Shown one piece after another: positions 1 to 64,000 of a stretch of DNA of 64,000 nt. The translations under genes were made by a program, and so were the position numbers. Source of the DNA: Octopus vulgaris (taxonomy: Eukaryota); assembly GCA_951406725.2 (NCBI GenBank), contig OX597827.1, forward strand, positions 30,628,001 through 30,692,000. The letters are read 5' to 3'. Each line of letters opens with the position of its first letter. Position 1 is the stretch's first letter. Below the pieces are notes generated by a model. The model was given only the letters and a program-made list of their open reading frames with translations, made no database searches and was not told the origin of the DNA.

Positions 1-1250
1 ACCACTTCCCTGATGGTACTAGAATCCTGTCTTCTTTTCTACTTACTAAAATCATGGTCTGAAGTTTACTTTGAGGCCTTCCAATTCTAGATTCTGCTTC
101 CAGGTCTGGAATTTCTTCTCTCACTCCTCTTACAGAATTAGCTGTACAAACTAAATCATCACCATACTGAAGTTCCTATGAATAGCTGCTTTTGAAATAC
201 TTTGATATGGTCTAGTGGACTATAATAATCTTGAAGAGCTAAGGACTGAGCTCTGATGAACCCTTACTTACATGCTAAATTCATCACTGGACTCATATCT
301 GACCCTCATCTTGTTGACTGCACCTCTGTGCATAACTTGAATGATACAAGCTTCTCATTTACCTTTAGTTTCCTAAGTGATTACTAGATTACAAAGTATG
401 GAATCAATCCAGTCAGAGGTGTTCTGCAGCTCAACAAACACCAGATACTCCTTGCTAATTACTCTTGAAAAAGTTTCACTTGAAAGAAAACATTAGTAGT
501 AACACTTCCTCACCCAAAGCTGAACTGCAGCTCATCTGGGCTAATTTACTTCCTAATCAATTCAGTTACAACAGTTTCTATAACTTTCATAACCTAGTCC
601 AAAAATTGTGATGCCTCATTAATTGCCTCTAATGCATTACTCTTCTTCCACTCATTGGATGTGACTCCTTTCTGTACAACCTGATTGCATATGCAAGTGT
701 TTAGCCTGTGCCCTACTCTGCCAGATATTTTAGCATCTCAGGACTGACTGATGATCAACTTCCTTTAGTGCCTTCAAATCTTTAATTGTTTTAGCTACCA
801 TACTGCTGTCAATTCAAAATGCTGGTCCCTTTCTGAGTCAGCTTTAGGGAAACCCTTCTTTCTTCTATACACATTCCTCCTTCAACTTCATGCTTCTGTG
901 CATCTTTCTTTTTCCTGTTAGCAAGAGCAAGTGTGTTGTTATCATTTCCTGCACATGTCTAATGACTGTGATTCTCTCTAGTACACATCCTTGCAAACTG
1001 TAATATCTAACATCTCAGATACTCTTAGACATAAAGCATTGAGTAAAACTCTTATTTTCTGCATCTTTCCTGACTAATTATACCTGATGTCAAGCTTCTT
1101 GTTTAGCATAGTTCTCTGCTGTCCAATTTCTTCCAATGATTCCAGACTTATCTGCCAACTTTTATGGCTCTGTCTAGGATACTATTCCATCTTCTTGTCA
1201 TCTTTGATCTTATTAAAATCATACACCAGCCTGAGATGTGGTTTGTAAAC
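1..1250 (-). mobile_element. Old, degraded RTE-like LINE reverse transcriptase remnant
   Basis: Minus strand reads YGDDLV near 150-168 and a decayed GVHQxSVLS motif near 240-270. Many stops. 3' boundary uncertain. Confidence 0.55.
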
Positions 1251-1337
1251 CTCAACAGGTGTCTTGTAAGAACTACCATGTGCTCAAATGTAAATGTAGT
1301 TATAAATATTAGCTTATGATATATAGGGTAAAATAAG

Positions 1338-1492
1338 CAGGCAAGCTGGCAGAATCATTAGCATGCCAGGCAAAATGCTTTGCAGTGTTTTGTCTGTCTT
1401 TATGTTCTGAGTTCAAATTCTGCCAAGGTTAACTTTGTCTTTCATCCTTTTGGGGATGATAAATACTATTGGACACTGGGGTCGGTGTAAAT
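1338..1492 (+). mobile_element. SINE family A copy (tRNA-like head, ctttcatcctt..ggggtcgataa central domain)
   Basis: Box B-like gagttcaaattc and the central domain recur more than 12 times in the window. Confidence 0.8.
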
Positions 1493-1536
1493 ACTCCAAA
1501 GAAAGAGGAAAAATTGCTAAAAATACAGCTTTTTAA

Positions 1537-1755
1537 TCCTTTTGTTACTATATTTCAATTTAAATACACTGCTTTGTTTTAATTAATTTTTAAAATAATA
1601 AAGAATTTATAAAATAGTATTGTTATTGTAAAGCTGTTTTTTTTAAACAAATTAACAATAAACTTTGATAAGTTTTAATTTCAGTCACTTTAAGACAGGA
1701 AGTTTGTATAGAAGCAAGGAAGCAGCCAATCTCAGGCAGGGTGCTATCAAAAGTG
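1537..1755. mobile_element. Degenerate piggyBac-type MITE
   Basis: TTAA at 1533 and 1756 with decayed ccctttcgttac-like ends. Related pieces at about 22450-22660 and 41340-41510. Confidence 0.55.
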
Positions 1756-1886
1756 TTAAAAATGACATATTTTCCATTTTTTCGAAACAAACATTTTTCT
1801 GCACTTTTATGTATAGAGACACTGCATCTGAGTGGATGCTTGAAAATTGTCATCCATGCATGCGTGTGTGTGTGTGTGTGTATTTT

Positions 1887-2043
1887 GACATAGGAGTGGC
1901 TGTGTGGTAAGTAGTTTGCTTACCAACTACATGGTTCCAGGTTCAGGCCCACTGTGTGGCACCTTGGGCGTCTGCTACAGTAGCCTCGGGCTGACCAAAG
2001 CCTTGTGAGTGGATTTGGTAGATGGAAACTGAAAGAAGCCCAT

Positions 2044-2074
<31 letters not shown>

Positions 2075-2280
2075 TATGTTTGTGTGTCTCTGTTTGTCCC
2101 CCAACATCGTTTGACAACCGATGCTGGTGTGTTTACGTCCCCGTAACTTAGCGGTTCGGCAAAAGAGACTGATATAAATACTAGGCTTACAAACAATAAA
2201 TCCTGGGGTTGATTTGCTCTACTAAAGGCGGTGCTCCAACATGGCCGCAGTCAAATGACTGAAAACAAATAAAAGAAATA
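1887..2280 (+). mobile_element. SINE family B, full length, with LINE-like 3' tail
   Basis: Box A tggctgtgtgg, box B ggttcaggccc, internal microsatellite, tail ggcggtgctccaacatggccgcagtcaaatgactgaaa. Copies at 24261 and 60751. Confidence 0.9.
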
Positions 2281-2618
2281 TATGTGTGCGTGTGTGTTTA
2301 TTTATATATATTTGTATATGTATGTATACACACACACACACATATGCATTTGTATATGTATGGTTGAGACTTATCCCTGTTGTCGTATTGCAGCTGTCCA
2401 GTAATTAACAGGCATGTATTTTGTTGTTTAAAATGTATTTCACTCCTGACATACCATTATTACTGTTACTCTTTATAAACTCTTCCCTGTTATTTATAGA
2501 TTCATTTGCACTTGAAAAGCTTCCAAGAAAAACTATTTCTTTTTAAATTTCTCAATGTTTCAATTGAATCACAATATATATACATACATGTACGTATGTA
2601 TGATTGTGTGCAAACACA

Positions 2619-2836
2619 CGAGGAGGTATTGAAAGATTCTTGGCTTTTCGGTAAGAGAAGATACAGGAGGATCAGTTAATTACGTTTTTATTCAACATAT
2701 TCCCCTCTCAGACTCTCACACTTATTTCAGTAGTCCTTCAGTTTTTCTAAGCTCTGTAAAAGAACTGGGAAAGTTGGACCTTCAGCCAGGCCTTTCGCAA
2801 CACCCTTAAACACAGGAAGTTTTCAGCAACCCCTCG
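2619..2836. mobile_element. Tc1/mariner-type MITE
   Basis: Imperfect TIRs cgaggaggtattgaaaga / ttttcagcaacccctcg followed by TA. Confidence 0.65.
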
Positions 2837-2877
2837 TATATATGTATTATGATGCATTTATGAGCATACACGTATCC

Positions 2878-5509
<2,632 letters not shown>

Positions 5510-7420
5510 ACTTTACTTTGATACTTTGATAGGTTTTGGCCATTATTGGCCCAGGCCATGTCTAACTTAATAGCACCACCTGGTGAAGTCTTTCAAGTCA
5601 GAATTTGGGCACTATGGCCCACTCAAGTAGAGAGTTATTGTTTACAGAGACATATCCAGGTGTAGGGGGTTTATCCGGGATTTCTTGAAGGAATCTGTCC
5701 AAAGACTTCTTGAACCCTATAGGGTCAGTTTCTGTTTTAATGTGTTTTGGTGTAATGTTAAAGAGAGCGGGGCCAATTGAGGTGAAATAATTGTGCCGTA
5801 TTGTTGTTATGAGATGAGAGTGCGATTTTTGTTTTGGGCGGATGGCACGGGGCCCAAGCCTTGGATGTACCTTAAAGGTGATGCCAACATCATTTGGGCA
5901 ATGCTGATGGAATATTTTCCACATCATGCAGATGATGTAGCGCTCACGACGACGTTGGAGAGAATAGAGTTTTAGCTTTTCTAGCCGACCCCAATAGTCG
6001 AGGCCTGTCATGCCATCTATCTTTTTTGTGATTGCCCTTTGAGGTGCTTCAACTTTTATGATACCTTGTATTGTGTGGGGAGACCACAGTGGACAACAGT
6101 ATTCAAGGTGGGGTCGGGCAAAAGTGGAGAAGAGAAGGATAATGGTGTGGATATCTCTCGACTGGAAAGTTCTGAGAATCCAGGAACACATTCTGCGGGC
6201 CATGTCAACTTTGGTGTTTATATGAGTGGCCCAGCTTACGTTGTTGTCCACAATTACTCCCAAGTCTCTGATGTTGTTGGACGCCGCGAGAGATTTCACC
6301 TGAAGGAAGGGAGTATGGGAGTTTCAGGGCATCCTCTTTTCCAAAGTGGATTAGCTCAAATTTATCCTCGTTCAGCAGCATATTGTTTTTTTCTGCCCAT
6401 TGGATAACAGCCAGTAGATCTGACTGAAGGCATGTCCGGTCACTCGCCTCATTTATGACCTTCTGTAGCTTGGAGTCATCTGCAAAGATTTTTATGTTGC
6501 TGTGCTTGATGATGTCATTAATGTCATTAATGTAAATGATGAAAAGAAGTGGGCCCAGCACAGTGCCTTGTGGAACGCCACTACTGACTTTGGCTGGGCT
6601 TGATTTTACCCCTTCAACTACAACATGTTGAGATCTGTCTGTCAGGAAACACTTAATCCATTTCAGTAACTTTCCAGAGACACCAATGTTGGATAGTTTT
6701 TTCAATAGGATCTTGTGATCGACCCTGTCGAAGGCCTTACTGAAATCAAGGTAGATGACATCGGTGTTGGAGCCCTCTCCCAAAGCTCTCAAAATGTCCT
6801 CAAAGTGATGCAGGAGCTGCGTTAGGCAGTCCCTTCCATTACGGAACCCATGTTGGTTGGAGATCAGCCGTCTGTTGCTTTCCAGAAATTGGGTTATTCG
6901 AGATCTCACCACCCTCTCAAATACCTTGATGATATGAGAGGTGAGTGAGATCGGACGGTAATTCACTGCAAGGGACTTGTTTCCCTTTTTGAAAACTGGG
7001 ACAACAGACTGGGACAGAAGGTTTTTGGAATATAGCCAGCATCCAGTGAGTTTCTCCACAGATTAGCAAGGGGAGATGCAAGTTGGTGTCGACACACCTT
7101 CAGGAAACAAGCAGGGAACCTATCGGGGCCTACTGCTGAATTGTGTTTTATTTCGTTTATCGCCGCTAAGACATCAGGGGCACTAAACGTTATGTCCGAT
7201 ATAGTGTGTTGGGGGTTGACATCACTGATACAGCCCAGATCGGCCATATCAGGATTGCTGAAAACAGAGCAGTATTGTTTCTGCAGTATCTCGGCCATGG
7301 ATTTGGCATTATCTTGGAGAGTGCCAGTTTCGTCAATTAGAGGGCCTACAGTGGAGACAGTGACCCTGCGTTTCCTCGCAAATGAAAAGAACACTTTGGG
7401 GTTGAGTTTGATTTTTTCAA
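5510..7420 (-). mobile_element. 5'-truncated CR1/L2-group LINE with RT domain and two frameshifts
   Basis: [44 protein letters not shown] and YCCPLWSP across three frames (shifts near 7022 and 6295). Stop at 5598. Short 3'UTR ending in (atcaaagt)-type repeats. Confidence 0.95.
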
Positions 7421-9280
<1,860 letters not shown>

Positions 9281-11252
9281 TTGAAAATTGTCTGCAACTT
9301 TCCCATGAGAAGGAAAGAGCAGACAAAGAAGCCTGGGCTATAGACAACATAAAAACTAACCCCAGAGCTTTCTACAGGTATGCCAAAGAAACGGCTACAG
9401 TGCACTGTAGGATAGGGCCACTCCTTGAAAAGGATGGCACACTCACAGGAAAACCAATGAGGGTAAGTGAAATACTGAATGAACAATTCAAGAGTGTTTT
9501 CACTCCACCCCTTGGGCATTTCCAAATCAGCAATCCAACTGACTTCTTTACCACTGCAGATATAGAATCAGAGGCGGCGACGATAAGTTACATCGAGATA
9601 AAGGAAGACGATGTAATAAAGGCTATAGATGAAATGAAAATAGACTCAGCTACTGGCCCCGATGGATTCCCGGCAATCCTCCTAAAAGTATGTAAGAGAG
9701 TCTTAGCAAGACCACTGCAGTCCCTCTTTCAGAGCTTCCTTGCAGCTGGCAAACTTCCAAGGGGACTGAAGGAAGGTAAAATATGCCCTATTCATAAAGG
9801 AGGTAGCAGAGCGGAGGCAAAGAACTACAGACCTATCTCTCTGACCTCACACATCAGCAAGGTCATGGAACGAATAGTCAGAAGGAAACTAATCACCTTC
9901 CTTGAAGAAAATGACTTGCTGCCTGACACCCAACATGGTTTCCGACCAGGAAGAAGCTGCTTAACTCAGCTCCTGCAGCACTATGACTGGGTGCTGAAAC
10001 AACTGCTCAACCACTCAAATGTGGAAGTCATATATCTCGACTTCGCAAAGGCCTTCGATAAAGTCGATCACGGAATGATATGTCACAGGCTGCGTGATCT
10101 TGGCATAGTTGGAAAACTAGGAGAATGGCTTCACGACTTTCTGAAGAATAGAAGTCAGGTGGTAGTAGCCAATGGCGCCACTTCCATTAACACGCAAATA
10201 ATGAGTGGTGTTCCGCAGGGCACTGTTTTGGGACCACTACTGTTCATAATGGCCCTCTCAGACATGCCCTCAGCCACGCAGAGATCCACGATCACAAGTT
10301 ATGCAGATGATACAAAAGTTTCACAGGCAATACAGAACCCTGAGGACACTAAAAACCTGCAATGTGAGCTGGACGAAATATACAAGTGGGCTGAAAAGAA
10401 TAGCATGCAGTTCAATGCTGGAAAGTTTCAAGCTTTATACTATCAGCATGCAAAACTGAATGCAATACCCAATGAATACACTGGACCCGGAGGGATTGCA
10501 ATCCCAGAGGCACAATCAGTGCGTGCCCTGGGTATTCACATGAGTGATGACGCGACCTTTCATGTACATGTTGCTAAACTGACAGTGAAATGTAGACGGC
10601 TGGCTGGCTGGATTCTTAGAACCTTTAGAACAAGAGAACAAGAAACCATGATGGTCCTCTGGAAGACACTTGTCCTAAGCCACTTTGACTATTGCTCTCA
10701 GCTATGGTCACCATCCAGTGTCAAGTTGATCACAGAACTTGAGGCGATCCAACGAAGCTACACAAAGAAGATAGCCTCTATGCAGAATGTAAGCTACTGG
10801 GAAAGACTCAAGAGATTAAAATTATACTCCCTGGAGCGTAGGCGGGAAAGATATGCCATAATATACATCTGGAAGATCCTGGAGGGAAGTGTCCTGAACT
10901 TTGGCATCGAGAGTTACACAAATGCCAGAACTGGGCGCCACTGCGTGGTGCCTAGGACTCCAAACCTGCCATCAAGATGTAGGACAAGATTCTGTGATAG
11001 CCTGGGCTTCCGAGGCCCACAGCTCTTCAATATCCTCCCGAAGAACCTGAGAGACCTGCATGGGGTGGATACAGATGTCTTTAAAATGAAGCTGGATCTC
11101 TTCCTGTCAGGTGTCCCAGATGAACCAACTTCACGGCAGGAGGGGCAGATGAGGGCAGCTGCATCGAACTCTCTCATGCACCAAATAGCAGTTGCTAGAA
11201 AGCCTTCATGAAGTGAAACCAAGTAGCAACACCAAATGGCGGTGCCCCAGCA
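9281..11252 (+). mobile_element. Young 5'-truncated CR1/L2-group LINE with an uninterrupted RT frame of about 640 codons
   Basis: [57 protein letters not shown]. Stop at 11211. The 3'UTR runs into the N gap. No endonuclease domain. Confidence 0.96.
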
Positions 11253-11352
11253 NNNNNNNNNNNNNNNNNNNNNNNNNNNNNNNNNNNNNNNNNNNNNNNN
11301 NNNNNNNNNNNNNNNNNNNNNNNNNNNNNNNNNNNNNNNNNNNNNNNNNNNN
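11253..11352. other. Assembly gap (100 N)
   Basis: N run. Confidence 1.
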
Positions 11353-12428
11353 GTGACACTTCATCTTCTTTTTCACCTGGCTGAGGTGCTTCCTGCGGTT
11401 TGGGTTGGGGTTGGCATTCCGCCCTTACATGACCCTTCTTGCCGCAGCCGAAGCACCTCGGCTTTCTGCCCTCTACGAAAACTGTTATTCTATCGTCTTC
11501 ACTTATTTTTAGGGTTTCTGGAATCTCCTCCAGTGTTTGAATTTCTGCCTGAATGGCTATTACTATCTGCTGCCCTTTCCAAAATTCCTCCTCCTCTACT
11601 GTGGCCTGGAGGATGTTTATTTTTTCCTCCAGGCGTACCATGACTGCTGCCACCAGACATTCGGCATTTGCCTCTGGCGGAATGTTATTCATCGTGATTT
11701 TCAATGTTCTTTTTCCTCTATACAAGGGGAGGAGAACAATGTTCTCCGCTTTTATTGGCTCCATCGACAGTTTTTTTGCTATCTCCTCTGTTGTGAAACG
11801 CACCTCTACTGTGCCGTATCTCTTTCCTCTGTTGATGTATGTGATCTTGTCCATTAATGGTTTTAAACAATTCTCGATTTTTTTTCCTCAATTTTTTGTA
11901 TCATTTTGGTTGTCGTATTAAAGGTCTTATAGATTATTCTTCTTTTTTCGATTTCTTCATGTTTTTGGGCGTTTGAGACCACTGTCACTTCCGTGCCCTC
12001 TTTTGTAACACAGTCCGCATATTTTTCCAAGTCTTCGACGTTTATTTTTTTGATTTTCTTGCCAGCTACTTCTGAGAATTTTTTTGCTGGTGCTGGTGCA
12101 GGGGTTTCCTTTTTCTTTGGCGCCACCGCCTCTTTTTTCTTTGGCGACACCGCCGGAGATTCTTCTTCACTAGTTACGGGAGAATATGAGATGGGGGATT
12201 CCATCTCGAACAACTGGCTTAACAAGCCCTTGGTAAATCCAAGATAAATGATATTTTTCCCCCACGGAGGGGGGAACACCACCACGAAGTCCTCGCACGA
12301 AGGCTGACTTCAACAGTTGTACAGCAATAAACAAAGACAGGTAGACACACAGTAGAATATAACGGAGAGAATAAATACGACGGCAAAATATAACTTACTA
12401 TACACGCAAATAGCTTTCCTCCATGTGA
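11353..12428 (-). mobile_element. ORF1/gag-like element copy B (CCHC knuckle), one frameshift, cut by the gap
   Basis: ORFs 11863-12285 and 11195-11854 join if one A is added to the A8 run at 11878-11885 (EKKIENCLKPLMDK). Knuckle CFGCGKKGHVRAEC. Colinear with the 364-aa ORF. Confidence 0.8.
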
Positions 12429-12666
12429 TTTTATTACTACCCACAAGGGGCGAACATAGATGGGACAATACAATCGGGGAACTTAAAATAAGAAAGCGAA
12501 TGACAAGAAAAAGAAAAAATAAAAGTAAAAAATGACATATGAAAGAATATTTACAATGAGATGTAAATGCCCACTCGATCCCCGGAATCGAGAGGTTACA
12601 TTTTCGTCACATATATTTCACAAAATTTTCTTTTTTCTCTTCTTTCTTCTCTCTCTTCTCACAATT

Positions 12667-12960
12667 CTATACATATTCCATAATAGCTTTCAATTCTCTA
12701 AAGTCCATCACTGAGCCCTCAGGCAGCCGCTCTCTCACTCGAACACTTGTGTAAAATATTACACTCTCTCCGGCAGCTCTGAGGAACTCAGCGACTCTTT
12801 CTTCGGGGATTAGAGCAGTCTCCTGCCACTGATCGGTCATCCTGTTGACCCATATATGTCCCTCCGTTTTACATGTCAAGTCTTTCATTTCAGGGCAGAA
12901 ATGGAAGGTTACTAACTTGTAGAAGCAGTAATCTTGTTTCCGTCCTACGTTTTCCTTCAT
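12667..12960 (-). CDS. 97-aa ORF after ORF1, unknown function (may be a frameshifted ORF1 C-terminus)
   Basis: ATG 14 nt after the ORF1 stop, in a different frame. Protein-like composition. No APE or RT motifs. Confidence 0.5.
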   Translation of the reverse strand: MKENVGRKQDYCFYKLVTFHFCPEMKDLTCKTEGHIWVNRMTDQWQETALIPEERVAEFLRAAGESVIFYTSVRVRERLPEGSVMDFRELKAIMEYV

Positions 12961-12974
12961 TTTTCTTTTCGGGC

Positions 12975-14069
12975 TTATTTCTTCCTTGTTCTCCTCTCTT
13001 TGTTTCTCCCTTTCTCTCTTTTTGCCTTCTTTTCTTTCTCCTTCCTTCTCTTGTCTTTTTGGTTCTTTGTCTGTTCTCTCTTTCTCTCGTGTTTTATGTT
13101 CCTTTTCTTTTTCCTTTTGTGTGCCGTCTTTTCTTTTCGTTTGATTCTGATCTCTCTCTTGTTTTTTTCCTGTTGTTTCTTTTTCCTTTTTTTTTCCTGA
13201 CTCTGTTTTGGTTCTATTTCTTTCTTTTCTTTTATTTCTTTTTCCTTCATTGACTTATTATTTCCTTTCTCTTGTTGTTTTGTTTCCTTTTCTATGTTTT
13301 CTTTTTCATTTACCGTATTCTTCTTTTCTTCAAGTTCCTGCTCGCACTCCGCTACGAATTCGTATAACGGGCACTCTTTTTTAATGTGCCCCCTTGTCCC
13401 ACACAAGTAACAGTTTGGTTTTCTCCCCTCTACAATTACACTGAGGGTTTTTTCCTCTTCAATTTCAATTCTGTAGGGGAACCTTTCAATGTCCTCTTTT
13501 GTGGCCATCAAACACAGTTCTACCCCATATCCTCTCCAGTTTACCGCGTTGGACTCCTTAAAGGATTCCACCTCCACTTCCTCTTCTGCTGCTCCTAGAA
13601 TAGCTGTTGCCAGCCATTCTGTTTTCACTTCTGGGGGTATATTCGGGATTTTAACCCGGACCCCTCTTCTTCCCTTGTATGAGGGCCACATTGTAAATTT
13701 TTCGGCTCTTAGTACAGTGGTAGCCAGTGAGGCTGCAATTTCTTCCGTTGCACATCTCACCTCCACCGTACCAAATTTCTTGCCTCTACTCACGTAGGTT
13801 GTTTTCCCCATTATGTCTCCCAGACATTTTTCAATTTCGACTATCTCCACTCTTGCCAGTTTCTTCGTATTTTTGTCTTGGGTTCTGTATGTCACTGTCT
13901 TGCTTTCTTTATCCTCTTTTGCTTTCGCGGGGGGGATTAGCTTCACGCTATCACCCTCCCTTTTGAAGAGCTTTTCATATTCTTTGAGTTTATCCTTCTC
14001 AAAGAAAACATCCTTTATGATTATCGACGAATCATTATTTTTCCCGGTGACCCCCGCGTAAGTCGCCAT
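12975..14069 (-). CDS. L1/Tx1-type ORF1 (gag-like) nucleic-acid-binding protein
   Basis: Intact 364 aa. N-terminal TYAGV, RRM-like GKKFGTVEVRC region, CX2CX4HX4C knuckle CYLCGTRGHIKKEC, K/E-rich tail. Confidence 0.82.
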   Translation of the reverse strand: MATYAGVTGKNNDSSIIIKDVFFEKDKLKEYEKLFKREGDSVKLIPPAKAKEDKESKTVTYRTQDKNTKKLARVEIVEIEKCLGDIMGKTTYVSRGKKFGTVEVRCATEEIAASLATTVLRAEKFTMWPSYKGRRGVRVKIPNIPPEVKTEWLATAILGAAEEEVEVESFKESNAVNWRGYGVELCLMATKEDIERFPYRIEIEEEKTLSVIVEGRKPNCYLCGTRGHIKKECPLYEFVAECEQELEEKKNTVNEKENIEKETKQQEKGNNKSMKEKEIKEKKEIEPKQSQEKKRKKKQQEKNKREIRIKRKEKTAHKRKKKRNIKHERKREQTKNQKDKRRKEKEKKAKREKGRNKERRTRKK

Positions 14070-14489
14070 GACTAGAGGGTCAATTCACCTTCTTCGGAAC
14101 GTTTCCACACGTGGAGGCAAACGCCTCGCGCGATATTAATCAATTTACACAGAAAAAATTTCACCGTCTAGTCACAGATAACAACACGCATAGATTTCCG
14201 ACACGTGTGAAAATCTTTTTTCTCTACATTGTATACTTTATAGACAATAGCCTTTTCTTTAATTTAATTTTTTATTATCCATCTGGACTATTCCATTTCT
14301 GCATGCTAATTTTATTTTTAATTTATTCCCATTCATGTGAAACCACTTATTCAAGTTCAAGTCATTGATGCAATTTTATACCAATTGCTATTTTTACTTT
14401 TGTTATGTTACGATTATATTATACTTTAGTTTGATTTTAATTATTACTTACTACATATAATTCAATTGTTACTATTATTTTTATTGTTA

Positions 14490-14751
14490 AAGTGAAAGTA
14501 TATGACATAAAATAGAGAAATGTTTTTGTTTCACTTTTAACACGTAATACTGAAATAGTGGAGGAGATATGATATTGCTATGGGCTCGCTCTAGGCAAGA
14601 AGTTGAATATTTTTTTTGCCGATGACACTCCCCGGACCCTAAGTAAGGCATGTGTAAAATTTGAATGAAATTGGTTGCGTAGTTCTCAAGTTTTAGGGCA
14701 ACACACAAACAGACAGACAGACACACATTCTCAGTTTTATATATATAAAGA
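14490..14751 (-). mobile_element. Non-autonomous Helitron-like 5' end
   Basis: Minus strand a|TCTTTATATATATAAAA followed by (ctgt)n and caaccaatttcattcaaatttt. No convincing 3' CTRR end. Confidence 0.55.
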
Positions 14752-14787
14752 TGTATATATATGTATATAAATATATGTATATATATA

Positions 14788-14856
<69 letters not shown>

Positions 14857-14957
14857 GTGCGTATATATATATATGTGTGTATATATATATATGTGTGTGT
14901 ATATATATATATACGTATAGATATATATATATGTGTGTGTATATATATATATGTGTG

Positions 14958-15340
14958 TAGTTTGTGGCATATCATACCATGATCCACCTTGTCAAAAGCT
15001 TTTGCAAAATCAAGGTAGATTACGTCCACATTTAATTTGTTGAGTAACTGCCTCAACACCCAGTCATAATGCTGTAAGAGCTGGGTCAGGCAGCTCCTAC
15101 CTGGTCGAAAACCATGCTGGGTATTACTCAGCAAGTTATTTTCCTCAAGGAATGCGATTAGTTTCTTTCTGACTATCCGTTCCATGACTTTGCTGATGTG
15201 TGAAGTCAGAGAGATAGGCCTATAGTTTTTGGCATCTGCTCTACTTCCCCCTTTATGTATTGGGCATATTATTCCCTCCTTCAGCTTGCTTGGCAGTTTG
15301 CCATTTGCAAGAAAGCTCTGGAAGAGAATCTTGAGGGGCT
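14958..15340 (-). mobile_element. Internal RT fragment of a LINE related to the 9281 element, with microsatellites at both ends
   Basis: Open frame PLKILFQSFL...[10 protein letters not shown]...[15 protein letters not shown], highly similar to the 9281-11211 protein. Confidence 0.93.
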
Positions 15341-15919
15341 TATATATAATATATATTATATATATATAATATATATTATATATATATAATATATATATTA
15401 TATATATATAATATATATATAATATATATATATATATAAGGGGTTCTCGCACAGAAGCCAGGGTCCCCAGGATGTGATTTCTGGTGGGTTTTGGTACTTG
15501 TGGAAGTTTGGAGATGGTGAAAATGGCTTTGCTTGTTTATCCAGGTTTCCCACGCAACTTGCAGCCAATATTACTTAAATCCCTGGCTGTCACAGTCTTG
15601 GAGGTCCCGTAATCAGATCATTTCTTCCTTGGTGAAGGGTCCTTCAGAAATTGTTTGTGTCCACATGACAACCCAATGTCTCCACAATGACATGAAGAGA
15701 GGTGTCTTTAGCACTTTGAAATAAGAAAAGAATGTTACATAGAATAAAGAAAACATAACAATGGTGTTGCCATAGTGTGCAAACCAACTGGAAAAAGTTT
15801 TATTAAAATCAATTCACACAAAACCTAGAAATCCTAAATTTCACTCCTAAGCTATTAGTGTGGTTCTGGGTGTATGTATGTATGTGTCTGTATATATATA
15901 TATACATTTCAAAATGTAA

Positions 15920-16110
15920 TCACATGTGAATCGTTGGTGATTTTCTTCCTCTGTCTTCCCTTCTATAAGACTTTCTTCTGTTTCCAAAGAAGAGTGTCTG
16001 CTCAAAATGTTAAACCATCTTTCTTTCCTTCTCTGAGCGTCTACTAATACATTACATGTACCACGTCCTCATGTTGTGTTTTTTGTGTTCTTTGTTTTTT
16101 GATTTACCAT
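15920..16110 (+). mobile_element. Degenerate Penelope-type terminal repeat
   Basis: Homologous to the reverse complement of 57100-57282, with a decayed hammerhead core. Confidence 0.6.
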
Positions 16111-16524
16111 ATATATAATATATGTATGTATGTATACTACTATTACTACTACTACTATGAATTATTATTATTATTATTATTTAAAACAGTTTGATTCACC
16201 TCATAAGTTTCGTAGGCTCCTCACAGGAACCTGGCTCAGGTTCAGGATGCTAAAATGTGTATGTATGTGTGTGTGTATGTGTATGTCTGTGTGTGTATGT
16301 TTATATGTACACAGACACACAAGCCCACAAAAATAATATTCTCAATACTTAAAATAACTGCTCTACTGTTTTCTATATCTCTGATGCATGTTTACAAACA
16401 AAACCATTTTGATCTGAAAGCAGAACATTTGTATAGAAAAGTTTTTTTGATAGCAAAATAAAAACTTTCTTTACACACTTCCTGCTGTTCTGTGCTATTT
16501 AATCTATGTACTATTTTGTTTTTT

Positions 16525-16880
16525 AGCAAGGTTTTGGTCAACTCGGGGCTGTAGCAGAAAACACTTGCCTAAGGTTCTAACAATGTGGTTGGGAAACAAA
16601 CAGCTTAACCACACAGCTAGAGCTACACCTATTGAGTGAGTGTATATATTTGCATGTTTTCTGTGTGTGTGTGTGTGTATAATAGGCTTCTGTACAGTTT
16701 CCTTTGACAATTCTATTCAGAAGTTACTGGTTGACACAAGGCTTGTAATAAGACACTTTTCCAAGGCTTTGGTTGACCTGGGGCTATAGAAGAAAATGCT
16801 TGCCCAAGGTGACACACAGTGGGACTGAACCCAGAACAATATGGTTGTGAAGCAAACTTCTTACCATGCCTGTGCCTACA
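16525..16880 (-). mobile_element. Two partial family B SINEs
   Basis: gcttgcccaaggtgacacacagtgggactgaacccagaac and a second decayed head. Confidence 0.7.
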
Positions 16881-17067
16881 GTAAGCATTTGCTGTACTCC
16901 ATCACTGAATGCAAGATTCAGTGTCACAGCAGATGGTTAGGCAGCTCTGGAGGTGTTTCAGTCACTTCCATTGCAACAGCAGGGCAACCTAGGGCCACTC
17001 ACTGATGTAGGTGACAAAACTCCAGCACAACAGTGTGAGCTTTATTGAGTCTGGGCCAGATGTTTCT

Positions 17068-17277
17068 TATTTCTTTATTGCCCACAAGGGGCTAAACATA
17101 GAGGGGACAAACGAGGACAGACAAAGTGATTAAGTTGATTACATCGACCCCAGTGCATAACTGGTACTTATTTAATCGACCCCAAAAGGATGAAAGTTGA
17201 CCTCGGCAGAATTTGATCTCAGAACGTAAAGACGGACGAAATACCGCTAAGCATTTCACCCGGCATGCCAGCTCGCC
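17068..17277 (-). mobile_element. SINE family A with gccccttgtggg tail and TSD
   Basis: TSD agatgtttct at 17058-17067 and 17278-17287. Confidence 0.9.
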
Positions 17278-17439
17278 AGATGTTTCTACCATCCTCACTG
17301 CTTGATCTTGCTGTGCCACTCATCTTCTGTCTTGAGACAGTATAATGACTTGTTTTCTCAGCATCTTTTGCACTCCACTGCTCTCACAAATGAGAATACT
17401 AAAAATGAACCGAACTGGTTTCAAAAATTAAGTTAAAAA

Positions 17440-17620
17440 AAACTGGAAAAATAATCCAGAATACTTGTCTGGTACCAAATTGATCCTAAAATCTAATCAG
17501 TTTGTGCCAGTCACAAGGCCAAACATACCTGAAAGTTTCATTCAGCAGTTTGTCCACGGACAAACAAACAAATATGACTGAAAACAATACCTCCGTCTTT
17601 GCTAAGGTGGAAGTAATAAA
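17440..17620. mobile_element. Helentron-associated (HINE/DINE-like) non-autonomous end
   Basis: (caaa)n then aaaacaatacctccg...gtggaagtaataa terminal hairpin. Confidence 0.5.
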
Positions 17621-19018
17621 AAGCCATTAAGACGAAAAAGAACTTGTCAAAATATTTTATTTGATAAATGTACAAAGTAAAGACCACTGTTAAGAAGAAA
17701 AGCAGAAAATTTATCTCTTGTTTTGCTGTAATATATATATATATATATATACTTTGTTTTTTTTTTGTTTGTTTCAAATCTTTATAGAAATCAAGATTGG
17801 TAGGTAAGGGGAGGGGAAAAGGAAGGGAAGGCCTCTACAGAATAGCCAGCAGGTTTACTGTTCCTGTTAACCAATGATGCAGACTTAACAGTCACAGGTA
17901 AATAAATGATTTAGAGAGTCTCTCTCTCTTTTTTTATTTTTTGCCTTTGTTTCTTTTTTTTTGTCTTTTTTTTTTGCAGTAGCCATGATATGACAGGACA
18001 ACCAAAGCATCTGTAGCTAGAATTAGGGTCTTCTTGCCTTAGATGCTGGCTCCTCACATGAGGGAGGGAGGGGGGTCAATCAAGATGTGGAGATAGAACA
18101 GGGGTGAGAAAAAATCAAGAATAGTAATTTTTTTAAATATTTATTTAGAACAAATATGCTTTATTTTATTATATAGATATATATATATTTTTTTAAATTT
18201 TGTATATTAGTCATTATTATTATTATATTATTATTATTTTTGCTTCTTAAACTGTAGCCTCCTACTGCACACATAGCCTGGAATGTTCCATGTAAAACGA
18301 CTTGCATACACACCATTAATAGATGTGTTAGCAAAACAATGATCAGGTTTATCATATAGTTATTGTGTGTGTGTGAATGTGTATATATGCATGGTATGTA
18401 TTGATAAACACACACATACAAATGTGTATGTATATTTATGTGTGTGTGTATTAATTTTGTTATTTTGTTATCAATTCATTTTATTTTATTTATTTTTTTA
18501 CATATAAATTTTTTTAAATATAAATTTTGGTTTCAGACAACGAACAAGAGCAATAAATAGAATTCCCAACAAATAACTTAAATATCGATAATAGTCATAA
18601 TAAAAAGTAAAAATAATAATAATATTGATGGTAATTAGACATTTTCACGTACAGTAATAAAAAATAAATAATTATGGGAGTAAAAACAAAAAAAAAAAAA
18701 AAACAAAATAATTGAAGAAATTTGCTTAATGGATAAAGAAAGAAACAGTGTACCCAGACTGTCTTATTTAACATTGAACAATACCTGCACCACAACAACA
18801 GGAAATGGATGTTGTATAAACACATTGTTAATAGTTCAGTCCAGCCCAGCTTGCTCCAGCCTGGCCCAGCCCAAATTTAGTTTTCTCTGACAATGACGTT
18901 ACATGGTTTAATTACAAATCACTGATGCTCATCTTTTAATTTTAATATATATATATGTGTATATTTATTTATATATTTATTTATTTGTATTTCTTTAACA
19001 TTTTTGGATTAGATCCAC

Positions 19019-19078
<60 letters not shown>

Positions 19079-20194
19079 TACATATATGTATATGTATGTA
19101 TGTATATGTATATACGCATATGTATGTATATAGAATTTGTTTTAACTTCCCTTCTCAACACTTGGACACACAAGAAGATACACAGATACAAACTTGGCAA
19201 ACATCAAGTATTGGTTTTTGTCATTACGAAGAGGAAATAGATAAAAGACATTGGGACAAAGAGCATTTGGTTAAAAGTAGCATTGTGGACAATTTCTCAA
19301 CTTTCCTGTCTCTTTGCATATATGCACTCCATTTGTGCAGACACATGTACAAAATACATACTCCTGTGCACACACACACTCTATTTTCTGGTATAGAAGT
19401 TGAATTTTTTTATGGTCAAAATATGCTGCCAAAAATGTTATGTTGATTTACAAACCAAGACAACTTTGGAGGACCAAAAAATTCCATGTGAAATGCAGCA
19501 GGATTTGGAAACATAATGACAATGTTTGAATGCTTATAGAACATGTTTACTTTATATATTTATTATGTTGACTTGTATGCCAGGAAATAAAATACACACA
19601 CATATCATATATATACATGTGTGTGTATGTGTCTAATCATCTATCTGTGTGTTTGTAATATGTCATATGTAAGGATGGAGAGCAATGTTACCTCCAAACT
19701 GATTGTATGCTCATACACATTTTGCATTTAGCACACAAAAGAAATAAATGTGTACATTAGGTTTTCAAGATGAAGTTGTTTCTTTTTTTTTTTTTAACTG
19801 AAGACAGTTACTTGGGAAGGATGAAAGTCAGAAATTGATTTCAGTGAGATCTGAATTCTGAATTCAAAGAACTGGAAATAACATCTATATTCCTTCCTGT
19901 GTATGGACATAAGTATTTATTTTCATGTCTTTCTTTGCTAACTAAAACGCTAAGTCACTTAACTGTTTATTTAGATTGCTATGTTAGTGTTAATATATAC
20001 ATGAAGCATTAAAAAAGCTAATTACTTGAAAATTCATATTTAATTAATTGAAATTTTGGCATCCTTACTAGATATAGTTGTTAGATATTTTTAATTCTAT
20101 GCAAATTAGTGGAATGGAAATCACCCTGGAAACACATGCGCACTTGGGAGGTAAACTTAATCATGAGGTTCTTGGTTGCCTTAAGCAGAGTAGC

Positions 20195-20330
20195 TGACTG
20201 GTACTTTATTTTATCAACTCCAGAAGGATGAAAGGCAAAGTTGACCTCAGCAGAATTTGAACTCAGAACATCAAGAGACAAAAAAAATGTCACTAAACAC
20301 TTTATCTGATGTTTCCACCAGCTTGCCATC
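20195..20330 (-). mobile_element. SINE family A
   Basis: aaggatgaaaggcaaagttgacctcagcagaatttgaactcagaac. Confidence 0.8.
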
Positions 20331-21054
20331 TTATGGAATTTCAATTATGAAAGACAATTATTATTGATATCTCAAGGTGAATTACAGCAGAGAAGCTAAT
20401 GAAACTTTCTTTTAGTACATAACTGTGTATAATATATAAAGATTCTATGAGCAAGCATTAAGTGTCCAGAATCTAAGCACACACAACAGTGCTTGGCAGT
20501 TAGCTGTCTTATAAATCTGCATGACCAGCTGTAGCCCTCGATATTTAGCTGACTACATCAGTATAACTCATAAACAGGTCGTTGGTTCATCTTCAAAGTG
20601 AAATTACCCACTCAGAAATTGACTGTTTTGTTGCAGACTCAATTCATCCACTGATCACCCATGTACATGATAAATATGAGCTAACTTGAGAAAGTCCACT
20701 AAAAGCAGAAGCAAGCCCTTGTGTAACTGCAGAGAGCAAGAGAGATTACACAGCATGTTACAGAATAAGCCTTGATACCTCAGAAAACACTATTGCCTGT
20801 TTGAATTCAAATAAGCTTCCATTTTCCTTTTCCTTTTTTTTTTTTTGTCTTAAATATAATCTGATAATGAATTGTTACAAAAATAAAACAGATGTGTTTG
20901 GTTTGACAAAGATTCAATTAAATTCCTGACTTGAATTAAAAGTCTTAGAGATGTACTTTGGTATGCCATCTACTGGAAAAAAAATAGTAGTTCAGTTAGT
21001 CTTAAGAGAGCACAAATAAGCTAAGTTGAAATAATTATTCAGTGAGGAAAAAAT

Positions 21055-21275
21055 AATTCTTCCTACTATGGGTACAAGGCCTGAGATTTTGGGGAAGTGG
21101 GGGATAGTCGATTACATCGACCCCAGTACTACACTGGTACTTATTTTACTGACCCTGAAAGGACAAAAGGCAAAGTCGACCTCAGCAGAATTTGAACTTA
21201 GAACATAAAGCTGGAAGCAATGCTGCTAAGCATTTTGTCCAGCATTCTAATGATTCAGTCAGATGACCACCCTAC
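21055..21275 (-). mobile_element. SINE family A, aggccttgtacc..tagtag tail type
   Basis: Near full-length match to other copies. Confidence 0.85.
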
Positions 21276-24210
21276 AGTTTGGAATAAATAATACTAAGCA
21301 ATGGATGTTACTGTTTTAATTATTTTGGTATGGGAGACAACTCTATGTAAGTTTCAGTCTTATTATGACCTCATCAGTAAGGCATAGATTTTAGCATACT
21401 TGCCAAAGCAGTGACGAGAAGATTTTTAAGTAAATGCACAAGATTGTATAGTGGGTGATGTAGAAAAATAGAACTGTTTATAGAATAGAGAAATTGATCG
21501 TCTTGAATAATTGACACACTTTCTTTCGACACTTGTTTAAAAGATGAGTTAAATATGAATGGCTATTGAAGAAAGTTAGGAAGAAAACCTTCCAGCAAAT
21601 CAGCTAAACTATTGAATGATGGTGTCAGAAGATAATGAATTCTATGTGAAATATACATATGTGTGTGTATGTTTTGTATCTGCATGTATGTGTGTGTATG
21701 TATATATATATACAAATGTACATATACATACATATATACATTCATATATATATAGACAGAGCTAGATACACACACACACTCACACACATATATAGCTAGA
21801 TACATTTACACATATATTCCATGGAGCATTTATAAAAAGGATCCTTGTGACTGGAATGATTTGAAGAAAAGGAGGAGAGAGAAATAAAATCATTATGCAT
21901 TCTATATTCCTGATGCAATAGAGGTAGGGTGGGGGAGAGTTTGGTCTGGTGCAATTGAGCAGAAAAACAGAGAGAGTAATATAGAGAGGGGTAGATATGG
22001 AACAGATCCTTTGGGACATAATGGTGGATCAACATGACTGATGATGATGATGATGACAAAGATGATAACTATCTGAGCAATTAGTTTTAACACCTAACTG
22101 AATATGATTTGCAACTCCACGCCCTACTGAAATGGCATATTAGACTTTCATATTTATTTTATATTTGAATTAAGATTTGAAAAAATATATTTATATATTT
22201 TTTAACATAATATAAAGGAATTTGCTTTGTGCTACATAGACAGATAATTTCATATTACATAATCAATTTGATAATTAATGCTTCACACCTGCCCTCCCCC
22301 TTCTCCCACCTACACAAAAATATGCAGTAATTAACAGCAATTAACAGTACCAGTAATCAGCTAAGCTTTGTTTCCCATTGCATTAAATAGATGAGAGGGA
22401 AAGCTGGCCCTGGAACAGGTTGTTTTGAAGGGAGTTCATAACCCCCACTTCTTTTGTCACCATATTTCTGTTGAGATATACAGATTTTGTATCAGATGAT
22501 TTTTAAAATAATGAAGAATTTAATAAAATAATTTTGTCATTAATCATTAATTAAGCTAGCATTTGGAACAAATTAACATGATATTTTGACAGATTTGAAT
22601 TTAGATCATTTTGATAGAGGAACCAGGGAGGCAATATCAGGTGAGTTGTTCTGAAGAAATTTTGTTTAGTTATACACAAAATTGAATGTCTACATAGCAG
22701 TCCTATAAAACAGTGGGAAAGCTGGTGTTTCCTGTTGGCCCTTTCAGGCTTTACCTTTTAAATGGTTCAAATGATGGGTTCTATAAAATTAGGCAGAGAT
22801 AAATAAGATCTCCTGATTGTATAAGATGTTAAGTGACTAGTCAGTTATGGGTTACCTTCCAAGAAAAATCTGGCAGTAAACAAGCTCCCCAAAGTAAGTA
22901 GGTGAACTGAGAAAATGTAGGATGAACTAAAAATGAATCCCAAAAGTACACTGAAAGGAAAAACACCTGTGTATGATTTAAACTCACAACCAAGCAACTG
23001 TCAAGCAGTTTAGTACCCTTCTTACTCAACTACTTTGCTTTAACTCCTTGTGTGAGCTGAGCAAAGTAATAAGTGACAACTTTTGTTAATATTCATGTCC
23101 CTCAATTCCCTATGATTAATTAATTGTTAATGACTTCGTAATTAGCAAACACAATATCGGTCAAAGATGACCTCATAGAGGAAGGAAAATGAGATATGAT
23201 GTTAAGGGAAATTGTTTTGGAGGAACCGAAACTGATTTTTTTTTTAATATTATCCTACCTACTGCTTTGAGATAAATCTCAATACATAACCAATACTATT
23301 TATTATTATTATTATTATTATACACGCTTAATTAATGAGAGAGAGAGAGAGAGACGGACAGAAAGAGAGGGAGAGAACATATGCTAACTTAGCCTTTTAC
23401 CAATGATATAATGAAGAATATATAATCTGAATATTGTTTCTAAAACTAAATATAACACACACACACAACACACATGCACACTCATGTATACACACATAAT
23501 ATATCTATGTATGTGTATATCTATATATACACATATATCATATATTAGATGCATACAAACGCACACACACACACACACATATATATATGAATACATATGC
23601 AGACATATATATATATATATACAAGAGGGAGAAAGGGGGGAAAGGGAAGGAAGGAGAGAAAGAGATAATAGATCATAATAATGGAATAAATTTGACTTTT
23701 TAAGCTTGGGGGAATCTCTTCCAAACCAGTGAATGATTTATATGCCAAGGATAAAAGGTGGAACTAAACATGAGTTTTGAACTGAAACGCTGAGGACTGA
23801 TTTCTTTATAATGCCACCACTTGCCATCTTGTTTACTACTTGGCAACAAATGTGACAGAATATTTGTCTCAAAATGAGGAATTATAAAAAGCAAAAAACA
23901 ATACAACTGCTACTTCTAAAGAATAATATTGTGGTTGCTGAGAAGCTAAGTCATGTTTAACATTTTGTTCATGAAAAAGTGAATGCTACATCCATCTCCA
24001 TCAGGCCTCACACATGAAGTGGACATTAGAGCAAATGGCAGAAAGAATATTATGGGAAAAAAAATCATTTAGAGACAGAGGGATACTTGTAGACAGGTGG
24101 ATAGATTGATATGTGAATGGGTAAATAGAGAGAAAAATAAATAGATAAACATATAATTACGTAGATTGCTATATAGTGAGATGGGTAAGTAGAAGTTAGA
24201 TAAGTGTGTA

Positions 24211-24260
<50 letters not shown>

Positions 24261-24264
<4 letters not shown>

Positions 24265-24640
24265 CGTAGGAGTGGGTGTGTGGTAAGTAGCTTGTTTACC
24301 AACCATATGGTTCCAGGTTCAGTCCCACTGCGTGGCACCTTGGGCAAGTGTCTTCTACTATAGCCTTGGGCTGACCAAAGCCTTATGAGTGGATTTGGTA
24401 GGTGGAAACTGAAAGAAGCCTGTCGTATATATGTATATTTATATATATATATATATTGTTTGTGTGTCTGTGTTTGTCCCCCCCAACATTGCTTGACAAC
24501 CAATGGTGGTGTGTTTACATCCCCGTAACTTAGTGGTTCGGCAAAAGAGACCGATAGAATAAGTACTAGGCTTACAAAGAATAAGTCCTGGCGGTACTCC
24601 AGCATGGCCACAGTCAAATGACTGAAACAAGTAAAAGAGT
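24261..24640 (+). mobile_element. SINE family B
   Basis: Colinear with 1887-2280. Ends gactgaaacaagtaaaagagta. Confidence 0.9.
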
Positions 24641-25705
24641 ATATTGTATATTCATGTAGTGTTGATTGTTATAGAAAAGAGAACTCAATATCATAGTCAT
24701 AACTTGCCTGAAGATCCTCTGAACACACAGGTTAAACTCAGAGTAACAAGAGACTGACTTGATCAAAATATACATATATATAAATATATATGAATTAATT
24801 GCCAACAACTTGCAGATACAAGTGCTACCAGTTGAAAACTCTGCATATCAGACTTTAGTGGGCTTATAGGATCATCAGGAGAGAATACATGCCATTTTTG
24901 GCTTACGTCTTGATAGCACACTGCCTTCCTCTCCTCATTAAGATGAGGCTCTGCTTGTTAGATCGACTGATAAGTAGAATTCATTCAATGCTCTTCTAGC
25001 CATTGCTCATTGTCTCTTTTTAACCAAATCCAGTGGCTTGCCTTCTCCACTGTAGCTTGCATATTGCTCATGATGGTATTCACTTTACATTGAGTCAGGC
25101 CTAGTGACACGCCATCACCTCATACTGTTTCTACCTTATTGTATACCAGAAACAGAAGTGTATACATATATAGTAGATAGATAAGTAAATTTATCAAGGA
25201 ACTATTGGTTCTTCCAATGGTAAGCAGTTAGAGAAAAGAAAAAAACAAATGAACTGCAAAGAACTCAAGCAAATCAAACTCTGCCATATTATTTCGAGGA
25301 AATCTTGAGAAAATGGAAAGTAGGAGTAGAAACAAGCCAGGGATCAAGTGAGATTAAAACAGAAAACTGTCAGATCGTTTCTGTTGGGGTAGTGCTACTG
25401 AAATACTCTGTCATTGCTTCAGATAATGACAAGAGTTAGAAGAGGGGAGAGAGAACAAAGGTAGCGCCAGGTGTCTGAGGTATAATTTCAAACAGAACAC
25501 CTTATAAGGCACATATAGAAAAATCTCAGGACATGGTATCTCTGGCAGAGGTGGCCACTTGCTTTGAATAGGGTTGAACAAAGGGCAACATTTCTGAGGT
25601 AAACAAAATTCTGAACCTATATATATATATATATACACATACACACACACACATATATAAATATATGTATATATATAGAGAGACAGACAGACAATACATA
25701 GGCAT

Positions 25706-25910
25706 ATATAGGTGTTCATAAATTATTTTTACAATCTTCCCAATTTATCATCTAGCTGTGTTGTATGCAACCAATGTGGAAGTATTTTGATGTTTCTAAT
25801 AAAACTGTATCTGTTTGCCTGATTTCCAATAAACTCTGTTCAGTTATCCTTATTTTTATTTTTTCCTCAATTTGTCACATTGTAAAGATAATTTACGGAC
25901 ACCTTGTATA
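25706..25910. mobile_element. Tc1/mariner-type MITE
   Basis: TIRs of about 30 bp: tataggtgttcataaattatttttacaat / attgtaaagataatttacggacaccttgta. TA flanks. Confidence 0.8.
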
Positions 25911-25926
25911 TTATATATATACATAC

Positions 25927-26006
<80 letters not shown>

Positions 26007-26601
26007 CTACATAGACAATAGATAGACAGACAGATAGAGAGAGAGAGAGAGAGAAAGAGAGAAAGAAATTAAGGCAGCATTGTGAAATAGATTAGTAGTT
26101 TAGTCAGTCAGAGAGAAGAAAATAAAAAGTTTATGATGAGCTGTACAGCAATAGAAACTGGGACCTTGGTTAGCACAACATAAAAACGACTGGTTCAGAG
26201 TCATGATGTACAGTATAAAGAAGGCCAACAAGATTTTCTAAGTTTTTGAAAGGAAGGAAAAATAGAGATTGGAATAAAGTGAGAAACAGTTAAATAAATA
26301 TAGAGTATTGAAGATTTTTCCTTTTTTTCTATGAATGAGTAGCAAAAATACAAAATATAAGTCTTCCTTTGAAGATATATATTTATATATATATTATATT
26401 TTTATAGGTAAATATATATATAATTAAAATAAATGAAAATGAAAACACTCTTTAGTGATTAATTAAATTAATTTGAGAATATTTTGCTGTTAATCTGAAA
26501 AGCTAGTTAGATTTAGAATATGATTCAAAATAAATACATATACTACATTTTTAAAGAGTTTGTAGATACCACAAAAAAACAAAAACAGTTTAAGCCTGAG
26601 A

Positions 26602-26664
<63 letters not shown>

Positions 26665-26798
26665 TTGATTCTCTGAATGTTTTGAAAGATAATTATGATA
26701 AGAAAAATAAATAAAAAAATTGCCCAATAATATATATTTAGATAGATTCATAAAAATAGAATTTGTGCAATGAAATAAATATATATATCTATCTTTAT

Positions 26799-26832
<34 letters not shown>

Positions 26833-26900
26833 TGTATATATATGTATGTACATATATATGTGTGTATGTAAATATGTATATAGATGTATATGTATATCAT

Positions 26901-26942
<42 letters not shown>

Positions 26943-27469
26943 AATATAAATTATACATATATATAGATATGTGTGTAGATAATAACCAGAAGAATAATGA
27001 AATGCTGGTTGGCCAAAATTTATTTCACATATTTCAATTTTTAACTTTTACATTGATTTCAGCCAACAACATACAAGGCTTATTTAGGCAATTTTCAAAC
27101 TTATGTTTTCAAAATAAAACGAATTTTTCGTTTATAAAATCTTATTTCTTAGCTGTTATTTTTTTAACAAGAAAATAATGGTTTTTAAGGTGAGCATCAG
27201 CGAACCAACAATGGTTAGGAGCGGGAGATAAAAAACACCCAAAGAACAGACACAAGAAAAGCTAGCCCAGGCAAGACAATCATAGAGGTGGTTGAACTTC
27301 AAAAACCCAACTACAAAAAAAAAAAAAAATTAAGCATAAAGAGACTAGTTGGTATATGGAATATCATGGATTTAGTACCATATTCACCAGAAAGTGGCTA
27401 ACTTCTTGACTTCTATAAAAGCAAGAAGGTAGAAAAGAAAGAAGAAGAGTTTAGGTATCATAACCAAGA

Positions 27470-27679
27470 TTAGCATCCAGCATATAATGCCCCAATGGGG
27501 GTGGGGATAACAGTTCTGGGTGAGGTAGTGCAGCTGTTGATGGCTTTCGCTCTATCTGCTTCTGCAGCCTTCCTCACTGCCGATTCAGCTACCACCCGAT
27601 GTGTACCCGTGTCTGAAGCGGTGTCATGTACAGCCATCGGATCAATAACTGTTCCATTTGGAAATTTCCCCAAACTCAT
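27470..27679 (-). CDS. Possible 69-aa small ORF, unknown function
   Basis: GC-richer island bounded closely by ATG and TAA. Helical AESAVRKAAEADRAKA segment. Confidence 0.35.
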   Translation of the reverse strand: MSLGKFPNGTVIDPMAVHDTASDTGTHRVVAESAVRKAAEADRAKAINSCTTSPRTVIPTPIGALYAGC

Positions 27680-27927
27680 CTTTAAATGTAATTTTGTTAT
27701 ATTTTGCTTAATTTTTTCATTTTTTTTTTTTTTTACATTTGTAATATTTTCATTTTAAGTCCTTTTTTTTGCTCTTTCATACATTATTATATTTTTCAAG
27801 TGTTAGTTTCTGATGTGATAATTAAAACTTGCAAATCGTGAGCCAATCACAAGGCGAGGATTCAAAGTTAGCTTCAGTTTCTCATTTAACTCTTTCTTCA
27901 TGACATTTCATAGGATATAATATAGAT

Positions 27928-28006
<79 letters not shown>

Positions 28007-28111
28007 TATATAAACATATATATATATATATAAACATATATATGTATATGTATATATATATAAACGTATATGATATATATTTGTGTGTATATATATATAT
28101 ATACACACACA

Positions 28112-28170
<59 letters not shown>

Positions 28171-28722
28171 GAGCACTTCTAATAATGGATGTAGGATATG
28201 AAACTTTAACCAAAAGTAGCAGCTATCTTTAAGAGGTCACAACGACCTTATCAAATTTCAGAAAAAAAATTACTTTTCAAGCAGAAAGTTTCAAAGGAAT
28301 GATTGAGGTTGTGTAACATTGATTATAATAAATAAATAAATAAATAAATATGTAAGCATTGATATATATAAATATATATATATACATATATATTATGAAG
28401 TTGGGTGTGGGACAGCGTAATTAAGTTGCTATGAAAAAAAATAGGATAAAAACTAAAACAGGCCATGAAAAAGAACAGCATATTAAATTGAGGAGAAAAC
28501 TACCAATACAATTCCCAAAAAGGCACTTGGAAAATACACAACATACAGACTGCACAAGAAGTTAAAAGAGGAACTGAAAGCATTTTGCAGCTGCACTCTT
28601 TTGTAGAATACCTGGAATGTTTTGAAGAAAATAAATAATGCAGTAGTGATGATTAGATTAATGTTCAGAAAAATAGTTTGTTTTTTGGAAGTTCACTTAT
28701 TCTTTTTGTTAATAGCAGCATT

Positions 28723-28727
<5 letters not shown>

Positions 28728-28758
<31 letters not shown>

Positions 28759-28803
28759 GTATATATATACATATGTATATATATATATATATGTATATAT
28801 TTG

Positions 28804-28835
<32 letters not shown>

Positions 28836-28867
28836 CATATGTATATATATATATATGTATATATTTG

Positions 28868-28899
<32 letters not shown>

Positions 28900-29001
28900 C
28901 ATATGTATATATATATATGTATATATTTATATATATATATATGTATATATATGTATATATATATATATATGTATATATATGTATATATATATATATGTAT
29001 A

Positions 29002-29061
<60 letters not shown>

Positions 29062-29084
29062 TACATACATACATACATATATAT
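28728..29084. repeat. (TA)n-derived minisatellite
   Basis: Recurrent acatatgt and atttgt variants in TA runs. Confidence 0.9.
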
Positions 29085-29185
29085 ATTATTATTATCCTTA
29101 TTTATATTAATATTTTCTTTTTTTTTTTTGCAACATGTGTGTTTTATTTTAGCAAGAGATTGTTGCAGATACTGAATGACTGTGG

Positions 29186-29217
<32 letters not shown>

Positions 29218-29784
29218 TCAAAGTTGATGGTTTAAATAATTCTCCATTTTTTCTCTCTTTTAAAATTTTCTCTTTTCTTTTCTTTTCTTTTTATTTGTCC
29301 ATTTTGCTTGCAAATCACAGTGGCTGGACTATTTTTGAAGGCATGGGCTACTGAACAAGCCAATCTGACCAAAACTCAGTTTATAACTTGTAGGGGTGGT
29401 GGTGGTGGTGTTAGGAGATGTAAAGACAAAATAGCAACAAGCAATGAGTGTTGTTGTAGTATCTGTTTTCTTTTTACCCTTCTAATATATTTTTTTTCAT
29501 AAATTCTCATTTTCCTTGATTAAGACAGGTTATTAAGGAAGTAGTGACACATCCACAATAGTTTTTCAAGAGAAGAAAAATTAAAAAGAAAACAATTCAA
29601 GACAAGATTTGATGGAAAGTGATACAATTGCTGGTGAATTTGAGAAAAAAAGTCAGTTGACAAAAAAAAAAAAGGAAAAAAAAAAAGAAAAAAAAAGAAA
29701 GAAAAGAGAAACCAAAAACAAATACCAGAAAATTTTAAATGTTATGAAATTTGCATCATCACTTACGTCTGCTCCTTCATCATT

Positions 29785-30050
29785 AAAATGTTTAAAATAC
29801 AAACTGTAGATTATAAATGTAGTGTTTAAAACATAATGTGTAAATTATAGTAAAAATAACCCTTAAATTGTAAATACAGTGTTTAAATGTAAATTGTAAA
29901 TTATAAACACTTTAAAATATAAACCAGAGTAAATTATAAATGCTGTGTTTTAAAATGTAAATCTTAAATTGTAAAAAGAATGGAATGTTTAAAATATAAA
30001 CAAAGTTATAAACACATAATTTAATAAAATATAAACCTTAAATCATAAAC
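29785..30050. repeat. Degenerate AT-rich tandem repeat, unit about 30-35 bp
   Basis: Recurring gtttaaaat.taaa....taaattataaa. Confidence 0.6.
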
Positions 30051-30052
30051 AT

Positions 30053-30084
<32 letters not shown>

Positions 30085-30198
30085 ATATATAGAATATATA
30101 TATATATACATACATATTTATAATATATAGAATATATACATACATACATACATATATATATATACACATACATACATGTATATATATATACACACACT

Positions 30199-30230
<32 letters not shown>

Positions 30231-30319
30231 AATAAAGATATTATCATTATTATTATTACTAAATAGTAATAACAATAATATAAGTGACCAGCAAGCATTA
30301 AAGCCAAAAAGGCAAATCT

Positions 30320-30541
30320 ATAAATTTATAATTAATTATTAATTATAATTCAGGGTACATGAAGTACCAGCGTTGCTAGAAATAAGAGATAAAAAAAATA
30401 CTCAAATAAGCAACCATTTCACTGAAAATACAACAGGCTGTTGTATTTTCAGTGAAATAGTGGCTTATTTGAGTATTTTATGACTTATTTCTTGTAACAC
30501 TGGTACCCTCAAATATAATTAATAATTAATTATAAATTTAT
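30320..30541. repeat. About 220 bp palindrome (foldback)
   Basis: Centre tttcactgaaaatacaacag-g-ctgttgtattttcagtgaaa. Matching ends ataaatttataattaattattaattata. Confidence 0.92.
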
Positions 30542-31421
30542 GTATTAGATTAGAGTGGGTTGAGAAAAGAAAAAGAATACAAAAAAGAAAAAAATGAAGT
30601 TTTAAATTTAATAAAAATAAGACAATACAAGCTAAGACAAGAATTTATTATTTTTTTGTTTTACTTAGCATATTGTTTGAATGATAAAAAATAATTAGGA
30701 TATGGAAATGAAAAACCAAAATATACAATGAAAAAAGTGAAAAAATCCCAGATATAACGGCCACAGAGAAAATAGATTTTGAAACACTTCCCTCTGACCC
30801 AAAAGGAAGCAGTTTAGATTAAGGATGACAGCAGTTGAGGTTAGAATACAATTTAGAGAGGTACAGTAAAAATAGTATTGAATTATCTATTTTATATGAA
30901 ATATCAGAAAGATCAGGATCCGTTATAAATACATATATATTTGCTTATCTATAACTCATAATGATATATATATATATGTGTGTGTGTACATATACACATA
31001 TCCATATATGTACATATATGCACACACCCATAAATACATACATACATGACATTTTTTCTATAAGTGCCTACGTGTATGTTATGAGTTACAGATTAACAAG
31101 TACATGCATATTTATGGACCAACATCTGTATAATATTTCCAGAAATATTCTAAGCTATTTTATGTGTGTAGCATGCATGTATGTATATATATATATATAT
31201 ATACACGCACACACATGCACAAGCATATATATATTTACATACATACATGCATACATACATACATACACACACACACATGTATATAGGGAACAATTCTGAT
31301 AAGATGTAATTAGTGCATTTATTTCTTTTTATCTTTGTTTTCAAAAGTTAAATTCATACTGACTCTTTTCATAACCAGAAAAACACACACATATACATAC
31401 ATAAATACGTACATAAATATG

Positions 31422-31466
<45 letters not shown>

Positions 31467-31487
31467 GTATATATATATACATATACA

Positions 31488-31527
<40 letters not shown>

Positions 31528-31784
31528 TGGATCGATAGAAAGATGGATAGATAGAGATCAATTCATAGATGAGTGAATGTGTGCCTACATATGCAGGAGG
31601 TGTAGGGAGGCAGTAGTTCAAGAGAAGCTAGCTCATTACAATAATGATTTCCCAGAGATTAATGTTGGTTTTAGATGCAAGGCAAATTCTTAAAAAATAG
31701 ATTTACAAAATAATTATATCTTTTACACAAGAGAATAATAATAATAATGATAATAATAATAATAATAATGATAACAATAATGAT

Positions 31785-32168
31785 ATTGGTTTCTTACATA
31801 TGCACCAAGGTCAGAAATATTTTTGTGAGGTGAGATTAGTTGATTAAAAAACATTTCAGTTACATGTGTGGTGCTGATATATATATATATATATATCAAA
31901 CCTAAAAGGATGAAAGGCAAATTAGACCTCAGTGGGATTTGAACTCAGAACGTTGCGAACTGGAACAGATACTGCAAGGCATTTTGTCTGACACCCTAAT
32001 GATTCAACCAATCCACCACCCTTCTGTTAATCCAGTAGTGGTAGTAGTAGTATGATGAATTAATAAGAAAAAATGATTTTGTATATCATTACAAGGCCAG
32101 AGATTTTTAAGGGAAATGTGTATGTGTGTGTATATGTATATATATATATGTGTGTATATGTATATATA

Positions 32169-32226
<58 letters not shown>

Positions 32227-33165
32227 CATATATATATACACACACACACACACATATATATATATACACACACATATATATATGTGTGTGTGTGTGTGTA
32301 TACACACACATATATGAGGAACAGCTTTTCTTTCAAATATCCTGAATTGAAAACATAACTATGTTCACTAGCTTCTTATGAAAGCATTTGAATATTTTTG
32401 TCTAAATTCTATTAAAAAATTCATAGCAGCATGCGTACACATGCACCAACACCACTTCATCCAGAAGATGAGACCATGAAAGTCCAGAAATGTTGTTGAT
32501 AGATATACGAACTTTACTGTTCCAGTCAAAGTGCAAGAAAGTTATAAAAATATGAATAAACATTGACAAAAAAAAAAAGTACTACTGGAACATCCACGTT
32601 TTCAATACAACATATCTATATCTCAATTTATGTATGTATGTGTGTGTCTGTGTATGTATGTATGTATATCATATATATAATACTGGTTTCTAATATAGGC
32701 ACAAGGCTACATAATTTGAGGTTGGATATAGTCGTTTGTATACCTCTTCCCAGAATGTGATTGGTACTTGTTTTAATGATCCCTGGAGACAGTTGAAAAA
32801 TATAACCAGACTGAGCAGGATTAGAACTTGGAATGCAGGGAAACAGAATTGGATACAGAATGTATTTAGTCCTATGATCCACTTTTCCTGTTGCTTCACT
32901 GTCCCATGGAAATAAAACAAGGAAAAAAAGAACAGTAGGAGATTTTAGCATAGGCACAAGGCCACACATTTGGAGGAGGCATATTGCTGACTAAACCAAC
33001 CTGTACTTGATTGGTACTTTATTTTTATGGACCTTTGAAGGATGAAAGGCAAAGTCAACCCTGGTGGTCTTTGAATGTGGAATGTTAGAGAACGTAACTA
33101 AATATTGTAAAGTATTGATTTTTGTTTTAGGTGTTGCTCTACCGGTTCTGCCAATCCAACCTTAC
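31785..33165 (-). mobile_element. Three degenerate family A SINEs (about 31785-32025, 32690-32880, 32950-33165)
   Basis: ggcacaagg tail and aaggatgaaaggcaaa domain. Confidence 0.7.
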
Positions 33166-33849
33166 CCCACCTCTTCACAATATAACAACAAGGAACATAT
33201 TTTTTAAATGAAGTTGGTCTGACACTATTGTATCAGTTTAGATTCACCAAAATAACACAGACTATATTCTTGCTTCTAGTTCTGGGAAACTGGAACCTCC
33301 CACCATAAAAGACACCAAAAAATAAAAGGGGAACATTATATACACCCCCCCCCCCCACACATATATATATATATATATGTATGTATGTGTGCATGAATGT
33401 ATATATTTAGCATCCAGGTATTCAATATCAGTGATTTATCAATGTTACAAGCAAAATAAACTATTTCAGAGAGCACAACATTTATCTCAAGAAAAATAGA
33501 TGAGTTATTGATATGTGTATTGTATATATGAATATACATAAACATACATATATGTATGTATGTGTGTGTGTGTATATATATATATATACGTGTGTATGTA
33601 TGTATATATAGTGATGGGAAGTCATAGATTTATAGATATTAGAATTTTTTGTTTCAAATACAATGTTTGGAATTTTTCTACATTTAATTTTGTTTTTTTC
33701 ATGTAATTTATACAATCATAATATTTAAAAATATATATATACTAATAACTTTGTATATATACATATATATATTTATAGATGTTAGGTTATAAGAAATATT
33801 TGTATTTTCTTAATATATATATAAACTCATACATTCAACACATGCAGAG

Positions 33850-34400
33850 AACAAACAACATTGGGTCTACATCCTAAAGACAAGGCTTTCCCACTTCAGG
33901 GTTGGAAAGTATTCCTGCCCTCATCAAATACTGATACTCAACAAAGCATAAATGTGACCCCTATCAAATATCCAGGAAAGCATGTTTTGCCTAAGACACC
34001 CCCCCCCTCAAAGATTGCACTTTCAAATCAATCGTCCAGCTTATTTGATTGGTAAAATCACACCAAATGTAGTACAGCCACTGGTTCAAAGACTGATAAA
34101 TGTTGCTTCCTATCTCATCCCCCTGTCTCTTCTATATTTACTACAAGAGTCTTTGTTTTCTTCAGATCAAAGAAATTATGTCCTATCTTCATCTAAGTCC
34201 AGCTGATGCACTCACTTCTCCTCAATTAGACATCACTGCACCACTATCTCTTAAAATACACATTATTCCCTTTGCCAAACTCTTCCTATCTGGAAAACCC
34301 AGTTTTATAGCCCCTTCCACTTTTCTATCATCTCTCACTCTCTTTCTCCCCTCTGTTAGCTTGGGAAGGCCATCAATTATCATCAGTGCTGTGCCACCAA
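33850..34400 (-). mobile_element. Possible very old LINE RT remnant
   Basis: Purine-rich minus strand with faint ISL and FDR-like traces. No open frame. Confidence 0.25.
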
Positions 34401-34414
34401 CTTAATAATAATAA

Positions 34415-34845
34415 TAATCGTTTCTACTACAAGGAATTTTGGAGGCAAGGGTTTGTCGATTACATTGACCCCAGTGCTCAGTTTTTGCTTATTTTGCTGA
34501 CCCCAAAAGGATGAAAGGCAAAGTTGGCTGCAGTGACATTTGAACTAAGAACGTAAAGACACATGAAATGCCACTAAGCATTTTGCCCAGTATGCTAACA
34601 ATTCTGCCAGCTCACCAACTTAATAATAATAATCCTTTCTGCTAAAGGTACAAGGCCTGAAATTTGGGGGAGGGGACTAGTCGATTACATCGATCCCCAA
34701 TGTTTCACTGGTACTTAATTTATCGACCCCCAAAAGGATGAAAGGCAAAGTAGACCTCAGTGGAATTTGAACTCAGAATGTAAAGACAAACGAAATGCTG
34801 GTAAGCATTTCGCCTGGCATGTAACAACTCTGTTCACTGCCTGAA
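34415..34845 (-). mobile_element. Tandem pair of family A SINEs within (TAA)n
   Basis: Two colinear copies separated and flanked by taa repeats. Confidence 0.88.
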
Positions 34846-34850
34846 TAATA

Positions 34851-34889
<39 letters not shown>

Positions 34890-35243
34890 TTTTTTTGTTA
34901 AGAAGCTGCAATGACTGACATATGTAGATAAACATGTAGAATATATTCTCTTTTCAATGTATACTTATCTTTATTTGTGCACTGAAAATATCATCTTTGA
35001 AATAAAAATGTCACCATCAGTGAAGCAGAATGAACAAAATGTTGAGAAGATTGGAGGAGTTATGTTTTTAAGGAGTATCTCAGTTTTTAAAAAAATGATA
35101 AGATAATGAATTTAGTGAAAACAGAGTAAACCCTGTGTGTGTGTGTGTGTTCTTGTATGTGTGTTATACATATTGTAGAAATTAAAAAAGAAAATTTACA
35201 ATGTTTGATAAAATGTGAGATTGGTAAAAAAAAACACTTTGCT

Positions 35244-35324
<81 letters not shown>

Positions 35325-35584
35325 CACACACACATGTATGTATGTGTGTGTGCATGCACATAAACACATATGCGCACATACTGGCAACTGGTAGTTTCAT
35401 TTTGCACTTGTTGAGACTCAACCTGAGGAATCATTAGATGAGACTATCAGCCACAGGGATGTAAGGTTTCTCTACTCTGAAAACAGATATTATTCTACAG
35501 CACTGAGTTCTTTTTTTTATTTGTAAGCATACACAGTACTCAAACCTGTCTACTCATACATACAAATATGTATATGTATGTGTA

Positions 35585-35714
<130 letters not shown>

Positions 35715-35748
35715 AATTAATATAAACAGTGAGGTGCAATATAATACC

Positions 35749-35900
35749 TATTTCTTTACTACCCACAAGGGGCTAAACACAGAGGGAACAAACAAGGACA
35801 GACAAACGGATTAAGTCGATTATATCGACCCCAGTGCGTAACTGGTACTTATTTAATCGACCCCGAAAGGATGAAAGGCAAAGTTAACCTCGGCGGAATC
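35749..35900 (-). mobile_element. 5'-truncated family A SINE with gccccttgtggg tail
   Basis: TSD caatataatacc at 35737-35748 and 35901-35912. Confidence 0.9.
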
Positions 35901-36669
35901 CAATATAATACCATAAAGGAAAAATGTTGTCATCACTAATTGTGACTGAGAGAGCCAAAGCACCTGTATTGCAAAAAATAAGAGTTAAAAACTCTTAATG
36001 CTGTAAGAAGCACGCAATGTATATATACATATATACTGACAGGGGAGGTAACCACCCCATGAGTGTCTCTAGGATCACTAGACTAGACTTGTTTTGCCTA
36101 TAAGGCATAGGCTTGTCCAGATCAACAGATTGTACATTATTTCAGCAAGTCAACCAATCAGGACAGGGTTGAATAATTTCAGTTTATCAGCTTGTGAAAT
36201 TGTCTTTGAGTATTAGAATTTATATTTGACGATAGATGTGTGATGAAAATAGGAAACACCACGCGAAGGAAGAGGGGTAGGAAGAGGAAGCTGAGGATGA
36301 GGATAGGGAGCAGGCAATGTAATACATTCAGCAGTAGATTTACAATGGGTGTCATGAGATGCCTATGAGAAGTAATAAAGCCTCCAATTGATTATAAGCA
36401 GTTTTAAGTGAAGAGAATGAAAAGTGAATTTGTTGCCCCAAGCAGGAATCAAAAAGGAAAAACAAAAAACGATTCCCAAACACAACTCACCAGGGGCTTA
36501 CCTCTTGCTCTACACAGCCCAGTAACAAGTGTGATGTTTAGTAATTTATCTGGCCAACAGGTTTTAACTTCAATATACTTTCAACTTTAAACATTTATTT
36601 CACAGTATTTATTAAATACCATAATTTACATTATTATTGATGTATTTGTTGTCTATTATTTTACAACAA

Positions 36670-36890
36670 AGTCCAGCACTTTTTCACCTTCAACTGGCAA
36701 AATGAGCTGTACCTGTAATTCAACGGGCCAGCCTTGTCACATTCTGTATCATGCTGAATCTCCCTGAGAACTACATTAAGAGTACATGTGTTTGCGGGGT
36801 GATCAGCCACATGCACAGTAAATTCATGAGCAGGTTGTTCTGTTGATCAGATCAACTAGAACACTTATCATCATTACCGATGGTGTACTA
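36670..36890 (+). mobile_element. 3' part of SINE family C
   Basis: Matches 43790-44000. Confidence 0.75.
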
Positions 36891-36911
36891 ACCTAAAATA
36901 TTTTATATATG

Positions 36912-36993
<82 letters not shown>

Positions 36994-37000
36994 TAGAGAG

Positions 37001-37033
<33 letters not shown>

Positions 37034-38342
37034 TAGAGCTACAGGTTGGGTAAATGAAGTTATGAGATAAAATAGATATTGTGAATGAGTGAAATTTTCT
37101 TATAAAATCAATGTCACAAGGAGGAAGAGAAAAATATTCTAAATTTAGATTAGAGAAAATTTTACACCATTAAAATACAAGTATATATTTTACAACAGTT
37201 GCAATGTTAAAGAATGTTGCTGTTTTAGTTGGTGATTGAAGACTTAATTTAAGCTGGAGAAAGAGTTAAACATGTAAGAGCACACACCGTTAATTACAGT
37301 TTTTGGAATTTTTCTAAAAAAATAATACATCAGAAAATATTAAATATTTGACCTATCCATCTTATGTAAATATCCATTGGCACACACACTTATACATGTA
37401 TCCGGGGAATAAATACAACAGCTAGGTCAATATAAATCACTCGAAATCTGAGAGTTAAGCATGTGACAGTAGCTATTCTTAACAAGTCTTAGACCAATGA
37501 AGTGGACTCAGTTGAGTGTAACTCAGCATTTGTCAAATGCACAAATCACCCTTCACTCACACTCTTTTTAAATGGCAGTGGTAGCACGGTTATCTTCAAC
37601 CTATGATATGCCTTAATGCAGGATTTGTATATAAGATCGTTATTTATTGTGTGCTTCTTTGCACACTTTCTTCATATCCTGCTTCTACTTCTCTCTCTCT
37701 CTCTCTCTCATACATACGCACATGCACCCTCCCCCTCTCTCTCTTGTTATATCGATCAATATGTCTTGAGATCTAATTTAAATATGTTAGTTATAAAAGC
37801 CAAAAATACTCAAAGCTAAGCTGTTGCAGTGATTTTTTTTGCCCAGATATGAAAAAGTGACACAACATGCCATCAGTATTGCTTGGGAGAGAGAAAGAGA
37901 GGCAGGCAAAGTGAGAGGAGAGAAAAAGACAGGGAGAGAGAAAGAGAGAGGCAGACAAAGTGAGAAAAATATTACAGAATGTATTTAGTAAAAAAAAAAA
38001 ATGGAATGCATTTAATATGGTATAGAAGGTAATGGCATCAGTTGTTATTCATAATGGTAAGAAACCATAGGATTATGTAGCATGGAATAAATTTGTACAC
38101 ATTCTAAGAGTGACTAATAGCAAGATGAAATTCAAAAATTAAAATCTCAACTTGGAATCGGTAGGAGAAACAAAAGTGTATCAGGAATTTAAAGAATCCA
38201 GAAATCCATATTCAAAAATCTTTGAATCCTAAGAGTACCAGTTTGTAATTCTTACATTATAAACATTGAGAGAAAAATAATAATTGGTATTTCTCTAAAT
38301 ATTTTTTTTTTTAGTTATTGTTATTTTTTCTGATAATAATAA

Positions 38343-38790
38343 TCCTTTCTAATAGAGGCACAAAGCCTGGAATTTGTTGGGAGCGGGATAGACAATTACA
38401 TCGATACCATTATACAACTGGTATTTATTTTACCGATCCCGAAAGGATGAAGGGCAAAGTCGACCTCAGAAGAGTTTGAACTCAGAACGCACTGACGGGC
38501 GAAATACCACTAAGCATTTCGTCCTGTGTGCTAACGATTCTGCCAGTCCACCACCTTAAAATAATAATAATAATAATTGTTTCTATTATAGGTACAAGGC
38601 CAGAAATTTTAGGGGGAGGGATTATGTTGCTTACATCAACTCCAGTCCTCAACTGGTCCTTATTTCATCGACCCCAAAAGAGTGAAAGGCAAGGTCAACC
38701 TTGGTGGCATTTGAACTCAGAACATAAAGACAAATGAAATTCTGCTAAGCATTTTGTCTGGTTTGTTAATGATTCTGCTAACGAGTCTGC
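38343..38790 (-). mobile_element. Tandem pair of family A SINEs separated by (TAA)n
   Basis: Two colinear copies. Confidence 0.85.
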
Positions 38791-39893
38791 CAGTTGAGTT
38801 TATTGTGTGCAATGATCTGTGGTGAGTAAAAGTGGAGGCAGAGAGTAGCAGCAATAAGTCAAGCAAAGAAAGACCGAAACATGAGCAATAAAAGAGCCAT
38901 GAAGAGGAGAAGAGGGCACATAGGCACGTCAGGAGTAGTGCTGATGGCTAAGGAGAGTTGACTACTGTTTTCAGCAGGTCAAACAATCATGTTGAGGCTC
39001 TCTGTTGAAGGAGTAATTGTGTGTGTTTGCTGCTGTATTTGCTATTCTTTTCCTAAAGATGGTAAGACAAGTATATAGAGGCAATCACACACACACACAC
39101 ACACACACATGCACCCTCCCTACCCTGAGGCACAAGATCTTTGAAAGATAGTTAGCAGAAGCAGAACAAAACTGTTTTTGGGCCTTGAGAAGTGTAGGTC
39201 TCTCAAAATTCAAGAGGGTTATGATCACTACTTCTTCCACGCTCTGTCCTTGTGCATGCACACAAACACACTTCACAACAAAGAAAAGGGACAGAAATGT
39301 GCCCACACAAGGTTTTCACAATGTAATCAGATTTTTTTTAAATTGAAAATATTTAAGCAATCGTTACTCTCATGGATGTTCACACACTTTGAATGCAAAT
39401 TTATGTGCTTACCCTAGAACTAAAAATTATAAGGAATATTGCTTGTAAGATTTGTCTTTAGCTCACTGGGCCCCTTGACTCATATACTGTCTGATTGATG
39501 TATTGTCTTATAGGCCCTGCACACATACTTTAAACATATCTCCATATGCTAAAATGATTAGTTAATAGAAGCTGTAACAAGTCATGATAAGAATATAGCC
39601 CAGTACAATATGTTGATAGAATCAGGTCTTTTTAAAGAGGACCTTCATGTGGAAAGCTTTCACTATCACAGCTGTATGCACTTAAAACACAAACATCTTT
39701 ATATATAATTAATGATTTTTAATTAAATGATTTCAGATATAATATAATATATATATATATATGTAGGTTTTGAGAAAGCTATAGAATGTTGCACAAGTAG
39801 AGAGCTCTGCTTCTTATAGCAGAAACAGCTGTAAGCCAGTGGAGTTGCTTATGTGACTGCTGTTCTCTTGTCATTCATTAATATATGTACATG

Positions 39894-39925
<32 letters not shown>

Positions 39926-39929
39926 CATA

Positions 39930-40066
39930 CTCTTTTACTTGTTTCAGTCATTTGACTGCGGCCATGCTGGAGCACCGCCTTTAGTCGAGCAAATCAACCC
40001 CGGGACTTAATCTTTGTAAGCCCAGTACTTATTTTATCGGTCTCTTTTGCCGAACCGCTAAGTGAC
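39930..40066 (-). mobile_element. 3' tail fragment of family B SINE
   Basis: ttcagtcatttgactgcggccatgctggagcaccgcc, flanked by TA-rich repeats. Confidence 0.85.
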
Positions 40067-42799
40067 ATATATACATATAATTCAAAATATGTTTTAAAAA
40101 CTTTATTGCAAGTTTTATTCCCTTGTCACTTAATTACACCCTGTTCTGAAGTAACCCACGCCCCACCAAAATATTACCATGCCCTACTGGTGAGGCATGC
40201 ACCCCCACCTTGATAAACAGTGGTCCATTTCCTTGAGCTTCTGCTTTCATTATATGTCTGTATCTCTTCACTATCTGACAGATGCCATATATGGTATGCT
40301 CTGTTCTGATTGCATCCATGTTAATTAAGATATAACGAGATCAATTTGAAATTAATTAATTTTTTTTTCCTGTTTTTTTTGTCTCAATCATTTTTAAATA
40401 ATTTCCTCATAATAATAATTATTATTAATTAGGTAACACAAAATTTTGTTGACATATCTGAGACTTGTTTCTGACTAAATTTGGAGATACTGAACCCAAA
40501 ACTAATATCAGTTATTGCCAATCTTGGCAATTTTTTGTTCAATGACATGTTTCTATTTTTTTAAAAATAATCTGAGAAAGCACCCAGTTATAATAATCGT
40601 TACTTGTTTGAGCCCCAATTTTTCCTTTTAATCAATATCCCATGCTTTAAATTTTACAAAATTTTGTTAGATGCTTCTTGTTTTTGTTATAAAAAAAATA
40701 TTTTTCTCTTTTCAGCTCTTTAAAATCTTAAAAACATTTTTGTTAAATTTCAAACATATATATGAAATAATAATATTAAAAAAAACAAACCCTTTTTTTA
40801 GTTTAAGTCAATGCACAGTTAAGGAAAAGACTTTTTCAATATTTCAATAATCAACAACAACAACAACACAACAAAAAATTAAAAAAAGAGAAAAGCTGTC
40901 ATATGAATAAGAAAATATCTTCAGGCAAAATATTAAATATATTTAAAGTTATTTTCAACTGTAAATCTCCATCATTTAGTTGAATTTTATGATAATATAC
41001 TTATTTTATATGTAATAATGTCTTTATTTTATTATATTCAAAATAATGATTTTATTTATTTAAATAATTTTTTTAAACACTAAGATTTTAATATACCTGT
41101 TTTCCATAACATTTCTTATCTGATATAGGCACAATGCCACATATATTGTGGGAGGGTAAGATCAATTATAAAGATCTCAGTATATTACTGGTTCTTATTT
41201 TATCCACGTTGAAATTGAGGAAAAACAAGATCCGTTGTGACAGGATTCAAATTTAGAGCATAAAGTGACCCAAATAAATATCAAAAGGCATTTTGTAAAA
41301 CACACTGCTGATTCTGGTAAGTCAACGCCCTGCGACCCTATTGTGACACCAATAAAGAATTTAACAAAATAATTGCCTTACTAAGTTGGTGTTTGGAACA
41401 TAAATTAACATGAAATTTCGGTGAAAGTTTTGAAATCTAGATTATTTTAAAACAGGAAGTCTGTATCCTGGAACTAAGGGCAGCATTGGGCAAGTTGGTA
41501 TCAAAAGGGTCTGATAGTATTAGTTTCTAACTTTTGTTCAAATCCTTGAATTTGTAGCAAGGGGTGAGTGGTATAGTGGTACAGCCAGGTGATCCTAATA
41601 TATTACTAGCATTTGTGTTATTGTCCCATGATGAATATCAAAGTTGACTTTGTTGGCAGTGTTTGATCTTAGAATGGAAAAGAAACTAAATACCACAAGA
41701 CATTTAGTCTGATATTTTCACTATAATTATTCCTACCATATCTTTTTGACATCTTTTTTTTATAGTTTGTGAAACAGGAAGCATTTACTTGTTGTAGTTT
41801 GTCAGTTATTCCAGAGAATGTTTGTCAGTACAAATTCCCAGAAGTCTTTGTCCAACAAGTCTTTAACAGTTGACACCATCAGCCTCTATACTTGTAGACA
41901 TCAGAACTTAACCAATTTTATACTGCCTAAGACCTTACAACAGCAATTTATTCCAATATCCTGAAAACCAACTGATCTCCTTTAAGTTACACACATCACT
42001 TCACATTGTACATCTTTAACATTGTCATCTCATTTCCCTTCACTTCAGCCACAAGTCATCTATTGTTATGGCTTATACTTTTCTATTTAGTTAACATTAT
42101 TATTATTATTATCATTATTATTATCATCATTATTATTATTATCATTATTATTATCATTCAGTAGTCTTATTTTTACTGTGTGCTTTGCACAGCTCTGTGT
42201 ACCTTGCATGTTCTTTTCTTTTCTATTTTTTTTTTGATTAAATATAATTACCTCATGTTAATTCAATGATTAAAGATTTTATTGTTGCATCCATGTTTCA
42301 AAATTAAACTTTTATTTAAACAAACAACTAAAAATTTCATAATGGATTTTAAGCAACTAACCTAACCATAAGTGAGTTTACATTTAGAAAGTTAAAATTA
42401 ATATATGAGCTCCAAGCAGTTTTAGATGAAAATATTGGGGTGTCTAATATGTATAATATTTTAAAAGTCTAAAAGATTTTTAGTATCATAGAGAGAAGGA
42501 TCATAAATTTAAAAAAAAAGGGTTTACATTGTCTGCAAACTTAAATGTAAACAGAGATCACTGCTATTAGACATTTTTTTTTTTACAAAACATGAAATTG
42601 TCACATTGTTTAACAAAATAAATGTGTGTTCTTTGGTGTGATGGCAGCAGAAAGAAGGGGTTGTGTTAGTATTTAAATAAATATAATAAATTTTGATTAA
42701 AAAAAACTAATATAAAAAAATAAATCCATCAGAAAATGAAGCAATTTAGCAAGAGTATATGTGATGGTGCATACAGCTTCCTCATCACTGAAGAACAAC

Positions 42800-42987
42800 A
42801 ATGCTTTCTATAAAATTTATCATTACTGTTCATGATAATTTTTGCTCTGGTAGATGTTATACCAACACTATATCGAAAGAACGAGCCATATCCAATGGCC
42901 AAAGGTCTTTTGGGTCATTCTTTCTCCTTCAACTTTCTAACATCCTCCTTAGAATCCTTGCTCTTCCTAACAAGGCTGTTTTCTGTA

Positions 42988-43018
<31 letters not shown>

Positions 43019-43285
43019 TTTGCACAGTGATGATCTTGTTAACATTGGGTCATTTAATTGACTATGTCAAGTTGTATAACTTCAATTAGACAATACTTTC
43101 AACAGGATATTTTCCGTTCCCAAAAGTGTTGTCTTTTGCAATGTCATAATGCTGGGACAGATACATCAACTGTGTCAAAATGTTTCTGAAGGCTTTTCAT
43201 CACTGACCCAAGAGTTCCAATCACAACTGGCACCATTCATGATTGCATATTCCACATTCTCTCAACATCTATTCACAAGCCTGCA
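42800..43285 (-). mobile_element. Two tandem 3' ends of R4/Dong-clade retrotransposons in (TAA)n
   Basis: Minus strand gives LQKTALLGRARILRRMLES* (about 42990-42930), and MVPVVIGTLGSV...LQKTTLLGTENILLKVLSN* (about 43230-43080). att repeats at 42988-43020 and 43286-43298. Confidence 0.8.
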
Positions 43286-43677
43286 TATTATTATTATTGA
43301 TGTTGTTGATGGTCTTTCAGGTATTGGTCAATAAAATAAATCAGCAAGATTCATACATGCATGTGCATATGTATGTATGATTCTACCCAGTGCCTGAGGT
43401 AAGACTGCCTAGGGTAGAGACTAGGTCTTTGTGTTTTAGGCCACTGGGGCCCTTACATATACAAATGCCGGATTTATAGATTAGCAATGGGTTCCCTAAG
43501 CCTGCAGGAGGTCCTTGGGTAACTGTTCAGTGTGTTGTCCACGCCATAGAATGGTACTGACTCTCCTATGTTGATGACCACAGAACAGATTTTGAGATGT
43601 TGTGGGTCAGTGTGTAATATACAATGTGGCAGTCTGGGAGGTGGGGAAGGTTGTTTCACCTCCACCGTCCAATAGTG

Positions 43678-44000
43678 AAGGCACATGGCTTAGTGGTTAG
43701 GGCATTTGGCTCATGACCATAAGGTCATGAGTTTGATTCCCAGCGGGGCATTGTGTCCTTGAGCAAGACTCTTTATTTCCTGTTGCTCCAGTCCACTCAG
43801 CTGGCAAAAGTGAGTAGTACCTATATTTCAAAGGGCCAGCTTTGTCACATTCTGTGTCACACTGAATCTCCCTGAGAACTATGATAAGGGTACATGTGTT
43901 TGTGGAGTGCTCAGCCACTTGCATGTAAATTTCACGAGCAAACTATTCCATTGATCGGATCAACTGGAATCTTCGTCATAACTGATGGAGTGCCAGTTAC
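43678..44000 (+). mobile_element. SINE family C (tRNA head plus gtccttgagcaagac domain)
   Basis: Box A tggcttagtgg, box B gagtttgattccc. Head shared with 54670-54918. Confidence 0.85.
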
Positions 44001-44460
44001 TGCCCCATGTAGATGACGATGGTAGAGATGGTGGTGACAGTGGTGGTGGTTGTTACTAGCTGTAGTAAATCTAGCAAAAACAACCAAAGATTATGTCCAT
44101 CAACTAAAGCACTGACAGTGATAGTTTCCCGAAGAAACAAATAAATTGCTTTGTTTTTAAAAAAATATCATTTTGGTTTCAATTATTTCTTCTTTAAAAT
44201 GAGCATTCAGTTAACAAGCTTATTGTATCCAGTGCTAAGATGCACTACAACTTGTCAGAAAAGTGCCCTCCCATTTTTTAAAGACAGTACAGTGACTCGT
44301 GAAGGAGATTTGGTACTATTTCTTGCAGATCAAGTGACCACAACAGCTCAAGTAAGATAGTACTTTACAGTTAGCAGTGAGAAAGAGGGCAGCAGAATGT
44401 GTGCGTGTGTGTGTATGTGTTTTTAGTGTCACACATGAAAAGGAAGGAGTTAAAAGATAC

Positions 44461-44529
<69 letters not shown>

Positions 44530-44903
44530 TGAAAGCACGTAATGTATGGGTTAGGCATATTGCACTCACAATTGTCAGACCACAGTTTTGATTCCTAGGC
44601 TGGTTGCACATTATGTTCCTTAGCAAAACACTACCCCAATTCATGGGTAACCCTGCAAAAGACTAGCTTCCTGATCAGGGGGAATGTTAGCCTGCAGGGT
44701 GGCATCATTTGAAAGCTAAAATGATGCAAAGTGCATTGTGACCAGTGATGTGTAGCAAAATTTGATAACCTGGTCAATCACGTGATCACATGATATATAT
44801 ATATACATATACATAAATATATAATATATATATATACACACATACACACACACACATACATATATATGTATTCTATATATATATCTATATATATCTATAC
44901 GTG

Positions 44904-44968
<65 letters not shown>

Positions 44969-45363
44969 ACACACACATATACATTTAAGCCTAATCCCTT
45001 CTCTACACAAAGAGGTATCAACAATCAAACCAGCATTAATATATTTCATGAGTGCACATTTCCCAGCAGTGACGGCAGCAAAATTAAATGAAAGTGAAGA
45101 GGTCATTTAAGACACTCCACGCAAGTGAAGGCAGAATAGCTTAAATGCAACATTCAACTTTAAAAGTAAGGTCACAGAGTGCTTGGATTGGAAACTGGTT
45201 GAGCACTCTTGGTGTGTGTTTCTCTCTCTCTCTCTATCCCATCCTCTAAATATATGCATATATTTATGTATGTATGTGTATGTGCGCGTGTGTGTGTGTG
45301 TGTATATATATATATATGTATGTATGTATGTATGTATGAATGTATGTATGTATAAATGTGTGC

Positions 45364-45408
<45 letters not shown>

Positions 45409-45447
45409 TATATAAAGTATGGCTACAACTTAAATGAAAAAAATATT

Positions 45448-45638
45448 CTTTTCTACTCTAGCCACAAGGCCTGAAATTTTAGGGGAGGGGGCAGTCAATT
45501 AGATTGACCCCAGTATGCAACTGGTACTTAATTTATTGACCCCGAAAGGACAAAAGGCAAAGTCGACCTCGGCAGAATTTGAACTCAGAATGTAAAGACA
45601 GACTAAATGCCGCTAAGCATTTCGCTCAGCTTGCGGCC
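45448..45638 (-). mobile_element. SINE family A with TSD
   Basis: TSD ttaaatgaaaaaa(a)tatt on both sides. Confidence 0.88.
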
Positions 45639-45979
45639 TTTAAATGAAAAAATATTAGAATAAACATCATCATGCTCAACAACAACAACAAAAAAACCAA
45701 CTGCAAGAAAAAAAAAATAAACGCCTCACCAAAAACCTATACATAAAACATGACCATTTTCAGGAGTAGGAAACAATATTCAGTTTCAAAGAATGTTAAA
45801 TACAAATTTATCAGAACTCTTTTGTAAATAGAATTCTATTAAGTGAGAAAATGGAATGTATATTTATAAATATATACATATATGTGTATATATATGTGTG
45901 TGTAAGTATGTGCTTTTATACATACCCACCTACCTACTTACCCACATGCACACATATAGATATACATACACATATATAC

Positions 45980-46022
<43 letters not shown>

Positions 46023-46319
46023 GTGTGTGTGCGAGCAAGTGGTAAACATTATAATATGGTAAACATGTCATTTTACATGTGAAGGAAATCAAAGTTGGTT
46101 TTGAGTGATAGGTATGTTATACATCACAAGAGCCATGGAATTCACATAGCTGCAAATATAAGCTTTGTAACTAAAAATAATTTTCTAGCAATTTTGACAG
46201 GGGAAAAAAGAAATGGCCAACAGGAACACAGTAATAGTGATAGCTGCCAAAATAATAGAGGATTGTGATTATATGTGAGTGTATATATATATATGTGTAT
46301 GTGTGTGTATATATATATA

Positions 46320-46379
<60 letters not shown>

Positions 46380-46725
46380 CACCTACCTGCACATACATAC
46401 AGAGGGATACACAGACATACATATATATATGTATGTACATACAAAGAGATAGATTTAAGATAAGTTAAAAAAATACGATATTAATATATATATATATATA
46501 ATATATAAGGAGAAAATAGAAAGGAGTGGAGAAGGGTGGTGATAGTGGTTGTTGGTAGGGAAGTGGTAGTTGGTGTTAGCAGGCTTTTTACCATTCATAT
46601 GCAGCAGCAGCAGACGTATGGCTTGACCAGACAGGCACATGTGTTTTTTGTTTGTTTGTCTGTTGAGAACAGGAGGTTGGAAAAAAAGAGAAAAAGGTGA
46701 AATATATATATATGTATTGTGTGTG

Positions 46726-46788
<63 letters not shown>

Positions 46789-46940
46789 TTCAGAGGGAAT
46801 CTGTAATGAGAGCTGGGACAGAAAACAAAAAAAATGAAACAAATTCATGATGCCAACAGCGAGCATGATTTTGAAAGTGCGGAATGAAATAAATACATAA
46901 ATAAATAGTGATGATAATAATAATAATAATGATAATAATA

Positions 46941-47155
46941 ATCCTTTCTACTTTAGGCACAAGGCCTGACATTTGTGGGGCAGGGGATAGTCGATTACAC
47001 TGACCCCAGTACTTGATTGGTTCTTAATTTATCTACCCCGAAAGGATGAAAGGCAAAGTCGATCTCAGTGGAATTTGAACTCAGAACATAGCAACAGGTG
47101 AAATACTGTTAAGCATTTCATCCAGCCCTGTAATGGTTCTGCCAGCTCACTGCCT
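46941..47155 (-). mobile_element. SINE family A within (TAA)n
   Basis: Full-length match with taa arrays on both sides. Confidence 0.88.
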
Positions 47156-47866
47156 TATATAAATAATAATAATAATAATAATAATAATCAATAACAAATG
47201 ATATAATAGAATAATTCTGACAATAACGATATATGAAGTATGGTGATAGTGGCAGTAGTTAATGAGTTCTATGCTTAGGCACAAGGCCACGTGATTTTTC
47301 TTGAGATGTGGGGGTGGGTAGAAAAAAAAGGTGGGGTATATGACCAACACCCACTCCTCAGCTACCCCAGTATTTTACCGGCACTTTTAAGTACTTTATT
47401 TTACCAACACATCTCAAATGTCATGAGAAGGATGAAGGGGGTGCTGGTGGTGTGTGAAGGAGGTGATTGTGAAGATGATAAGTCACCCCCCTTAGCTCCC
47501 ACTTCTGCCGTCTTCACTGGTGGTAAGGATTTTAACTGAGAATGTAAGAGACACAACTTATACCCGTCTTTTTTTTCTATTTTTTTTTTTGGTGAAGGAA
47601 GGTGCCCCATCGTGCTACTGATTCCCCTCCCCTTAAATAATAATATAACAAGCTCCCCCCTCACTTCGCATACGTAAAACAATGCAATTAGCCTTCTGCA
47701 GAGTTATCTTACCATTGTACATTTATATATATATATATATATATGTCTTCTCTTTACATACACATCTGTACATGTGTTTGTGTGTTTGTATGGGTGTATT
47801 TGTTGTTGTTGTTGTGATGGTGTTTGTTGTTGCTGGGCCAACCAAGAGTGTTTTGAGCAAATTGGA

Positions 47867-47928
<62 letters not shown>

Positions 47929-48178
47929 GTTATAAATTTCAAAGACATACAAAAAAAAAAAAATACATGTCAACGAAAATAGATTAGCATTCTTTCAAAC
48001 ATTTCTAGACTCTGAATAATAAATAGAAATAAATACTTTTTCATTAGAGAAGCCACGACTTTGGTTTTAAAGCATTGTCTAGTTCATAGTTTGGCTAGTT
48101 TGTTTTTTTGGTTTTGATAGTGTGAACAGTGCTTTTGTATGGGTTTGTATAATATACATATTTATATACACACATACC

Positions 48179-48242
<64 letters not shown>

Positions 48243-48472
48243 TATATATAATATTTACATATATATACACACATACACATATATGATATATATATATATT
48301 TGCACATACATGTGTATTTTATATATCTATATATATCTATCTATATATATAAGCAATTAAGATTCAAGTCAATTCTAATGAATTCACTTGAATGCGGTAC
48401 TTAACTTAGATGCACCAGAAAACTATATGGTGTTAACCAATACAGTAGTGTGGGGTGATTATAAACGAGAAA

Positions 48473-48514
<42 letters not shown>

Positions 48515-48516
<2 letters not shown>

Positions 48517-48753
48517 TCATCATCATTTAGCGTCCGTTTTCCATGCTAGCATGGGTTGGACGGTTCTACTGGGGTCTGTGAAGCCAGAAGGCTTCATCAG
48601 GCCCAGTCAAATCTGGCAGTGTTTCTACGGCTGGATGCCCTTCCTAACGCCAACCACTCCGTGAGTGTAGTGGGTGCTTTTTACGTGCCACCCGCACTGG
48701 TGCCAGACAGAGCTGGCAAACGGCCACGAACGGATGGTGCTTTTTATGTGCCA
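48515..48753 (-). mobile_element. 3'UTR fragment of a young RTE LINE within (TA)n
   Basis: Near-identical reverse complement of 58528-58780. (gat)n tail. Confidence 0.92.
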
Positions 48754-48773
48754 ATATATATATATATATAAAT

Positions 48774-48900
<127 letters not shown>

Positions 48901-49356
48901 CGTATAGATATGCACAAATGTACATAAATGTAGGCATGTATATGCATACATAAATATACATGTATATATATATATATATATTTAAGTGCACATATGTATG
49001 AGTATTATGTGTGTGTGTGTAAGAGTATTTATATAGTTTGAGGTTTTATTTCTTTGTGTGTGTGTGCATCTTTGTGTGATGTAATGATGTTGATTGCAAC
49101 ACAAATGCAACTGTGACTTGTGACTATCAAAAGCATCATTAATGTCTTGTCTTGTAGCGTTGGTGCAAAAAAAATGATACCAAATCAAGTAATCGCAATA
49201 ATGATGCCAGACTTTATCATGAAATTAAGTTCAGAATGTTACAAATGTTGCCACTATGAAGCTCTTTCCCCACTCATTAGCGAGGGCAATGCTTTTACCA
49301 AACAGTTCCATTTAAATTATCTTCTCTGTTTTAATATTTATATTTATATATATATA

Positions 49357-49394
<38 letters not shown>

Positions 49395-50705
49395 TAGGAT
49401 ATAATATATTCATTAATGCACATATTTTTTTTCTTTTTACACAGCACTATTTTTGTGAAATCCAACCAAAACCTGCAAGTTTTAAATACGTCATGCCACG
49501 TTTAGATTGGCAAGTTCCAGAGGCAGAGTGTAAGATATATTTTTAGTTGTTGTAAAGAGCCAACATTTGATGGCTCTGGTCACCTGAGCTTTGACAAAAC
49601 ATACAGCTGGATATAATAATTATGATGGTACATGATTAATTAGCATAGCTCTGTAGAAAGTAATGAATTAGACTTATAAATTTTTTCTCATCCAAGCTAA
49701 ACCATGTCATCATATCTTAAATGTTATATTTATTTATTTTGTTTTGGGGTGGCTAGAATACCAAAAGGAACTATTTTTACTGACATCAATCAATACAACT
49801 TGGTGCTGACATATAAAAAATAAATATTTTTTTTAGTTATATTTTTTTGAGGGATTATTATTTTTTAAAATTTTTTTTTCCACATAATTTTGTTTTCAAT
49901 TTTACATCATTGCTTTGGCTTTCAAAAGTCAACCTGCAGTTTTGTTGAGCATTTTTTTTTCCAGACTAGCATTTTTTCTTCCTCAACACTGGTTCATATG
50001 TTGCAAAAAAAAAAGATGCCGACCATTAAAAAAAGAACTAAAAAAAAAAACTGGACCCCTTCTTCCCCTGAAATACCCAACAATCAAAGAAAGCAGAACA
50101 GACACTGGTGCAGAGAAAGATAGGTTCCCATGATGCTAATGCTAAAGTGGGGGTGGGGGTGGTGAAGGTGGCAATGATGCACTCTTGAAAAATTCCAGCA
50201 GAATAATTTTTAAAACTGTGTCCAAGCAAAAAATTATATATATATATATTGATTTTGTGACCAGCTGGAGTGTGACTGGTGCCAAAACAATTCCAAGTAG
50301 ATTTGACCATTCTTCGTGGGAACAGCCACTAACACATGCTGCATACACACTGCTCAGCCATGCACACAAACACATGGTATACATGAAGTAAAGACAGATG
50401 GTAAAGAAAGACCCCTTTTTTTTCTCTTATTTTTTCTTTTCAAGCAGCAATAACTCGACGTTTTAAGTCGTTGCCGATTTCCTTATGAAAGTTCAAAGCT
50501 TTTTTTCTTTTTCTTTTACAGTTTTTTCCTCAATATTTTCTTTTTATTTGTTGAATATTTTATTAAATTATTATTTGAAATAAATAATTGCTGTTTTCTT
50601 TTATTTTGTTTTAATTTAAATTAATTTTAATTTAGTTTTAATATCATATCATTTTTATCAATTTTTTTGTCGGATTCTTCACCTATGTACCACCCCTTCG
50701 AGGTT

Positions 50706-52678
50706 TCAATTAATAAACAAAAAACTGCTCCCTAATGAATTCATCCCATTCGGTCTGTGCAGGGCTCCAGCAAGGAAGTTAGCATCTTGAGCAAATGTAT
50801 TAGATTTGCTCTGCACTTTATGCTGCAGTTTGCGCAGGAGTTCTGAGGCTGGTGTGCTCAGAGCAAAGCTACTGCTAAAAAGATTCATACCAGATGCATC
50901 ATATTGAGGAGGCAGTCCATTGCCATATTGTTGCAGCCAAACCGAATTCAGTGGTTTGCTGTCATTTTTACCATTATTCTTAGAATTACTGCCACTGCTG
51001 CTGTTGCTGTTGGATTTTTCAGTTTTTATAGAATTGTTGCTACTGTTGGAGATGATGTTTTTGGGGACGCCACTGCTGCTGCTGCTGTTGCTGCCACCAG
51101 TATTGGTACTGCTAGCAGAACCTGCAACAGTGGAGCCAACCCCACTGCTACCTGCACCAACTGCTGTGCTAACCCCGGAGCCAACAGATATGGGATTTGT
51201 GATGCTTGAGTCCTCAGAGGATGTGTTGTTGTTGATGACAATATTATTATTATTATTATTACTGTTGCTGTTGTTATTATTGTTATTGTTGTTGTTGCTG
51301 CTGTTGTTGTTGTTGTTAGCTTCGTTTTGTAATTGAGATTCTTTGATTTTCTTCTGTCGCAGTAGATGCCTCTCTTTAACCTTATACTCCAATGTAGAGT
51401 GTGGCACACCATAGTAGCTGCCTGCACGATGCACACTCATTTCTCCACGCTGAACAGCACGTACGGCTTCCATTAACAGTTGACTGTTGTATTTGCGATA
51501 TTGGCCACGCTTGGGGCGGGTTTTTTTCACAGGTTTGGAATTGTCAATAGCACTTTCTGTTGCTTTTTTATCTAGGCTCACAGATCTCTTCATTTTCTTG
51601 CTGGCTACCATAGAAGAAACATTGGATCCTGATGAAGAATATGTCTTGCAGTTGCTGTTATTGTTGTTGCTGTTGTTGTTACCAGGATGGTTCTCATCCT
51701 GTGTGCTACTGAAGCTATCCCCTTGATGCTTACGCTTGTAAACCTTTTCTGAAATAGTCTTCACAATGATGTCTTTGAGGGCATCACCGATCTTCATGCT
51801 GTCATAAGGCCGTTCCTCAACTCCACCAGTACTGTCTGTGTTGCTGTTGTTGTTGTTATGGTTATTGTTGTTGTTTTGTGTTTTTGCAGGCCGGTAGGAC
51901 GGAATTTTCAAGGACATAAGTCTGTAACTGGGATTCGGTTCCACAGTTTGGGTGCTGGAGCAGTTACTCATGGACTGCTGTTGCCGCTGCTGTCGCTGAT
52001 GATGGCGGTTTGCCTCATGTGGTTGACGAAGAATTTCTAAGGCAACTGGTGACTTTGTGTTTGAGGATTTATGCTCACTAAGGAGACGCTGCTCGGTCAT
52101 TTTACGCACCAGTTCATGCAACAGAGGCAATTTGAAATCAGTGTTCAGTGCACTATTATCATTGTTATTATTATTATTATTACTATTATTATTATTAGTA
52201 GCAGTAGTAGTAGGAGGAGTAGTAGTAGTTGTAATATTAGTAGTGGTATTAGGGTTAATATTATTAATATGGTTATTTGTAGTACCAACTAGAGAAGGCA
52301 GTTTCTCATATTTTACATCTGCTGAGGCGCCATTAAGGTTGTGCTTACGTCGGATCTGATCAAGCTTCTTTTCCCAGTCATCTTCGGAGTGTAGCAGAAA
52401 GTCACGTGAATTCGAAAGGCTGTTCATCACCACAGGAGGGAGCAACAAACTATAAGGAGACAAACGGTTGGGATCTGTTGGAATGGGAGTTGCTGCTATT
52501 GTCGCTGTTGATGATGATGTTGACATAGTAGACATACGTTGCACACTGTTATTATTACTATTATTATTATTATTATTATTATTGTTATTATTATTATTAT
52601 TATTATTAATATTTGCACTCTCAGAATGCTGACTATCTTCACTGCATTCAAGTTCCATGTTTAATACACCTGACTGTT

Positions 52679-52709
<31 letters not shown>

Positions 52710-52917
52710 TTGCTGTTGTTGCTGCTGATGTTTTTGCTGTTGTTCTGTTTCCATTTTGAAAATTTTATTACGAAGAGTAGAACGTGGAATGCCGTAGAGC
52801 ACAGCAGCTCTGCGTGTACCAAGTTTTCCACTGCGGATTTCAAAGACTGCGTTCACCAATTCCTCTTCTGTATAAGCTTTCTTTCCATTCTGAAGGTGAC
52901 TGTCCTTTTTGCATTTC
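50706..52917 (-). CDS. E93: Last coding exon of an E93/Eip93F/Mblk-1/LCoR-like pipsqueak HTH transcription factor
   Basis: Two Psq HTH domains: AYTEEELVNAVFEIRSGKLGTRRAAVLYGIPRSTLRNKI and RPKRGQYRKYNSQLLMEAVRAVQRGEMSVHRAGSYYGVPHSTLEYKVKERHLLR, the pattern of insect E93/Mblk-1. Acceptor tttattcgtatatttcAG ends at 52918 (phase 2). Stop at 50706. PolyQ/N/T/S linkers. Confidence 0.93.
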
Positions 52918-53019
52918 CTGAAATATACGAATAAACAAGGCATTATTGGCCATAAAGACTACATCTTAAATATCTATAATTTGTATGAAATTATACAGCA
53001 AATACTTTTAAAACTATTA

Positions 53020-53610
53020 ACTTCTTTTATTTGTTTCAGCCATTAGACTGTGGCCATGCTGGGGCACTGCTTTGAAGAATTTTAGTCAAATGAATCGACC
53101 CCAATACTTATTTGTTTTAACCCATTCATTACCAACCAGGCTGAAACCAGCTCTGGCTCTGAGTACAAATGTTTTGCTTTCATAAGTTTTGAATTAAAAT
53201 CTTCCACCAGACCTTTTAGTCACAATTTATGTTCCTGACACTAGCTGAATGATAATTAAGTTATTTTATAAAATCCTTTGTTGTATTTGAAGTAATTGAA
53301 AGAAACACAGAGCATCTCAAAATAAATACAGTAACGAAAGGGTTAAAGCCTGGTACTTATTCTATTGGTCTCTTTTGCTGAACTGCTAAGTTACAGGGAT
53401 GTAACCACAACAACACACGTTGTCAAGTGGTTTTGGTGGACAAACAGACACAAACAGACAGACAGACACACACACGGCAAGCTTCTTTCAGTTTCCATCT
53501 ACCAAGTCCACTCACAAGGCATTGGTCAGCCTGAAGCTATAGTGGAAGACACTTTCTCAAGGTTCCACACAGTGGGACTGAACCTGGAACCTTGGGATTA
53601 GGAAGCAAAA
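53020..53610 (-). mobile_element. Family B SINE interrupted by a piggyBac MITE
   Basis: Tail at 53020-53116 and body at 53347-53610. Confidence 0.8.
53121..53342. mobile_element. piggyBac MITE
   Basis: TTAA|cccattcattac ... gtaacgaaaggg|TTAA. Confidence 0.88.
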
Positions 53611-54174
53611 TGTATTCAACAGCTACTGGATCAAACTATGCTACAACAGTGTTTTATCCTGTTTACTGTGCATGCACTTTTTGACTTTCATTGCTACCTT
53701 TCTTTACTTGACTTATTGCTGGACATCTCTGTTCTGCCCCTTTTTTCACCCTTTCTCTGATGAGTTTTAGTGCACCCAAACACAATAAACTCAGTACTGT
53801 TAAAAAATAATTACAGTTGTTGGAACTACTAGACCATATGATTTCAGCCTTTCTTGGTCTTAGCAGAGACAGATATCCAGCTAGACATAGTAGCTGATTC
53901 CCCACCATCAGTGATATATAGAATCAGTGTTTATTCAGACAATGGTATCCCAAATGGCCAGTGGGATTATAAAGGAATGGTTAATAGTGACAAAGGTAGT
54001 ATTAATACCAATATGTAATATTTATCTCCCACTTAAAAGTGGATGTTGTGTTAGACCACAGAATGCTGTCTTATTTACCATGAGAGAACCTCTCATATGG
54101 ATGTGTGGTGCATAAAAGCACTCTTGTTTATACTGCTGATGGGCGAGAACTGTTGGTGAGGCTCAAAGTAGATA

Positions 54175-54457
54175 AAGTAATATTCAGAGCCGCTTCAAAG
54201 TGGCTTTCTATTTGAATGAGCTTTGCTGTGATTTCTTAACCCCTAGCTGGTTAAAGATGCATACCTGCATCCAATTAACTGCGAGCAGAGGAGCGAACCC
54301 CTAGGGGTTTGTTCCCCTCTTAAGACACGTCAGGAAGCCCAGATACACTTTCATGCAGCTCTGCATGAGCTAGAGGAGATGTCCTCTCGGGGTTAAGAAA
54401 TCACAGTAAAGCCTGTTCAAACAGACAGCCATGTTGAAGTGGCTGTGAATATTACTT
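54175..54457. mobile_element. Foldback MITE with TIRs of about 70 bp
   Basis: aagtaatattca...gctgtgatttcttaacccc / ggggttaagaaatcacagt...tgaatattactt. Central hairpin aacccctaggggtt. Confidence 0.85.
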
Positions 54458-54669
54458 GTCAGTACAATTACTGTGTTGATCCCTTTGAAAGACTTTAAAA
54501 GTAGATAAAGCTATAAATAAAAGTATTTTGAATGTATTGGGTTAAAGCACCCCTTAGACAAGAAAAAGTTGAAGGCTGTCCGTCGGGCTTGAATTCACAA
54601 ATCCAGTAAATATAACAGAAGTTTTATCATTCCAGTTTTTGAAGGGTTGTTTTGGTATAATAAAAATAA

Positions 54670-54918
54670 ATGCACCCTTTTAAAGCCTAACCAGGTTCAT
54701 GGGCCTGGTTTCCCGGTTTCAATGGCGTATGTGTTCCCCAGCTGGACGAGACGCCAGTCTATTGCAGCGTTACTCATTTTTGCCAGCTGAGTGGACTGGA
54801 GCAACGTGAAATGAAGTGTTTTACTCAAGAACACAATGCGTCGCCCAGTCCAGGAATCGAAACCACAATCTTATGATCACGATGCAGACACCCTAACCAC
54901 TAAGCCATGTGCCTCCAC
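54670..54918 (-). mobile_element. tRNA-derived SINE (family C head, different tail)
   Basis: Minus strand tggcttagtggttagggtg...ggtttcgattcc, then ttgctccagtccactcagctggcaaaa. Confidence 0.85.
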
Positions 54919-55333
54919 GTTGTTTTGGTATAATGATAGAAAATGTATCAGGTTTGCAGGAAATATGGGTTTGTGTCCTAAGGACAATCTGCAACTTTTT
55001 TGCCATCCAAGGGACTTTTTAATCCAGTATTCTACATGTTATTATTTACAGCAATATTCGTTTTGTGTTGAGGTCAGGTTAGGAGTGTGTGTGGAAGGGG
55101 TACATGTGGTGTTGCTGCACATTGCTTCTATTCATTATTTGTCAGTCTATGTTCCCAGGCCCTCCTGGGCGACCCAATGAGCAGACTCTCAATCAATCCC
55201 CATCTCCCATTACCATGTGCACGTGGTCATCCAACATGAGCTGTTAACTCTGCCAGATCCTCACTTTGGGTTCCACCATTAAAAAATGATTTACTTCAAT
55301 TCTCTTCAAGTTTTTCAATTTTCATAACGTAAA

Positions 55334-55367
<34 letters not shown>

Positions 55368-55369
55368 GA

Positions 55370-55556
55370 GGGGGTTAGATGACACGTTGGACAAAATCCC
55401 ACTTAATATTTTGTCCATCGATATGTTCTGAGTTCAAATTCTGACAAGATCAACCTTATCTTTCATCCCTTTGGATAAGTACCAGTTGACCACTGGGCTG
55501 ATGTAAACGACTTACTCTCTACCCCAAAATTGCTGGCCTTGTACCAAATCTGAAAC

Positions 55557-55560
<4 letters not shown>
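55370..55560 (+). mobile_element. Degenerate family A SINE between (ATT)n arrays
   Basis: gttctgagttcaaattctg...ggccttgtacc. Confidence 0.75.
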
Positions 55561-55616
<56 letters not shown>

Positions 55617-55637
55617 CATCATTATCATTATTATTAT

Positions 55638-55945
55638 CTTAAAACTCACAGCTTATTTTGCTGGGTATGATGGAAAGTGTCAGCTGTCCACAGCCAGCAG
55701 ACTAAGATGACACTTGTTTTACTGGTCATGTTTCAAGAATCCTGTAAAGAATTCTTGCAGTTCCAAGCAATGCTGATTTTTGTAGGTGTTCTACCTTCAC
55801 ACTTGCACCGATCTTTTTCAGCCATGTTGGTAGTTGAGTGCTGATACTTCCAAGTGCACCAATTACTATTGGTATCATGTTTACTCTCTTCATTGACCAC
55901 CAACCTTCGTATTTCCCATTTTAAATCGTTGTAGTTGTTTAATTT
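55638..55945 (-). mobile_element. 3' end of an R4/Dong-clade retrotransposon in (TAA)n
   Basis: Minus strand YNDLKWEIRRL/WSMKRVNMIPIVIGALGSISTQLPTWLKKIG...LQKSALLGTARILYRILET*, typical of the C-terminus of restriction-like-endonuclease elements. Confidence 0.88.
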
Positions 55946-56289
55946 AAATCCTCATAGTTGTTAATTAAATCGACCATTATTGTTGTTATTATTATCATTA
56001 TTATTATTATTATTATTATTATTTCATCCAAAATTCAAGTGTATATACTAAAAAGTTACTAAATATAAAAAAGACTGAGTAAATTTTAGTTCTTTTATTT
56101 CTTTGACTGGTTACACAAAATCCTGCTCCAGTACCTATTTTATTGCGATCAGAAGGGTGAAATCAAAATATACCTGGGTAGGATTTGAACTCAGGACATA
56201 AAATGTAACCAACTGCCATGAGGTATTTGATCTGATACTCCAGTAGTTATAAAAGTTATAGTTTTTATATTTCAAAATATATTGCTTAC

Positions 56290-56497
56290 CCTGCCTGCAT
56301 TGTAATGTGTGGTATCTTTAATTCGACATGTGGTTTGGTTACTAAATCTAATTCCCAAGCACTGCCTGGAGAGGGCACATTGTCCAGACTACAACCATTA
56401 GAGCTGAGGTCAAGTGGCTGCTGGGAGGAGTCCTGTTGTGCAGCTTGGGTATAGTACTGTGGGCAATATTGTAGAAGATCTGGTGTGCATTTGAACC
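56290..56497 (-). CDS. E93: Upstream internal coding exon of the same E93/LCoR-like gene (absent from the ORF track)
   Basis: Polypyrimidine tract plus AG at 56499-56498 and donor GTAAG from 56289. The 208 nt read FKCTPDLLQYCPQYYTQAAQQDSSQQPLDLSSNG...KIPHITMQA without stops and include the PLDLS CtBP motif. The phase-2 end joins the next exon in frame (GG|G then KCKK). Confidence 0.88.
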
Positions 56498-56917
56498 CTT
56501 CAAATATAAAAAAAAGAAGAAAAATAAGTAAAACTATAGTATATTACAAAAAAAAAATAATAATAACATACAATAAATTAAAAAATATTCAGTCAAAATG
56601 AATTGAATATGTTATTGAACTGTAAACAGTTTGTTTGCATTGAAACAAACAAACAAACAAACATACAAAACATACATACAAACAAACAAACAAACAAAAA
56701 CACCCTGTTGTTGATGTTGAAATTCCAATGAAGGAGCCTTCGATCTAGGTTAGAAACCAGTTCTTTCTCTATTGGCAAAAAATCTTGAAATAAAACTGAA
56801 TAATGAAATACTTACATACATACATAAAAAGAAAAACCACTAGTTTTAAATCTCTGAGCAAGAAATATGTAGTAACAGTACCGTACAGCAAAGTCTATTA
56901 TATATATATATATATAT

Positions 56918-57060
56918 CATCATCATCATCACCAATTAACATCCGCTTTCCATGCTAGCATGGGTTGGACGGTTCAACTGGGGTCTGTGAAGCCAGAAGG
57001 CTGCTTCAGGCCCAGTCTGATCTGGCAGTGTTTCTACGGCTGGATGCCCTTCCTAACGCC
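56918..57060 (-). mobile_element. RTE 3'UTR fragment within (TA)n
   Basis: ttccatgctagcatgggttggacgg...gcccttcctaacgcc. Confidence 0.88.
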
Positions 57061-57099
57061 ATATATATATATATATATATATATAAGTTAATCTAAATA

Positions 57100-57282
57100 T
57101 GAAAACACAACAACGTGAGGACGTGGAACAAGTATAAGTATTATTGGACGCTCAAGAAGGAAGGGAAGAAGGAAGATTTAACGTTTCGAGCAGAGCTCTT
57201 CGTCAGAAACATAGAAAAAGGAAAGATCAAAAGAAGGGAAGACAGAGGGGAAAAAATCGCCAATGATACATACGCGGTCACA
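57100..57282 (-). mobile_element. Penelope-type terminal repeat with a minimal hammerhead ribozyme motif
   Basis: Minus strand 57210-57177: gttt-CTGACGA-a-gagc-tct-gctc-GAAA-cg-TT-aaa. Confidence 0.75.
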
Positions 57283-57559
57283 TATATACACATGCACACA
57301 CGCATATACACACAAAGTCATATTGTTTACTGTTCCTTTTTAGGTAGGGACAACAAAAAAAAGGACTCCATCCAGTGAGACATAGATATCCTTTAAAACA
57401 GACAGTATCTGAATATGACATGATAATAATTTCATGTTGTGGCAGCACAGTAATTTGGTTGATTTATATATCTTGTGCCCCACAAGCAATAATTAGGGAC
57501 ACAAGGTACATTATATATACATATAGCTGTCCACATTAATTTTATATATATATATATTT

Positions 57560-57716
57560 TTTTCTCTCCTTGTTTTTTCTGCGTCCCTTTCTGTAGAAGA
57601 GCATAGGCTCGAAACGTAAAAGACTTTTTCTATTCCTGAGCGTTATACTAATTACTAATACATCTGTTTGTTTTGTACACCACCTGTCTTCATCTTTTGT
57701 TTTTTTCGTAAACTCT

Positions 57717-57720
<4 letters not shown>
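57560..57720 (+). mobile_element. Second Penelope-type repeat with a variant hammerhead motif
   Basis: cttt-CTGTAGA-a-gagc-atag-gctc-GAAA-cg-TA-aaag. Confidence 0.65.
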
Positions 57721-57755
<35 letters not shown>

Positions 57756-57761
<6 letters not shown>

Positions 57762-58780
57762 GTGTAATGCCGGTGGATGTGTAATGCCGGTTGGATGTGT
57801 AATGCCGGTTGGATGTGTAATGCCGGTTGGATGTGTAATGCCGGTTGGATGTGTAATGCCGGTACTCACACTCGGCAGAGTGTAAGTACCTTGAGAGAAA
57901 AGCTGGACCTAAGAAGCATCAGTTGTGGTGTGCAAGAGAGACGTTTGCGCTGGTATGGTCATGTGGCGAGAATGGATGAAGATAGTTGTGTGAAAAAGTG
58001 CCACACCCTAGCGGTTGAGGGAACCTGTGGAAGAGGCAGACCCAGGAAAACTTGGGACGAGGTGGTGAAGCACGACCTTCGAACTTTAGGTCTCACTGAG
58101 GAAATGACTAGAGACCGAGACCTCTGGAAGTGTGCTGTGCGCGAGAAGACCCGGCAGGACAAGTGAGTCCATAACCCGTGGCCTTCTACATGGGATGGAG
58201 CCGGCCTACGTATGCATACCTTCCCTTCTTGGGACACAAAACTCTACTTGTGAAGACGTGTTGAGGCAAGTGAGGATCAGAATCAAAATCGATCAATGGA
58301 AATTGCGGATGTGCTACCAGTGCCGGTGGCATGTCAAAACTCTGCTTGTGAAGACCCGTTGAGGCAAGTGAGGATCAGAATTGAAATCGATCAATGGAAA
58401 TCGATCAATGAAAATTGCAGATGTGTTACCAGTGCTGGTGGCATGTAAGAGAACTTTCCGTTTCGCGACCGTTGCCAGCACCGCCCCGTTTCGTGTCCGT
58501 TGCCAGCCTCGCCTGGCCCTCGTGCCGGTGGCACATAAAAAGCACCATCCGTTCGTGGCCGTTTGCCAGCTCTGTCTGGCACCAGTGCGGGTGGCACGTA
58601 AAAAGCACCCACTACACTCACGGAGTGGTTGGCGTTAGGAAGGGCATCCAGCCGTAGAAACACTGCCAGATTTGACTGGGCCTGATGAAGCCTTCTGGCT
58701 TCACAGACCCCAGTAGAACCGTCCAACCCATGCTAGCATGGAAAACGGACGCTAAACGATGATGATGATGATGATGATGA
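57756..58780 (+). mobile_element. 5'-truncated RTE-clade LINE in the E93 intron
   Basis: RRLRWYGHVARM...GRGRPRKTWDEVVKHDL...RDRDLW. Stop at 58166, long 3'UTR, (gat)n tail, TA flanks. Confidence 0.93.
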
Positions 58781-58949
58781 TATATATGTATATATATATA
58801 TACGCACACACAAAGTATGGGGGTTTAATTCACAAGTGATCTAAATGATTAGGTACGATAGGTAAGTACTGTAATGGATTACTAGGGCTGCAAGGTTATA
58901 GCTGAGACGGTAGGTACGGAGTCATTGCAGATTTCTGATGCAGCAGATA

Positions 58950-59251
58950 TATATCATTGTTAAAGAGGACAATAAACATTAAGGCAAGGCAAACATCTCA
59001 AGTCGTAGACAATGTCATTATATTTTTTCTAATTACAGAATTTTTTTCCAGTAATAATATTGTATACGACTTGAGATGTTTGCTTTGCCTCCCTAATATT
59101 TGCTGTCCTCTTTAATAATTATATAGTAATTTAAGATTAGGTACTGTATATAATACCGCTTGCTAAAATCAGAGCCATTGCTCCAAATACCACCATAAAA
59201 ATTATGATTTTAGCAAGTGGTATTCTACACTCTACCTAATCTTTAATTACT
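58950..59251. repeat. Two adjacent foldback hairpins (about 58950-59124 and 59125-59251)
   Basis: gcaaacatctcaagtcgta / tacgacttgagatgtttgc, and agtaatttaagattaggta / tacctaatctttaattact. Confidence 0.85.
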
Positions 59252-59807
59252 TTATATTGTGCATGTAAAGGCCTGAACATGCTAGCCACCTTATTACAGT
59301 AAATTACAGTAATAATACTACTTTATTTAAATTTTCTTGTTTACAAAAGTTTCTTTTTAATGGAGCGGGATGTTTAAAGTTAGGAATGCACAAGAGCTAA
59401 CGTAGTGAATATTTTAGGAATAGATGTTAAATGTTGTTTTCAACTGAAGATCACAAAGCATGTTTGTCATTCAAAGCCTGAAATCAATTGGTATTGAAAT
59501 ATGTATTACTTATCGATGCATTCAAAGCAAAGGTAAGCCTATTTCTGAAGTGTTCATTGCATTGCTCGTATGTATCTTTATCGAAATTTTCATGATGGTT
59601 CTTGGAGCAATTTATACCCTACCTAATCTTAAATTACTTTATATTGTGCCTGTAATGGTGTGAACTTGCTAGCCACCTTATTATTAATGTAAATTACAGT
59701 AATAATACTACTTTGTATATATATTTGTGTGTCTGTATATATATATATAAATATATTAATATTAATATTTCTAAGTCTCTCTAAAGGAGACTACGGTAGC
59801 GGTACTG

Positions 59808-60322
59808 GATATTAATAGTTACCGCCTGACAGGCCCCATGTCGGTGACATGTAAAAGAACCCACTACATTCTCAGAGTGGTTGGCGTTAGGAAGGGCATC
59901 CAGCTGTAGAAACTCTGCCAGATCAAGATTGGAGCCTGGTGCAGCCATCTGGTTCGCCAGTTCTCAGTCATTCGTCTAACCTGTGCTAGCATGGAAAGCG
60001 GACGTTAAACGATGATGATGATGATCGCCAAGCTAATATAGCAGTCCAGAAATATAGAATGAATGCTGCCGTTGATTAGCTCCAAGAGGCCATAGCATCT
60101 AGCTATGTGACACACGAACATTGATAAGGGGCAAATACCCTGAAACTAGTTTGCAGATGCCTGACCAGCAAGGGGAAACAGTTAACCTCCCCTATTTGAA
60201 GGTTATAATGGACACAGGTTCATGTGTCACATAGCTAGCTAGAGGCGATGGCCTCTTGGAGCTAATCAATGGCAGCATTCGTCCTATATTTCTGGACTGC
60301 CATATTAGCTTGGCGATAACTA

Positions 60323-60330
<8 letters not shown>
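59808..60330. mobile_element. Foldback element with TIRs of about 110 bp; an RTE-tail insert (59827-60025) splits the left arm
   Basis: atattaatagtt[insert]atcgccaagctaatat...tgtgacac / gtgtcacatagcta...cttggcgataactattaatat. Confidence 0.85.
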
Positions 60331-60355
<25 letters not shown>

Positions 60356-60357
<2 letters not shown>

Positions 60358-60738
60358 AAATCGAAATTGAACCAATCCTATGACTGGCACCCGGCAGATG
60401 CAGATGCCAGGATCCCTGGACTGGTGGTACGTAAAAAGCACCATCCGAATCGTGGCCGATACCAGTGCCGCCTCGACTGGCTTCCGTGCCTGTGGCACGT
60501 AATATGCACCAATCCGACCGTGGCCGTTGCCAGCCTCGCCTGGCACCTGTGCAGGTGGCACGTAAAAAGCACCCACTATACTCAGGGAGTGGTTGGCGTT
60601 AGGAAGGGCATCCAGCTGTAGAAACATTGCAAGATAAGACTGGAGCCTGGTGCAGCCTTCTGGCTTCCTAGATCCCCAGTCGAACCGTCCAACCCATGCT
60701 AGCATGGAGAACGGACGTTAAACGACGATGATGATGAT
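60356..60738 (+). mobile_element. RTE 3'UTR-derived fragment within (TA)n
   Basis: gagtggttggcgttaggaagggcatccagc...gacgttaaacgacgatgatg. Confidence 0.88.
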
Positions 60739-60750
60739 ATATATATATAT

Positions 60751-61139
60751 ACTCTTTACTCTTTTACTTGTTTCAGTTATTTGACTGTGGCCATGCTGGA
60801 GCACCAACTTTAGTTGAGCAAATCGACCCCAGGACTTATTCACTGTAAGCTTAGTACTTATTCTATTGGTCTCTTTTGCCGAACCGCTAAGTTACGGGGA
60901 TGTAAACACACCACCATTGGTTGTCAAGCGATGCTGGGGGGACAAACACAGACACACACACACACATATATATATACGACAGGCTTCTTTCAGTTTCCGT
61001 CTACCAAATCCACTCACAAGGCTTTGGTCGGCCCAAGGCTATAGTAGAAGACACTTGCCCAAGGTGCCACGCAGTGGGACTGAACCCAGAACCATGTGGT
61101 TGGTAAGCAAGCTATTTACCACACAGTCACTCCTATGCC
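60751..61139 (-). mobile_element. SINE family B, full length
   Basis: Reverse complement of the 1887 and 24261 copies. Confidence 0.9.
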
Positions 61140-61487
61140 TTATATATATATATGGTATTTTTATATAAGCTTAAAGTTTATGGCAATCACTGTGCAATGA
61201 CTAAAAAAAATAGCCTATAATGCCTCAACAGAAAAAGGAAGGCTTTCCTATCTGTGTGTGTGTGTATCAGGCTTATTTCAGTCTCTCTCAAAGAAATCCA
61301 TTCACAAAGCATTGGAGGCAAAAAGAAAAGCAAAGATTATTGTTGCCATTGTTTAGCTCCTGGTCCCCTTCCCTGGTCCAGCAATTTGATGTCTCTGGGA
61401 GTTTCCTTTCTCTATGTGCATTTTCTTTGCCTTTGTAACAGTTTATCCTGTTGCTACTACATCCGTCACTGGCCACGACACTTTCCT

Positions 61488-62742
61488 CTGATTGACCATG
61501 ATTAGCCCATATCCTACTCCAGCAGATATTCTAAAAAATCTCAGCAACTTTCCTCTTGTTGACATTAGAATGATAGATCGAGTGATTAACCCTTTCGTTA
61601 CCAAACCGCCCAAAGCCACCCGAAAAAAATTTTGGTTAATGTGACCAAACCGCCCAAACCCGCCCGTATTTACCTATTCATATTTAAATGAGAATATCAG
61701 AGCAAATCTCTTTAGTACATTCGTGAAAACATGTGATTATACTTCATAAACAGTTCATCTACAGTTTTGTACAATGATCGAAGTGTAATTTTAATTCCGT
61801 GAATTTTGGGAGATTTTTTCCGAAATTTGTTCCTATTGTGTTTTCAAAATTTGTAATTCTGACAAAAAATGGATACGAATTTCATTATATCAAGCAGCGA
61901 GTCAGAATTCGAAGGATTTTCTACTGAAGACCTTGATAAATCCAACTCTATGACTGAAATAAAAGCACAAGGTATTTGATAATGAATCCGATGTTTCATT
62001 TTCCGAAAGTGAAAACAGTGAATCCGAGAGCTCTGACAGCGATAAAGAAAATGAATTGGCACCTGAATGGAGTGAAAATTTAAAAACTGTTTCTTTCGGT
62101 GATTTTTCTGAAGAAACTGGACCAAGCCACAGTCTTTCCCAGGAGAGTAAAGCCTTAGACTATTTCTATTTACTTTTTCGAATGAGCCTATTTGAAATCA
62201 TTACGGCGGAAACGAACCATTACGCTAAATGTAAACAAAGCGAAAGAAAGGATAGTTTGAAATTAAGGCCTATTTTGCCATAAATATTATTATGGGTATC
62301 AGAAAGTTACCCAGAATAACAAATTCTATAGTAAAATTTTGTTGCATACCCAATTGAATATTAGCTAATAACCCATTTTCTATAGCGATGTTTGAACAAA
62401 AATTTTAATAATTTTATATTTTGTTGAATTTACCTGTATCTACCTGCAATTAGAGTCACTTTGTGACAAAAATTATAGTATAGAATTAGTTGAGAACATT
62501 TCATTAAATTATCTTCAAAAAATCATTTTAATATATTGATAAATAAAAAAGTTATAGTTGTTTAATGAAACCAGACTAAATTTATGATTATGTTAGAAAT
62601 TAATTGAAACACATAAGGGGTATATTTTGGTCAGAAATATAGTAACGAAAGGGTTAAGGACATGAAGGTAGAGAAAGCAGCTGAGATTTTTAAAATATCT
62701 GCTGGAGTAGGATATGGGCCAATCATTTGAATGGTCAATCAG
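61488..62742. mobile_element. Palindromic MITE (arms about 65 bp, 7-bp TSD ctttcct) split by a piggyBac insertion
   Basis: cccatatcctactccagcagatatt / aatatctgctggagtaggatatggg. Direct repeat at 61481-61487 and 62743-62749. Confidence 0.85.
61590..62653 (+). mobile_element. Internally deleted piggyBac transposon
   Basis: TTAA|ccctttcgttac...gtaacgaaaggg|TTAA. Acidic N-terminus plus ALDYFYLLF...ITAETNHYA and IIMGIRKLP transposase remnants. Confidence 0.92.
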
Positions 62743-63361
62743 CTTTCCTCTCTATGATAACCCTCTATCTCCTCCTCCTCCTCCTTTTCATCAACTGATT
62801 CAACTGGTGTTTCTCTGAATCTCTGACTGTTTCAGAGCTCTTTAAGCTTCCTTAGCTTCCTTCACCAAACTGGTTTGTGCACAATCCGCTTTCTCCAAAC
62901 AGTGCAAAATTCCATATTTTTTCAGGCAAAATTTATCTTGGAATACATAATGCAGTATGTCCTCCTCTTAAGACAGCAAGAATAGTTTGAGGGATATTTG
63001 TCCTGTAAAAGGTAATTTGGTGTGTATTGTAATGGAAAGAAGTAGATATATGTATGTAATACATATATCTGAATGTCCAAGAGTTTAACCAGTGGGGTCT
63101 AAGAGTTTGACCAGTGGGGGTCCACCTAAGATTTTCTTATTAAAATTTATCTGCAATAATCTTGTTATACTTCTATACAATACACAAAATATTTTAACAA
63201 TTTCTCTATAGAATTTCTAATAATATTTAATCATAAAAATATTCTTTTATTCATTTTAGCCACGTATCTGCAGTTCATACAGGAGCACCACCGGACTTTT
63301 TAAACATTGAATGGCTATGAGGGCACATCCATGTAAAATAGCAATTACCTTTGCTCCCACT

Positions 63362-63560
63362 GTCATCATCATCATCATCATCATCATCTTCAACATTTTA
63401 TGTCCATAAATTGACAGACTGATACAACATCTCATCATGGGTTTTAGCATTTTGTTAGTATTCCTGCTGTGAGGTTTAGCAATTTGAAACCACATCCCTG
63501 CCTGCCAGTTTTCCTTGGTTTCCCTCTTCCCTGAATACTCTTTATAACTGCATGCAGTCC
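63362..63560 (-). mobile_element. Old RTE 3' remnant
   Basis: (cat)n tail and a decayed GRGKPRKT-like sequence. Confidence 0.5.
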
Positions 63561-63568
63561 TTTTGCAG

Positions 63569-63798
63569 CAGTGGTTCTTAACTATTTTTTCCAATGGGCC
63601 CCTTTGATTCCTGTTTTACACAAATGCACCCTTCTAATCATTCTATGTTTTAAAAATCCTAGAGTATTTTTATAATTAAGCATAATTAGGAATTGTATAC
63701 AAAAAAATTGTTAAAATAGTTTGTGAATTGTAGAAGCATAAAAGCAGAATCTTTTACGGACCCCCAAGGGCCATATGGATCCTGGCTGAGAACCACTG
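63569..63798. mobile_element. hAT (Charlie-like) MITE
   Basis: TIRs cagtggttctta / tgagaaccactg. Imperfect 8-bp TSD ttttgcag / tttttaag. Confidence 0.75.
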
Positions 63799-64000
63799 TT
63801 TTTAAGCCACCATTCATTAGTCATTTGCATCATAAGTCCACACAAGTGCTATTGTCTCTCTAAGACACTTTGATTGTTGAATTTTCAGTGCCAAGACTTT
63901 ACAGTTTTGAAATAATATATAACTATAGAGAAATTTGTCAGTAAATGATGTCAGAAATGGGAGTTAATCAGAAGTCATACAATCTCATAAGAAATTTGAG

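Follow-up and report, generated by a model that had tools for sequence, protein, structure and literature searches.

An ORF1-only element and a Tx1-type LINE share a poly(A)-less 3′ tail and a target site in Octopus vulgaris, and a SINE subfamily carries a related tail

The window analysed here is the whole 64-kb stretch of Octopus vulgaris DNA, and the 42-nt segment under study begins at its position 12429. The segment lies at the end of an ORF1-only non-autonomous element of 1780 bp on the minus strand (12427-14206), designated family A; the letters A, A′, B-G, I, J and M are working labels for families. ORF1 of A (12667-14069, minus strand) is frameshifted in the window, with a stop at 12975; intact copies encode 469 aa, with tandem RRM-like folds and a CCHC knuckle. 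The reading frame at 12667-13254 was considered as an ORF2 remnant and rejected; it is the frameshifted end of A ORF1. The A tail (12427-12475, minus strand) consists of a pyrimidine-rich block, a small hairpin and an A-rich end, without a poly(A) tract, as judged from its alignment with 20 other tails. Folding and covariation predicted a terminal hairpin with a 4-bp stem and a 5-nt loop at 12439-12451 (minus strand; z −0.65 for this tail alone).

On the 3′ side of A lies a 14-nt copy of the target site (12413-12426, minus strand), which matches the host target and behaves as a target-site duplication (TSD) at other loci; it is the putative landing site of A. It is followed by the 5′ UTR and frameshifted ORF1 of a LINE, family B (11353-12412, minus strand), which over 1080 nt shows 95-96% identity to copies reaching ORF2 (L255, L256, L259, L265). 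The remainder of this LINE is lost in an assembly gap of 100 N in the window letters (11253-11352), which cuts the array. The host is a non-autonomous Helitron-like repeat of 1.05 kb, and its 5′ half flanks A on the 5′ side (14207-14746, minus strand; 93% identity over 552 nt to an empty copy).

The first-pass annotation had proposed that the tail of the ORF1-only element is shared with a SINE subfamily. The three strings on which it relied were found at 12429-12468, from 17073 and from 35754, and the likeness was confirmed: BLASTN within the 64-kb window aligned the tail at 12429 with the two SINE ends over 42 nt (83% identity, E = 7e-6) and 47 nt (83% identity, E = 1.5e-6). With one mismatch allowed, an 11-nt core of the tail occurred at three places in the 64-kb window, the same three. 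The tail of the ORF1-only element and both SINE copies are on the minus strand. SINE copy 1 (17068-17274), with its related tail at about 17069-17128, is flanked by an exact 13-bp TSD (17055-17067 and 17275-17287), and SINE copy 2 (35749-35900), which is 5′-truncated and also has a related tail, by an exact 12-bp TSD (35737-35748 and 35901-35912). These duplications had been described as clean and 10-12 bp long; they are exact, but at 13 and 12 bp slightly exceed that description. Eleven more matches to the SINE body in the window end before reaching the tail (1361-1490, 20197-20276, 21106-21235, 31895-31953, 34455-34595, 34679-34821, 38395-38520, 38617-38754, 45498-45634, 46989-47126 and 55407-55520) and probably represent the same body with other tails. 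Because these matches stop short, the tail is limited to part of the SINE bodies, and the word "subfamily" was correctly chosen.

The element that owns the tail is ORF1-only, as had been claimed, and is present in many copies. A copies are 90-99% identical to one another, and a 34-nt A-tail pattern had 120 exact matches in the genome. In A, the tail starts 228 nt past the ORF1 stop, and ORF2 is absent. The tail was present 3′ of ORF1 at a fixed distance in 28 of 30 A loci (27 by an ungapped test, 1 with an indel), and the two loci without it are broken copies; the 30 loci include the window itself and several share arrays, hence the sample members are not independent. These counts bear on the possibility that a severely truncated SINE inserted between two units and gave rise to the 42 nt. 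Tail likeness alone speaks for such an origin; however, the tail recurs at a fixed distance from ORF1 in other copies and is far nearer to that of LINE B than to that of the SINE, which makes this origin extremely improbable, and we reject it. The segment is the genuine 3′ terminus of A and does not derive from a stray SINE.

The N-terminal region of A ORF1 (residues 20-250) was predicted with pLDDT mostly 74-90, and the best structural matches of the predicted fold were tandem RRM proteins (E = 1.5e-5, with low TM scores). A search with the A ORF1 protein gave at least 150 matches, many at ~1780-bp spacing, which is the period of the arrays; in each protein search, the best 150 of more than 13,000 candidates were scored. 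Homologues of A ORF1 in a protein search were 8 proteins, all under the Octopus label. At least four ORF1-only families with related tails (A, A′, C and E) occupy the same site. A has the features of an ORF1-present non-autonomous LINE, i.e., it encodes ORF1p only, shares its 3′ end with a LINE and is a multi-copy unit with TSDs. It differs from HAL1 proper, a mammalian L1 minus ORF2, in its Octopus-only homologues and its ORF1 with RRM and CCHC motifs.

Full B elements elsewhere in the genome are 5.26 kb long and carry ORF1 and a 1131-aa ORF2. A domain search run on a sister copy (L124) showed that ORF2 of the B group contains endonuclease, RT and zf-RVT domains; the closest solved structure to L124 ORF2 was human L1 ORF2p (E = 2e-69). 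B has the features of the Tx1 clade, namely a CCHC ORF1, an ORF2 nearest to L1 that combines an APE endonuclease, an RT and a zinc motif at the C-terminus, and site-specific insertion into a repeat; the ORF trees hold elements of this genome alone. The autonomous LINE, which had been postulated as an unseen member of the L1/Tx1 group, thus exists and has almost the same tail; it is not unseen, however, for its 5′ part adjoins A in the window.

The DNA of A and B has in common only the last 47 nt (93.6% identity) and 83 nt of ORF1 (73%). Their ORF1 proteins are 34% identical and occupy distant positions on the tree. Because the 47-nt tail is near-identical while the ORF1s are so diverged, A is an old lineage that has kept a tail close to that of a young LINE. 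An origin of A as a recent internal deletion of B, its likely helper, was rejected on the basis of the ORF1 distance and the scant shared DNA.

Helitrons are marked by a 5′ TC start, a 3′ hairpin followed by a CTRR end, and insertion between A and T without TSD. On these terminus features we take the host repeat to be Helitron-like; such termini were seen by eye in most of 7 empty host copies and downstream of 7 arrays, and some ends vary or are disrupted. The 34-mer of the host target had 336 exact copies in the genome. Among 30 exact target sites, 11 had a tail (8 B, 2 A-type and 1 C/E-type) and 19 had none. A and B stack head to tail at the same site within the repeat; HeT-A elements are also arranged in head-to-tail arrays. 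In all seven arrays fetched, the terminal element was B, followed by the same flanking sequence, and A units lay upstream in six of the seven; one array had 22 A units. The 3′ half of the host followed 30 of 40 B loci and was absent at the remaining 10. Following 27 of 30 A-type tails, several of which belong to the same arrays, was a 12-mer with at most 4 mismatches from the host target, vs. 65 of 5000 random positions. Insertions of other families were seen elsewhere in the same host, at a second site within the 3′ half and close to a third, which lies just upstream of the main site (L123, L022, L093).

The duplications are matched to the locus. Where the target carried a variant allele, the allele was repeated in the upstream spacer at 7 of 8 loci; among loci with the common allele, 13 of 22 passed a crude TSD test. 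Spacers often diverge from the target after the first 5-6 nt and differ within some arrays. These data bear on the proposal that the ORF1-only units spread mainly at the DNA level, inside the Helitron-like host or by unequal crossing-over, with the tail as a passive part. The host is multi-copy and of mobile type, and the A units of the 22-unit array are near-identical, with variants in a repeating pattern, as such spread would predict. However, A copies are also found at non-host targets, array composition varies from locus to locus, and the upstream spacers repeat the local allele. DNA-level spread probably accounts for long arrays and not for insertions, and we consider it very unlikely as the main route; the long uniform arrays probably grew by unequal crossing-over as well.

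Four B copies at another target (L261, L278, L279, L286) had 8 shared endonuclease substitutions, of which 3 were absent from the other 36 copies. This subfamily ends exactly as element A does. The substitutions are consistent with a target set by the enzyme. Three other off-site B copies had an ordinary endonuclease and a different tail end, which fits another helper and an exchanged end. In view of the off-site copies and the 10 of 40 B loci without the host 3′ half, target and body do not correspond one to one. At L003, L015, L027, L262, L269 and L270, A or B bodies lie outside the host and carry the last 15-25 nt of another family; at L269 this is the case for both units.

L1-group LINEs are thought to select their RNA mostly via poly(A). 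In many L1/Tx1-type families of this genome, the 3′ terminus lacks poly(A) and is made up of a pyrimidine block, then a small hairpin, then an A-rich end. A G/C-rich version of the hairpin maps to the ORF2 clade of B, D, I and J (with 100 support in a quick tree built from 32 full ORF2s and 88 in a 165-column tree). The consensus of 21 aligned tails has a 3-pair stem with double changes at all three pairs. Covariation of the hairpin was 0.168, vs. 0.087 ± 0.018 in shuffles (0/500); a control slid by +1 was equally high (0.177). The lower stems showed no covariation among the 21 tails. Single folds placed the hairpin at this position in 15 of 17 cases, with z from −0.2 to −3.4, mostly non-significant, and per-tail shuffle tests gave p values of 0.03-0.65. 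The tails had been put forward for folding and a search for covariation; the double changes and the covariation above shuffles speak for a structure, whereas the energies are weak and the slid control scores just as well. A terminal hairpin is plausible. One relative is inserted directly upstream of U2 snRNA genes (L338:6864-7057, L340).

The tail might instead be a mere 3′-processing signal inherited by descent. RNA recognition would then be loose, and likeness of tails would say nothing about partners. The tail contains a polyadenylation-type hexamer, folding is weak, and conservation across the 21 tails is highest in the A-rich end; moreover, a 2012-13 survey knew of only three SINEs with L1-clade tails (PMC3747384). 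On the other hand, no poly(A) tract followed the hexamer in the tails read, the A tail is near-identical to that of B despite divergence of the remaining DNA, and the top stem is preserved through double changes in other lineages. We regard this explanation as unlikely.

A 32-nt pattern of the SINE tail had 41,318 exact matches in the genome. The SINE head shows A-/B-box-like motifs by eye; no tRNA was called by ARAGORN at 4 loci or by Rfam at 2 SINE loci. The SINE has targets of its own. None of 30 sampled SINE tails lay near the host target (none closer than 5 mismatches), and 18 of the 30 bordered directly on SINE head sequence; in a genome-wide scan, only 4 SINE tails were followed by the first five target bases, none of them inside the host. 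The host site of B thus went unused in both the sample and the scan. Some SINE copies form 184-bp head-to-tail arrays of one full copy followed by copies that start within the head (L131-L160, e.g., G000:C1:652595-653178).

Local alignment of the A tail gave scores of 96 with A′, 93 with the B subfamily, 89 with B and 47-50 with the SINE. For SINE copy 1, the scores were 73 with F299, 63 with the B sister L124, 59 with F298, 50 with B and 47 with A (shuffle maxima 20-29); F299, L124 and F298 thus all score above B, which is not the best match. The parts of the SINE tail point to different lineages. Its upstream block matched F298, F299 and F297 at 13-15 of 15 columns and family G at 28 of 30 nt, vs. 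4-6 of 15 for A or B. Its hairpin matched the B/D/I/J clade at 12-14 of 16 columns. The last 11-12 nt of copy 1 matched D, J, C, E and most F rows at 11 of 11, vs. 8 of 11-12 for A or B. F is a separate clade (support 99 in the 165-column tree). By sequence comparison, the SINE carries a related version of the clade-wide tail, in which segments of two LINE lineages are combined as a mosaic.

It had been proposed that one reverse transcriptase serves the LINE, the ORF1-only element and the SINE. In the form considered here, the family B enzyme would move both A and the SINE, and SINE targets would be set by pairing of a 3′ extension of the RNA with the nicked DNA. SINE and A/B tails agree in the hairpin at 13-14 of 16 columns and in the middle part at 12-15 of 16, bases resembling its own head often follow the SINE even at unrelated sites, and B bodies occur at several targets. 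However, the SINE avoids the host target, with only the four partial matches mentioned above; the end of SINE copy 1 is closer to D, J, C, E and most F rows than to A or B, and its upstream block fits F298, F299, F297 and G rather than A or B. In addition, the B subfamily with a changed target has a changed endonuclease. A single enzyme for all three was not borne out, given the clade-wide tail, scores of 47-50 vs. up to 73, and the site avoidance, and we give this explanation a low probability. The SINE most likely depends on the Tx1-type radiation, yet not on the enzyme that serves A. The three-member system proposed at first therefore stands for the pair of ORF1-only element and LINE, but not for the SINE, which probably relies on another Tx1-type enzyme.

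Several candidates for the SINE partner were rejected. F as a direct partner was dismissed because the SINE hairpin was found in 0 of 30 F loci. G shares only the upstream block and is inserted into the head of another SINE, and M shows a weak match and a trinucleotide repeat downstream. Among the loci fetched (best 150 candidates scored per protein search), no non-SINE element had the whole SINE tail; a search for a LINE at the SINE self-insertion site with a non-SINE hairpin base yielded none, all 30 loci being SINE variants. G is a young family with a 1133-aa ORF2; the second SINE that holds it (L325-L336, L344) is one which we take to be CORE-like, and the G tail has its upstream block in common with the SINE studied here. 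M is very young, with ORF2 frames of up to 1145 aa, copies 99% identical (L375-L404) and 5.87-kb tandem arrays.

These findings suggest the following interpretation, which we consider probable. The 42 nt belong to the 3′ end of A, which shares its tail and its site with B and is likely copied in trans by B ORF2p; the SINE probably uses a different member of the clade. Mobilisation of A in trans by the ORF2 protein of B is likely on sequence grounds. In this model, B ORF2p would nick one site in the Helitron-like repeat, and reverse transcription would be primed there on RNA with a recognised poly(A)-less tail. Duplication of 6-14 bp of target would recreate the site on the upstream side, and later copies would then stack at it. 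A would provide its own predicted RNA-binding protein. Less firmly, the recognition signal may be the small hairpin together with the A-rich end, and the SINE tail may have taken its upstream part from the F/G lineage and its hairpin from the B/D/I/J clade. A limit on this interpretation is that the B copy of the window is not traceable beyond the gap at 11253-11352.

A broader proposal, which we advance tentatively and consider rather doubtful, is that the tail is an exchangeable address module of the whole Tx1-type radiation, such that passengers take the last 15-25 nt of a helper and land at the target of that helper. Its basis is the off-target A and B bodies with the ending of another family. 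Reverse transcription would start on the RNA end of the helper itself and switch template in the shared pyrimidine block. The 41,000-copy SINE would be the fossil of a swap from the F/G lineage to the B/D/I/J clade.

The ORF1-only element has counterparts in other LINE groups. ORF1-present non-autonomous LINEs include HAL1 (L1 clade), HeT-A (Jockey) and Ag-Sponge (CR1) (PMC5786205, PMC5753468). Like them, A encodes ORF1p alone, retains a LINE 3′ end and needs a helper; unlike them, it groups with Tx1-type LINEs, and its ORF1 is 34% identical to that of its likely helper. In contrast to HeT-A, A inserts at one site in an interspersed repeat and not at telomeres.

The closest parallel for the target site is among Tx1 elements, such as Tx1-Mar LINEs and SINEU of crocodilians, Tx1L in Tx1D of Xenopus, and Keno, a member of the Tx1 clade that targets U2 snRNA (PMC4494074). 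For SINEU-3 and Tx1-Mar, a mode of target-primed reverse transcription has been reported in which a short duplication restores the site upstream (PMC4494074). As in Tx1-Mar/SINEU, a Tx1-type LINE of the octopus lies in a DNA transposon, passengers occupy the same site, tandem insertions sandwich the TSD, and different Tx1 families probably serve different passengers; the octopus relative that abuts a U2 gene resembles Keno. The octopus system differs in its Helitron-like host, in having protein-coding passengers of the ORF1-only type, and in a partner marked by a shared tail as well as a shared target.

SINEs with an L1-clade tail are represented by ZmSINE2/3 with LINE1-1_ZM and SINEX-3_CR with L1-1_CR (PMC3747384). 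These cases and the octopus tail have in common a shared 3′ end of ~45-50 nt and an L1-clade lineage, and the small hairpin with its compensatory changes has a plausible, weakly folding counterpart in the octopus; the latter differs in being animal, Tx1-type, without poly(A)/poly(T), clade-wide, and mosaic in the SINE. The tRNA-derived SINEs OK, OR1 and OR2 of octopus and the Meta, Deu(Nin) and CORE SINE superfamilies have been described previously (PMC4824008, PMC4758252). By description, the SINE studied here resembles OK/OR1/OR2 in its putatively tRNA-like head with A-/B-box-like motifs, its central domain and its exchangeable tail; the available text of PMC4824008 and PMC4758252 names no L1/Tx1 partner for these SINEs. 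Thirteen recently active L1-Tx1 families were counted in PMC13282606, whose main text contains no description of ORF1-only elements, tails or targets for them. A search confined to published papers found no description of the octopus tail-sharing system. The system appears to be new in its combination; each ingredient has a precedent in HAL1/HeT-A or Tx1-Mar/SINEU.

The octopus presents an animal L1/Tx1-type radiation with a poly(A)-less tail that persists in old ORF1-only parasites and in a SINE subfamily numbering at least 41,318 copies. Its young families have intact ORF2, varied targets and slightly varied tails, and form a natural series for studies of RNA recognition by L1-type RT and of change in endonuclease target. 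A common tail by itself does not identify the partner LINE.

Sequencing runs X8, X16 and X17, labelled as three other organisms, yielded contigs that contain parts of the A tail and of the 5′ region of B (window 11900-12615). One X8 contig corresponds to 12424-12615 without differences; the contigs are uninformative on expression or RNA ends. The window also contains RT-bearing LINE fragments of another type, presumably CR1-like, at 9283-11252 (plus strand), 5598-7416 (minus strand) and about 14960-15320 (minus strand), amid long AT microsatellites; the first includes a 642-aa open frame at 9283-11208 (RVT_1, E = 6e-31). A short open frame at 57768-58166 (minus strand) resembles, in our judgement, the C-terminus of an RTE-type LINE. 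At 50706-52958 (minus strand), a 749-aa open frame with two psq helix-turn-helix domains is probably an exon of a host transcription-factor gene.
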